Counted from the first letter of the stretch, positions 1 to 64,000 are shown. The stretch: 64,000 nt of DNA from Guillardia theta CCMP2712 (GCF_000315625.1 NW_005434664.1:186001-250000); one strand, 5' to 3'. Notes: generated from the sequence alone by a model not told the origin. Made by a program: numbers and translations.

Positions 1-428
1 CACCCCAGGTCCTTCTCGATGGGGGACCTCCAGTACGTCAGGTTCGGGTCCTCCGGCCTCACGTCTCGAGTGAAGATGGTGCCGGGAGGGAGATTGAATA
101 AGTTGCTGATGTTGGAGTGGTCAGGAGGTGGGTAGTAAGGGGGCGATGGCTCTCTCGGCGTCGGGCTCTTCTCCGGCACTGATATGTCCCCTTGGATATC
201 TGACAAGCTGATGTCTTCGCCTCCTCCCCTCAACCTCGTCTCTTCCTTGCTGCTGGACCCTTGAGTTCGCAACGGCCTGCTGATCAGCTTCCCCAACGAT
301 GGCCTGCATTGTTTCCTATGAAAAATGTTCCTTTGAGAGATTGTGTCCAGTCTCTGCTGCTCGTTGTATATGTGTCTTATCAGCATAAGTAAGAACGCAA
401 CGCAAAGCTGCTTTCTGGCAGAAGACAT
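1..428 (-). CDS. 5' part of a hypothetical protein running off the window; hydrophobic N-terminus followed by an RLRGG motif
   Basis: Hand translation gives an open frame from ATG 428 to base 3: MSSARKQLCVAFLLMLIRH...KEETRLRGGGEDISLSDIQ...YWRSPIEKDLG. It is absent from the ORF track because it is truncated. Confidence 0.5.
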   Translation of the reverse strand, partial: MSSARKQLCVAFLLMLIRHIYNEQQRLDTISQRNIFHRKQCRPSLGKLISRPLRTQGSSSKEETRLRGGGEDISLSDIQGDISVPEKSPTPREPSPPYYPPPDHSNISNLFNLPPGTIFTRDVRPEDPNLTYWRSPIEKDLG

Positions 429-1304
429 GTTACTCCTCCAACTCAGCGTTTTTTCAGGTCTCCATTCAAAGGATCAGAGAGAGTTCTATGTCTGTCTGCA
501 CCATAGTTCATCTCTCAGCACTCTCTCTTGCAATGTAGAGCTCATAAGACGTTGTCTTCACACGGCAGATGATATTAGTGCAATCATGTCATTTCCCGTG
601 TCGATAAGTTTCCCACAGTCATGAATAAGTTCTTACGGCATAGCGATCAAGCTCTGTCCATCACACGCCATCAAGCATGTCTTTCCTGTGTCTTGACATG
701 TTCTCGCAGTCTATCCCTCTCTCCAACTGCTTCTCAACGTCTCTCCCTCGTCCCCTCCCCTTCGCCATCGCTCTCGGACGCATCTCTTTTAATTTCCAGG
801 CCTGCCCCAGGTCAATCCCGGCCCGCCCCAGCTTACAATGGCTGATGCGGGCCCAGATTCGGCATTGCATCTGGGGATGAGGGGGGATGAGGGTAAGTTG
901 CCCTCGAAGAGGCATCGCGGAAATGCTGAGGTGAGTGGGAGTGAGATGAGAATGCGAAATGCGAGAAGAGCGAACAAGTGATGTGTCAAGGCGAAGAGAG
1001 GAGAAACAAGTATGGTTGACGGAAATATATGCGCGCTTCGTAGAGAAGATGTAGGTTGCGAAGTGAAACATTGGGCTGGCGGATGAAGGGAATCAGTACA
1101 GTCAGGATACTGCGAAAGAGGCCCTGTTGTTTTGTAGCGCAGGAATGAAAGGAAGAATTTGATTGTTGTCCCTCTTTTTTAATGCTAATGGCTTCAATCC
1201 GATGTTCATGAAATGTTGTCTCCACATCAAAGTTTCAAAGTGGTTGCTTGTCGAATCGATGTGCCGAAGGTTTCCTTGGTATGCGAATCTTGACATCATT
1301 GCAG

Positions 1305-1602
1305 ATTTTCCATTCTCACACCAATCTGGGCTGGAACCAACCAGGAGTACATGATGGCACGACCATCCGAGTTCGCTGGTTTCAATTCCGACATCACGCC
1401 TCAGTACGATGATGGTACTGCCTACTACGTGGTGGATATCCCCAAGGGTAGCCCCAAGGTAAGCTTGTTGAGTTGTGCACGTAGAAGCATGATTGACGAT
1501 GGATGCAAGGTTGCCGCTCAGCCTGGCAGCAATCATGCTTTGCCTTATCCTGCTACCTATGGGCACAAGCATCAGTTCGAGCACCAGGTTGGAATCTACT
1601 AG
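1305..1602 (+). CDS. Small hypothetical protein (spliced; first exon uncertain)
   Basis: Acceptor ttgcag at ~1304, then FSILTPIWAGTNQEYMMARPSEFAGFNSDITPQYDDGTAYYVVDIPKGSPK, a gtaag...aag intron, and VAAQPGSNHALPYPATYGHKHQFEHQVGIY*. Confidence 0.35.
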
Positions 1603-1802
1603 GTGGATGGTGTCATTGTTAGTTTCTGTTCGTCGCGGTCTATAAATTGAACAAGTACCATTTCGTCTGGTAGCAGAAAACCCAAATGACAGCGAAATAT
1701 GCATGTTTGTACCGGGACTGATGTCAAACATTTATTTCCGGCTATTTCACACAATCGTCTGCCAATCTAACACAGCTCGTTCAAACAAGAAAAGAGTTCT
1801 GT

Positions 1803-3270
1803 TTAAATATCATTCTCACAGGAACAATCTGGTTTGTGAGAGTCGAATCGTTTGACCTCCCGAGATACTTGAGGGGAGACCGGTGAGTCAAAAGGGAAGT
1901 TGCCAATCCAATCCTTGCCAAGATTATCCCCATCCATGTAAGGCGAGTTGGCACAACGGGCGCATCCAGGGCCTAAGAAGCTCATGTAGTCAGGGTGAGG
2001 CTGCACCTTGGGATGCATCAAGGTCTCGGTGGTCGGAAGGCCTTCGCGAACAAGCTCCTCATTGATCTTGTCCTTCCTGAGTTTCGCACCAATGTCTTCA
2101 ACCTCGTTGGTGTTCGCCTCAATGAAGAACACAAGCTTTGTCTGCTGATTGTCCTCCGGATCAGGAACAACCTTGTTCAACGAAATCTGAGTGACATCCA
2201 CTCCCGTGACGTCAGCAAGGATGTTGAGAACCTTGTGCTGCACTTCATCATCAACCTGCGAGATTGGGAGGGGGAGGATGATCTTGTCATACACTGCTAC
2301 TGGGGAGGTAGACTCTTGCAGGCCGAAGCGAGGAAGCATCTCGTTGATCCTTGCAGGAGCCAGCGAGTCCTTGAGGGTCTCAGCATCATCACTCTTGGCG
2401 TCCACGTTGAAATCGATCGCGCACTCCTCCTGGTGCCCGGGAATCGGTCGCACCCTCACAAGCTCCACTTGATCGCTTGTCACCCCAGCCGTTGCAGCAA
2501 TAGCAGCAATGATCTTTCGCCGCAAATCATTGCTTGCACGGACATTGTCGCTTGAGTACGGCAGCCGAATCGCTTCGGAAATCATCACCGGCCATGAGGG
2601 AGCATGTCTCGCCATCACAGTCAGGAAAGCCGGATAGTCAAGTCCTCCCTTCGGCAGCTCCTCCTGCTCGATACTGTATTCCAGCTGTTTGGCTGAAGGG
2701 TTTGATCCAAGAATTTTGACCAGCTGCTGGAGATCATTGATCTTGATGTGTCCGTCGGTGTCTCTTGTGAGAATCTTACCTCCCCGCTTCTTGCTGAATG
2801 AATCGAAGGCCTTGCGATATCTCCTCAAGTTCTCATCGGGAATGCTGTAATGCTCTGCAATCTCTGCTTCTGGAGATTTCCCTGCTTCGCCCTGCTCTGC
2901 CCCGTCCATCCACTTGGACAGGTCGGAGTAGCAATCGCAACAGGGCCTTCCACATCTGGCATTAGAGTAATAGTAGTTGATGGGAAGCTCGACCGGGGCT
3001 GCTGGAACGAGATCATCTGTAAAGGAAGGGTCTGATGGGGACTGCATGCCCTTCACCCAGTCGATGTATCCGGGGTCAGATGCTCCCAAGGAAACTCGAC
3101 GATTTGTTCTCGAGAGGAGCATGACTCCAAGGCAGAGGCCCAGAGCAAGGCCTGCGAGCACTAGAGAGCAATCAGATAACCTCAACAGACATGGAAGGAA
3201 GCATTGACGGCTCTAGAAGCAACTCTCTCTTACCTGCCAGTCCCGCATACTGCCGCGGCGCCCGCGCCAT
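1803..3270 (-). CDS. Type II membrane protein with a degenerate calmodulin-like EF-hand pair, two ~90-aa SEA-like repeats and Cys-rich flanks
   Basis: Exon 1 MARAPRQYAGLA, intron 3161-3233, then the TM segment VLAGLALGLCLGVMLL. EF-hand-like stretch YRKAFDSF..DTDGHIKINDLQQLVKILGSNPS..LDYPAFLTVMAR. Internal repeats KIIAAIAATAGVTSDQVELVRV / KVLNILADVTGVDVTQISLNKV. Confidence 0.7.
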
Positions 3271-3935
3271 CGCGGCTCTTCACCTTTTTGGTTGAATCCG
3301 ATTCAGGTCGGTTTTGGAGTGAGTGGAATCGATTTCATACATGAGTTGTAATCGATTTGAATCGACTGATGGAAATCGATTTGAGTCGGTCTACTACGTG
3401 TTCTCGCTTACCAGATAGCAAGAATCTTTAATAAATATTTTATTTTCAAAATAGAGATCAAATTCATTTATTTCGTAACAAAAATTGAAGTTTTGAAACA
3501 GAAAATTGAATCTTTACATCGATTGATTTGTTTCATGGAGTATGGTACACTTTAAAATTATTTTACAAAACTGCCGTTCAAGAAACATGAGCAGTCGCGT
3601 TTACCAGCGTACAACTTTAAAAACATAATAGCTGTTATCAAATTTTCAAAATTAGTCAGGAATATTGGAGTTGAACTTTCTTAATTGAGGTCAACACCTC
3701 CCTCCAGAATGTTATCATGCAGGAGTCGCGTCCCTAGTGCAGTAGGAAGGAGTAGAACAGAGGAGTGAGAGGAGGACAAAGAGGAGGACGAGGAGAAGAT
3801 ACAGAGGAAAGGAGACAGCAGGCGAGGTCATAGTTGTCAACAAGGTTTGTCTTGTCTGGAGCTTCCGTCGAGCAGTTCTACAGAACGGTGCGTGTGTTCC
3901 GAAAACGGTCGGGGTTCACTGGCTAGGTAGCAGGG

Positions 3936-6808
3936 ATGAGTTCTAGCTCATTCCAAAACGTCGCTCGCACTGTAGGAGGGGAGCTGGCTAAGCAAGGCAT
4001 CCTCATGGCGAAAGAAGTTCCTGGCTCGGTTGCAGCAGCGATCGGCATCGCTGGGTTCATGAGCTGGTCGTACCTGGCCATGCGAGGAGCCAACCCGGCA
4101 TTGAAGAGGCAAAACAGACTCAGCTGGCTAGCCAAGAAGTCGATCACAGGAGGAAAAGCTCAGAGTGAAGATGCTTCGAATTCTGATGGGTATTTCAGCG
4201 AAGATGGATATGAAGTTGTTGAAAAAGAGCAGGCCAGCTGCGGTCATGAGAACGTTTCTGAAGATGAGGAAGAGGACGTGCAGTATCTTTGCGAGGAGGA
4301 AGTGGCTCAAAGAAATGTCGATGAAGTCTTCTCGGCTGTGATGAAACGTGATGTCAGCACGGTCAAGCGTGCAGTTGAGAAGAAGGTGGTGGACAGTACG
4401 ACATGCGATGCCTACGGGAACACGTTGCTTATCCTGGCGGCTCAAAGTGGAAGCGCGGAGATAGTGTCGTTTCTGATCGAGAAGTGAGTATATGTGACTT
4501 TAGCTCTGAGAGACGGTGTGTGCTGAATGCATGTTTGCTTATTGCAGCGGGTTCAACGTCAATGCTCAGAATTGGCGCGGGCAGACAGCTTTGCATTTTG
4601 CATACGCCTTCAGCTATCATCAACTTTGCGATCTCTTGCTCTCGAATGGGGCAAGGTATCATCCAATCACTGCTTCTACCTCACTCTCACACCTTGCCCG
4701 TCCTTCAGATCGGATATTCGCAACGACTACAATATGACAGCAGAAGAGGGCGCATTGTCCGGAATGAGCTTTCCGATGCCCATTGCTGATCTTGCTACCT
4801 CGCAGGTTTATTTCTGTTTGCTCTTTTGATAGTGTATTGTTTCTCTTGACCGTCATGGTCGTGCAGGAGTCTTCAGCTCCTCGAGCCAAGGAGGCCCCAG
4901 GTGAGAATTTCGAGTTGAAGCTGTGAGCTACCTGTTGATGTTTTTGCTTGCAGTGCAACGAGGAGCGGAGCCGAAGACTTTGCAGGCACCTCAGAAGAAG
5001 GAGCATGGCAATGCTGACATGTCCGTGATTGCACAGGATGCTGGAAACAATCACTTGAACAGCAAGAGGATGATGACATCCAACCTTCCTGAGAAGACAA
5101 CAGAATCGTACTTGGGAAGCAGCTCCCCTCGTGATGTTCCTCCGAATGGCCCCACGAACAGAGTCTCCTTTGAATCTCAGAAGTCAATGTCTTCGCTGCT
5201 CTCGTGGGGCCCCGAATTTGCATCCACGGCCTTCCCAAAGCAAGATCCTCAATTTGGAGGTCAAGCACGACGTTTGGACGCCCTTCTTCGGCCCTGACCC
5301 ATTTTTCCTGACAGGGAAGAAGGTCGCTGTGAAGGAAAAGAGCGCTCCTAGTGCGCAATGCTCGCCTCAAGGTAAAAACTCCGGTGAAGACGACAATGGC
5401 GAAGCCGTTGTGGGTAAGGCCCAGCATTGCTGTGCTGGAGTGAATCCTTACCGACTTTGATTCCAAGGTGACATCATCGTGGATGATGCGGATGTGGAAA
5501 CTTGTGAGAGCAAGGAAAGCAATATTGCTGCTCCTGCTCCTGCTCCTGCTCCTGGAGCACCTGGCATGTTTCCTCCCCCTCCTCCCCCTCCCCCCCCCCC
5601 TCCCCCACCTCGTCTGCCAGGAGGATCGAATGGAGCACCTGCTCCCCCTCCTCCTCCCCCTCCTCCTGGTATGAAGGCAGCTGCGGGTAGCAACGAGACG
5701 TCACAGCAGGGTGGAGTGCCAAAGATCTCCAAGTCTTGGGAAGTGATTCAACAGTTTCAAGCTCTCAACAGGTGATCCATGGCTTTTGCACGTTCTCGCA
5801 TGACTCGAGGCCTTGGAAGGAGAGCGGCTGCCTCTGGCGGTCATGCAGGACGAAAGGGGAATGGAGAGGAGGATGCGTCTAAGAATGGCAAGCCGCAAGC
5901 AGCCATTGCTGACGCAGTGAAGCAAGAGCTTGAGATGAAGTCAAGCTACATGCGGCAAGTGGTCGCAGATAGGGAGAAATATGCAGAAATGATCCTCGAT
6001 CTTGCCCGGCAAATCTCAAAGTTTGCACCGAAGAACATGGAGCAACTGGATGTCTTTGTCGCTGAAGTCGAAAGGCGTCTGGGGAAGCTGAGCGATGAAA
6101 GAATGGTACTCAAGGCTGAAAACTTCGCCAGCGTTTGGCCCGAGCGGAAGCTTGATGTGATGCGAGAGGCCATAGCAAAGAAGAATGAGTTTGAAACTCT
6201 TCTGAACAGCATGGATGTGACCAGTGAAAGGTGGGGAGCAAGAAGTAACGTTCGAGACGAGTTGGTTCATGTGATGGAGAAGTTCCAACAAGTGAAGCCG
6301 CAAGTTGACACGCATGTCCGCGAAAAAGACGATCTACAGGTCTCCTCCCCGTCTTGTCTCTTGCTTGCCTCCCGCGTAAGTTCTTCCGATCGGCTGATGT
6401 GTTTCCTAAACAGCGGAAATTCGCACACGACAAGATTCCCTTCGACTGGAACCTGCTGAAGAGGATTCAGCATGGTACAGTCGGTCTTGCCAACTACGCC
6501 ATGTCCATGGTGCTGTCTGCCTACCATCGCTTGCAAGACGAGGCGAATTCGAACGAAGTTCAGCATATGAGAGCCCTGATGGAGGAGGTCAGGCGTGTGA
6601 TGGAATTTGCCTGCTGTAACTATTCTGGTCCAGGCTCTGCGGTTCGCTTTCAAGTGCCATCAATTCGCCGGTGGTTTCGATCAGGTCAGTGGCCAACGAA
6701 GTCGGCGAGCTCATGCTGATGCGGCTGCTGCAGGAGACAACCTCTCTCTTCGTGGCATTGAACTCTGCTCTGCATCCGCAAGAGTCGTCAACGCCAGCTG
6801 AAAGTTGA
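3936..6808 (+). CDS. CHUP1-like protein: N-terminal TM anchor, ankyrin repeats, polyproline (FH1-like) tract and CHUP1/IPGA1-type C-terminal domain
   Basis: About 10 exons joined through GT-AG introns. Ankyrin motifs DAYGNTLLILAAQSG and NAQNWRGQTALHFA. PPPP tracts at 5570-5670. C-terminal LSDERMVLK..WPERKLDVMREA..IPFDW..ALRFAFKCHQFAGGFDQ matches the plant CHUP1 signature LVDERAVLK..WPEGKADALREA..IPVDW..VRFAFRVHQFAGGFD. Confidence 0.8.
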
Positions 6809-8690
6809 GACCCACATCGACTCTTACTCACTGTCCGTGTACCAGCACCTGCCCTTGTTTTGTAGAATATTTCTAGTATTGTCCTTGTTAACAGAGCTAT
6901 CTCGGAACTGCACTTTCTGAACACTGTGCCGAGTCGGAAATTGACCGGGTCCAGGGGGCCTCGAAGCCCGGCGGGCTGGGCCCGGCGGGAGGCGGCTGCC
7001 CGGGTCGGACCCGGTCGGTCACCGTCGCACCGTGGCATGTCTTCAGTGCCGCCACTAAGCCGGTGGCAACATGGGAGGTTGGCCCGGAACTGCCCGGCCG
7101 GGCGGCCGTGGGCCAGGCCGCGCACCGTGGCTGACTCCGGGACTCGACCGTCCGATGAGAGTCGAGTCTGAGTCCGATCGGACTTTGACTGCTGAGTTAC
7201 TGAGGTGAGGGTCTTGTTCCCGGAACTTAAAGGAGGCAGGGGGCCCGATTCTGTGAAGTTTTAAAGAATTTGTTCAAAACTTGTGACAAAATTCCAAATA
7301 TAAAGCTCGTACAGAGAATACCAACAAGATTTTCAAAATCTAAAACGATATAGCCTGAGATAGCCCCTAGGAGGACTCTTGGATCATAGGACCCGCCCTA
7401 TGGATCGGTACCCGTTCATTCAGCCATGATTCCCCGACTTATGGAGATAGGGGTGTCGTAAGGTACTACTGGTCCTGACTCTGTGAGACACTACTATGGT
7501 TGAGGTAGGGTGGGGTAGTGCTTTCTGGTACGTCGTAGAGAACAATCTTTTGGACATTTCCAGGACCCGGTGGTTCATCATGGGACTGATAGGGTGGGGT
7601 GGGACTTTGTAGACTTGGCAGCCTAGAGGCCGAGGGGTAGGTGGCCCGGGTTATGGTTTTTAAAAGTTTTCAGGGGTGGTGGCATGATGGGGGTGGAGTA
7701 CTCAAGCATATGGGTGGGTCCTTTCACTGTCAATGGAGCTTTGCTCTTCAAGTACATCGTAGGGGTGGTTGAAGGTTTGGGAAGGGGACGCGGGGGTACT
7801 GTTTTTTTTATCAAAATATCTCTGGTGGGGTACTAAATTTTTGGAGTACCTACCCACGACACTGGTAGTATCTGAACATGATCCCACCCCTAGTGGTATT
7901 TGTCCCGTCAATTGTTGACCACAACAGAGGACCCCACCCAGTCCTGGGCCGGGCCATGGTCCGATGACCCCCTTTATCTCCCCAACACGAGAACCACCCA
8001 CCCCATGAAGCATCCAAGTTGGCTTCAAGGGAATCATGCCTGCCTGCCACAATGACCACCCCCTCTTGATACCCCCCGACCCTATCGCACGCACCCCCCG
8101 AGCTCCGAGGCTCAGTAGTACTAGGGGGTCCACTGAAGGAGGCGCACTTGAAGGCGGGTGGGGTCCAGAGATGATATAAGTGGTGGAGAAGGTGGTGTAG
8201 ACGTGGGGGTAGGTGGGTCCTGTGGCGTGGATGGTGATGCACAGTGGAAAGTGAAGGAGAAGAGAGGAGAAGCTTGAGGAGCGGAGAGATCAGGAGGTGC
8301 AGCGAAGGCGCCGAGGAAGGAGAGAAGAGCTGGAGGAGGACACTGGCACCGTGAAGGTCGAGAAGCGTTCTTGTACCTACAAGACGCTTCTGCAGTGTTG
8401 GTCAAGCCCTTGCAAACTCTCCACTGCAAGCTCCGAAGGGATTGCGGTTTGCTGCTCTACCGCGGCTCCAAGCATTCGACACTGGCACTGAACTTGTTCT
8501 CAAAAAGAAATTCTTCTTTCACAACAGACTTTGCGATCACCATCCAAGACGCGACGCTCCTTACCGAATCAAAACTTACAACACCAGGCTTGGGCTTCGA
8601 GGATGTCAGGAGGACCAAACGGGCGAGTGAAGAGAGTTTGAAAGGTCTCGACTAGCCAGCGGATTGACAGATTGAATCATCGACAACACG

Positions 8691-10728
8691 ATGTCGAATG
8701 CTGATACCAGAAAACCTGAGCCACAGAGAGCTCTGAAATACACTTACGATGTATTCAATTCCTGCTTGCCCTCACGTTACTGACGGACACATATCAGGCG
8801 TACAAAGAGAAATGGACTAGTCAAGAATGCGTCGTCATGGTAGCCCGTAAACCATTCCAAGAGGGAGGAATGAGATGGTGCTACAAAATGTATGAGATCG
8901 ACAAAGACGGCAAGTACGCCCCGGGTGTCGCCAAAGTCTTCAAGGATGATGCCCTTGACGACGAAGATGAAGAGGTGAACGAGATTCATGCTCAAGTTTG
9001 TTCTGATCTTTATTGCTGACCGTTTTGCACAGGAAATTGCAAAAATCTACTTTGATGAAGCCATGACACAGACAGTGGCGGACAGCTTTGCAAAGCAGTT
9101 CGATCTTGCCCTTGGAGAGGAGAATGAGCAGTATCATTGTCGCTTCTTGCCAGTGAAAGTTCTTCACCTCGTTGGCAAGGGAGTGAAGGATGCTTTGGTA
9201 ATGCTATAGGCTTCATGTGACCTTCGATTAACATGTCTCGTTTTTCCAGTGCAATGTTGAGCCTTATCTGCAGGGCGAATATGTTAAGCACAATGACAAC
9301 GATGGTCATGTCGAAACAGAGTACGAGGTGCCCCAGGCGTTCAGTCATTTCACCTGGGAGTACTCGAATCAGCTCATCCTCGTTTGCGACATTCAAGGTG
9401 TCGGGCATTACTTCACCGACCCTCAAATCCACAGTCATGACGGGAACAGCTTCGGCATGGGCAACTTGGGACAGGAGGGCATTGACAAGTTCTTGACGTC
9501 CCACAAGTGTAACTCTATTTGCAAGTTGATCGGACTGGCAAAACCTGAGAAGAGGAACGGAAAGTGGTACATCGGGCAGGGCTCCCGATGCCACGAGTCA
9601 GTTGCCAGCAGGACGCCAGGTGGGACGCAAGCAGGGTTGAAAAACCCCAAGAAGTGGGATGCCAACATGTACGATGGGGCGATGAATCAGGCCATCACCA
9701 AGGTGACGAAAAGAAAGGGACAGAAAGATGCAGAAGAGCCCAACATTGAGATGACGCAGCAACAGTTGCAGTACCTTCAAACTAAGCTCCTCATGCTCAT
9801 TCAACAGCAAGGAAGCATGAATCAGTTGCTCCTTTCCCCCCAGCGGAACGCAAGAAGACCTCCTCCCAAGAGGGATGGCTCACAACAGAAGCTTCAGTCT
9901 GACATTGAACCCGATTCCGGTCGTAGTCGCAGTCCTTACCGTGCCGCAAGCCCCTCCAATGACCGACGAATGAGCCCGGGAAGGCCCCAGAGCCCGGGGC
10001 GAGCACAGAGCCCGGGACGAGCACAGAGCCCGGGGCGAGCACAGAGCCCGGGGCGAGCACAGAGCCCGGGGCGAGCCAGTGCCAAAAGAGACAAAACTCG
10101 TTCAACTGGCAAGATCTCGTCGAGCTATGACCTTCCCGACGCTGAGGCATATCAGATGGCGTCGCCATCTGGACCGCGCGCAGTGTCTCCTGTCGGGTTG
10201 CGAGCTGCTTCCCCGATGGGCCGAAAGTCGCAGAGTGACGTCATCAAGTATCAGGAGCAGATGCCGCACCTGAAGCGCGCTCCATCGAATGAGTTCTGCT
10301 GGAGTGCAAACATGGGCGAACTTCGTCGCCAGGGCTCCAGCAGTGCTGTGCTCGAGGCGCAGTCAGCCATGCAGGAGATGCAGATTAGAACGAGTGGAGG
10401 GAAGGAGCATCTCAAGCTCTCCTCCCTCATCGAGAACGAGAGCAACGAGGAAGAGCATGTTGTCTGCAAGTACTGCAACGTCTCTGGCAGTGTCACGTTC
10501 GTCCAGAGCAAAGGGGCCCACCACGACAAGACTTGCCCTCGATCAGTAGACGAGCAAGAGAAAGTTGAGAAGCCTAGGAGGCAGTCTGCCTTCCACATTC
10601 AGATGACAGAGCTCCAGGCTCAGCTGCAGGCGCAGACAGAAAGGATCAAGGGGTTGGATCCCAGCATTCTTGCCAAGAGGAAGTCGGAAAGCTTTGTCGA
10701 GGCGTCACCTAACTACGACAGGCTGTAA
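8691..10728 (+). CDS. Alpha-kinase (eEF2K/myosin heavy chain kinase family) with a long disordered C-terminus
   Basis: Motifs ALKYTYD..KW..PFQEGGMRWCYKM, VAKVF, VEPYLQGEYVKHNDNDG, PQAFSHFTWEYSNQLILVCDIQGVGHYFTDPQIH, FGMGNLGQEGIDKFLTSHKCNSICKLIGL. Three short introns near the 5' end. Confidence 0.92.
9971..10077 (+). repeat. 18-bp coding minisatellite encoding (AQSPGR)n in the alpha-kinase
   Basis: cagagcccggggcgagca unit about 5 times, preceded by MSPGR. Confidence 0.95.
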
Positions 10729-10868
10729 CTTCCGTTATCTGTTGGCTGCTGAGGGTTTCCCGTTGGATTCTTTGTAGTCAGCAATTTTATATATCGAACA
10801 AATGGAAAGGGGTCGCGGGAAAGAAGCTACTGTACCATCGGAGTGCCGTGCAGCCAGCGGGGGAGTTG

Positions 10869-12159
10869 TTAGTCAGCTGCTGAGAAGGAGGGAGCAAGAG
10901 ATGTGTTCATCATGGCGACTTCAACGCTCCCTGAACTTGCTAGTTACTCTTCATCATACCAGGATTGCCTCACCTTTCTGTTGCACTTCAGCAGAACTCC
11001 CCTCCGCATGCACCGCTCCAGTCTCCCCTTCGCTCGTATCGTCCACAGCTGAGAAGTCGTTGGTGATATCTAACGCTCCTCCTTCGCTCTCTCGCCGCAA
11101 CACCGCAGATTGTTTCTTCGTCTCACTGGAGTCCAAACTCCCTATCGGCATCAGAACACACTGCGACGTCCCCAGCCAGAACTTGAAGGGCAGGTGGACC
11201 ACGTGAACTGTCTGCATCTGCAGAGGAACTTGCTTCCCTTGCTTCAGGATAGTCGTGGGGTTTGTGCTACCCAGATCCACCACATGCGCCTGCGTGTCCT
11301 GATTGTTGCTCAAGTCTATTCTTACGTGCTTCCTTGAGACAGCCTTGTCCTTGATGATGACGTCACAATCCACATCCCGTCCTATGAAGTTGGTCCCCAT
11401 GTACAGGGGGTGCCTCACTCGGTTGCCCTTCTCGCAGAGCACCTGGGTGAGCAACGGGGCGTGAGCGGGAGGGGAAGGGGACGCGCGGGGAACCTCGAGG
11501 ATCGCGGCGGGGCTCATCTTGTTGGCAACATCGTCATCGGTGAGGATCTCCAGGCATCGCGTCAAACCAACAAGCAAGGCAAGGGGAAGCACCTGAGTTT
11601 CATCTGATCCATGTCCATCGTCTCCCTGCTTGTCCGTCCTGGGCTTCTTCCTCTTCCTCTCAAAACTTCGAGCAGCAACCTGGCAAGTATGAGGACGCGG
11701 CAAGGGGCTGCCGACGGGACTGACCTTGTGGGGGTTGGGGCCGAGAACGTCTATCCTCCTGGAGCTCACCAGCCGCGCTTTGCTGGAGGTCTCGAGGAAG
11801 TACTTGTATTCTTCGGGGTGTTTTGCTCGCAGGTGCTTCACAACATTCGAGTTGCTCCCATCTTTTCCCATGTTGATCATCCTCCCGCAGAACTCTCCTT
11901 CATTCGGGATGAGGCACACCACAGTCTTGGTTGCTGCCGCTTCCGCGTTCTCTTCCGGCTCTAGCAGCCCTACAAACCTCCACATGCCGCTACCTGCCTG
12001 CCCTGACTTCCCTGGAGGCTGACAGAACTTTCTGCCCCTCCACGACGTCGGCCTCATGATCGCAGGGGCTGTCTTGGACGCGCTTGAATCGCTCGCGCCA
12101 ACCTCAGCCATCGGCACAGACACTGGCTGGGACGAGAAGACTTCGACGGAGTCGGCCAT
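10869..12159 (-). CDS. BED-type zinc finger plus FHA domain protein
   Basis: BED-like MWRFV..VVCLI..FCGRMI..SNSNVVKHLRAKH. FHA-like NFIGRDVDCDVIIKDKAVSRKHVRI..VVDLGSTNPT. Start MADSVEVF chosen by inspection; last exon ends ...FSAAD*. Confidence 0.75.
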
Positions 12160-12589
12160 ATGAAGTCCTGGAAGAGAGAGAATCAGTCCATGAGACAGTC
12201 TCTTGCACAGGCGGTGCAACGGAGCGTCCCCAGTCAACAGTTCTGATCTCAGATTGTAATCTAGTTTCATCTGCCATTCTTCATATGTTGCTGCTCCTGC
12301 GCTGATTATATCCCTCCATCTCTCCTCCTTGAGAGGTGTTGCTCCAAATGCTATGCTGGTTGTATAAACCCTCGTGATTCTAATCTCAATCTCAATCTCA
12401 ATCTTCTCTGATCTCTCATCCATACTCATCTCATTTATAGAATCATCCATCACAACATCAATTCTCTGTACATCCTTTCTCTCCCTCCATCATCCCGCCC
12501 ATCATTTTCTTGCTCAATCTTTCATTGAGTTTTTTGATGTTTCTTTTCCTTTTCCTTTTCCTGCCCCTGCCTCTGCTGATCATTTTCTT

Positions 12590-12690
12590 TGTCTTCCTTC
12601 TTTCTCTTCCTCATCATCGCTAGTCTTCCTTCTTTCTCTTCCTCATCATCACTAGTCTTCCTTCTTTCTCTTCCTCCTCATCACTTTCTT
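12590..12690. repeat. ~31-bp tandem repeat, about 3 copies
   Basis: gtcttccttctttctcttcctcatcatc(g/a)cta repeated. Confidence 0.8.
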
Positions 12691-12851
12691 GCTGTTTGTA
12701 CCTACTGGTCCCCTGCCATGAAAGATTGTCAGTATTGACTATATGGCCTTGGGACTGAAAATATTTGAAAATATTGACTACAGGGCACCGCATAATAACT
12801 CACGTGGCTCTTGTAAGGTTCCTGATCATCCGATGATCATGACAACGACGG

Positions 12852-12991
12852 AGCACTACAATCAGCACTACCAGCACTACCAGCACTACCAGCACTACAA
12901 TCAGCACTACCAGCACTACAATGAGAACTACCAGCACTACAATCAGCACTACCAGCACTACAATGAGAACTACCAGCACTACCAGTACTAC
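12852..12991. repeat. 9/12-bp minisatellite built on cagcactac
   Basis: cagcactac, aatcagcactac and aatgagaactac units; it produces the HYQ/HYN-rich ORF 12743-13138. Confidence 0.9.
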
Positions 12992-13259
12992 ATTCAGATC
13001 AGCCCTACAATCAGCTTTACCAGGCTCAAATCAGATCAGGATAAATTTAATCAAAGCGGCAGGGCATACAAACTGAACCTGTGCACGATACAACACAAAA
13101 ACGAATTGTCAACACACATACACACTGGTATGCTGTAAATGGTGCCGAAAAACAAGCTTGAAATTGCGAGAACCAGCCGATGATACAGCCTGAGGAAAAA
13201 ATTGAGAAACAAACAACATAAGGAAAAAAACATCACCTGGTTTAGCGCAAAACCATATT

Positions 13260-14357
13260 TCAAAAGTCCAAAAAGACATGACCCTCCCGCACCATCGTGC
13301 TCTGGACCGCTCCCTTGTCTACTCCTACACGGAGCATCTTGAAGTACTTGCTGTACCGCGGGTCGTCCTTGAGCTTCACCACGACTCCCGCGAAGGCTCC
13401 CATGTCCGTCGCAGACGAGGGGTCCCGCTCCAGGATGCTCGGGTCGTGGCCCTCCCGCACCATCGTGCTCTTGACCGCTCCCTTGTCTACTCCTACACGG
13501 AGCATCTTGAAGTACTTGCTGTACCGCGGGTCGTCCTTGAGCTTCACCACGACTCCCGCGAAGGCTCCCATGTCCGTCGCAGACGAGGGGTCCCGCTCCA
13601 GGATGCTCGGGTCGTGGCCCTCCCGCACCATCGTGCTCTTGACCGCTCCCTTGTCTACTCCTGCACGGAGCATCTTGAAGTACTTGCTGTACCGCGGGTC
13701 GTCCTTGAGCTTCACCACGACTCCCGCGAAGGCTCCCATGTCCGTCGCAGACGAGGGGTCCCGCTCGAGGATGCTCGGGTCGTGGCCCTCCCGCACCATC
13801 GTGCTCTTGACCGCTCCCTTGTCTACTCCTACACGGAGCATCTTGAAGTACTTGCTGTACCGCGGGTCGTCCTTGAGCTTCACCACGACTCCCGCGAAGG
13901 CTCCCATGTCCGTCGCAGACGAGGGGTCCCGCTCCAGGATGCTCGGGTCGTGGCCCTCCCGCACCATCGTGCTCTTGACCGCTCCCTTGTCTACTCCTAC
14001 ACGGAGCATCTTGAAGTACTTGCTGTACCGCGGGTCCTCTTGTAAGGACACGGTTGTTTCGGGGCCGTTGGCTTCTGGGTTCTTTTGTTTTCTTCCGACA
14101 AATGACATCGTTGTTTTGACGTCATTTTCTTTGTTTTTTGTTTGTGTTTCTTCTGTTTTTTCTGCTGTTGTTGTTGTTGTCTGTTTTTGTGGTGGTGGTG
14201 GTGGTGGTGGGTATTGCGGAGGCGAGGAGAGCATTTCTTTCTTCACCGTGGATACCTGCATGGCTTTTGGCTCGGACATTCCCGGATAAAATGAACCAGG
14301 TGGACTACCGGTGCTATATCCTTTATCCTTGTGGATATTTCCTAGGTGGGTGTGCAC
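13260..14357 (-). CDS. Intronless ORF with a polyproline tract and ~4.6 tandem 56-aa repeats carrying the CCDC53/WASHC3 C-terminal motif; may be a gene fragment
   Basis: LKDDPRYSKYFKMLRVGVDKGAVKSTMVREGHDPSILE resembles the WASHC3 C-terminal motif (KDPRY..Y.KM..VGVP..AI..KM..EG.DP..LE). The last repeat is truncated (REGHVFLDF*). Confidence 0.6.
   Translation of the reverse strand: MHTHLGNIHKDKGYSTGSPPGSFYPGMSEPKAMQVSTVKKEMLSSPPQYPPPPPPPQKQTTTTTAEKTEETQTKNKENDVKTTMSFVGRKQKNPEANGPETTVSLQEDPRYSKYFKMLRVGVDKGAVKSTMVREGHDPSILERDPSSATDMGAFAGVVVKLKDDPRYSKYFKMLRVGVDKGAVKSTMVREGHDPSILERDPSSATDMGAFAGVVVKLKDDPRYSKYFKMLRAGVDKGAVKSTMVREGHDPSILERDPSSATDMGAFAGVVVKLKDDPRYSKYFKMLRVGVDKGAVKSTMVREGHDPSILERDPSSATDMGAFAGVVVKLKDDPRYSKYFKMLRVGVDKGAVQSTMVREGHVFLDF
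13280..14037. repeat. 168-bp near-identical tandem array, ~4.5 copies
   Basis: ccctcccgcaccatcgtgctc recurs at 13282, 13450, 13618, 13786 and 13954. Confidence 0.97.
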
Positions 14358-14465
14358 TGATTCCCTAACTTGACCGGTGCATTTCCCAGATTTTACGGGG
14401 GTAGGGTAGAACGCGGCAGCTACAGCTGTTGGGAATTTGAAAATGATTCATGGTGTTTTGAGTAG

Positions 14466-14473
14466 TATATATA
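14466..14473 (+). promoter_or_regulatory. TATA box of candidate small RNA gene copy 1
   Basis: TATATATA starts 30 nt before the conserved AACTCGGC; the spacing is the same in copy 2. Confidence 0.55.
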
Positions 14474-14495
14474 CTTTGGCATTGATCGCTTTAGT

Positions 14496-14539
14496 AACTC
14501 GGCGGCTGGTCAAGGTGTATATCACCCCTACCTTTTTGA
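14496..14539 (+). ncRNA. Candidate spliced-leader (SL) RNA gene, copy 1
   Basis: AACTCGGCGGCTGGTCAAG|GTGTATATCACCCCTACCTTTTTGA is identical to the copy at 35630-35673 (-) although the flanks are unrelated. It has a donor-like AAG|GT, a GGTG-TATAT-CACC hairpin, a U5 Sm-like site and TATA at -30. Confidence 0.6.
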
Positions 14540-14712
14540 CAGTTGCATTGTTTTTGGGAATCATAGTGCTGAATTGCGCGGGATCGATTACCACTCTGTA
14601 CACAACAGAAGAATTCTCAAATCACTTGACAGTGACCTGAACTGACTACCGTTGACCGGCGTACAGTGTGACTTGCCAGTACGGAAGTGACTTAAGTTAG
14701 TCGACGCCTTTT

Positions 14713-15443
14713 TGTCACAGTGCTCGCTACCGTCAGTCATTCGGTTCCATCGAGTGTGGAGAGCGATCACGGTGGTCAGCGATGGGATCCTGAGTCTCGG
14801 ATCTCCACGGCCCATTTTCCCTGTACTACCAGGCTGCGGTATCGGAGCTCCAAACTTGAAGACAGAGGCTCAGTCAGATCATGCTTGCCGTCACTCCTTT
14901 TCAATTTCTTCTACAACGGTAGTTACTGGCGGCTCCTTCAGTCTGTTAGGGTTCGAGCCTCGCGTGGCAGGCCCATCTAGCCTGCTAAGTTGAAGCGGCT
15001 CACTGACGGCGGAAGACGCTTCCGCCGGGGAGCTCTTGCCACGGTTGTCGGACGTCGACTTGCTGGGTCGACGGCCGGGCTGAGTGTATGCGGCAACAGC
15101 AGGATGCGGGGATGATGGAGATGAAGTCAAGGCATCTCACTGAGCTGTCAGTGACAGCATGTAGGTCAAGCTCGTCTCCACCGTCCCTCGAGAACAGCCA
15201 TCATTCGGATACATTCAGGTACGTTGCCGCACTTGAAGTGTATGAGGACTTCACCTAGGTGACCTCATCCTCGCCCGTCAGGTCACTGAGCTGCTTCTGC
15301 AATTCGACTCTCGTCCTGACTCCCCGGCCGTCACGCCAAGAGATGCCCCGTGGCTGCTCGGTCTCGGAGCGAGTCAACGGACGACCGGCACTGTCTGTTT
15401 GCTGGTGTTCTCTTGTATGGTTAATGACAGTAAAGTTGTGACA
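14713..15443 (-). mobile_element. Possible degenerate retroelement/LTR relic
   Basis: Bounded by inverted TGTCACA...TGTGACA and contains stop-interrupted intronless reading frames. No target-site duplication seen. Confidence 0.25.
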
Positions 15444-15694
15444 ACGTGACCCGCTGTCTTGATTTGGTTGTTCTAGAGGAAATGTTCCCTTGTCGATCAG
15501 ATTTCCCCATAGATACCTGTGATGGGTCAGAAAGTTGTGAGGACATAGCGAGGAAGAGTCGAGGGAAAGCGGCGGTCGAGATTGAGAATTAGATATGAGA
15601 ATGATTGTATGCAGTAGCAAGAACAAAACGAGGATGAGAAGGAGATTGCGAGGGAACATATTGTGTGGGTGGTGGACGATGATGAAGATGGTGA

Positions 15695-15729
<35 letters not shown>
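15695..15729. repeat. (GAT)n microsatellite
   Basis: Direct observation. Confidence 0.95.
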
Positions 15730-15730
<1 letters not shown>

Positions 15731-16104
15731 GTGAGGAGGAGGCAAGAAGTGTGTCGGATAGGAGGGGCTGGAGGGTTATGGGATGTAAAGGAGGGTTCAG
15801 ACAAGTAGCACGAGCAAACGACAAGATTTCATTGACCTGGGCAAGTAAAGTAAGTCACAAGAAAGTTAGAGGCTGGTCAAGGGATTATTTGATCCCTCCT
15901 CCCTCCCTCCAGCTCCATTCTCTATCAATCAGCGACCAAGACGAGGACACGAGCAGGAGGAGGGGCTTCAGCCCCAGTATAGCCTAACGAGTGCAAGCTA
16001 CAAAGCCCGCACCCGACGACATTCTGACGCCGTAAGGAGCAGGAGCACGAGATCGGGAGGAGCAGGAGGAGCAGGAGGAGCAGGAGACTGGGAGGCCAGT
16101 GGAA

Positions 16105-19100
16105 TCATCGAGCCTTGAGCAGCTTCACGATCTTCTCTTGCATGATGCGCCTCGCCGGGAAGTAGGAGGACAGACAAGCTGAGCCAACAGCTCCGAGGAG
16201 GATGACGACGATGATCTCTGGAGGCAGCTTGAGGAGGAGCGGCAGCTGCGTGAACATGGTTTGCTGTGCTGTGACCTGCGAGACAAACTTCGTCAGAATG
16301 ATCCTCTCCTCGTGCTTCAGATTCACCGTAGAGGCCACAATGGCGCCGATGCCCAATCCAAGGAGGGCAGAGCTCAGGACAAGGACAGTCGCCTCCATGG
16401 TGTAGAGCCTTGCGATCCAGTTGCGCGTCACCCCGATGGCTCGCAGCAACCCGAGCTCCTTGGCTTGCTCCTGAATGTTGGCGAACATGGAGGAGACGAG
16501 AGAGAAGAAGGAAACGATGAGCGCCACGCCCGTTGTCAACGACGAAAAGATGCCCATGGCGTCTGACGCGATCTGGAAGCCTCGGTACCTGTTCCTGACG
16601 TCTCGCGGGCGGCAGCCGATGTCGCTAGCGAGGTTTGACATCTGATCGCTGATCTCGTCCACCTCCTCCTGCGACAGCCCGTCCTTGAGCTTGAAGAGAG
16701 TGAAGTAGAGCGGGATGTCCCGCACCGAGTAGCCATCCTTGAGATGCCTTACGAGCCTTGCAAACGTCGGGAACGAGACGATGGCGTCCTGGAACTGCCT
16801 CGCCGGGTACCTTGACATCGTCAGCTTCGGGACTCCATCGAGGAAGGCCATGGGACGAAGCCTCTCGTACATGGCTGGCTCCCCTTGCAGCTGCAGCAGG
16901 AAGGAGGAATTCAGCGTCATTGCCATCTTGTCCATGTACAGGGACCCGATGAGCATCGACTGAGAGCCCATGGCACTGTAAATGCTCTCAGTGAGCTGGT
17001 CGAAGTAGCTGGGCAGCTGGTCTCGGATCGTCAGGAACCCTTCGCTCGCCACCTTGAAGAAGTTTGGGGTGACGGCGTAGACATCGTTCCCAGCTGAGAC
17101 GACCCTCCCGAGAGTTCGGATGCTGTTGCTCTGCGATGTGACAGAGCGAAAAGAATGCGAGACGAGCGCAAAGTCTTCCACCAGCCGGTTCTCCTGTACA
17201 AATTCTTCTATCTGTCGCGCTGCCCACGCGGCCTTGACCAAAGTCGGGCAGTACATGGCAAGCACGCTCCCGTTCTTCCTCAGCTGGTTCAGTTTGAACT
17301 GTTCAATCTGCATGGATAGCAAGACGATGACAAAGACGACGAAGGCCAAGGACAGGGAGTACATGAGTGTTGTCTTGCGGTTTCTGGTCCTGTGGGCTAT
17401 CAGATTCTTGTGCAGGGTGGTTCGCATTGAACTTTCCGACCACCAGAAGAAAATGTTTGTGATGACGTACTCCACAGGCCTCTCTATGTTCATAGACAGC
17501 AGCACCAAACCAGCAAGGATGCCCATGAGCAGAGCAAAGAAGATGTAGAGGAGGAGAGTCAGGTTGAAGGTGAGCAGAGCAAGAGGAAACATGTAGTACA
17601 CAAGCACGCCGAACATCGTCATCAGGCTGCCGATGACAATCAGCGGTGTCGGGATAATCTTCTGACTCGCGCGCTCCAGCGAAACCTTGACGGCCACGAC
17701 CTTGTTCCTCCGGATGTCAAGGGCGTCAGTAAGAGATACCGAGAGGGCTTTGCGGATGGGAAGGATGACGGCAACGGCAGGGACCAGCAGCCCGATCACT
17801 GTCGCGTACTGGATGGAGAACGTCTCGACCTGTGGGATTGTCTTCCACTCGAAGATCGACTTGAGCAGGTCCAGCACAGCTGCTACCAGGAACTTGGACA
17901 CCAGCAGGCCGATGGCCCAGCCAGGAATGCTCGTCAAGAAGGTCTGGAGGAGGAGAAGTCGAATAACTCCCCGGCGGGTCATGCCGACCATTCGCAGGAC
18001 CCCGAGATCGAAAGCTCTGTTCTCCACTGAGATGATGAGCAGCGAGTACATGAGAAGGCACAGCAGAAACACAAGTGCCACGATGATGATGCTGATGATC
18101 AGACCAAGAAAGATAGAAACCGTCCTGAGCACCCTCAATTCTCCCAACAACATGATCGATGCATCGATGTACTCGAAGCCTATTTTGGTGACCAGTCTCG
18201 ACATCATGTGCAGCACTTTGGTCTGCACGACAGAGTAGTCGTTCTTCATGTAGAACACGCTTCGAGGAGGCGGGAGGTTGTAGCAAACATATTGAGCGTA
18301 TTCATACAAGTCAATGCTCGAGAAAGAGTCTTGCAGATAGTTGGCATTGGGGTTGAGATTCTTTGACACAGCTTCGATGAACGTGCCGTACTCCATCACA
18401 ACAGCATTCGTCGCCTCCTCATTGAACTTCCCTCCCGTCTGCTCAAAAATGGAGCTCACCCGAACAGGGAGCAAGATCGTAGTCGAAGATCGGAACTGTT
18501 CAGAGTCCTGGAGGCCCAGTGGAGCTGTTAAACTTCGTGGCAGAGCAATACTGAAGAGATCGCTCAGCGAGAACTGAAGGATCAACTCACTCCCGACTGT
18601 AGCATTCAGCATCGTTGCAAGGTCTTTGTGCAGATATACACTTCCCGGAGGGGCTGCTTCCAGGTGCCAGTGCGATCCAAGACCCATCCTCTCCTCCAGG
18701 TAGGAGTCTATGAGGTACAAATCTGCACTGTCCGGAGCTCCGCACTGCTCTGTTGCGAGTGAGTCAGTAAAGAGCAAGAGAGAGAGAGAAGAGGGAGGGA
18801 GGGAGGGAGGGAGGGAGGGAGGGAGGGAGGGAGGGAGGGAGGGAGGGAGGGAGGGATAGCACGGGCAAGAGAAATGAGAAGGGAAAAGTCGAGGGGAAGG
18901 ATGAAGGTGAGGGTGAAAGTGAGGGCGAGGGCGAGGGCGAGGGCGAGAGCCAACATCAGTACATTGTCACTGCTATCATCACTGCCCTTACCTGCAACAC
19001 ATGACGACGTTGAAGATTCAGCATGCAGTCCACAACTCGATCCGTCCTTGCCAAGATATCGATCGCTTGCGTCCCGGAAGTTCCAACCTTGGTTGTTGCA

Positions 19101-19774
19101 GAGTTTTGTGTTCCAAGCTGAAGTATAAATGGACCAACGGGGAGAAGAGTAGTTGAACAAGACATCTTCCCCTCCTACAGTACTTCTCACGTTGCTGTAG
19201 TTCAGATAGGTCAACTGCAAGGCATAGTCACTGTGAAGGAGTAGCGAACGGGGCCAGTCTCACTGATGTCCAGCTTGATGGAAGCACCGTCACATCCATC
19301 TCTCCGACATTGTACTCAGCAATGGAGAGGAACAGGAGAGGAGTGTACTGTATTGTGTCGGTCATACACCACAACATCGATCAGTCCTGCAAACCTCAAA
19401 GAGGGTGTTCATGGTAGCGACAAGTGCAACTGCGAGAATGCAGGATGCCAGACCAAGGATATAGTTACACTGCACACTGTCAGACCATGACGAAAGCACA
19501 TCTAGTACTTCTAGCATCAACCTTGTTCCCTCGGGCCTCTCGTAGCGCCATGGTCTTGTCGATGTTGAGATTCTTCGCTTGCGCAGTAGCTTTCTGCATG
19601 ACCGAGCGTTTCTCTCTGTCACCACGAGGATCAACATGGTGAGCCGGAAAAATCCAGCTCTCTCAGAGGTCACCTCTTGTCCAGCTGGAGCCCATGGAGG
19701 GAGATCTGCGAGTGTTGGGCCGCGTCCTCATCCTCTTGCAGTTGATCTTGCTCCCTGAGAGGCTCATTTTCCAT
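16105..19774 (-). CDS. FtsX/MacB-type ABC transporter permease-like protein with two FtsX domains
   Basis: FtsX-type motifs LLIISVENRAFDLGVLRMVGMTRRGVIRLLLLQ and ANIQEQAKELGLLRAIGVTRNWIARLYTMEA, plus KNLIAHRTRNRKTTLMYSLSLAF. 5' exons reconstructed as MENEPLREQ...ALREARGNKCNYILGLASCILAVALV. Confidence 0.88.
18792..18855. repeat. (GGGA)n microsatellite, intronic
   Basis: Direct observation. Confidence 0.95.
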
Positions 19775-20301
19775 GGCTTCCTCCTCCTTCCCTCTGTCCA
19801 TGCTCGCCAGAAGCTTCGCTCGATCCTGAGTTATTCAGAGAGACCAGCAAGAAACTATCAGGTGAGTCCGAGATCAGCTCTAGATGTTCAGACCCCTATG
19901 AGTTTGTCGCACAACGACCCCGAGCTCTCACCACAAACTCGACAGCCTACAACTCACCACCACTCCCACTCAGTTAGAGGCAGCCATCGGATGTCGATGA
20001 ACAGGATGCCATGAGGTAGTTCCTATGTCCTCCTGCCTCTTCATCCTCCTCTGGCCCGTCCCTCTTGCTCCACGTCGTATGTCCCGCACCATGTATCCCA
20101 GTTCCCCTGCTATCGCACTCTACGCAATCTGAAATATTTGGATCAAATTTCAATATATCAAAGAATATGACCAATATTGAAATATGAAATTGAAAATTTA
20201 TCGTCAAACCACACCAAGCTAGTTGTATTCCACTGTCCTTCAATTTACACAAATTTAAAGCTGAGGCGAGCCTGAATTTTCATCCCTAAAAGTTCGCTAC
20301 C

Positions 20302-23300
20302 ATGTCGGAAGCGGATGGATCGGAGGGGGCGAGAGAACGAGCGATGGCGGCAGCCAAGAAGATGAAGGAAGAGGTGAGGAGGAAGGAACCTCTGCTGAAC
20401 TCCAAGCCGAGAACAAGCAGGGATGATCCCAACTTCATGCAGTCCTTCTTCAAGGCTTCGAGGCTACACTTCATCGGGACATGGAAAGCTCGCTACCAAG
20501 AGATCCTTGACTCTGTTCCTCCTCCTCCTCCTCTGCCTCCGCCCCTTGCTCATGGAGGTCGGATTATCGCACATGTCGACATGGATTGTTTCTTCTGCTC
20601 TGTTGGAGTCAAGGGAAGGTCAGAGCTCCAGGGCCAGCCAGTCGCAGTCTGTTGGGGTGACGCAACCAGCGAGAACGCTCAGCATGCAGAGATATCATCG
20701 GCGAACTATGTGGCAAGAAAGTTTGGTGTCAGAGCAGGGATGTTCATTGGGAAAGCAAAGGAGCTCTGCCCGCAGCTGATAACAATCCCATACGAGTTTG
20801 ACAAGTACACAAGCACGGCAGAAACCATGTATCGCTGCCTCTTCGCCATCACTCCCCATGTGCAAGGAGTCAGTGTCGATGAGGCATTCGCCGACATCAC
20901 GTCTCTAGTTGCTGGAGAGAACGTTCAAAACCTCAAGGAGGTTGTCATAGCTGTTGCAAACAGGATACGGAAGGAAATCCTGGAGGCGACTGGTTGTCCC
21001 GCCAGTGTTGGCTGTGCAGGTTCGGACATCATCGTCATCATCTCTTCATCTGCTGCGCGTCTTCTTGTTCACCGTTTCAGCACTTGTTGATGTTTCCATG
21101 AGCGATACACTTCTCATTTCACATGTTCAAGACCTGTGTTGCGAAATCCTTACCCTCCCTCGCATACTTTCTGTGTACACTCTTTATTTGCACGCTCTTG
21201 GCCTCGAGAGTGGTTCTTTCTCCCTTCTCGTCATGCTGTTATGTGCAGGAAATCGCTTCTTGGCCAAGATTGCAACCAGTCAAGCCAAGCCTGACGGCTC
21301 GTTCTTCATACCCAAGGAAAACGTGTTGGATTTTCTCGCAGAGCTGCCAGTGAGCAAATTGCCGGGCGTGGGCTACAACACAGTCGACAAGTTGTCCAAG
21401 TGAGCAAGCTAAGTTTCTCTTACCTTTTTCTTGACGCTGGAACCCTGGAACTCGAGCAGGTTGGAGGTTCACTCAGTTCAAGACCTGAGAAACAGACCCA
21501 GAGCATTCCTGCAGGTGACGTACGGTCCTTTTCCTCCTCCAGCGACAAGCATCCCTGAGCATGCGTTCGCTGCGGCTAGCTGTTGTATTTCTACTTGACA
21601 TACTCACCATGACTCAATCGATCGATGGATAGATGATGATGAGCCTCTTGACATGACTTTCTGAACTGCGCGTGAAGGAGCAATTTGGAGAGAAGACTGG
21701 CCGTTTGTTGTTCGAGTTCAGCCGAGGCATTGACAACCGTCCATGGGAGAGCAGGCCGATCAGAAAATCTGTCGGAGCCCAGGTAGAAATTCAATCACTT
21801 AGATCTTGCCATGCTGACGTCTTTGCACTCGAAGATAACTTGGGGGGTTCGATTCAATGAGATGTCGGAAGTCTTCCAATTTATCGAGAAGCTGTCAGCA
21901 GAGGTCGACCTGCTGTGCCCTCGTCCTCCTTGTCACCGCCTCTCCCTCTGTAGGTATCTTCCAGAATGCACAAGGCGAGGGTCAAGGGCAGGACCGTACA
22001 GGTGCGACCGAGCCTGATCCTCTCTCGAGCTCATCCGCATCCACCCAGGTCACTCTCCTGAGGGCTGTCAAGAATGCTCCGGACAACGCGAGGAAAGGAC
22101 ATCTTGGGCACGGGATATGCGAGCATTTAACTAGGAGCGTAACGCTCTCTCAGTTCACCGATGATGCGAAGTCCATCGAGAAACACGTTAACGGCTGTGT
22201 TGCTCCTGCTCCAACTCTGAGGCCCCGCAGGTCTGTGCGATAGTCAACGATCTCCGCGTCCCCGCATCTGAAATCCGTGGGCTCGGAGTCCAGATGACCA
22301 AGTTGGACTCGCAGGCCTCCAGCAAAGAAGCTACCGCGAGCAGGCGGTAATGACGCATGCCTGTTCGAAGCACACCTTGACCCTCCCCCTCCTCTCCCAG
22401 GGTCACCCTCCCGGCTCCCCCTCGACGCGAGTTTGATGCATCTAAGGCACCAAACTGGCTGAAGGCCTTCACAAACGTGAGAAAGCTGCTGTAGCTTCTT
22501 GCACTGACTCGACATGGTCAAGGTCACAAGTCCTTCCAAACAGACAGATAAATCAAAGACTTCCAATCCGCAATCTGCATCCCCGGGAAGAGCAGCAGCA
22601 AGTCCCGACACACCCGAGGCATCGAGCCCAGCTGCAGTCGAGAAGAATACGAGCAAGAGGAGCTTTGCGGACGTGAACGAGATGTACGCGAGTTGGTACT
22701 CGATGCACGGAAGCCCCAAGTCGAGCTCATCATCCCCCAACAAGATCTTGAACGCCATGGAACACAAGGCGCGGTCCCATCGACCCACGTCGGATGACCT
22801 GCGCTCGCAGCGACGATTCTCCCCACGGGACTCGGATGGCATGCGGCAGGAGCAGGAGCTGGATGATGCGCCTGGGCAGAGGCAGGGGCACCTCCGGTGC
22901 GAGGAGGAGCACGCGACTGAGAAGGGAGCAGATTGGAAGCGAGAGAGCGATGCTCCCTTGGACCGACTTCTCGCCGCCGGTTTCAGCGACATTGAGCTCG
23001 CTTACCACAAACTGATTTCTGAGAAGCTCGCAGGACGCAACACTGCTGCAAGGTCAGAGCATGTCCAGTCCTTCTTGGCAGATGCGAGAAACAAGCTGGC
23101 GGAGATGGGGGAGGAAGTGCAGGGTCGTGGATGTGAAAGAGAGAAGCTTCTGTTCATAGACCGAGCTTTTGGTTTGCTCCTGCAGATGTCTGGCTGTCAT
23201 CTTGGGGACGGAGATCAATGGCGGGAGAAGGAGGAGGAGGAGGAGGAGATGACTGAAGGGGAAGGGATGATGAAGAGCTTGATGCAAGGATGGTCGCTGT

Positions 23301-23365
23301 GCGTTGAAGAGGTCCTGAGGACCTTTGATGAGGAGCCTGCGGCCAAGAGAGGCAAAGAGAACTGA
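20302..23365 (+). CDS. REV1: REV1 Y-family translesion polymerase (deoxycytidyl transferase), multi-exon, no N-terminal BRCT seen
   Basis: REV1-specific FFKASRLHFIGTWK N-digit motif, plus HVDMDCFF, EISSANYVARKFGVRAGM, SVDEAFADIT, LAKIATSQAKPDG, KLPGVG, RKSVGAQITWGVRF, GHLGHGICEHLTRS and RGLGVQMTKL. Confidence 0.93.
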
Positions 23366-23503
23366 TATTGCTGTCCTTGTATTCTTATCTTATCTCGTCT
23401 GGACAGCCCAGCATCGAATATATCGACTGGGCTGGCAGGACTCTGCTTTCAAATGTTAATTTACAAATATGCACCTGCTGCCATGTCCTCCTCCCAAAGG
23501 CCC

Positions 23504-24391
23504 TCAGTCCAGCACAATCACTTCCACTCCGTTACTGCTGATCGAGCTAGCGGCCATATCCGTGTTGCCATGCCTCCTCGCAGCCTCCACCAGGATCTCT
23601 GGAATGGCTCCTCCTCGCTCCGGCAGCGCAGTGACGCTGTCATTGCTCTGTTTGAACAGGTTGTCTATGATGTCCAACGCCATTGTCAAGGTTTCCTCCG
23701 ACACGTAGGAGCGGAACAACTCTTCGTCCGACTGCGTTGCCGTGCCCTCCCAGCTCGAGAAGATGGTTGCAAGCTGCTCTGCCACGTCCTCGAAGTAGGG
23801 CAGCCAGTGGTAGGGATACCACTTCATACACTTGCGCTCGAGCTCAAGGAACTGCCTGACGGCTTTCTTGAACAAGAAGATGTCACTGCTCTCGTTGAAG
23901 CGCCCCTTGCAGTGCTCCTCACAGCATTCTACCTTCTTGGCGCAGCAGACCCGGAAGAATCTAGTCCTTCCGAGCTCTTTCAGCAGGTGCGAGCTCTCGA
24001 ACGCGCAGTCCTGCATGACTTCCCTCTCCAGGATGTTCCCGCTGATGCACTTGCAGCACCTCTCCTTCTCTCTCTTCTTCGCCTCCTCCTCGTTGGTCTG
24101 AATGGCCATCTCGCGAGCAGCATCGACATCTCTGCTGTCTTGCTCCTCCTCCGCGCCAGCCTCGCCCTCCCTCCGATCCGCCTGCGACAACAACCCCACA
24201 ATCTCCACAAGCACTTCGTCGAAAGCCTCTTCTTCTGATTTCCCTTGTCGTATCAGCCGGTTGTAGTTTTGCTCACCTTGCTCGCAGAGCATCGCAAAGC
24301 TCTCATGCTTCTCAAAGCTGCTCTTCATCAACCTATTTCGAAGTCTCGCAGCAATCGACATGATATCGTTGAGGTCCTGATCCTCTCCCGA
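23504..24391 (-). CDS. Hypothetical protein (main exon; 5' exon(s) probably extend towards ~24810)
   Basis: Long open exon after a cag acceptor, with globular-looking motifs QFLELERKCMKWYP..YF and LPERGGAIPEIL. Confidence 0.6.
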   Translation of the reverse strand, partial: SGEDQDLNDIMSIAARLRNRLMKSSFEKHESFAMLCEQGEQNYNRLIRQGKSEEEAFDEVLVEIVGLLSQADRREGEAGAEEEQDSRDVDAAREMAIQTNEEEAKKREKERCCKCISGNILEREVMQDCAFESSHLLKELGRTRFFRVCCAKKVECCEEHCKGRFNESSDIFLFKKAVRQFLELERKCMKWYPYHWLPYFEDVAEQLATIFSSWEGTATQSDEELFRSYVSEETLTMALDIIDNLFKQSNDSVTALPERGGAIPEILVEAARRHGNTDMAASSISSNGVEVIVLD

Positions 24392-24712
24392 ATCTGCCAA
24401 GGAGCCAATCAAACAGCAGGACAAGGATAGGTCAAAGGAAAGCATGGAAAGGATCCCTCAATTCTAGAGACAAGATCTTGGTTTAGCAACTTGTTTCGCT
24501 ATCAATCTGTTCAAACAATATCTAATGTAAAGCCAACCTTCCTCTTGATCATTCTCTCAACATAGCTATATTCTCGTTAACTTTACTTCTGCTTCCACCA
24601 ACATGTCCTTGCCCACCTTCTCTGTCTCCACCACCATCTCCACCATCTCCTCCATCTATTATATCTACAACTCCTCGCATCTTCTTCTTTCTCTTCCTCC
24701 TGCTCCTCCTGA

Positions 24713-24758
<46 letters not shown>

Positions 24759-25225
24759 CCCCCTCTCCCCTCTCCTCCTGTTTCCCCTCTCCGCTTCACC
24801 TTCGTCCGCCATGTCTGGTCTTGCGCTCCTCACCTCACCACCCCACCCCGTTCGCCTTCTGCTCCCCCCACCAAAGAATTATACTACCCCACCCCAAAAT
24901 ATGAGACCGAAATTGAGTATTTATGAGGGGTTATAGTGGACATCGACCCACCCAGTCTAGTTCTAAGCTTCTCGCCTTTTGATACAAAACTAGCTCGACT
25001 TGACTAAATTTTATCCACGAACACTGAAATTCTGTAAATTATCAAGATAATATGCTCTAGATATTTCAAAAATTGAGGGGCCCCGAAACAGAGTGTTTAC
25101 AGAAAATAAGAAATTCATGGGTGGTACCCATACCCCCACATCGAATGTTTAAAAGGGGGGTAGATGCACATGTGGCAATATACCGGGTCCTTTATGGAAC
25201 ATTGAAGGGGTAGGTAAACATCTCT

Positions 25226-26147
25226 ATGCAAGTAGAGGATCGGCTGCAAGGAAGGGGAGAAGGAGTAGCAGCATCAGAAACAGCTGGAGTAGTAGCTGGA
25301 GTAGTAGCTGGAGTAGTAGCTGGAGTAGTAGCTGGGAAGCCAGAGGAATCCGTGCCGGTCCCGTCCCAACAGCCAACGACTGGATCAGGAGCACCCTTAT
25401 CGACTGGATCATCTGGATCCAAAGCACTTACAGGTCCAGCTGGCTCGACGAGTGCATCAGCAGTGACAAGCTCAACCAAAGAAGGTCAGTCTACTCCTGG
25501 CTCTCAATCAGCCTTTGTGCCAGCACTCTCTTCGCAGCCTACAACAGCCTTCAAAACTTCATCCCCCCCCTTGCCAGTGAAAGAGACAGCTCCACTCTAT
25601 CGCTCACCCACTTGCTCCTCAGCCCCTGGGAAGTCTGCCTCTTTCTCATCCCCCGTACCTCAAGGTGGCGCGGAACAGAACCGAAGCCTATCAGCTTTCG
25701 CCACCTCTGTGAAACTTGCAGCTGCAGCAAGCAGCAGCAGTTCCAGTGCCGATCTGCCGCAGCCAAGCCCCGAGAAGAAGCTCAAGACTGAGCCCCCCAC
25801 GACACCGACAAGCAAGGCAGCACAGGAGGGTGAGAACAAGCCGTCGGCATCTCCACAATCCACAGCAGGAGCAGAAATAAGTGGGAAGAGATCGCCTGTT
25901 TGCCTCGGGTGACACGTTTGTACAGTTGACACCGTGGAGACTCTGGAGCAGATCCAGAAGATCATCGAGAGAAACTCAGAACAACTCCGCAAGGTGGGGG
26001 CCAACTTCTCAAGGGCGGAACCGGAGAGGAACGAAACTATCATTCAGGTACGCGCCCTCTCAACATGGGAATGTCAATGACATGTACGCACAGAATATCT
26101 ACAAGAGTCTGCAGGAAGTGGTGACGGAGGTCGAGAAGTTGTCCTAG
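25226..26147 (+). CDS. Hypothetical Ser/Pro/Ala-rich protein with a helical C-terminus
   Basis: 228-aa ORF with a 12-bp repeat (AGVV x4). Probable introns lead to VDTVETLEQIQKIIERNSEQLRK...NIYKSLQEVVTEVEKLS*. Confidence 0.5.
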
Positions 26148-26180
26148 AGCCTCTCTCTGTCAGCCTGCAACTGTTGGAGG

Positions 26181-27633
26181 ATGAAGGACCTGAAGTGTTT
26201 GGCTCTCCTGCTTCTGGCTAGCGTCCTCGTCCAGAGTTCCATCCTGAAAGACGATGCCTGCCCGTAAGTCCGCCAATGTAGCAGTTGCCGTTGCTCACAA
26301 TGTCTTGATGGGCAGATCGAGAGAAGACAGGCCTGACTCTTTGACTCATGTAAACAAATTCCTTTCTATCCTTCAAGTTCATGAACATCAAGATCCAAGT
26401 AGTGACTACTGTCTGGCGTGCAGGCGGCCCGCACGCTTCTCAAGAACAACCAAATGGAACAAGCCAAGGCATGCCTTGAGAAAGCCTTTTCCAAGAATCC
26501 CAGGTTTCCTTTCGTACTCAAGAGGCATTCTGATCGAGATCGTGAACCAGATATGTACCTGCCATGCAAGAACTTGGCACGCTTTGCAGTAGACTGAGGC
26601 AGTATGAAATGGCGGTGATTGTCGAAGGTGGTTCTCCTGTTCATGAACTCGTTGGCAGGTAAAATATTTCTCCATGGCCCTCAAGGAGGAAGTAAGAGAT
26701 AGATCAGTCCATGTCATGACCTTGCATTAAATGTTCCCGAGCAGGTGACGACAGGGGTTCTGAACAATCTGGCAATCGTTTATCAAGAGATGGGCTCACA
26801 TACGGAAGCTGTTCAAATGTATCAACTCCCCTCTTGACGGCGTTGGCCGTTTGCTCACGTTCTCTCAGGTACAAACGAGCCTTGAAGCTTGATCAGGATG
26901 ATGCGACTGCGCATTACAACCTCGGTAGGGCTCGATGATCCCATCGGCTTCAGCTTCTTCTGATGAGTTCCTGGGCCACAGGAACTGCGTTGGAGAAGGC
27001 TGGTTCTTACAAGGAGGCGGTGAAATCCTATAGAGAAGTGATGTGAGGCTGTCCTATGGCTGCCAGGTGACAGAAAGACTGCAGGCGATTGAGTTGGAGC
27101 CCGAGGAAGCAAAGTACTACAACAACATGGGAGGGAGGTAGGAGACTCGCTGCCGTGCCCACTTGCCCCAGTTGAGACCTGTCTTGAAAGCCTTGCCGCC
27201 ATGAACAAGACTGAGACGGCGGAGAGAAGTTACAAGTGGGCCATAAAGCTAAGCCCCCGCTTCATTGATGCATATTACAACATCGGGAACTTGCTCCTGG
27301 CCACTGGTGAGCCCGGCGACTTCTCACAAGGAAGTGGTGATATAACATGCGGGTACAGGGAAAATCGAAAACGCCATCGAGAGGTTGGAGCAGGCGCTGA
27401 AGCTCGACCCCTCGCACGCTAAGGTGCGCTGACAGCGCTAAGCAGCCGCAAACCTCATGGGCGACGCAGGCGCAGAAGAAGCTGAAAGAGGCGCAGAAGG
27501 CCCTCGAAGAGAAGGTGAAGAGGGTCCCACCCAAAGAAGTCGGTCATGTCCTGCCCAGGTCGAGGCGTTCAAAATGCAGGTGGATGATGCAATCGAGAAG
27601 GCACAGAAGATGATGTCTCGAGGGGAGTTGTGA
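26181..27633 (+). CDS. Secretory-pathway TPR-repeat protein with a signal peptide and C-terminal RGEL
   Basis: MKDLKCLALLLLASVLVQS. TPR units VLNNLAIVYQEMG..YKRALKLDQDDATAHYNLG..AIELEPEEAKYYNNMG..AIKLSPRFIDAYYNIGNLL..ALKLDPSHAKA. Ends MMSRGEL*; many ~50-nt introns. Confidence 0.82.
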
Positions 27634-27719
27634 CCGACTTGGATTCCGCTAGAATGTCAACTTTATTTACGTGCATGTAGACAACCAAAATATATCATCT
27701 CCTCGAGTTAATCACTACT

Positions 27720-29267
27720 TCAAACATATTCGCGAGCCTGACTTGGTGCCGACGAAGAGGATCCAAGAGAATCGTGGGCAGAAACGATCATGAAGGAGAA
27801 CACACACTTGCTGATGATGTCCATGATGGTGTAGGCAACCACCTGACAGAAACGATCACTGCCCATCCGTTAACAGTCATGAAATTTTACCTCGAAGGAG
27901 ACGGAGAAGGAAGCAAATCCCTCGGAGAAGAGCCAGACAACAGGGTAGAAGGACCACATGATGATGGTGAGCCAAGCGATCTTGCCGTAGAGGTCGATCA
28001 TGTCAGGCTCCTTGCGGGTGATGACAGTCTCGCGGAAGGTCCTGGCGAGAGAATAGACAACAGGGAGGAACATGGCCTTGGAGAAGTAAGTACAAGGCCG
28101 TCAATCAGATCTGCATGCGCTCACCATTCCGAAGAGGAACCAGAACCACTTGACGGTGGTGACAACAGAGACAGCACCCATGTAGCCCGCAACGATCATG
28201 AGCACTGAAGGTAAGTCAGCCACCCACACTAGATCTCATACACAGGGCTTACTGTCAGCTCCAATCACGGCAGCGATGGTAACGAAGTCCTGACCAGCGA
28301 CAAGGCCGAGGTCAAGGATAAGGAGAGGAGTAGTGATGAGCCAGTCGACATAACGAGCATAGAAGAACTGTCTGCATCCAGCAATAGCGGTCCATCCCTG
28401 TCCCGAGAGCATAGCAAAGTAGGAGAAGGTGGCGACACCGCAGATGAACGTGTTGCAGAAGTAGAACTTGCGTCGTTCGGCATCAGCACTAGCAGCCTTA
28501 GCAACCATCACCACGGTGGAGACAGCAAGGGCAAGGAAGCCGAGGGTAAGAGCTCCGACACCAGTGGATCCAACCTCCTCGATGGTTGTGCATGCTGTGG
28601 GCGCAAGTGCCTGTAACTACGTCAGATGCACAACCGATCAACAGTGAAGCATGTCAAAACAAAAGGAGGTGGTAAAAGAGCTGCAGAAATTGCTATCACA
28701 TATCTAACATCATCCTCTAATAATCTTGAATTCATGTTACATAAGACAAGAGATGACGTGTAGCAATCTGCCTTGTCCTTGTTGAATTACAGAAATCAAC
28801 TACAACCCGAGCTCCAGCGAAGAATGAACAGATCTGAATATTTTCAAGAAAAATTTCTCGATGGTAATTGTCTAATATCTTTGGGTCGTGTGATCGAACA
28901 TCCCCAGCGCATCAGCTTCATATTACTCTCGGAAGGTGAAAGCTTTCTACCTCGGAACTTCACTAACAAACATGGAGTTCCACCATATTGATAATTTACA
29001 GCCATGAGATGAATGACTTTAGTGAGCTAGATGAGTTCGTGAATAATGTGAGAGACTACTACTGTGCAACATGGCCCAACAACAAGCGAGAAGGCACCCT
29101 CCCAGCAGCCTCCATTATCGCTCTTTGCATTTCAAACCTTACTAGACACAAAGGAGAAACAAGAGGACCGATAAAACTCAATTTCATAAGAGGAAGAAAC
29201 CAAAGCTTTCTGCATTTCTCTTCACCTTAGCAGCGGCGGAGGCGCCGGCGAGCATAGCGAACGGCAT
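27720..29267 (-). CDS. Microbial (type 1) rhodopsin with DTD motif, cryptophyte GtR-like
   Basis: Five exons. Helix C FYARYVDWLITTPLLILDLG, helix F WSFYPVVWLFSEG, helix G IMDIISKCVF (retinal Lys), C-terminus ...AREYV*. Confidence 0.95.
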
Positions 29268-30013
29268 GGCTGATGGCGCGCGACCTTTCGTCGCTTCACT
29301 CAACCACCCAAGAGCTATTTCCGCTACCCCCACCCCTCCGGATACACCCCAACCCCCTCCCGCTTCTATTTTAATACCGGTGGGTGATCCCAAGTGTCTC
29401 GTACTACCCTTTTATTTATCTGAACTTGAGGGGGTAGTGAAGAAGAATAGGGGGTAGTAAGTGGGTGGCAGAGCACAACGATAGGTAGGGTACTTTGTTT
29501 TTTTTTGAGCACATTGCCACGGTACGGTACTCGAATTTGGGATTCAAAGGGGTACTTTTTAGTAGGATATCATGGGTGTATATCAGAATTTTCAAGGAGG
29601 GTGGGGTACTGATTCTGGTACAAAGAGCTATTAGTAAAACTTAAGTTTCTTCCACCCTTCGAAATTATCCTTTCCAATTCGAAATAGTTTTCTCAAATTT
29701 CAACCATCGTCCGACAATGACGCTTAGAGCAATTTTAAAAATGAGTAGTGATCAAATTTGTACCAAACTTGAAGATATTGGTACCAGAGGGGTTTTGCTC
29801 AACAAGAATTTCTAAGAAATTATAAGAATTCAAAAAAATACTAATAAATTCCAAACGAGGCGGGCTTGACAATAAACCTCACATAATTAACACTCAAAAA
29901 TAATGTTTAAACCCCGATATTCCATATTTTCTCCATATGCCGGCCTAATCGTTGGCATTTCTTTACTGCAAATTCTTGAGAGCCTGGTGACAGGAGGCTG
30001 AGCTTGTGCGACC

Positions 30014-31696
30014 ATGGGGAGGACGGCGATCGTGACGACGACGATCTACGTGAGACAGAGGAGGAGGAGAGGAGGAGAAGATATGTGAATATGGAGGAAG
30101 AAAAGAAGGAGGTGGAAGGAGGAGGAGGATGAGAAAGGTGCGGGAGAAGAGGAAGCGGGAGGACAGCAGAAGGGCTGCATCAAATCTGCTTGCAGCCCTT
30201 GAAGCAGATGAGAGTGACGAGAGTGATGAGACGATCGGATAGTGAGTTGTCTCACAACGTCGTGTGAATATGCTGCGAGGACAACTCATGTTAGATTTCA
30301 TACAATCTTGGGTCCCATGACTCAACGAGGGAGGGACGTTCAACTTGAAAGCGGAGGTCAAGGCAGGGCGACGTATGAAATTAGCATGGAGAAGGAGCAT
30401 ATGGACCTGCTTGAAACACTGTTTAGAGAGAAATTATAGAGACATTTGAGCATAACAAGGCAGTCAGAGGGAACAAGTCGACCTGACGGTTGGGTTATAA
30501 CTCTTGTGAACGAACGGATGTTGGCACCAGGTACCCAAGGCCATCCATGCGTACATGAAGAACGCGAAGGAGAATGGACACAGCGATGCTATCTTCATAG
30601 TGCGTGTATGCCATGCCTGTTTCTCCAGCTGACTGGTCGCTGTGAAAGGTTGCTGGGGATAAGAAGACTCCGCCAGAGGCAAAGCAGTTTTGTGACGCGT
30701 GCGCGGAGGAATTTAAAATGAAATGTCAATATCTCACTGTTGACGATCAGATCAACTGGGTGAGAACACTCCTGCTGCTTGTGATGAAGATATTGTTGTC
30801 TGATGTGTGTTGGTGGAAGTTGCAAGACTTCCCAGAGCTTGCAAGCGCTATCCCATGGAACAGCATTCAGCGCAGGAATATAGCAATCCTCTTAGCTTAT
30901 CAGATCGGTTGTGAAATCATCATCACAATAGGCACGTTCGGCATCATCTCTTGTCCAACCAGCTGTGATGATGAGTGCAGATGACGACAACTACTTCGTT
31001 GAGGGACAAGACTTTATCGGCGAGCACATCCGGCACATCAAAGATCAGATTCCCCACACCTCCTTGGTTTCCAATACAGGATGGTGAGTGCGGTTATGAG
31101 GAGGAAATTGTTTGCTCGCGTTGACTTCAGCGTTGGCAGGTTGAATGTCTGTGAATACCTCGAAGACAAGAGGAAGTTTGAGTTCTATCCTCGAGGATAT
31201 CCCATGAATCAGAGGTGCCCGCACCAGGCCCTTGCATCGTTTTCCTGACTTGCTCCAAGATGGAGAAGTCCCAAACCGATCCACCGTGCAGTCCAGCAGA
31301 ACAGAAAGGTTGGTTTCCTGCCTTGTTGCCGAGAGGAACCGAGCGAGGCAGGGCCGGTCGTGAGAGGGGTGCAGGTGGTGGTCAACGCGGGGCTGTGGCT
31401 GGATGATCCAGATGTGGATGCGATCACAAGGTTGTGCAATGACATCTCAGCTGAGAGGTATCTGCGAGAAGACAGCTTCTCCTTATCGAGGAAGACTTGG
31501 TGTCCGTTCAACTCTCAGAACACCGCCATCTCGCGCGAGGTGATGCCAGGGGCACGTCGCTCACTTGTCTCGTGTTCTGCTGCAAATCATTGCCATGTCA
31601 TGTATTGATGTTTCTGGGCCTCTTTGGTTCTCCTTCATAACCATCTCTTTGGAAGCATTTCTTTCATCTACATCATCTTGTGCCCAAACTCGAGAG

Positions 31697-31778
<82 letters not shown>

Positions 31779-32524
31779 AACATACACACACACAACTCAA
31801 GGCGTGCTCACGATCTGCGCTTCCTGCTTCCTTCTGATCTCCTGCCGATCTGACCCCGCATTCCCTCCAGGTCATCCCTGGATACTGTCTCAGTCCCAAC
31901 GTCGGAAGATACGACGACATCTGGGCAGGGTAACGATACTCTCACCTGAGCTCCTGCTCGAGACAGGGACACTCGTGTAACCGCGCCCTTGCAGGTACGT
32001 CGTCATGGCGATAGCCGACAAGCTCGACCATGCCATCATGTTTGGCTTCCCGCTCGTCAAGCAGGAGAGGAACCCGCACAACTACTTCAACGATCACCAG
32101 GCTGAGAGGATCGGGCTGGAGTTCACTGAGACGTTTTGCGAATGGTTGCGCGAGGCTCCCCTCAAGGTATTGCAAGTCATGAGGCTGATGTTGTTTTGCT
32201 GTCTGTCAGACCTGTTGCGAACCCTTTTCTTCAGTCTTCTCTTTGCATCTTTCAGAGCATTCCTTGTGGCTGATGGTTTCTTGTCTTGATGGTCCTTTTC
32301 CTATTTCTGCATCTTTCGCTTCATTGGCTCTTCTGCTACCCTTCACTTGTGCTCACTCACCCTCTCAGGGAACCACCTACCTCGCATGCTTGGGGGAGAT
32401 CGTGGCATGGCTGCAGCAGAAGGCAGAGGGCGCATCTAACGAGCAGTTCAAGGATCAAGTCTTCGGCTTCTGTTTGACGCAAGAGGCTTGGATCAAGACA
32501 ATGGAGAGGATGAACGTGGTGTGA
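30014..32524 (+). CDS. Reversibly glycosylated polypeptide (RGP/GT75, UDP-arabinopyranose mutase-like) family protein
   Basis: Spliced MGRTAIVTTTIYVPK..IVAGDKKTP..IPWNSIQRRNIAILLAY..IITIDDDNY..YPRGYP..VVNAGLWLDDPDVDAITRL..WCPFNSQNTA..GRYDDIWAGY..PLVKQERNPHN. Confidence 0.82.
31698..31795. repeat. (CA)n microsatellite in an RGP intron
   Basis: Direct observation. Confidence 0.97.
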
Positions 32525-32654
32525 AGTCAAGGTGCTGCCCTTTCTCAAACGATTTTCCGATGTGGAGCGTGTGGAAGTAATTTCGATTCCGATTTTCATA
32601 ACGGATCAGAGCAAGTGTTGGAACTTGAGCACTACATTTTCTTAGATCCTTCTT

Positions 32655-33545
32655 CTACTCGCTATGCTCGAATACTGTGACTACTGATGCACCGGCGGGA
32701 ATGATGTTGCGTTCTGCCACGGTTTCATGACCAATAACGGGCCCAATCGCTGTCGACATCACAGAGTCCATGTCGAAAACTTGCGGCTGCTGCTCAGTTC
32801 TCTTGGCTGTTGTTTTGCCCTCAGCGGATAAGTCGTGGCTGAAGAAGAGTGCATAGAGGGTCGTCAGCCCATAGATCGATATTACCAGGCTGGCACCGCA
32901 TGCGAGGAGGGACGGAGAAGAGTAGATCCCGTACCCGAAGCCCGCGAGGTCGCTTGACTGCATGTCTTGGAACCCCATGCAGCACGTGGCGATGAGCAGC
33001 ACGTACAGGGCCTGCCCGAAGAAGCGATGGTGCTTCTTCGCCGCCTCACGCTGCTCGGGACCCCTCCATGGGTACAAGCTTGACGCCACGCCCCCCGCCA
33101 GCTGCCCGCCCCATAGCAACAGGCACAGCACTCCCATCCATGAGTGCGCGCTGTACATGGTGCTGAACGGAAACGTGCCATCAAGCCCAGCCTGGCCCGT
33201 AGACTCGAGGCAGCCGGTCATCGGGCAAGTCGGCGTTCCGTTGCCCTGACCCGACAAGCTCTTGTACTGGATGATGGCGACCAGCCCCAGGAGCGCGCAG
33301 ATGATGCCGAGCAGGTGGAACGCCACGTGCCCCATCCACAGGTCCATCCTGCTCCAGAGCGGGAAGCTCTTGATCAGGATACCCTCCGAGGTGGCGATGA
33401 GGAAGAGAGTCATGCCCAGGGCATGCCAGCCGAACAGCGCCGCGCTGCTCGTGCCGAAGCCTCCCTCTGCGAGGATGACCCACGCGATCACTATCCCCAG
33501 CAGTGCGAGGGCGCAAACTCTTGGGAGCAGCCAGACAAGGAGCAT
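32655..33545 (-). CDS. Cytochrome b561 family transmembrane reductase, copy 1
   Basis: Six TM helices with heme-ligand His motifs FGWHALGM, MGHVAFH, YSAHSWMG and KHHRFFG. Confidence 0.9.
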   Translation of the reverse strand: MLLVWLLPRVCALALLGIVIAWVILAEGGFGTSSAALFGWHALGMTLFLIATSEGILIKSFPLWSRMDLWMGHVAFHLLGIICALLGLVAIIQYKSLSGQGNGTPTCPMTGCLESTGQAGLDGTFPFSTMYSAHSWMGVLCLLLWGGQLAGGVASSLYPWRGPEQREAAKKHHRFFGQALYVLLIATCCMGFQDMQSSDLAGFGYGIYSSPSLLACGASLVISIYGLTTLYALFFSHDLSAEGKTTAKRTEQQPQVFDMDSVMSTAIGPVIGHETVAERNIIPAGASVVTVFEHSE

Positions 33546-34329
33546 TGCTGATGGTGTGTTCTAGGTGAAGCTTCACACGATCGGCTGCCTCATGGAGGCC
33601 TGTCTTCTTGTTTGTCTCAAGACTGTTCACGCCAAGTGCTTCCCCTTGTATCCCTTCCCGCTCACGTCCCCAGTATCAACCTCCCTACACCTCAGGCACT
33701 GCCGTCTCGGCCTTATACCTTTGCGGGGAAGTACGAGGTCATTATTGGTACCACCTCACCGCTTCCTTTATATGTCAGTCGCCAAGAGTCACTCACTACT
33801 GTTGCGCCGCTAAAAAAAAGTCTCCAAGGCGGGCTGAGTCCTCAAGTCTTTGCGGCTCAGTGCCTCGGAGTACCAGGCCCGACCGTCACCGGGCCAGGCG
33901 GACAACTCAAGCAAGTTGGCAACCTGACTTACCAAACAGTCACTGAGTGTCGGAGGCTTTATTTGAGAAAGTTGAAGCACACTGTAGTTCCTCCTCTACT
34001 CTCCTGCACGGTCCTCGTACTGATTTTTAACTTGAAACTTTGCGTGAAAAGTTTAGAATAGTTGGAAGGCTAGCAACCTTAGCCTGAGGCGTCACGAGTC
34101 TCATCTGAGTATGGTCTATTCGATCTGTTTCTATTCTGCTCTCCCCGCCTCTCTCTCCCCGCCTTCAAGGCTTTTGACTCAGAGCCTGACAAGTCCTGGC
34201 ATACACAGCATACGAGTCAAGCCATTCAGGGCTTAGTTTCTGTTCCCTGCTTGGAAGACTCCAACAGAGGCCCTAAACATGATGAAACGTGCGTAGTGCG
34301 ACTCGGAGGTCAACTTGCCTTTACCGTCA

Positions 34330-35118
34330 TCACAGGGTCGGCCATGTCGAACAGCTGCCAGTGCTCCATGTTTCGCTCGAATCCTGCTTGCCCTTCGCGG
34401 GCTGAGTCTTGCTGAAGAAGAGTGCATACAGGGTCGTCAGCCCATAGATCGATATCACCAGGCTTGCACCGCATGCGAGGAGGGACGGAGAAGAGTAGAT
34501 CCCGTACCCGAAGCCCGCGAGGTCGCTTGACTGCATGTCTTGGAACCCCATGCAGCACGTGGCGATGAGCAGCACGTACAGGGCCTGCCCGAAGAAGCGA
34601 TGGTGCTTCTTCGCCGCCTCACGCTGCTCGGGACCCCTCCATGGGTACAAGCTTGACGCCACGCCCCCCGCCAGCTGCCCGCCCCATAGCAACAGGCACA
34701 GCACTCCCATCCATGAGTGCGCGCTGTACATGGTGCTGAACGGAAACGTGCCATCAAGCCCAGCCTGGCCCGTAGACTCGAGGCAGCCGGTCATCGGGCA
34801 AGTCGGCGTTCCGTTGCCCTGACCCGACAAGCTCTTGTACTGGATGATGGCGACCAGCCCCAGGAGCGCGCAGATGATGCCGAGCAGGTGGAACGCCACG
34901 TGCCCCATCCACAGGTCCATCCTGCTCCAGAGCGGGAAGCTCTTGATCAGGATACCCTCCGAGGTGGCGATGAGGAAGAGAGTCATGCCCAGGGCATGCC
35001 AGCCGAACAGCGCCGCGCTGCTCGTGCCGAAGCCTCCCTCTGCGAGGATGACCCACGCGATCACTATCCCCAGCAGCGCGAGGGCGCAAACTCTTGGGAG
35101 CAGCCAGACAAGGAGCAT
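34330..35118 (-). CDS. Cytochrome b561 family transmembrane reductase, copy 2 (different, frameshifted tail)
   Basis: Protein identical to copy 1 up to YALFFS; DNA nearly identical at an offset of 1573 bp. Confidence 0.85.
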   Translation of the reverse strand: MLLVWLLPRVCALALLGIVIAWVILAEGGFGTSSAALFGWHALGMTLFLIATSEGILIKSFPLWSRMDLWMGHVAFHLLGIICALLGLVAIIQYKSLSGQGNGTPTCPMTGCLESTGQAGLDGTFPFSTMYSAHSWMGVLCLLLWGGQLAGGVASSLYPWRGPEQREAAKKHHRFFGQALYVLLIATCCMGFQDMQSSDLAGFGYGIYSSPSLLACGASLVISIYGLTTLYALFFSKTQPAKGKQDSSETWSTGSCSTWPTL

Positions 35119-35629
35119 TGCTGGTGAAGATGACTGGGGAGGATGTCACGCTACCGGCTGCGCAGGAAGCTTGAGAGCAGTCTCAGACATCACCGTCGAA
35201 GCCTTACACCAGTCGTACCCCACTGACACAAGTCTGTTCTAGGTTGACCACTTACAAGTTTGGCTGCCTGCCTTCATCCTGCATGGGTGGGAGGGGGGAG
35301 ACACTTGCGTGAGCTTCTTGTTCACGTCCCCGATACTCTCGCGATCCTCCCCGCACTTCCACATTTTTCTCTATTTGTATGATACGAAGGCTCTGCTGAC
35401 TTACTAGATCTTGAGCTGCATGGCCGAGGCGAGCTCACATATATACGCACACTGGCAAGCTTCACTCAAAGTTAAGTTAAAAATCAGTCGGACCGGGGAC
35501 TGAAACATGCCGGGCCCGGTGACTCTACTAGCGGATGGCATGATTGCCGGAAACCATAAAAAGAGTAGGGAAGCGGCAGCAAGTGGAATCGAACTCGCGT
35601 GAGCAGACCTTTCACGAGATTCCGATAAC

Positions 35630-35673
35630 TCAAAAAGGTAGGGGTGATATACACCTTGACCAGCCGCCGAGTT
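35630..35673 (-). ncRNA. Candidate spliced-leader (SL) RNA gene, copy 2
   Basis: Identical to 14496-14539, with TATATATA at 35703-35696, 30 nt upstream. Confidence 0.6.
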
Positions 35674-35756
35674 AACAAGTATCACAAAAATGAAATATAT
35701 ATACACCTCCTCCCCAGTCCTCGTATTGAGAGCGCTTGGTTTAGTGCAGTAGCTCC

Positions 35757-37518
35757 ATGGAGGGCAAGGTATTCTTCCTGTCCCCGACATGCGGCGCTCT
35801 CAGGATGATGATGATCAAGTCGATGATCGAGAAATCTGGAGGGCTAGTGGAGAAGAGAGAGGGGGCACGCGCTGACTACTTTGTGTTCGACAAAACTGTC
35901 GCAGCGTGCAGGAAGAAGGTAGGCGGCGGTCGGATGCTGATGTCACTCCGTGACAGCTGGGCAGGTGGAAGACTTGAGGCGCTCCTTCCAGAGGTTCGAG
36001 GGTGCAAAGCCCGTTCACGTGCAATGGCTCGAGCAGACATTGAGGTATCGCGGCAAAGGAACGGCTTCTTACCCTGTATGATGATGCTGAAACAAGGAAC
36101 AACACTTGGCAAGACCCCCCCGTAGTCCCTCTGCCGAGGTTGTATGGAGACTCTCCTGCCCTTTGTGTGACACTGCCCTCCCGGAAAGTTCTGAGGAGGA
36201 GAGAGAAAGAGATGCGGAGGAGGGCAGAGAAAGGGAATCGCTAGAGGTGAGAGAGGAAGGGGGTAACGAAGTGCTCAATTGTTCTTCATGCTAACAGCCA
36301 CGGAACTTGGCAGGCAGTGCCGAAGAAGAGGCGAATGACGGAGGATTTGGACAAAGAACAAGTTGAAGACGACAACCAGACTGTCTGCCATGCATCTTCC
36401 ATGTCATGACACCTCACTGTTGAACAGCGAATCCTTGCGGAAGAGTCGAGATTCACGCCGTATGCTCCAAACGAGCGGCGAGGCCGACCTGTCCTCTCAG
36501 GACATTTCGAGCATGTGAGGAGCATGATGCAAATGCTCCATGTCTACTGATGAGCATTCATGCAGGCGCTGTTGGACATTCTCGACAACCTTGGAAAGCA
36601 TCGGTCATCTGTACTGCTGGAGGACAAGTGAACATTTCTCTTTCAATCCATCTAATTTGTCCAATTAAGTTTGTTGCTGCACTGCAGACGCTGTGTTGTT
36701 ATCTATGATGGCTTCCCCAAGGCAAGGTGCGCAGGAAATTGTGCATCACCGATCGTCTGATCGTTCCAAGATATCACTCATTGGTCCTGCCCAAAGAGAA
36801 AATCATGTCCATACATGACCTCAAGAGGAGCAATCTCGAAGTTTTGAGGTTGAAGCTTTCAAAACAACTGTTCTCAGTGTCAAACTTGAACGTGTAGACA
36901 TATGCATGAGATAGCCGTCAAGCTAACAAAACATCTTCGACAAGGTGTTTTGGCACAACTGACACACCTACACTGAATCGATTGTAACAGATTCAGGTTG
37001 CGAGGAGCTCTCTTTCAGAATAGGATACCATTCTGTAAGTTCTTGCACCGGTTGCCTTGCAAAACACGTTTCTCTTGACTTCGAACGCGTCATGACGAGG
37101 TAGATCCCGTCTCTGAAGCTCCTTCACCTGCACGTCATATCCACAGACTTTGACTCCCCATGCTTGAAGAACAAGAAGCATTGGAACTCGTTTCAGGTCT
37201 CTCAGCCTTGCAAGTGTCTCTCTCTTGACGGTCAATATCAGCCGCCATTCTTCATCGACAGCGGGATGCTCATGGAGGATCTTGAAAGGAACGGCAAGAT
37301 CTCGATCAATAAGGAACAAGCGCTGTAAGTGACAGATGCCTGATCGCTTCGTCCTTGACAACTTGGCAGTCAATGGCTCAAGGACGACATGATATCACAT
37401 CGCACAGAAGAAGTGCGTCGATCGTTGAACGCTTCACTTCTTCGTGCTGACGTTGACTCAGAAAATGAAGAATATTCCAGCATTGAAAGACCATCTTGCA
37501 AGGCATAATGTGAGTTGA
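35757..37518 (+). CDS. APTX: Aprataxin-like HIT protein with an N-terminal BRCT domain
   Basis: Spliced [74 protein letters not shown]-like [32 protein letters not shown]. Confidence 0.85.
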
Positions 37519-37792
37519 TATCAGTTGCCCTGTGTGAGTTTTTCATTACATCAGGTGCAAGAAACCAGTATGTACAGGTAAAGTCTACTAATCAACAAAT
37601 CCAACAGTCAACAACTCAAAATTGTTTGTCCCGCGCCAACAGCAGGATAGACCTTGAACATATCAAAACAATAAACAAACAACAAGCATCATTCAATGTC
37701 AATGTTGCTTCTGAAGTCGTAGTTGTTTTCAGGGGTTTCAGGGGGGGTCCATGGCGAGTTGATATCCTCCTGACAACATTTCAGTCAGTGTG

Positions 37793-38698
37793 TCAGAATC
37801 GCTCAAACACGCATGAAACCTCGTCGATTGAAAACTCTTTTTTCTTTGCTTTCCTTGACGTAAAGCTGTTTTGCGATCTCTTGTTGGACGCAATCAAACT
37901 CGCTTGCTTGATCTCTTTCTCCAGGTCTATTGAGTCTCGAGCAATGAGTTCGATCTCCGATCGATGGTACTTGGGGTACAACCCCTCTTCCTCCTCCTTC
38001 TCCTCCACTACATCCGACAGGAAGGATTCCTCAAAAGCATCGTCTGCCCCATCCAGATGGCTCCTTTCCAATTTAACAGCACAATCCTTCAATGGATTGA
38101 ACTTATTCTCTTCGTCAAAGCACCTCCCGCTGATTTCTTGCAACATGCTTGCCCCGGCATTGCGGCAGCTTAGGTTTTGACTGGTCCGCCCGTTCCACAA
38201 GGCGGGATATCCTGAGTATTTCTCTGCATGAGGAGCAGGTAAGAGGTCATGGCAGCTGGCAAGAGCACAAGGAGCAGGCAGCTGACCTGTTGTGGAGGAG
38301 AAAACATCAAAATTGCCTCCTTCCAGATCAAACTTTGTCCTCAGAGGGCTAGCATGTTGGAATAAAATCTGTTTGTGGTCCATGTTGCACATCGCTGGAC
38401 GGAGACGAGGCCGGGGAGAGTCTGCAAACTGGTTCGAAGCGTTCTTCAGAGGCTCCATTTTGAGGATCCTTGAGATAGATGATTGTCTGATCGGAAACTT
38501 GGGAAATAGTTCTTTCGACGTATCGCGAATGATGAAGGTATCTTGTTCTTCGCCCTTGACCTCTTGAGACGAGACGTTCCCTTCCTTGTTATCGTTCGAC
38601 ATGTTCTCATTTCTCTTGGTCACAACCAGGCTTGATCTGGGAATAGCCAACAAGTACGTCCGTTCCGCACTTTCTTGCTTCCCAAGAGTCCCTGCCAC
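37793..38698 (-). CDS. Hypothetical protein (main exon; ends uncertain)
   Basis: 301-codon open frame with an acidic/basic low-complexity C-terminus; no family recognised. Confidence 0.4.
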   Translation of the reverse strand: MAGTLGKQESAERTYLLAIPRSSLVVTKRNENMSNDNKEGNVSSQEVKGEEQDTFIIRDTSKELFPKFPIRQSSISRILKMEPLKNASNQFADSPRPRLRPAMCNMDHKQILFQHASPLRTKFDLEGGNFDVFSSTTGQLPAPCALASCHDLLPAPHAEKYSGYPALWNGRTSQNLSCRNAGASMLQEISGRCFDEENKFNPLKDCAVKLERSHLDGADDAFEESFLSDVVEEKEEEEGLYPKYHRSEIELIARDSIDLEKEIKQASLIASNKRSQNSFTSRKAKKKEFSIDEVSCVFERF

Positions 38699-39806
38699 CT
38701 GAGTGAATGTTCAGGTTCTGCAGTACGAACCCCTCCTCGACTTCCATCAACTCCTGTCGACTCACCACAACTCTGCTGTTGCGCAAGTACCTCCAGCTGC
38801 TCCTGCCACCGATTCCTGGCCGATATTGGTTGTAGTAGTCGGCAAGGTAACTCTCAGCCTCGGCAAGTCGTTGAGCAGATCGTCCTGCTCAGTAAGAGTT
38901 ACAGAAGCCGAACACATCCAGCACTAAGAAACTTCTTCAGTCGCTTCCGAGAGCCCTCCATTCCCCACTTTCTACCGACTCTCCCACCCTCATTCTGTCT
39001 CAACCTCTTCTCCCAGTGCCTTTTCCAGCACACGTCACATTCCCCCTCGGACTAATCGGCGACTGTTCTCATGCTTGTTCTGAGCTCTGCTCTCCCTCCC
39101 CCTCCCCCTCCCCCTCCCCCTCCCTCTTCTCATCACACATTCCCCTCCTCTTCCCCCCTCCTCACCATGGCCGCGGCTGATCATCGGCTGATCCATCAGT
39201 GGCCGCATGGAGCTAAGCGAGCATTTTGTGCCTGGAATTGCCGGGGGTGGAAATACGGGCTGGGGGGTGGGGCAGGGTGGGATGGTTTCAGAGTAGGGGT
39301 AGTTCCTAGACTAATTGGACCCGTAGGAATGATACCTGTCACTGTAGGTAAGGGGTGGGGGTGATCTGATTGGCACCGAGCCTCGGAGGGGGTAGTTGAT
39401 GCCCTACTTGAGGTCACCTACCCCTTTCTAGGCCAGCAACTTCTAGTACATTTGGGGGGTACCAGTACCCCCTCAAGCTAGAGGTACTCATCAATCGAAA
39501 GGTGCACGACACGGGGTCCTGGACCACCCCAATGACACCCAGTGATTTGTACTTCTAACGTAGGTGGGTAGTCTTGTGGGTTCACTCATACACAGGGGTG
39601 GTAGGTTTCAAGGCCTTTGACCTTTTTGTTTCTCGATTTGACAAGATCGGCGAAATGAGCCGCGAGTCGCGGCGTGCGGGCTGAAGAGCGTGTGGAGGAG
39701 GAGGAGAGTCGAAGAGAACCAGCAGAGAGGTCAGCTGGTTGTGATGATGGAGGAGGAGGGGACTTTGTCGCTGGCGACGATTGAAGAGTAAGAATTGCAG
39801 CGGGGA

Positions 39807-42800
39807 ATGAGCAGGACGAAATCGTCGAGCTCTTCGGATCGCCGAATGCATCCAGATCAAGAGCATGGGAGGGAGGTGAAGGTGGAGGGAGCAGGAGTGG
39901 GGCTGAGCGGTCAACCCAACCAGGAGAGGGGAGGGAGGAGATTGAATGACGGCAATTATGAAGCACTGATGGAGGATAACTCTGAGATAAGCGAAGACGA
40001 GAAACAGCAGTTGATCAAGATGCGAAAGGCGCTGGAGCACGAAATGGAAGAAATGCAGAAGATATATCAGGAATTCTCTGGTCATGCCGCTTCTCTTCTC
40101 TTCATCTTTTGTAGATGTCACTTTTTCGATTTTGTTTCAAACCCCTCGTTCTTCGTTTGTTGAGTGCTGACGTTGAATCACAGGCAAGTATGGGATCTCC
40201 GCCGGAGAAATACAAAGAGACGAGAATGATCTAAGAATGCAGGTGTTGACACCTTGCTCTGGATAGACTCAAGCTGTTCTTTGTGACCATGTCCAGATTC
40301 AAAGCATCGACGAGAGACTGAACGAGATTGATAAACAGCAGTCGAGCGAGTTCAGGTTGTCTTGACTTTGACTTCAAAGGAGGTTGACAGGTGCTGCAGG
40401 CAATTCGATTCCTTGACAGGATCAGATGCGAACTCAAGGTCAGCCCCACAGCACCCGGTGCCATTGGATTGAAATGATTCTGAGTATGACTGATGAATGT
40501 CTGCGCAGGAACCTCGGGGAAAGACAAGCAATGGAATCGAGAGGGAAGGAACAAAACCAGTTGAGAACGACGGACTTTCCTCAGATGGAAATGCCAGCAA
40601 CTTCGTCGATCGATTGCAGTCTGGCGGAGCTGGGGTTTACCATGGCATGTCTACGCAAGATGACAGCTATTTCTCCGAGGTGTTTTTTAAGTCTCGCCCT
40701 TTGACAAGTTGACATTGACCGCTGGTGTGAAAGAGTGCCAGTCAGCTGGCGTCAGGTGATGGCCGACTTCGTCGATCCAACGGGGACGAGAGTTACAATG
40801 AAGAGGATGATGATGACATTTCATCGGAGGGATTGGAGGTGAGCTGTAGAGATGGGGTAAAGATGCTGACCTGGCTCAAAGGAGCTCAAAGAGTACCTGT
40901 GGATGGTAAAACCAGAGAAATTTCACAAGATTGCTGCTATGAATGGCATTGAGGTGCCCAACCTCTTTACTCTCATCTCCCACGTTCTTCTGCTACCCTC
41001 CCCCCACCTCTCCATCTAGTTGCTCTGCTGCGATTGGAATGATCTATCTTGCAGGACGTCTCTGGGCGTTCAAGACACGATATGGTGGAGCATCTCATGG
41101 AGCTGTTCTTGAACTCGAACGATGGGTTGCAGGTGATGATACGAGAAATTTGAGATCCTCCTCCCGTTTCATCAAGTTTCACTCGCTTTCTCCCTGTGTC
41201 ATGCTTTTCTCTCCTTTCTGTCAGCCACAACCTCACATTTTTCTCAGCTCCCGGACGAAAGCAGCGAAAGCGAGCAGGAGGACCTTTCGGAGGGGCTCAA
41301 CACTCGAGGGAGGGCGACACTGCAGCTAGACACCATCGCCTCGACCCCAGAGTCAGAGCGAGTGGAGGAAGGAGAACGTCGACGGGACTGGGCAGGGGAG
41401 ACGAAGGAGGGACAGGATCGACAAGGCTGGGGGAAGGAGGACCTGGACGACTTTTCACGGACTCTGCGGAGGGAGCAGCTGAGGCGGAGTGACGACGAAG
41501 GGACCAGGGGCGAGGATGGAGGGGAGAGGCAGGCTGATGAGCCGATCGTCGCACGCATCGACCATGGCAGTGCTCAATATGAGCATAATCACGAGGGACT
41601 GGGAGATGATGATGATGATGATGATGATCATCATCATCATCAGCAGCAGCAGCATCATCAGCAGCATCATCAGCATCATCAGCGACATCACGATTCTCTG
41701 TCTTCCGATCAAGGATCTCATGGTCATCTTCAACATCAAGACCATGAGCAGCAGCAGGAGCATTATCATCATCATCATCATCATCATCACCATCATCATC
41801 CTCGTCATCCTCAGCAGCATCAGCAAGAGCCAGAGCCGAGAGAGCACGAAGATTTCGGTGGAGTTGAAGTGAATCACCTTCATCCCCCTGCTCCCCATCT
41901 CCCACGGGGTAAAGACGTCGCCAGGACTTCATCAGCTAGCAGTCAGCAGCAGCGGGAGGAAGAAAACTTCCGACCTTCGTCGCGCTCGTCTCTCTCCTCT
42001 GGTTTCTCCCGTGGTCAAAGTGAGACTACCTCTGCTCCTCACCGCCAGCTTCCAGGACGCGCTCCTTCTGCTCACTCAGCCGCTTCCTCCCAGTCGAACT
42101 TTTCTGGCTCCACCAAAGTCTCTCAGATCAGAGCCATGTACGAGGACATGTCCACCACCTCCTCTGCTGCACCGCAACATGCTCCTCTTCGTCATCATGC
42201 AGGAGGAGGAGGAGGAGGAGGAGGAGATCATACTATCCTGGTCAGCCATCAGTACAAGACACATGCCTCTTCCTCTCAACCTCCCAAGAACTTCGGCAAG
42301 ACAGGAGCAGATGTTCTGAGCATGTTGCAAGGAGGAGGAGGAGGAGGAGGAGGAGGAGGAGGAGGAGGAGGAGGAGGAGGAGGTGAGGGTCACCTCCTCC
42401 TCCTCCTCCTGCTGCTGGTGGATGAGGAGGAGGAGGAGGAGGAGGTGGAGCGGAGGTGGTGGTGGTGGTGGTGTTGTCGTTGGTGGTGGTGGTGGTGGTG
42501 GTGGTGGTGGAGGAGGAGTAGTAGGAGGAGGAGGAGGCGGCAGCAGCAGCAGCAGCAGCTGGTCGTCGTTGCTGATGAGGAGCAGTAGTAGTAGTAGNNN
42601 NNNNNNNNNNNNNNNNNNNNNNNNNNNNNNNNNNNNNNNNNNNNNNNNNNNNNNNNNNNNNNNNNNNNNNNNNNNNNNNNNNNNNNNNNNNNNNNNNAGG
42701 AGGAGGAGGAAGACAGGAGAAGTTGCGTCAGGTGTGTGAATGGCTCCTCTCGTTTAAGCTGATGCGCTTGTACAGGACAAGTCAGCCATTCCTCAAGGTC

Positions 42801-45800
42801 CTCTTGTGACAAAACGATCTTCCTCCTCCTCCTCCTTCCCTCCTACCTTTCACTGCTTCCCGTCTCCCTCTTCCCTGCCTCCTCCTGCTTCCCTCCTCCC
42901 TCCCTCTCCCCTGCCTCCTCCCTCCTCGCCTTCCATCGTCCATCTGTTATCATGTCCATTCTTCCTCCTCTCACACGAGCTTACAGATCAGCACGACGGC
43001 GAGCGGCGATGGGAACAGTTGGGAAGGGATGACGCGGATGTTGAGCAGAGGAGGAGCAACGCGGTCGACGGCTTGTCAACTGTCGAGTTTGCGCGCGAAA
43101 TTGACAAGCTGTCAACTGCCAGCAGCAGCGCTCAGCAGGGTCAAACTGCCCAGCTGGACTCGAAAGGGATGCTGTCTTCCATGCTGTCTGAGTACGACCA
43201 CGACATCGAGGAAATCCTCCACCTCTACCTCAAGGATCCTCCGAGAAAGTCAGGAGGAGGATCAGTGGGGGGAGGAGGAAGAGGGGGAGGAGGGGGAGGA
43301 GGAGGAGGAGGAGGTGGTGGTGGTGGTGGAGGAGGAGCAGGAGGTGGAGGAGAATCGCCTCGACGCGAGACGGCAACGACACTGGGAGCAGGAGGGATCT
43401 CCGTGCCAGAGAAGATGCGCTCTCCGAGGAGGCAGAATACGCTGCGCGATCGCAACTCGTGGGAGGAGAAGGTGGAGCAGCTGATGTCTACAGTCGAGGG
43501 CCTCTCCGCCCAGACAGCCCGCCAGCTCCTTTCACACACGGAGGGGTCTCTGCGGCAGAGCATCCTGATAGCCCAAGACGCCATGGCGAACGTGGCGCAC
43601 GAGGAGAGCACGGCCTTCTCCTCGTCCTGCTTCTCCTCAATCTCCCGCCCCTCGGAGTTCGCGCTCATGTCCACCAGCTCCAGGGGGCAGCTGGGCGATG
43701 ACGTCATCAGCATGTCCCTGCTCCTCCAGCTCTCAGACATCTCCGACATGGCAGCGTTCTGCCGGGAGGTCAGAGCCGAGCTGAGCGCTGCGTGCCAGGT
43801 GGAGAAGTCAGACGTCCTGCTGAAGAACGTCAGGGCTGGCAGCGTCATCGTCGACTTCTACGTGCAAGGTCATGAGCAGGAGGACATGGTTCAGGTAGAG
43901 TCCTGCTGCTGCACCTTCTGCCCTGCACCCTCCCTCCCTCCATCTCTCTTGTGCCCTCTTCTTGCCCTTGTCCTCGACCTCCTCGTCCTCGTCCCAATCC
44001 TGTTCTTCGCCTCCTTCTCATCTCCTCCTCCCCTCCTCCTCCTTCTCTCTGCATTCACCTTCAACCTTCTCTTCATCATGAGATGATCCATACATCTTTC
44101 TCTCATCTCTCGCTCACGTCTCCTCTGCGACACCTCTGACTGATCGCTCTCCTCTCTCTTCACTTCTCCATCTCCCTTCTCTCCTCTCTTCCAACCTTCT
44201 CCTTCCAGCTGTTGAACGAGCAGCTCCAACATCCCAACAGTCGGCTCCGTCAGGGAAGGCACACTCGTCATGCTCTCAACTTCTTCCTCCTCGCACATGC
44301 CGCAAAGCCGCTGGCCAGCATGATGCAGACCGTCTCCCTCCCTCCTCCTCACCTGCTGGACCCGGACACACTCCTTCCTCTCCATCGCTGGACGGACGGG
44401 GTGAGTCCGAGGGCGACAAACCTGTGGGGCACTAGCAAGACGCAGGTCTACGAGGAGGGGAGGAGGCGGCGAGAGGAAGAGGAAGAGGAGAGGGAGAGTG
44501 ACCTTGGGAGCTTGCCGGACTCTAGCGATGACGGGAGAGGAGCGTGGGATAGGAGGGGGACAACAACCTCGGGTATGAGGATCAGGACAGCCCGTGGAGT
44601 CGCCGACATGAAGGGAGGAGGGGGAGGGAGGAGGAGGGGGGAGGAGAGAGGGAGCCAGCGTTGGAGCGGGATGCTGCGCTACCGGACAGACGAGCACGTG
44701 ATCATGCCGGGGTATCGGGCGAGCACAGGAGGCGTGAATGAGGTGAGAAACGTGATGAAATGTTCAGCTGGATGAGAGCTGGGTAGGAGGAGCATCCGGT
44801 GCTGGGGACGTTCGAGGTGGTACCGATGGAAGACGCTCCGATGGATGTTGTCAGGTGAAGGAAGGGGAGGAAAACAATCAGGAAGAGAAGGGGGAGGATG
44901 AGAAGAGAAGAGAGAGGAGTGGAGCAGACTATTACGAAGTGGGGAGAGGGATCACAGATATGAGAAGGATCAGTGGAGGGAGGAGGGAGCTAAAATATTG
45001 TATTGGCTTCAGGGGGGAGGAGGGAGGGGGGAGGAGGGGAGAGAAGAAACAGAGGAGAGGGGAGCGAGGAGCGAGGAGCGAGGAGGAGAAGGAAAAGAGG
45101 TGAATCAGATGGCAGGAAGCGAATCTGTGGGGAGATCTCGCGCATGCTCTTGCTGCCAGAGGACGGCTTTGAGCTTCTTCAGCTCCGCTCCATCGGTCGC
45201 CGTCGCCTGCGCGCGTCTGTCCTTCTTCACAAGCACGGGGACAGCAGCGGGGAGGAGCTGTGGAGGAAGATGAGGAAGCTGGTTCTTGCTGGAGGATGGG
45301 GTGAGAGCTGGTGATGACGAGCAAGGCAGATGATGGACGGCCGGTACATTCCCGCAGACAGAAGGCTGAGGTGAGGATGGGAGGAAGGAGGAAAAGGAGA
45401 GGGAGGAGGAGAGAATAGGTGGAGGGAAGAAACTTTGGGGCCAGGAGGCGAGTAGTAGGAGACTGCAGAGCTGAACGAGATCAATAGGTTCACGCTGCTG
45501 GATGACGCGGAGGGGAGGCAGCAGGAGGACGAGAACGGCAGGGAACTTTTTCTGCTCTGAAAGAGAGCACAACAAAACTTTGAAGGATGTAATGAATTCA
45601 GGGAGCAAGGAGAGCAGTGGAGGTCGAGGATCGAAGGGTTGACTCGTGCTAGGGGAAAGAGGAAGGGAGGGCAGAGTGACTTCAGGAAGAGAGAAGATCA
45701 GGGCAGAAGGGGTGGGAGAATGGAAGAGGAGGCAGAGAGAGAGGGAGGAGGGAGGAGGGAGGATCCGAGTTGAGCGGGCTTCAGCAGCCATCAGGGATGA

Positions 45801-45960
45801 CTGAGCAGTCGATACCGTGCGAGCCCTGGAGGAGGAGAGCGTAAGGGCGAGAGCGGCTGCTGGTTGTGGAGGAGATTTACCTTGAGCTCATGAGCAGGGG
45901 GCGTCAAAGCGCCTGTCACTCTGTTCCTCTTGGTCTTATACATGGTGATCTGCACGTGGA
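39807..45960 (+). CDS. Large multi-exon low-complexity protein(s) with coiled coil, His/Gln/Gly tracts and a SEA-like domain; spans an assembly gap
   Basis: Exon chain QQLIKMRKALEHEMEEMQKIYQEF.., ELKEYLWMVKPEK.., His-rich 41362-42380, and VRAELSAACQVEKSDVLLKNVRAGSVIVDF..LNEQLQHPNSRLRQGRHTRHA. Could be two genes. Confidence 0.45.
42598..42697. other. Assembly gap (100 N) flanked by GGA/GGT/CAG/TAG microsatellites
   Basis: Run of n. Confidence 1.
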
Positions 45961-46153
45961 TATCAGAAGCGAGGAGGGAGCATGTAGGAAAGAAGGGAGG
46001 GCAGAAGAGAGGAAGGAGGAAGAACGACAGAGGGAGGAGGGCAGGGGAGAAGAGAGGAAGGAGGAAGAACGACAGAGGAAGGAGGGGAGGGGAGAAGAGA
46101 GGAGGAAACGTGGGGGAAGGGGGGGGGGAGGCGAGAGAAGCGATTGGGGTGCA

Positions 46154-47756
46154 CTAGAATGAGGAGGAGAAACTTTCCTGTCGCTTCATCAGCAGATCGA
46201 CGTTGTTCCTAGCGGCGATGACCTGGAAGGAGAACGACGAATGAGACACACGACGCATCGCATGTGAAGATTAGTCAGGAAGAAGAAGATGATGAGAGGG
46301 AGAGAGGAAGAAAAGATTCGATTCAGAGGAGCGAGGGAGGACAGAGGGAAGGTGGAAGAAATTCTGAGGAGATACGGAGGAAGCAACAAGTACAAAGCAG
46401 GGAGGAGGCCACAAGTGAAGCACAGAGGAGGCGGCTGTTACCTGAATGCATTTCCTCCTTGTTCCTCGAGGGATTGGAGTAGGAGAGCCGTGCTTGTCTA
46501 GGATGGTGTGGCCAGTTTGCGAGCAGAAGTCTGCGAGAGGTTCAGGTGAGAAGGGAGGGGCAAGAGGAGAGGTAGAGCAGGACAAGAGCTCAGATGTGGG
46601 CCAGGGTAGAGGACAGAAGGAGGAGGCAGTCGGCGAATGAGGTCGAAGGTGGACAACAGAGGGCTACAGATCAAGTCTAGCAGCAGCAGCAGCAGCAGCA
46701 GCAGGAAGGTGAATGAACATGATGAAGATGACGGTGATGACCGTGAAGGGGAGGAGGAGGGTCGGGAGGGAGTACAACACAACTCACCGTCATACAACTT
46801 CGAGTCCATGTTCAGATCTCGATGGTACTTGACTCCTGTTGGAAACTTCAAATCTTCCACTCATCGTCCTGCCCCCCTCCCCCCTCCCCCTCCCTCCCTC
46901 CCTCCCTCCCTCCCCTCCCCTCCCTCCCTCCCTCAGACTTTACCGACAGCACGCATCAAGTGTTCCACACAGTCTCTCAGCTGCCTCCCACTCAAGTCTC
47001 TCCCGGCACCTGAAGGGCAGCCGTCAACCCTCCCTCAAGGCAGCTCTCTCTCTCACAGAATTCCCATGGTGTTCTTGTGTAGTTGGCATTCCGATCCCAT
47101 TCTCGTGAGAGATCGTTGACGAGAATCCATGCCGTATGCTTCTCGACCGGCTCCTGGACGCTCAGGGACTTTCTCCCTTCCCTCATCGCGCTGCTCCGAC
47201 TTTCACTGGCCCTCCTCTCCTCCTCGCTGGCGAGCTTGAGCTCGTGGAGGTATTGGTTCAATTTGGATGTTCCCCGCCGAATATTCACGTCCCTCTGAGC
47301 ACGAGGCCTTGATTGCGATTGCAGGAGATGGAGTAGAGCCTCTCCCTTGTTGCCTGTCAGCATAGCCCATTCTTCGATCATCTTGGGATTCGATTTGTAC
47401 AGCTGCTGTACGTCCTTGAGAGCTGAGCCCATCAATGCCCCATCCCCTTGCAGCATCACACGCTTGCCGGTTGAGGACGTATCCTCTACTAGGGCGTCTT
47501 TAGCCACCAACATCAGGGCAGCAACAAACATGAAAGCACTTGCTATTGACAACCCTGATCGAATACGAGCAGTTCCCGAGCGAAACCTCACATGCGAACA
47601 GAGCATGGCGGAGGGTGTGTTGTTTTGGCGAGACTCACAGCATTCTATGCCTTGTTGTTGATGTTCAGCAGCAGAGACTGTCGCGCTACTGCATTCAATG
47701 TCTGCAGTGTCTTCGCGTACAACGAGCGGGTGATCGTTGTTTTCGTTCCAGGGCAT
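46154..47756 (-). CDS. Hypothetical single-pass membrane protein, multi-exon
   Basis: MPWNENNDH..GLSIASAFMFVAALMLVA (TM). Downstream exons QLRDCVEHLMRAV, EDLKFPTGVKYHRDLNMDSKLYD, DFCSQTGH..KCIQ, VIAARNNVDLLMKRQESFSSSF*. Confidence 0.6.
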
Positions 47757-48559
47757 CTCGCACACAAAAACCTGACGAGTCTCACGAGAACAAGGGGAGA
47801 TAACGAGGAAGAGACAAGTCAGATGTTATGCAACAAGACAAGTCAGATCTTGTCCTCTTCCCCCAACCTTGACCTTCTCCACCCCTACTGCGCTGCCATC
47901 GCCCGCCGCTATCTTCCCAAAATATGTCAACGGTTATTTTTTGTAACCGTATCATTCGTTTGACGTTACAAATCTACTTGAGGACGTTACATTTATCGTA
48001 GCGGTGCTAATTTGGGCATGGCAAGCGATGCGGGAAGCAGGATGCAGGAGGAGGAGGGAGGTGGGGGGAGAGAGACGGCCAAGGAGGAGGATAGAGGCAG
48101 ATAGATAGAGGAGAAGCATAGAGATAGATAGATAGTGATAGACGTACACATCGATTATGACAGAATGCAAAATGCAAAAAACAGAGAGACAGATTAACAA
48201 GGGAAACTGAAGTTGGGATACCGCAGCGACAGGAAGACGAAGAACATGGAGGAAGGCATTGGCGATTTTAGCTAGATTTAGAGGCGTCGTCGAAGGAGTG
48301 AAGTATCTTGTTCTGATTGCACTGGCTCAAATGACTGCCGTGACTCTTCAACCTGGATTTGTTCAGAAGGGAGAGAGGAAGTTTGTTGGATCATATGAAT
48401 AGACAGATGAATGGCAGGAGATAGAGCAAAGTCACTTGCGATCAAAAACCAATCTAGGCGTTGAAGGGGTAGTACCGATGAAAGATCCGTATGATTGCTA
48501 TTATGCGCAATGTGCCTTCCTGAGATGGAAAAATCTACGGGATCATCCTGTATTTTCAG

Positions 48560-49031
48560 AAATCAACACACTTCTAGCCGTGGGAAGCACTCCTGACAAT
48601 TAGCCCCTCTTCTCGAAGATTTTCTTTTAGCTGCAAGCACTGAGATCGTCCTCTGACGCTGCTGCAGGCTTAACATGTTCACGGACTTGTGCTTCTTCTC
48701 AATCGACAAGCACTTGGGCATCAACTGTGAGCAAGACTTGTTGTATCGTCTGTTTGCATGATGTGGTGTTGCGCAGATGCTGATGGGGGCATCAATCTTT
48801 CTGGACATAACGGCTATGTCCGGGATTGCACCAGTCTCGGGCCAGACGTTCCACCTGAAGCTGGTCTGTCCCCTTGTCATGCAGCTGAGCGCACTGAACG
48901 CGTTTGCAGGAGCAATGACCCTCTTGCCTCTCTCTGGCGTGAAGACAGCGAAAGGGAAGGGCAAGGCTGCCAAGGGCGCTAAGGCGGCAGCCAAGAGTGG
49001 GCCAACATCGTTCTACGCTGGGATGCAGTGA
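48560..49031 (+). pseudogene. Possible decayed gene; its last exons are duplicated in inverted form at 55586-55872
   Basis: Splice-site-flanked exon-like pieces (LNMFTDLCFFSIDKHLGIN; MLMGASIFLDITA..KAAKGAKAAAKSGPTSFYAGMQ*); the upstream piece has stops in all three frames. Confidence 0.3.
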
Positions 49032-49811
49032 AGGGCGAGCATGAAGAAGGGTGTGTTTGTTAGATAGCTTGAATATTGTTTGTATGAAGTGTTGTGTTGT
49101 GCGATGCGGGGTGCGCTGGATTAGACGATAAGTGGAAGCATCGTCGGACTCTGCTGCAAAACCAGTCGCACTGCATACTTGACATCCCATGTGGCGATGA
49201 CATATCGGGATGCTCAATCCAGTCCGTGAGATGCACCTGCCACACTCTTTCGACCTCTTGAGCACAAGCAACAGCAAGCAGGGAAACATATCCGTGCGAC
49301 GATGTCAGCCCACCAGTTAAGATGTACGATCGACTTGATGTCACAAGTCCGATCTCAGGCCGTCAGGCATCGCACTCAACACGAAGGGACAAGGATTGTC
49401 GATCAATGGTGTATCGGTCACGGGCGAATGTCACACTCAGTCAACGATGTCTTGCCTGTATTGTACTAGACTGAGTAAGCTCTCTCAGCATAAGACCGTC
49501 ATGCGTTGATGCTGAGCTACCAAGCTTCCGCTGCAGTCGTCACATCTTGAAACGATCCTCCAGCCATACAGCACCACTTCCTCCTCATCGGCCTTCCTCG
49601 CTCCTCCCCGGGCTCAAGAAGGGACGACAGGGGAGGACGAGCGCGAGCTGGCGGATCAACACTATGTTTGCGGAGTCCTTCGAGGACAACGTGACGGCGG
49701 GGGCACTGGAGTGGTAAGAGCGAGCGGGGCTGGGTAGGAGCTGAGGAGGCGATATCATCCGAGAATGGAGGATGCGTAGAATACTGTAAATAATAAACCC
49801 ATCGTACAGAG
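48745..49811. repeat. Inverted duplicate of 54066-55872 with an internal deletion of ~745 bp
   Basis: 48745-49609 is the reverse complement of ~55009-55872; 49610-49811 is the reverse complement of 54066-54264. Confidence 0.9.
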
Positions 49812-50430
49812 AAAACTAGTGTTAAACTTTAAGGCAGTTCAGCGTAGTAATGCATAGTTTTTCATCAGGACGTTGACGAGCCTGACCTTTGCGGACGATG
49901 TCAGCAATTGTTTCAAGCATCACGTCGACAGTCGGAGTGGTAACTTTGTGCTGATTCAAGACGACTTGGTTCAAGTGACGCAGATCACAACAAAGCGATA
50001 ACTGTTGGGATTAGTCGGGGAGCGTGGATCACTTGGACGTCGAGAAAACAAGACCCGAAAACCAAATTCGCTCTCGAGCATGGACGAGATTGTTGCTTGA
50101 AGTTCGCCCTCGAGGTGAAGGCCGGGCTTGAGATGTAAGCTGGAGATCAGTCGGCAGATCGTCGACCAAGACGTCAGCAAATCCCGCACACAGGTCCTTA
50201 GCAAGTTGAGCAGGAATGGTCGAGAGTGGCTGGGCTGGATCCGGGAGGCATGAGCGTCGGTAAGAGAAACTGTTGTCACTGACAGAACTGATTCCTTGAA
50301 GGGCACCTGGTGCTCCAGGCAGGCTGAGCGGCGGGGATCCACGGGCACCAGACGAGTCGACGAGCACCTCGAGTCGCTATCCACGAGTAGCGCAACTATC
50401 CACGATGGCCAGTGCGACAGTGTCAAGCCT
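49812..50430 (-). mobile_element. Degenerate Ty3/gypsy LTR-retrotransposon pol fragment (RT N-terminus)
   Basis: With frameshifts: FADVLVDDLPTDL..ELQATISSMLESEFGFRVLF..SYRFV/DLRHLNQVV..PTVDVMLETIA..ITTLNCLKV*H*FSL. This follows the gypsy RT pattern PVLFV..RMCVDYRALN..P.IDDLL..FSTLDL..GFHQI. Confidence 0.7.
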
Positions 50431-50579
50431 CCTCGACTCTCCTGATTGGCCTCGTATGATTTTTAACTTAACTTTGAGTAAACACTACCGAATGAAAGGA
50501 GTTGCTGATCCATCTGCTGATCCATCCTCGGATGCACGCCTAGCTAGCAGTGGCGATCTGGCTAGTCAATGATTCTGAT

Positions 50580-51563
50580 GAGTGATACTTTTAGTCAACT
50601 GTTTGACGGTATTCGGGGACTCACGAGTTTTACTACATACAGGGTTGACCACCTCGAATCGTGACGTGACTCTGATACCAGCACCCTCTTCGTAAGATCT
50701 TTCAAGGCTAGACTGCACTCGAAGGGGGGGATTCGTCGAAACTGATCTCAACCCAGCCATCATGAGACGCTGAAAGGAAAGCACCTCTATCAAACGATGA
50801 GGTCTACCCGGCCAGTCGCCTCAAACGTGACACACAGCCCCGTAACTTGGGATAGACTTTACTCCCTTCCACGAAACGTCACGTTCCGCCTTGGCCCGCA
50901 GATCTCAACCCAGCCATTACGAGCCAATGAGAGAAAAGCAGCTCTAACAAACGGTGAGGTCTACCCGGCCACACTCGCTCTCCCGACGTGCTGCTGCCTG
51001 GCCTTACAGGCGATCGACCGACTGGTATCGTGACTCTCGTAGCTGTTGGCCGAACCGCCGTGACATTAGGCCCCCGCATCTCCTCGTTTATAATACCTTT
51101 TACATGCATGTTCCTCCGCCCCCTTGCATCGTAGAGCCTTCATATCAGACCCCTACGCTCCTGCTCCGACAGCAGCAGCCCCCCGCACCGCTGACCCATG
51201 CCCTGCTCCGTCTCCCTCGTCGACCTCTCCCTCTCCCGCGCCCTCCCTCCCTCTCGTCCCCGCCCTTCCCTCAAGCTCTCTCCCGCTCAGCAGGCCTTCG
51301 TCGACGCCCACAGGCCCTCGGGCAGCCGGATGGAGGAGGAGCTGCCGGCGGGGGCAGTGAGAGTGAAGTCGGGAGGGGAGGGGGTGATGGCGGGAGTGAT
51401 GGAGGCGAGGAGGCGAGGCGTGCGGGTATCAGCGGAGGACATCGGGGAGGAGCGAGGAGGGCCGATGGAAGGGAGGAGGCTTATGCTGGCAAGCAAGAAG
51501 AGCTTGGGGGCAAGGGGGTCGTTCAAGGATGTGACGGAGGCAGCGGGGGCGTGGAGGACCTGA
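50580..51563 (+). repeat. ~1-kb repeat unit carrying a family-A gene; inverted copies at ~52355-53470 and ~57120-58110
   Basis: Shared ~600-bp upstream block with an internal duplicate atctcaacccagccat..caaacg(g/a)tgaggtctacccggcca. Confidence 0.9.
51198..51563 (+). CDS. Small unknown protein, family A copy 1 (121 aa)
   Basis: MPCSVSLVDL..LKLSPAQQAFVDAH..GVMEARRR..GSFKDVTEAAGAW. This frame is preserved in all copies and is homologous to family B. Confidence 0.6.
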   Translation: MPCSVSLVDLSLSRALPPSRPRPSLKLSPAQQAFVDAHRPSGSRMEEELPAGAVRVKSGGEGVMAGVMEARRRGVRVSAEDIGEERGGPMEGRRLMLASKKSLGARGSFKDVTEAAGAWRT

Positions 51564-52454
51564 AGCAGAATGAACTCAGGAGATTCAATAGGTGTATGTG
51601 TATAAGCGGGGAGTAAAATGGGTTTCTAGGAATAAACGATGATATAGGAATTGTTTCCCGCATTATATTGTTTGATGGCTGCTGAAGTGAAAATGTTAAT
51701 GTGGGTTTTCATGTCTAAAAGTACAGACTACCATTGCTGCGATTCTTTGATATGGACGGAAGTTTGCTTTGTCGCCACATTACATCACACTGAGTGAGTG
51801 GCTTTGCATTCTCGTATGTACTCATTGCACCATATGAGAACATGATGCGTTTTCAGAGCACAAATCCTTCATCTGCACATTAGTCTGTCATTCGTGTTTC
51901 CACATGATGTTATGAGTTTGAAATCACTACGACATGCCCTAATTGATATTTTGATGAACAATTGCTATGATCTTATTCTGGTCTAACCTCGTCTTGACGA
52001 GTCAACAAGCTCCCCACAATCGCATTCTGTGCATCTTTACATGCTTCGCAAGCCCGAGGGCTTGTTGGCGTCGACGAAGGCCTGCTGAGCGGGAGAGAGA
52101 TCGAGACTCGCGCCGATTCGCCGGTAAGCTGCATGAAATTCTCCGCATTCTAAGAGCTCATCAGCTCCGTTTTCCTCGCTCCCCGACTCTTCAACTGCCA
52201 CGCATGCTGCCACTGCCATCCTATTGCTACCTTGAGAGCGTTCTCTTCCTCATCTCTCCCGACCGAGGCTCCTCTCCCTCCAGCCCCTACCTGCTCCTGG
52301 CAAGCTGCTTTACAAACCAAGTACGGTTGATCGCTCTATGGTTGTTTATTCCTTCAAGCCCTATATACTCGCCCCCCATTCGCAAACACACAAATACACC
52401 TATTGTACATCCCGCTCGCCTTGTCTCCCTGACTCGCCTGGCATTTGCCTCGCC

Positions 52455-52814
52455 TCAGCTCATCCACGCCCCCGCTGCCTCCGTCACATCCTTGAACGAC
52501 CCCCGTGATCGCTTCCCGCTCCCAACCATGAGCCTCCTCCCTTCCATCGGCCCTCCTCGCTCCTCCCCGATGTCCTCCGCTGATACCCGCACGCCTCGCC
52601 TCCTCGCCTCCATCACTCCCGCCATCACCCCCTCCCCTCCCGACTTCATTCTCACTGCCCCCGCCGGCAGCTCCTCCTCCATCCGGCTGCCCGAGGGCCT
52701 GTGGGCGTCGACGAAGGCCTGCTGAGCGGGAGAGAGCTTGAGGGAAGGGCGGGGACGAGAGGGAGGGAGGGCGCGGGAGAGGGAGAGGTCGACGAGGGAG
52801 ACGGAGCAGGGCAT
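52455..52814 (-). CDS. Small unknown protein, family A copy 2 (119 aa)
   Basis: Same ORF with the variant segment VGSGKRSR. Confidence 0.6.
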   Translation of the reverse strand: MPCSVSLVDLSLSRALPPSRPRPSLKLSPAQQAFVDAHRPSGSRMEEELPAGAVRMKSGGEGVMAGVMEARRRGVRVSAEDIGEERGGPMEGRRLMVGSGKRSRGSFKDVTEAAGAWMS

Positions 52815-53559
52815 GGGTCAGCGGTGCGGGGGGCTGCTGCTGTCGGAGCAGGAGCGTAGGGGTCTGATATGAAGGCTCTGCGATGCAAGGGGGCGGAGGA
52901 ACTATGCATGTAAAAGGTATTATAAACGAGGAGATGCGGGGGCCTAATGTCACGGCGGTTCGGCCAACAGCTACGAGAGTCACGATACCAGTCGGTCGAT
53001 CGCCTGTAAGGCCAGGCAGCAGCACGTCGGGAGAGCGAGTGTGGCCGGGTAGACCTCACCGTTTGGTAGCGTTGCTTTCCTTTAAGTGTCTCGTAATGGC
53101 TGGGTTGAGATCTGCAGGCCAAGGCGGAACGTGACGTTTCGTGGAAGGGAGTAAAGTCTGTCCCAAGTTACGGGGCTGTGTGTCACGTTTGAGGCGACTG
53201 GCCGGGTAGACTTTACCGTTTGGTAGAGTTGCTTTCCTTTCAGTGTCTCATGATGGCTGGGTTGAGATCTGCAGGCCAAGGCGGAACGTGCCGTTTGAAG
53301 TTTCGACGAATCGAGTGCACTCTAGAAAGATCTTACGAAGAGGTCGCTGGTATCAGAGTCACGGTTCGAGGTGGTCAACCCTGTATGTAGTAAAACTCGC
53401 AGTGAGTCCCCGACTCCAAGGGGTCGGCTCGCTGCTTGAGACCGTCAAACAGTTGACTAAAAGTATCACTCATCCGAGGCATTGGCTAGCCTGACTGGTG
53501 TCTTCCTTGACCAGAACAATCTTGCCGTCATCGACTTGCTTGGGCTTATTCTGATGACA

Positions 53560-54052
53560 AAACAGATCAGCTGGGCCTTCATTCGTGAACGGATCAGCTA
53601 CTTCTGCATTCGAGGATAGATCAGCTACTCCTTCATGCGGTGTGACAGCCCCCGAAGCTTTTCGGGTTTCAGGCGACTAGAGCGAATTCTCAAGGCACCT
53701 CCGCTGGATCACACATAAAGGTGTAGAGTAGACATGTCGAGCTTACTAGATCAGGGTGGCATACAACATGAGCAGAGAACAGACCCTCCTAGCTGAAGAG
53801 GCTGATCCTTATATAAGCTAAGGGAAGGACTAGGGGTACTGCTCCCTGACGCACGAGCACACTTGCCTCGTGCGAGCTCTTGCCTCTGGCAAGCTTCTGC
53901 TGCACCTCTTACCAAGAATGAGGAAACCACCCGTACCAGCGAGTCTCGCCGTGCTAGGGCTCTGATACGGTGATAGATAAGCTACTCCTTCACTCGTGGA
54001 TACATCAGGTACTTGCTCATTCGGTGATCGATCAGCTTCTTCTTCACTCGTG
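53560..54052. repeat. Two clusters of ~26-bp degenerate repeats (gatcagctactccttcattcg), possibly transposon/LTR-derived
   Basis: Three units at 53564-53640, three at 53974-54052 and an inverted remnant at ~50489-50512. Confidence 0.55.
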
Positions 54053-54159
54053 GAAAGTTGGGCTGCTCTGTACGATGGGTTTATTATTTACAGTATTCTA
54101 CGCATCCTCCATTCTCGGATGATATCGCCTCCTCAGCTCCTACCCAGCCCCGCTCGCTC

Positions 54160-54507
54160 TTACCACTCCAGTGCCCCCGCCGTCACGTCCTCGAAGGACT
54201 CCGCAAACACAGTGTTGATCTGCCAGCTCGCGCTCGTCCTCCCCTGTCGTCCCTCCTTGAGCCCTGCTGCTACCTTCCTCGCCTCCATCACTCCCCGCAT
54301 CAGCTCCTTCCCCTCCGACTCCACCCTCACAGCTCTCCCTGCTGGCTGCCTCGCCTCCTCCGCACACGGCGATGAGGGCGCGTGAGCATCGAGGTATGCC
54401 TGCTGGGAGGGGGAGAGCCTGAAGCAGGGGCGGGAGGGGCGACAGGGAGGGGAGGGGGGAGAGGGAGGGAGGTCGACGATGGTGATGGCGAGGACGAAGG
54501 GAGGCAT
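54160..54507 (-). CDS. Small unknown protein, family B copy 1 (115 aa)
   Basis: VLAITIVDL..FRLSPSQQAYLDAH..GVMEARK..ESFEDVTAGALEW. Confidence 0.6.
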   Translation of the reverse strand: MPPFVLAITIVDLPPSPPSPPCRPSRPCFRLSPSQQAYLDAHAPSSPCAEEARQPAGRAVRVESEGKELMRGVMEARKVAAGLKEGRQGRTSASWQINTVFAESFEDVTAGALEW

Positions 54508-54761
54508 GCCTGCTGCTGAGGGAGCTGTGGGTGCGGAGGAGAGGCTGGAAGCTGCGGATCAAGGGAGTGGTGGGGCGGGGCAAGCCTCCGTAAGGGGTTT
54601 GAAAGACGCGACTGCTCTTGCGAGGGTCAAGAGAAGATAGAAGCCCGCCTCAGACCTTGAAGAGATCTAGAAGTTTCTTTAAAGGGTCGGAGACGTGTGG
54701 ACGTAAGCAAGGCATCTTGTAACAAGGTTCTCTTTCCACCGCATCGCGAGGACGCAGACCC

Positions 54762-55100
54762 ATGCCCTGCTCCGTCTCCCTCGTCGACCTCTCCCTCTCC
54801 CGCGCCCTCCCTCCCTCTCGTCCCCGCCCTTCCCTCAAGCTCTCTCCCGCTCAGCAGGCCTTCGTCGACGCCCACAGGCCCTCGGGCAGCCGGATGGAGG
54901 AGGAGCTGCCGGCGGGGGCAGTGAGAGTGAAGTCGGGAGGGGAGGGGGTGATGGCGGGAGTGATGGAGGCGAGGAGGCGAGGCGTGCGGGTATCAGCGGA
55001 GGACATCAGGGAGGAGCGAGGAGGGCCGATGAGGAGGAAGTGGTGCTGTATGGCTGGAGGATCGTTTCAAGATGTGACGACTGCAGCGGAAGCTTGGTAG
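54762..55100 (+). CDS. Small unknown protein, family A copy 3 (112 aa)
   Basis: Same N-terminal 90 aa; variant tail MRRKWCCMAGGSFQDVTTAAEAW. Confidence 0.6.
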   Translation: MPCSVSLVDLSLSRALPPSRPRPSLKLSPAQQAFVDAHRPSGSRMEEELPAGAVRVKSGGEGVMAGVMEARRRGVRVSAEDIREERGGPMRRKWCCMAGGSFQDVTTAAEAW

Positions 55101-56049
55101 CTCAGCATCAACGCATGACGGTCTTATGCTGAGAGAGCTTACTCAGTCTAGTACAATACAGGCAAGACATCGTGGACTGAGTGTGACATTCGCTCGTGAC
55201 CGATACACCATTGATCGACAATCCTTGTCCCTTATGACGTGTTGAGTGCGATGCCTGATGACCTGAGATCGGACTTGTGACATCAAGTCGATCGCACATC
55301 TTAACTGGTGGGCTGACATCGTCGCACGGATATGTTTCCCTGCTTGCTGTTGCTTGTGCTCAAGAGGTCGAAAGAGTGTGGCAGGTGCATCTCACGGACT
55401 GGATTGAACATCCCGATATGTCATCGCCACATGGGATGTCAAGTATGCAGTGCGACTGGTTTTGCAGCAGAGTCCGACGATTCCCCTTATCGTCTCCTCC
55501 TGCGCACCCGCATCGCACAACACAACACTTCATACAAACAATATTCAAGCTATCTAACAAACACACCCTTCTTCATGCTCGCCCTTCACTGCATCCCAGC
55601 GTAGAACGATGTTGGCCCACTCTTGGCTGCCGCCTTAGCGCCCTTGGCAGCCTTGCCCTTCCCTTTCGCTGTCTTCACGCCAGAAAGAGGCAAGAGGGTC
55701 ATTGCTCCTGCAAACGCGTTCAGTGCGCTCAGCTGCATGACAAGGGGACAGACCAGCTTCAGGTGGAACGTCTGGCCCGAGACTGGTGCAATCCCGGACA
55801 TAGCCGTTATGTCCAGAAAGATTGATGCCCCCGTCAGCATCTGCGCGACACCACATCATGCAAACAGACGATGAACGCTGCTTGGAGTACAAGGATTTGA
55901 AGGTTAACGAGATGAGTGGCAGGAACTAAAAGTTTATTTGACAGTGTAGCATAGTCTTGAAGTGAGTTAACAAGCACCTACTACACACATACATTGTGTA
56001 TATCCAAAATTCCTTCTCGCAGACTCTTTCTCCCGTAAAACTCCAACCT

Positions 56050-56415
56050 TCAGGTCCTCCACGCCCCCGCTGCCTCCGCCACATCCTTGAACGACCCCCT
56101 TGCCCCCAAGCTCTTCTTGCTTGCCAGCATAAGCCTCCTCCCTTCCATCGGCCCTCCTCGCTCCTCCCCGATGTCTTCCGCTGATACCCGCACGCCTCGC
56201 CTCCTCGCCTCCATCACTCCCGCCATCACCCCCTCCCCTCCCGACTTCACTCTCACTGCCCCCGCCGGCAGCTCCTCCTCCATCCGGCTGCCCGAGGGCC
56301 TGTGGGCGTCGACGAAGGCCTGCTGAGCGGGAGAGAGCTTGAGGGAAGGGCGGGGACGAGAGGGAGGGAGGGCGCGGGAGAGGGAGAGGTCGACGAGGGA
56401 GACGGAGCAGGGCAT
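56050..56415 (-). CDS. Small unknown protein, family A copy 4 (121 aa)
   Basis: One amino acid differs from copy 1. Confidence 0.6.
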   Translation of the reverse strand: MPCSVSLVDLSLSRALPPSRPRPSLKLSPAQQAFVDAHRPSGSRMEEELPAGAVRVKSGGEGVMAGVMEARRRGVRVSAEDIGEERGGPMEGRRLMLASKKSLGARGSFKDVAEAAGAWRT

Positions 56416-57231
56416 GGGTCAGCGGTGCGGGCGGCTGCAGCTGTCGGAGCAGGAGCGTCGAGGTCTGATATGAAGGCAGAGCCCTCGAGATGCGGAGGTC
56501 TGCACCGAGATGCGTGGGGGTCAAAACCTCTTACAGGGCTGTCACGATACCGAGATAAGCCTGCTTCAAACGCTTTGACTGTGAGCGTCGATGACCGCTG
56601 CATCTGATCCCCTGGTCTCGGAGGCCACAGCCGATCAAGGAGTGCTCGATCACAGACTCTACAATCAGTCTCAACTCGGTGTCACCAACCTACAGCACGG
56701 TGCGGATCTTTTACTCAAAGCGGATAGTTTAGTGACACCCGGGTCACAAATCACTCAGTGTCTGTCGCCGAGCTGCCTGACGGGCCCCGGGGGCCCTTCA
56801 GTTTCGCTTTCCTAGCCGGAGCCAGTCACTGTCTCGACGAGCACACGCGGCAGCATACAAGAAGCTCAGCTACCCTTGACTCCCTCCCTTATCCATTGAC
56901 ATGTGCAGTCAGTCAGCTGCCACCGCACAATGATGCTTACGACTGTCACTGTATTGCCTGGCTGCGAGTCTCAAGAGCAGTCTCTGCTTCCACTCTCATG
57001 CTGCAGGAGCGAAGCTCCTCGTCCTCTACTGCCGATCTAGTCCAGTGCCGTCTCCAACCAACCCAACGGCGATAACGCTTCGAGATTCATAGAGATGCTG
57101 ATTGTTGCTCTTTGTGAATTGTTTATTCCTGCAAGCCCTATGTACTCTTAGCCTATTCGCAAACACACAAATACACCTATTGTACATCCCGCTCGCCTTG
57201 TCTCCCTGACTCGCCTGGCATTTGCCTCGCC

Positions 57232-57591
57232 TCAGCTCATCCACGCCCCCGCTGCCTCCGTCACATCCTTGAACGACCCCCGTGATCGCTTCCCGCTCCC
57301 AACCATGAGCCTCCTCCCTTCCATCGGCCTTCCTCGCTCCTCCCCGATGTCCTCCGCTGATACCCGCACGCCTCGCCTCCTCGCCTCCATCACTCCCGCC
57401 ATCACCCCCTCCCCTCCCGACTTCACTCTCACTGCCCCCGCCGGCAGCTCCTCCTCCATCCGCCTGCCCGAGGGCCTGTGGGCGTCGACGAAGGCCTGCT
57501 GAGCGGGAGAGAGCTTGAGGGAAGGGCGGGGACGAGAGGGAGGGAGGGCGCGGGAGAGGGAGAGGTCGACGAGGGAGACGGAGCAGGGCAT
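57232..57591 (-). CDS. Small unknown protein, family A copy 5 (119 aa)
   Basis: Tail of the copy-2 type. Confidence 0.6.
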   Translation of the reverse strand: MPCSVSLVDLSLSRALPPSRPRPSLKLSPAQQAFVDAHRPSGRRMEEELPAGAVRVKSGGEGVMAGVMEARRRGVRVSAEDIGEERGRPMEGRRLMVGSGKRSRGSFKDVTEAAGAWMS

Positions 57592-58541
57592 GGGTCAGCG
57601 GTGCGGGGGGCTGCTGCTGTCGGAGCAGGAGCGTCGGGGTCTGATATAAAGGCTCTGCGATGCAAGGGGGCGGAGGAGATATGCATGTAAAAGGTATTAT
57701 AAACGAGGAGATGCGGGGGCCTAATGTCACGGCGGTTCGGCCAACAGCTACGAGAGTCACGATACCAGTCGGTCGATCGCCTGTAAGGCCAGGCAGCAGC
57801 ACGTCGGGAGAGCGAGTGTGGCCGGGTAGACCTCACCGTTTGTTAGAGCTGCTTTTCTCTCAGTGTCTCGTAATGGCTGGGTTGAGATCTGCGGGCCAAG
57901 GCGGAACGTGACGTTTCGTGGAAGGGAGTAAAGTCTATCCCAAGTTACGGGGCTGTGTGTCACGTTTGAGGCGACTGGCCGGGTAGACTTCACCGTTTGG
58001 TAGAGGTGCATTCCTTCAGGCCAAGGCAGAACGTGACGTTTGAAGTTTCGACGAATCGAGCGGCAGTCTAGAAAGATCTTACGAAGAGGGTGCTGATATT
58101 CCCAGTGTCACGCGTCAGTTTCACGTTCCGCAGATCGGCCGGACTTCGGCGGGCCCGTCACCTTAGTCACTCACAGTACGGTCGGACACTGCCGACACCT
58201 CAGTGTGACGGAGCCTCGGCGGGAGCTGCGGAGCCTGTCACCGGGCACCCCGGTTGTGACTGCCAGGGCCACCTTCTTGGTCAGAGTCAGAGTGCGACTG
58301 TTCATTTTTCCGAATCATTAGGTAGAAACCTGCCACGGTACTACCGGGTATGTTAAGTTACATCCGGAGCCTGGCACCTGTGTCACTGGCGAAGCTGCGG
58401 CGCCTACCGGTCACGGGCAGCCTGTTCGCCTTCCGCCTCCAACCACTGAGGATGCCCCAACTTAGAGTCAATCTTTATGTGTCATACTCCTTGACAACCT
58501 GATGGGTGTACTCTCTTTGCTAACTTCAGACCACTCACCTC

Positions 58542-60608
58542 TCATGGGCCCTCAGACGCTGCCGTTTCGCTTTTGATCTCTGGCAACGGATGAGCTACTC
58601 CTCCCTGTTTACTGTTCCCTCGCCCCTGTCTCCTCCAGTTTCCTTCTGCCCCTGCCTCTCCTCGAGCTGACGATCCTCGACTGCCATCCAGGGGAAGCTG
58701 GTAGGCCTCTCTCAGAGTCATCACAGAAGCTCCTTGCCGGAAGAGGTTGTCTCCATGGCCCGGGCGGTTCACTATCGCCATGGCATCGGCTTCCGAGAGC
58801 TCCTTGAGAAGGAGAGCATAGCTGGTGTCGTCCAGCCGACGGAGAGAAACCTTGCTGGGGGCAAACCAGCCACAAACATTCTTGATCGACGATTCGGAGG
58901 GGAGACCGATGACAACCAGGGTGGTCATGTCCTCATCCAGGAGTCGGTCTTGCGCCTGATCCACACAGACTGATTTGAAGTTTCTTGGCACGTGCAGAAC
59001 ATTCCGGGCCTTGTCTCCATCTGATAAGACGTCCCTGAACATGTCCCCAAAGATACAGCCTGTTGCAAACGCATCCCAGCCGCTTTCGTGCAGCTTCTGG
59101 GAGGAATAATGTTTGAAGTCACTATGAAGGGACACCCTACAGGCGGTTGAGGCATTCCGAGATCTCCTGTAAAGGTCCAAGAGGTTGGTGAGTTGGGCAT
59201 CTTCTTGTTTGAAAGCCACGTGAGCAAGGTACTTGGTATCGTACACTTGGGGGAAGCTCCTGTGAACGATGCTTTTGAACTCCATCAGAGTGTTGGGCAG
59301 ACGGCATTCAAAATGAGAGATCAGAAACATCAGGTCGTACAACCCGTTGTGTACCACCATGGGCTTCTTGCTTGATGACAGCACATTGAAAATGTGCCGA
59401 AACCCAAGACGAGATTGTAGGATCTGATGCGCTTTCTCTGTCGTACGCTTCCGCCAGCTCTCATCTCCCCGCGAGCAAACCAGCCGCATGACAAGAGGGT
59501 TGCAGGGCTCTTTCCTCGTCATCACAACCAGCTTCGGGTACTTCATCGCAACCTGCTGCTGCAGTGCAAGCCTGATGAAGGAGTTCGCACTGGGAAACAT
59601 GTATTCTTCATTCCCCGCCTGCTCGCCTACACCATTCATCCACGCATCCAGTCCATCCATGAGCCTGTTCAACAGAACAAGATCTCCCTCTCTTGTGATT
59701 GCAACAGGTCTGGACTGTCTGAACTCGCTCTTCTCCACTCCGAACTGTCTCATGACGTCATAGCGGACGTAGACCTCTCCAAGGGCATCGGTGTAAGGGA
59801 TCCCATCGTAGAACCATCGGTTGAAGTCCAGCTGGCACTGCCCTATGTGAAACTCGTGGATGGTGTTGACGTCCAATGTTACCCGAGGGCTCGAGCTTGA
59901 CCTGGAGGAGGGGAACACGAAGAAAGTGTAGGGTCTAGCGATCAACCCACCATTCTTCTCATCCTTGTGAAAGATGCACAGCCCTACAGATATGATGCTG
60001 TTCGAGGAAGCGACCTCTCGCATCTTCATGTACCGATCTTCGAGGTCCTCCATCCATTGGAATTCGTCGTAGGTCTGCAACGAAGTCATCTCAAGGTCCA
60101 GAGTGTAAAATTCACAGGATGGCAGCATGCTCTCGATCTGACTAGCAACTTGCGGGAACATCGAGCGATCGATGAAGGACTTCTTGGATTTTGCAGGTCT
60201 CCAAAGGCCGAAAGTTGATGACAATTCAGGGATAGACTTGAGATAAGTCAAAGGGTTAACCCTCTTCGAGATGGACTTGCAGGCTTCGATCACAAGGCTT
60301 CCCACTCGTCTCAGCATCGAACTCTTTGGCATGGAGCGTCTTTCATGAACTTGATCCAACCTCCACTTGCTCGCCTCGTAGGTCGGCTTGCTGATCTTGT
60401 CAACTCCTCTGAGTTCGGTGGAGCATCGACTATGATGGGTCCTATCCATGTCGACGGATTTCAGACCAGCATTGGAGTTGATTCTCACTGATAACGTTGG
60501 TGCCATCAACAGTAAACACATCAAGAACAAGCTGAGGGATGCCTTTGCTGATCGGCTGCAAGTCAGCATGCCTGCGAGGCGAAAGCTGCTTGCTAGCAAG
60601 GTTCCCAT
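58542..60608 (-). CDS. CAF1-family/PARN-like DEDD poly(A) ribonuclease with an R3H-like insert and a long N-terminal leader; intronless
   Basis: FYTLDLEMTSL, LDFNRWFYDGIPY, NSFIRLALQQ, LGFRHIF, KKPMVVHNGLYDLMFL, FPQVYDTKYLA and LHESGWDAFATG; all DEDDh residues are present. Confidence 0.9.
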   Translation of the reverse strand: MGTLLASSFRLAGMLTCSRSAKASLSLFLMCLLLMAPTLSVRINSNAGLKSVDMDRTHHSRCSTELRGVDKISKPTYEASKWRLDQVHERRSMPKSSMLRRVGSLVIEACKSISKRVNPLTYLKSIPELSSTFGLWRPAKSKKSFIDRSMFPQVASQIESMLPSCEFYTLDLEMTSLQTYDEFQWMEDLEDRYMKMREVASSNSIISVGLCIFHKDEKNGGLIARPYTFFVFPSSRSSSSPRVTLDVNTIHEFHIGQCQLDFNRWFYDGIPYTDALGEVYVRYDVMRQFGVEKSEFRQSRPVAITREGDLVLLNRLMDGLDAWMNGVGEQAGNEEYMFPSANSFIRLALQQQVAMKYPKLVVMTRKEPCNPLVMRLVCSRGDESWRKRTTEKAHQILQSRLGFRHIFNVLSSSKKPMVVHNGLYDLMFLISHFECRLPNTLMEFKSIVHRSFPQVYDTKYLAHVAFKQEDAQLTNLLDLYRRSRNASTACRVSLHSDFKHYSSQKLHESGWDAFATGCIFGDMFRDVLSDGDKARNVLHVPRNFKSVCVDQAQDRLLDEDMTTLVVIGLPSESSIKNVCGWFAPSKVSLRRLDDTSYALLLKELSEADAMAIVNRPGHGDNLFRQGASVMTLREAYQLPLDGSRGSSARGEAGAEGNWRRQGRGNSKQGGVAHPLPEIKSETAASEGP

Positions 60609-60869
60609 GGATCGCTCAGAGAGGCTATCATTCTTCCTCTAGTCTCCTGTATAGTTCCATCTACTCTTATGTCTTCTGTGCTGGCAGCAACTCCTTCTTT
60701 CCTCTCCCCCTCCCCTCATTATTGCCCATGTCCGTCGACATGGTGAACTTGGGACGAGGCCATTTGGAATCCGTCCCTTCCTCAGTTTCATTCATGAGGA
60801 CAACTTGGTTTTAAAACTCTTCCTGTCATATTCAAAATTCTAATTGGGAATTTTGACAAGACTCAACAG

Positions 60870-61600
60870 TGACTCCGGGCCCGAGCGGTGACTCTCTCGT
60901 CAGCGACCGTACCCGGTGACCCGCCGGGCCGCCGCACGCACTGCCCCACTGATGCAACCGGTTGAACCGGCCCGGGGATTTTTAATCAATCACGGCAGCC
61001 CGCGGCCGCCGGTAAACTTTGAAAGGCTCAGTGAGTCACTGTCCGACGGACCGTACTCACGGTCGCCGGCCCGCCCGCGCCGGCGCCGCGGCGCGGCCCG
61101 CCGGGGCCGGGGCCACTGGCGGCGGCAAGGGCCGGAAGTTTGAACTTGTTGAGTAACTGAGTCGACGAGCGGCGATCGGACCCGAGGCACCCCGTGACCG
61201 TGCCGTTCACTCACTCGGACCGTCGCCGGACGTTGCCAAGTTGAACCGTTGAACCGTGCCGGCCCGGCCCGGGCCGCGGCGCGTCCGACGGACCGTGCCA
61301 ATACTACGGGCCGGGCGGCGCCGCGAGCCCGGCTCCGGCCCCCGGGAGCCCGGTGATCGGACAGCGGCCTCCGATGATGCCGCCGCCGCGGCGCGCAGTG
61401 CGCCGCGGGCCCGGGGCCCGCCCGGCCGGGACCCCAGGAGCGGCGCCCGGCCTGGTGATCGGACACTGCGGCGGCCCAGCCCGGTAAAACGGGCCCGTCA
61501 GGCTTGCCAAGAAGTTGCCGCGCCGGCGGCGAATACTGAAATTGACCGGCACTCGAAGGTTGCGAGGCTGTATCGGAGCCTCGGAGGCAACCGTTGCAAC
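60870..61600. other. Very GC-rich intergenic island of micro-palindromes and micro-duplications
   Basis: Dense CCGG/GGCC/CCGCGG and local duplications such as gttgaaccgttgaaccg; similar islands occur elsewhere in the window. Confidence 0.6.
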
Positions 61601-61831
61601 CGTTGGCTGTAAGCCCCCCGCTGGTTTGTCGGGGAGCAGTCACGAGACGGCAGGGTCGAGATGGTCTAGAAGGTTCTTACGAAGGGTCAGACGGCCTTCT
61701 ACCCCGAAGAAGATTCAAAATTAAAAACAAATATCCGGGGAGATACCTGGGAGATACCCTCGACTTCTTCATCTCGCCCTCCTCTGCAGCCTGCTCTGCA
61801 GCCTCGTGCTACTGGTATCATCCGCCACAGC

Positions 61832-62179
61832 ATGACACGCGTCCTCGCCATCACCATCGTCGACCTCCCTCCCTCTCCCCCCTCCCCTCCCCGTCGCCCC
61901 TCCCGCCCCTGCTTCAGACTCTCCCCCTCCCAGCAGGCATACCTCGATGCTCAGGTGCCCACGTCGCCGTGTGCGGAGGAGGCGAGGCAGCCTGCAGGGA
62001 GAGGTGTGAGGGTGGAGTCGGAGGGGAAGGAGCTGATGCAGGGAGTGATGGAGGCGAGGAAGGCAGCAGCAGGGCTCAAGAAGGGACGACAGGAGGGAAC
62101 GGGCGCGAGCTGGCGGAGCCAAGTGTTTGCGGAGTCCTTCGAGGACGTGACGGCGGGGGCACTGGAGTTTCATGCATGA
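61832..62179 (+). CDS. Small unknown protein, family B copy 2 (115 aa)
   Basis: MTRVLAITIVDL..FRLSPSQQAYLDAQ..ESFEDVTAGALEFHA. Confidence 0.6.
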   Translation: MTRVLAITIVDLPPSPPSPPRRPSRPCFRLSPSQQAYLDAQVPTSPCAEEARQPAGRGVRVESEGKELMQGVMEARKAAAGLKKGRQEGTGASWRSQVFAESFEDVTAGALEFHA

Positions 62180-62581
62180 GCAAGAAGGGGAGTGTCGGAA
62201 GACAGTTGCAGCCTTGACGCGAATTGAGGATGTACGATGTAGGATAGATGTAAGTTAAGCGAGGGAACGATTGAATAAATTCATTTATACAATCATACAA
62301 TTCTGATAACCTTTCAATGTGCATGTTTAAACCTCTACAGTTGTGAAAAACAGCCTTGAAATGTGCATGAATACATGATGTCAATATCAAATTCCTTCAA
62401 ATCAGTTGTTCGAATACCTTTTTTCGCTTGGAATTGTGAAATTATTTTGGCTGTTGTGAAACACAAATCAAAAGGTTCGCCCGAGTTGAAATACACTCAT
62501 ATCACTATGTTTATTCCCATGCTTGAGCTTACATCTATCGTACATCGTACCTTCCCCACCTCTATTTAGCTTGATCAAAGC

Positions 62582-62929
62582 TCATGCATGAAACTCCAGT
62601 GCCCCCGCCGTCACGTCCTCGAAGGACTCCGCAAACACAGTGATCCGCCAGCTCGCGCTCGTCCTCCCCTGTCTCCCCTTCTTGAGCCCTGCTGCTGCCT
62701 TCCTCGCCTCCATCACTCCCCGCATCAGCTCCTTCCCCTCCGACTCCACCCTCACACCTCTCCCTGCCGGCTGCCTCGCCTCCTCCGCACACGGCGATAG
62801 GGCGCGTGAGCATCGAGGTATGCCTGCTGGGAGGGGGAGAGTCTGAAGCAGGGGCGGGAGGGGCGACGAAGAGGGGAGGGGGGAGAGGGAGGGAGGTCGA
62901 CGATGGTGATGGCGAGGACGCGTGTCATG
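62582..62929 (-). pseudogene. Family B copy 3, frameshifted; inverted repeat of copy 2
   Basis: The N-terminal half (MTRVLAITIVDL..AYLDAHAP) and C-terminal half (SPCAEEARQ..ALEFHA) lie in different frames. Confidence 0.65.
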
Positions 62930-63310
62930 CGAGGGAGAGTCTGTTGCAGTCGTGTTGAAGTTGCACGAGCTCGTTGAGGAGTAAGCAAGGGCCACTGGAC
63001 TGGTGATCCCCGGGACTGCAAGTTTGACTGTCAGCGCCAGCTCAGCGGCTGTAAGTCTCTACGGCAGTACCGGACCAAGTTTCCAAACGGTGTATGTTTT
63101 AATGGGCCTCCGGAACCTTCGGAAGTTCCGACCGACTCGGAGTCGGCCGGTAGTTGCCGCCGCCCCGGCGACCGCAGTGAGCGGCGAGAGCGGCGCCGTG
63201 GTGACCGGGCCGGGCGGCCACGGCCGGGCCGGGCCGGGCCGCGACTGATCAGTCAGGGCCGGATGAAAAAAAACGCGCGCAATTTTCAAGTTTGTGGCCT
63301 GCAGAATTTC

Positions 63311-64000
63311 ATGGCAGGGATCTTTAACAAGAGTCGTCGAAGCCGATTTATAGCCAAGACAAACACAGAGTTCAAGACCAAGAAATCATCAAAATGTGCT
63401 TTCTTTGACGAGAAGTCATTTTTCAAGGAGGACAGAATGGAAGAAGTTTTTGATTTGGAAAATCCCAGGTTGATATGAATTGGAAAATTTTGAGTCCCAT
63501 CTTACCAAAGCAGGGAGATGAAAAATCCTCCATCATCAGATACTAAACCAGGCAAAAATCAAACACACCGAAATCTGTCACACTTTGATCAAGACGAGGA
63601 TGCCAAGAAGGCAAAGCCAGACGGTATATCGGAACGACAACTCGTGCTCAACCAAATGGCGAATGCAACTACACGATTTGTGAATAGTGGAAGGTATTCT
63701 GTGAATGAATCATTCTGCTTGGTGCTGAAAATCAGTGCTTTGTGTTGTGTATGCAAGGAATGAATTTCTGCTGTCTAATGAGAGGCAGTCAGCACTCAAC
63801 TATTACAATTGCAAGAATATTTTTCGGATCGTCGAGAACAAGCGCTTGGCATCGACGGATCACTTGGAGAAAGAATTCCAACACAAGCTTAATCATTTTC
63901 AAAACAGAAGCAAATGGGTTTGTTGCGATACATTTGTTCAAATTGAACTGAATCCAGGTGAAAGGTCATACATCAATTGCGAAAACACCTGCGGGCCGCT
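63311..64000 (+). CDS. 5' part of a hypothetical spliced protein running off the window
   Basis: MAGIFNKSRR..DLENPR|EMKNPP..FVNSGR|NEFLLSNERQSALNYY.. joins in frame through two GT-AG introns and stays open to the end. Confidence 0.55.

Follow-up and report, generated by a model that had tools for sequence, protein, structure and literature searches.

The window analysed here, a stretch of 64,000 nt of Guillardia theta DNA (G000:C10:186001-250000), includes two identical copies of a 45-nt sequence which are almost certainly functional members of the published G. theta spliced leader (SL) RNA gene family, with a start probably set by a TATA box and a leader which is donated to mRNAs. There is no counter-evidence to their identity as SL RNA genes. 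A preliminary description, made from the raw sequence, had presented the first copy as a novel candidate SL gene: it recovered a real small RNA gene and its assignment was right, although the family had already been described (Roy 2017; PMC5619915). An SL RNA gene in a cryptomonad, published in 2017, is nothing new in itself and the points which go beyond that publication are modest additions: the TATA-only upstream anatomy, a B-box-like downstream block, a probable 19-nt leader and an antisense-bearing paralogue.

Identity of the conserved 45-mer

The 45-mer lies at 14495-14539 (+) and 35630-35674 (-) with 0 mismatches at either site, as had been claimed, and has 0 matches in 100 dinucleotide-preserving shuffles of the window. 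The features of the two genes, counted from the first letter of the window, are:

14418-14426 (+): AGCTACAGC, upstream box of the preliminary description, copy 1, 48 nt before the TATA box; not a conserved element
14465-14474 (+): TATA box GTATATATAC, copy 1, first T 30 nt before the predicted start
14495-14497 (+): invariant TAA, predicted initiator T/A (11/11 independent copies, 20/20 overall)
14496-14514 (+): SL exon, copy 1, probably 19 nt, corresponding to the leader of Roy 2017 (17 nt, 14498-14514)
14514-14526 (+): possible 4-bp hairpin, copy 1; not significant
14515-14539 (+): intron part of the SL RNA, copy 1, with GT at 14515-14516 and a U5 run at 14533-14537, then GA
14551-14555 (+): second T5 run, possible back-up terminator (second runs are enriched in the spacers)
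14569-14591 (+): downstream block, copy 1, ending GGATCGATTAC; weakest instance of the family
35585-35607 (-): downstream block, copy 2, ending AGTTCGATTCC; matrix score 13.3, top 0.3% of controls
35630-35654 (-): intron part, copy 2, with GT donor and U5-GA, as conserved in the family
35655-35673 (-): SL exon, copy 2, 19 nt (published 17 nt at 35671-35655)
35695-35704 (-): TATA box, copy 2, at the same fixed position in the family
35746-35754 (-): AGCTACTGC, upstream box of the preliminary description, copy 2, 51 nt before the TATA box; not a conserved element

Roy 2017 (Genome Biol Evol 9:468; PMC5619915) described a leader, CTCGGCGGCTGGTCAAG, at the 5′ end of many G. theta and Hanusia phi transcripts, with 868,236 reads carrying it, 7,101 AG acceptor sites and approximately 21% of genes trans-spliced. 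There are 20 leader copies in the genome, each directly followed by GT, and similarity reaches 23 nt past the splice site into the intron part, which terminates in a U-rich Sm-like motif with purines on its flanks (PMC5619915). The leader was given a length of 17 nt and similarity was said to begin abruptly at the leader; the text mentions no TATA, promoter, hairpin or secondary structure (PMC5619915).

This published 17-mer occurs exactly at window positions 14498-14514 and 35671-35655. The GT donor follows at 14515-14516 in copy 1 and at 35654-35653 in copy 2, as it does in 20/20 copies. The core thus holds the exact published leader, then GT and the conserved intron part of the same paper, which bears out its earlier reading as an SL RNA gene. 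That paper is also a report of SL trans-splicing in both G. theta and H. phi, which had been cited in support of that reading (PMC5619915).

Among the papers covered by a full-text search, none other than Roy 2017 contains the leader sequence. Rfam includes no family matching the SL gene or the SL clusters, and ARAGORN detects no tRNA in the window or at the SL loci. Metagenome contigs provide 11 exact matches to the leader followed by GT; these contigs are GC-rich and bacterial-looking, carry neither TATA box nor intron part, and the matches are due to chance.

In the best-supported reading, a TATA box about 30 nt upstream directs initiation to the A of T|AACTC. The resulting SL RNA is composed of a leader ending in CAAG, a GU donor and some 25 more conserved bases ending in U5-6 and a purine, and the spliceosome transfers the leader to AG acceptors located just upstream of the start codons of about one fifth of nuclear mRNAs.

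Copy number, clusters and independent flank classes

A pattern search of the complete 87.1-Mb, 669-contig assembly retrieves 20 copies with at most 3 mismatches, and 0 with a reversed control pattern. This is also the number reported by Roy 2017 (PMC5619915). The SL exon shows no variation across the 20/20 copies. Copies with related flanks were collapsed into 11 independent flank classes, which were used for all conservation counts, and positions within the family alignment are anchored on the C of CTCGG as +1.

Three copies on contig C429 (G000:C429:5351-7010) have flanks 100% identical, in reverse orientation, to those of three copies on C48 (G000:C48:436700-438360), which is probably an assembly redundancy. 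Since the C429 copies are probably assembly duplicates, the true copy number may be 17 instead of 20. Two further copies, on C210, have identical flanks.

Clustering is common in the family: 16/20 copies are found in clusters, some spaced by 350-900 bp, and Roy 2017 similarly described 16/20 copies in clusters of 2-5, spanning 1-21 kb and on either strand (PMC5619915). With 21.2 kb between them and opposite orientations, the two window copies fit the 21-kb (largest) cluster of that paper. The earlier description of the gene as solitary and non-tandem is thus appropriate for this pair, 21 kb apart, but not for the family.

We also observed a 21st, promoter-less SL fragment, G000:C19:800672-800709 (-), which matches only from -1 (ACTCGG) to +37 (AACCTT) and is devoid of a TATA box, a full T-run and the downstream block. 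Either this copy has decayed or it arose by retro-copying of an SL RNA, in which case its ends would indicate those of the RNA. In addition, among the contigs of runs X1/X2 which align at 14493-14540 of the window, some, including one of 1,636 nt (depth 52), pass unspliced through a C48-type SL gene and continue for about 1.6 kb past its T-run and downstream block, suggestive of overlapping transcription or read-through in the C48 cluster.

TATA box, start site and leader length

The motif TATATATA starts at 14466 (+) and 35703 (-), so that in both copies the distance to the first A of AACTC is 30 nt, precisely as the preliminary description had it. The family as a whole reads G-T-n-T-A-T-A-T-A from -33 to -25, with a free spacer between these positions and the core. 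The copies returned by the genome-wide search also have the TATA box in place: TATAWA starts at -32..-29 in 10/11 independent copies, compared to a background frequency of 0.0009 (P ~4e-30).

Run X1, an RNA run (exon-only coverage and a spliced 51-nt intron), includes four contigs with pieces of 20-21 letters which all begin exactly at 14496 and are then joined to other sequence. The far side of these joints is a (GGAGCA)n repeat at 16056-16086 and is uninformative on the acceptor. This repeat, inside or beside the 3′ end of a minus-strand gene, behaves as a mapping hub: its depth is very high and it attracts numerous false joints, those of the leader-bearing contigs included. No trans-splice acceptor was seen among the listed loose ends of the window region 13100-19000. 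The raw-read run X17 is a 3′-tag-like library with about 1 read on the SL gene and no read starts or ends listed.

The 19-nt exon proposed initially, rather than the published 17 nt, is favoured because the TAA is invariant and because the X1 contig pieces begin at 14496. Together with the TATA spacing, these observations indicate that the leader is probably 19 nt in length and that transcription probably starts at the A at 14496.

The other upstream element proposed as a promoter box, AGCTACWGC, was located correctly at 48 and 51 nt before the TATA box of the two copies but is at chance level: no local alignment between the flanks of the window pair scores higher, yet 78% of shuffles score at least as well. 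It occurs exactly in 3/11 independent copies, at varying distances (-80, -83 and -144), is missing from the other 8/11, and was rejected as a promoter box. Local alignment of the two far-upstream window flanks scores 13, with a shuffle mean of 14.3. The view that the flanks are unrelated except for these two elements is therefore correct upstream, at shuffle level, but overlooked a conserved block downstream.

The intron part and its U-run

The core is invariant from T-3 A-2 A-1 to +40 and is followed by G at +41 (8/11) and A at +42 (10/11), with no positional conservation immediately beyond. A T5-6 run occupies +36..+41, at the end of conservation, and U5-6 followed by a purine is found in 11/11 independent copies, consistent with the candidate U5-GA Sm-like site suggested earlier. 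The 5′ neighbour of the SL U-run is CC, where the Sm sites of the U4/U5 genes of this genome, which read AAUUUUUGA, have AA. The U-run may bind Sm proteins and/or end transcription, which would result in an RNA of only ~40-45 nt.

The proposed hairpin, GGUG-UAUAU-CACC, is possible and did not stand up to scrutiny: the 44-nt RNA, with a folding energy of -7.6 kcal/mol, folds no better than shuffled sequence (z = +0.63), and significant RNA structure in the 44-nt core was rejected on this basis. The intron shows only two variants, a change of CACC to CAUC, which retains a G-U pair, and one loop change; these are too few for covariation.

A conserved block downstream of the SL genes

The sequence GWTCGAWTCC is present in the downstream flank of 11/11 independent copies. 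A B-box position weight matrix (PWM), constructed from 31 native tRNA B boxes and calibrated on 5,000 control segments, has its best match at +75..+90 in 11/11 independent copies and on the sense strand only. All 11 score within the top 4.3% of controls and five within the top 0.3%, while scores in the upstream flanks of these copies do not exceed background. Conservation continues for 13 nt farther 5′ to give C.TAA.CTCs.C.GWTCGATTCC, a block of about 23 nt in all, whose invariant positions (anchored on the box) are C(-5), G(0), T(2), C(3) and A(5). The gene as first delimited ended at 14546, short of the block of copy 1 (14569-14591).

Between the T-run and the B-box-like element is a spacer of 34-48 nt whose sequence is not conserved. 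It includes a second run of at least 4 T in 5/11 independent copies, compared to a background of 0.074 (P = 7e-4).

The exact box has 12 matches genome-wide, which comprise seven SL copies, two copies of a paralogue (X, see below) and three sites without the TATA/T-run signature. That signature accompanies 0/18 of the matches with one mismatch. A composite search for ACCTTTTT followed by a gap of 22-52 nt and GWTCGAWYC gave 20 matches, compared to 3 for the control, and these are 16 SL genes, the two copies of X and two chance matches. Genome-wide, no member of the TATA / T-run / box class was found beyond the SL genes and X. The downstream block is a putative gene-external control element.

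Comparison with the snRNA and tRNA genes of G. theta

Rfam-guided searches of the same genome identified one U6 gene, three U2 genes and a fragment, three U1, two U4 and three U5 genes. All the U1, U2, U4, U5 and U6 genes carry CCCGCCATCGRGGGCAG, an element located some 50-70 nt upstream of the RNA. Those for U1, U2, U4 and U5 also include a 3′ box, CAAACAAA..AAG, which follows the end of the RNA by no more than about 10 nt. The U6 gene has, in addition to the upstream element, a TATA-like box at about -30 and a terminal T-run. The U2 5′ fragment (ATACCTTCTCGGCCTTTTGGCTAAG...) is embedded in the telomere-type (CCCTAAA)n array with which contig C61 starts (G000:C61:1420-1502).

Neither signal is found at the SL genes. 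The best match to CCCGCCATCGRGGGCAG within 400 nt upstream of the SL copies has 5-7 mismatches in 17, the same as in shuffles, and the CAAACAAA..AAG box is absent downstream of 11/11 SL representatives. An snRNA-type promoter or 3′ box at these genes was rejected.

Among the native tRNA genes (39 genes with 36 distinct flanks), a strict TATA motif is located 30-34 nt upstream of the mature 5′ end in 15/36 distinct flanks, and 38/39 genes have a terminal run of at least 4 T, mostly T5 (T4-7). The same upstream TATA arrangement is found at tRNA genes of fission yeast and plants. In its upstream TATA box and its T-run, the SL gene resembles the G. theta tRNA genes and not the snRNA genes. The resemblance does not extend to an A box or a tRNA 5′ half: in comparisons with 23 distinct native tRNA genes, the best local score is 8.0, which is also the mean for shuffles. 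The possibility that the leader is a tRNA-derived exon (class II tRNA D-arm) was rejected on the same score.

Transcription by Pol II or Pol III

The SL genes do not use the snRNA-type Pol II promoter of this genome. We retain Pol II as a working assumption because the leader must bring a cap to the mRNA, and we consider it probable that this polymerase transcribes the SL genes. The less likely reading, to be taken seriously as a minority view, is that the SL RNA is made by Pol III in the manner of yeast U6 (SNR6): TFIIIB would be placed by the TATA box at -30, termination within the T5-6 run would leave a U-tailed RNA of ~40 nt, and TFIIIC would bind the downstream GWTCGATTCC as an extragenic B box.

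The SL anatomy is no less compatible with Pol III than with Pol II. The TATA box occupies the same position as at native tRNA genes, and the T5-6 run is located exactly where SL conservation stops, just as native tRNA genes end at T-runs. The 11/11 sense-strand matches to the native B-box PWM at +75..+90, the enrichment of a second T-run in the spacer (P = 7e-4) and the lack of both CCCGCCATCGRGGGCAG and the CAAACAAA..AAG 3′ box point in the same direction, as does the promoter-less C19 fragment, which ends within the T-run, at +37. SNR6 itself provides a precedent for a TATA box combined with a B box downstream of the terminator (PMC9136082).

Other aspects of the anatomy argue against Pol III. 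There is no significant A box or tRNA 5′-half similarity. With respect to the B-box reference, GGTTCGANTCC, position 54 is A or G in 5/11 SL copies, and the box sits within a longer block, extended by 13 nt, which is specific to the SL genes and found nowhere else; this points to a dedicated factor in place of TFIIIC. Conservation continues past the U-run into the next two bases, G (8/11) and A (10/11), as expected if they were inside the RNA as part of an Sm site. The RNA-run contigs which pass unspliced through a C48-type copy and for 1.6 kb beyond are a weak point in this respect, as graph-based contigs show no transcript ends. Pol III transcripts carry no m7G cap and, under Pol III, ~20% of mRNAs would be without a normal cap. 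To our knowledge, no SL RNA is made by Pol III. The T. brucei SL RNA is a Pol II product and is capped (PMC2943599).

Whichever polymerase is involved, the SL genes bypass the promoter and 3′-end signals common to the snRNA genes of this genome, and their TATA box, T-run and B-box-like block are parts of the Pol III type. SL trans-splicing arose many times, and a Pol III-like chassis or a dedicated downstream factor, if true, would provide a concrete and testable clue to the origin of one SL RNA gene. A Pol III SL RNA would be the first, as far as we know, and would raise the question of the source of the leader cap and of how about one fifth of mRNAs obtain it.

Genomic context

The SL copies are located in ordinary intergenic DNA and their flanks are host genes or have no Pfam match. 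Copy 1 is head-to-head with a gene for the WASH-complex protein CCDC53 (13260-14357 (-); Pfam PF10152, E = 1e-70), whose start codon is ~110 nt from the copy 1 TATA box. Copy 2 adjoins a cytochrome b561 gene and other copies adjoin PMSR and membrane-transporter genes. No 5S rRNA or other Rfam RNA was found beside the SL copies.

An origin of the 45-mer as a mobile-element terminus or target (e.g. of a CRE/SLACS-like retroelement) or as a neutral recent duplication is excluded for practical purposes and we regard it as extremely improbable. Recent duplicates do exist (C429 is identical to a stretch of C48, and the two C210 copies to each other), but the 11 flank classes are mutually unalignable and nevertheless have the core, the TATA box and the downstream block in constrained places throughout, which agrees with the initial preference for a gene under selection. 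The neighbours are host genes, a search of the 1.5 kb around the copies tested revealed no ORF for a reverse transcriptase or an endonuclease, and thousands of mRNAs carry the exon (Roy 2017; PMC5619915).

An antisense-bearing paralogue

Paralogue X, on contig C303, is present as two identical inverted copies about 3.5 kb apart, at G000:C303:8791-8950 (+) and around 5181-5340 (-). They are part of a larger segmental duplication and are the only two in existence. X is composed of GGTATATATGC, followed about 30 nt on by a ~96-nt sequence ending in GTACCTTTTTG, a 17-nt spacer and CTCCCCAGATCGATTCC. It shares with the SL genes the TATA box, the tail (ACCUUUUUG / ACCTTTTTG) and the downstream block; there is no Rfam match at this locus. 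X is probably a rearranged SL-gene paralogue since the surroundings of its TATA box are similar to those in SL genes of the C210 type, and it provides no independent evidence for a wider gene class.

The interior of X includes an antisense image of the leader, CGCCTTGACCA-AC-TCCGACGAG. A perfect 9-nt core, complementary to UGGUCAAG|G, spans the 5′ splice site of the SL RNA, a length reached in 0.7% of shuffles, and the energy of the X:leader duplex is -31.9 kcal/mol, compared to -23.9 +/- 3.5 for shuffles, 2.5% of which do as well. The antisense image may have been left behind when inverted SL copies recombined. A weaker idea is that X could specify a partner RNA which pairs with the SL RNA across its 5′ splice site.

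Relationship to known systems

The genes described here are the same as those of Roy 2017, with the same leader, donor, 23-nt intron part, Sm-like site, 20 copies and clusters of 1-21 kb on both strands (PMC5619915). To that description can be added the invariant TAA, the TATA box at a fixed position, the downstream block and a leader which is probably 19 nt in length.

In the order of their parts, SNR6 and the SL gene are alike: a TATA box at -30, a short RNA, a T-run and a downstream B-box or B-box-like element (PMC9136082). They differ in that SNR6 has an internal A box, with box B about 200 bp from box A, whereas the SL gene has no detectable A box and its box is 34-48 nt after the T-run. 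The U6 gene of G. theta itself has the snRNA upstream element and a TATA-like box but is without such a downstream block.

Like those of G. theta, the SL genes of trypanosomatids and nematodes are multi-copy and specify a donor RNA with a leader, a GU donor and an Sm or Sm-like site; the G. theta RNA would be capped, as theirs is. Transcription of kinetoplastid SL RNA reportedly ends at a T tract. The trypanosomatid and nematode SL RNAs are ~100-140 nt in length with three stem-loops and leaders of 22-39 nt, whereas the conserved unit of G. theta is ~44 nt. Nematode SL genes have an snRNA-type proximal element and, in contrast, the G. theta SL genes are without an element of this type.

The dinoflagellate leader, DinoSL, was cited in the preliminary description as ending in TCAAG|GT and does end in UCAAG (DCCGUAGCCAUUUUGGCUCAAG; PMC2606063). 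These five shared bases are no evidence of homology. In dinoflagellates the Sm-like site is said to be inside the exon and the genes are reportedly often in tandem arrays, some with 5S rDNA. The DinoSL leader, of 22 nt, is otherwise unrelated in sequence to that of G. theta; both systems are based on a very short protist SL RNA with a leader ending in UCAAG before the GU (PMC2606063).
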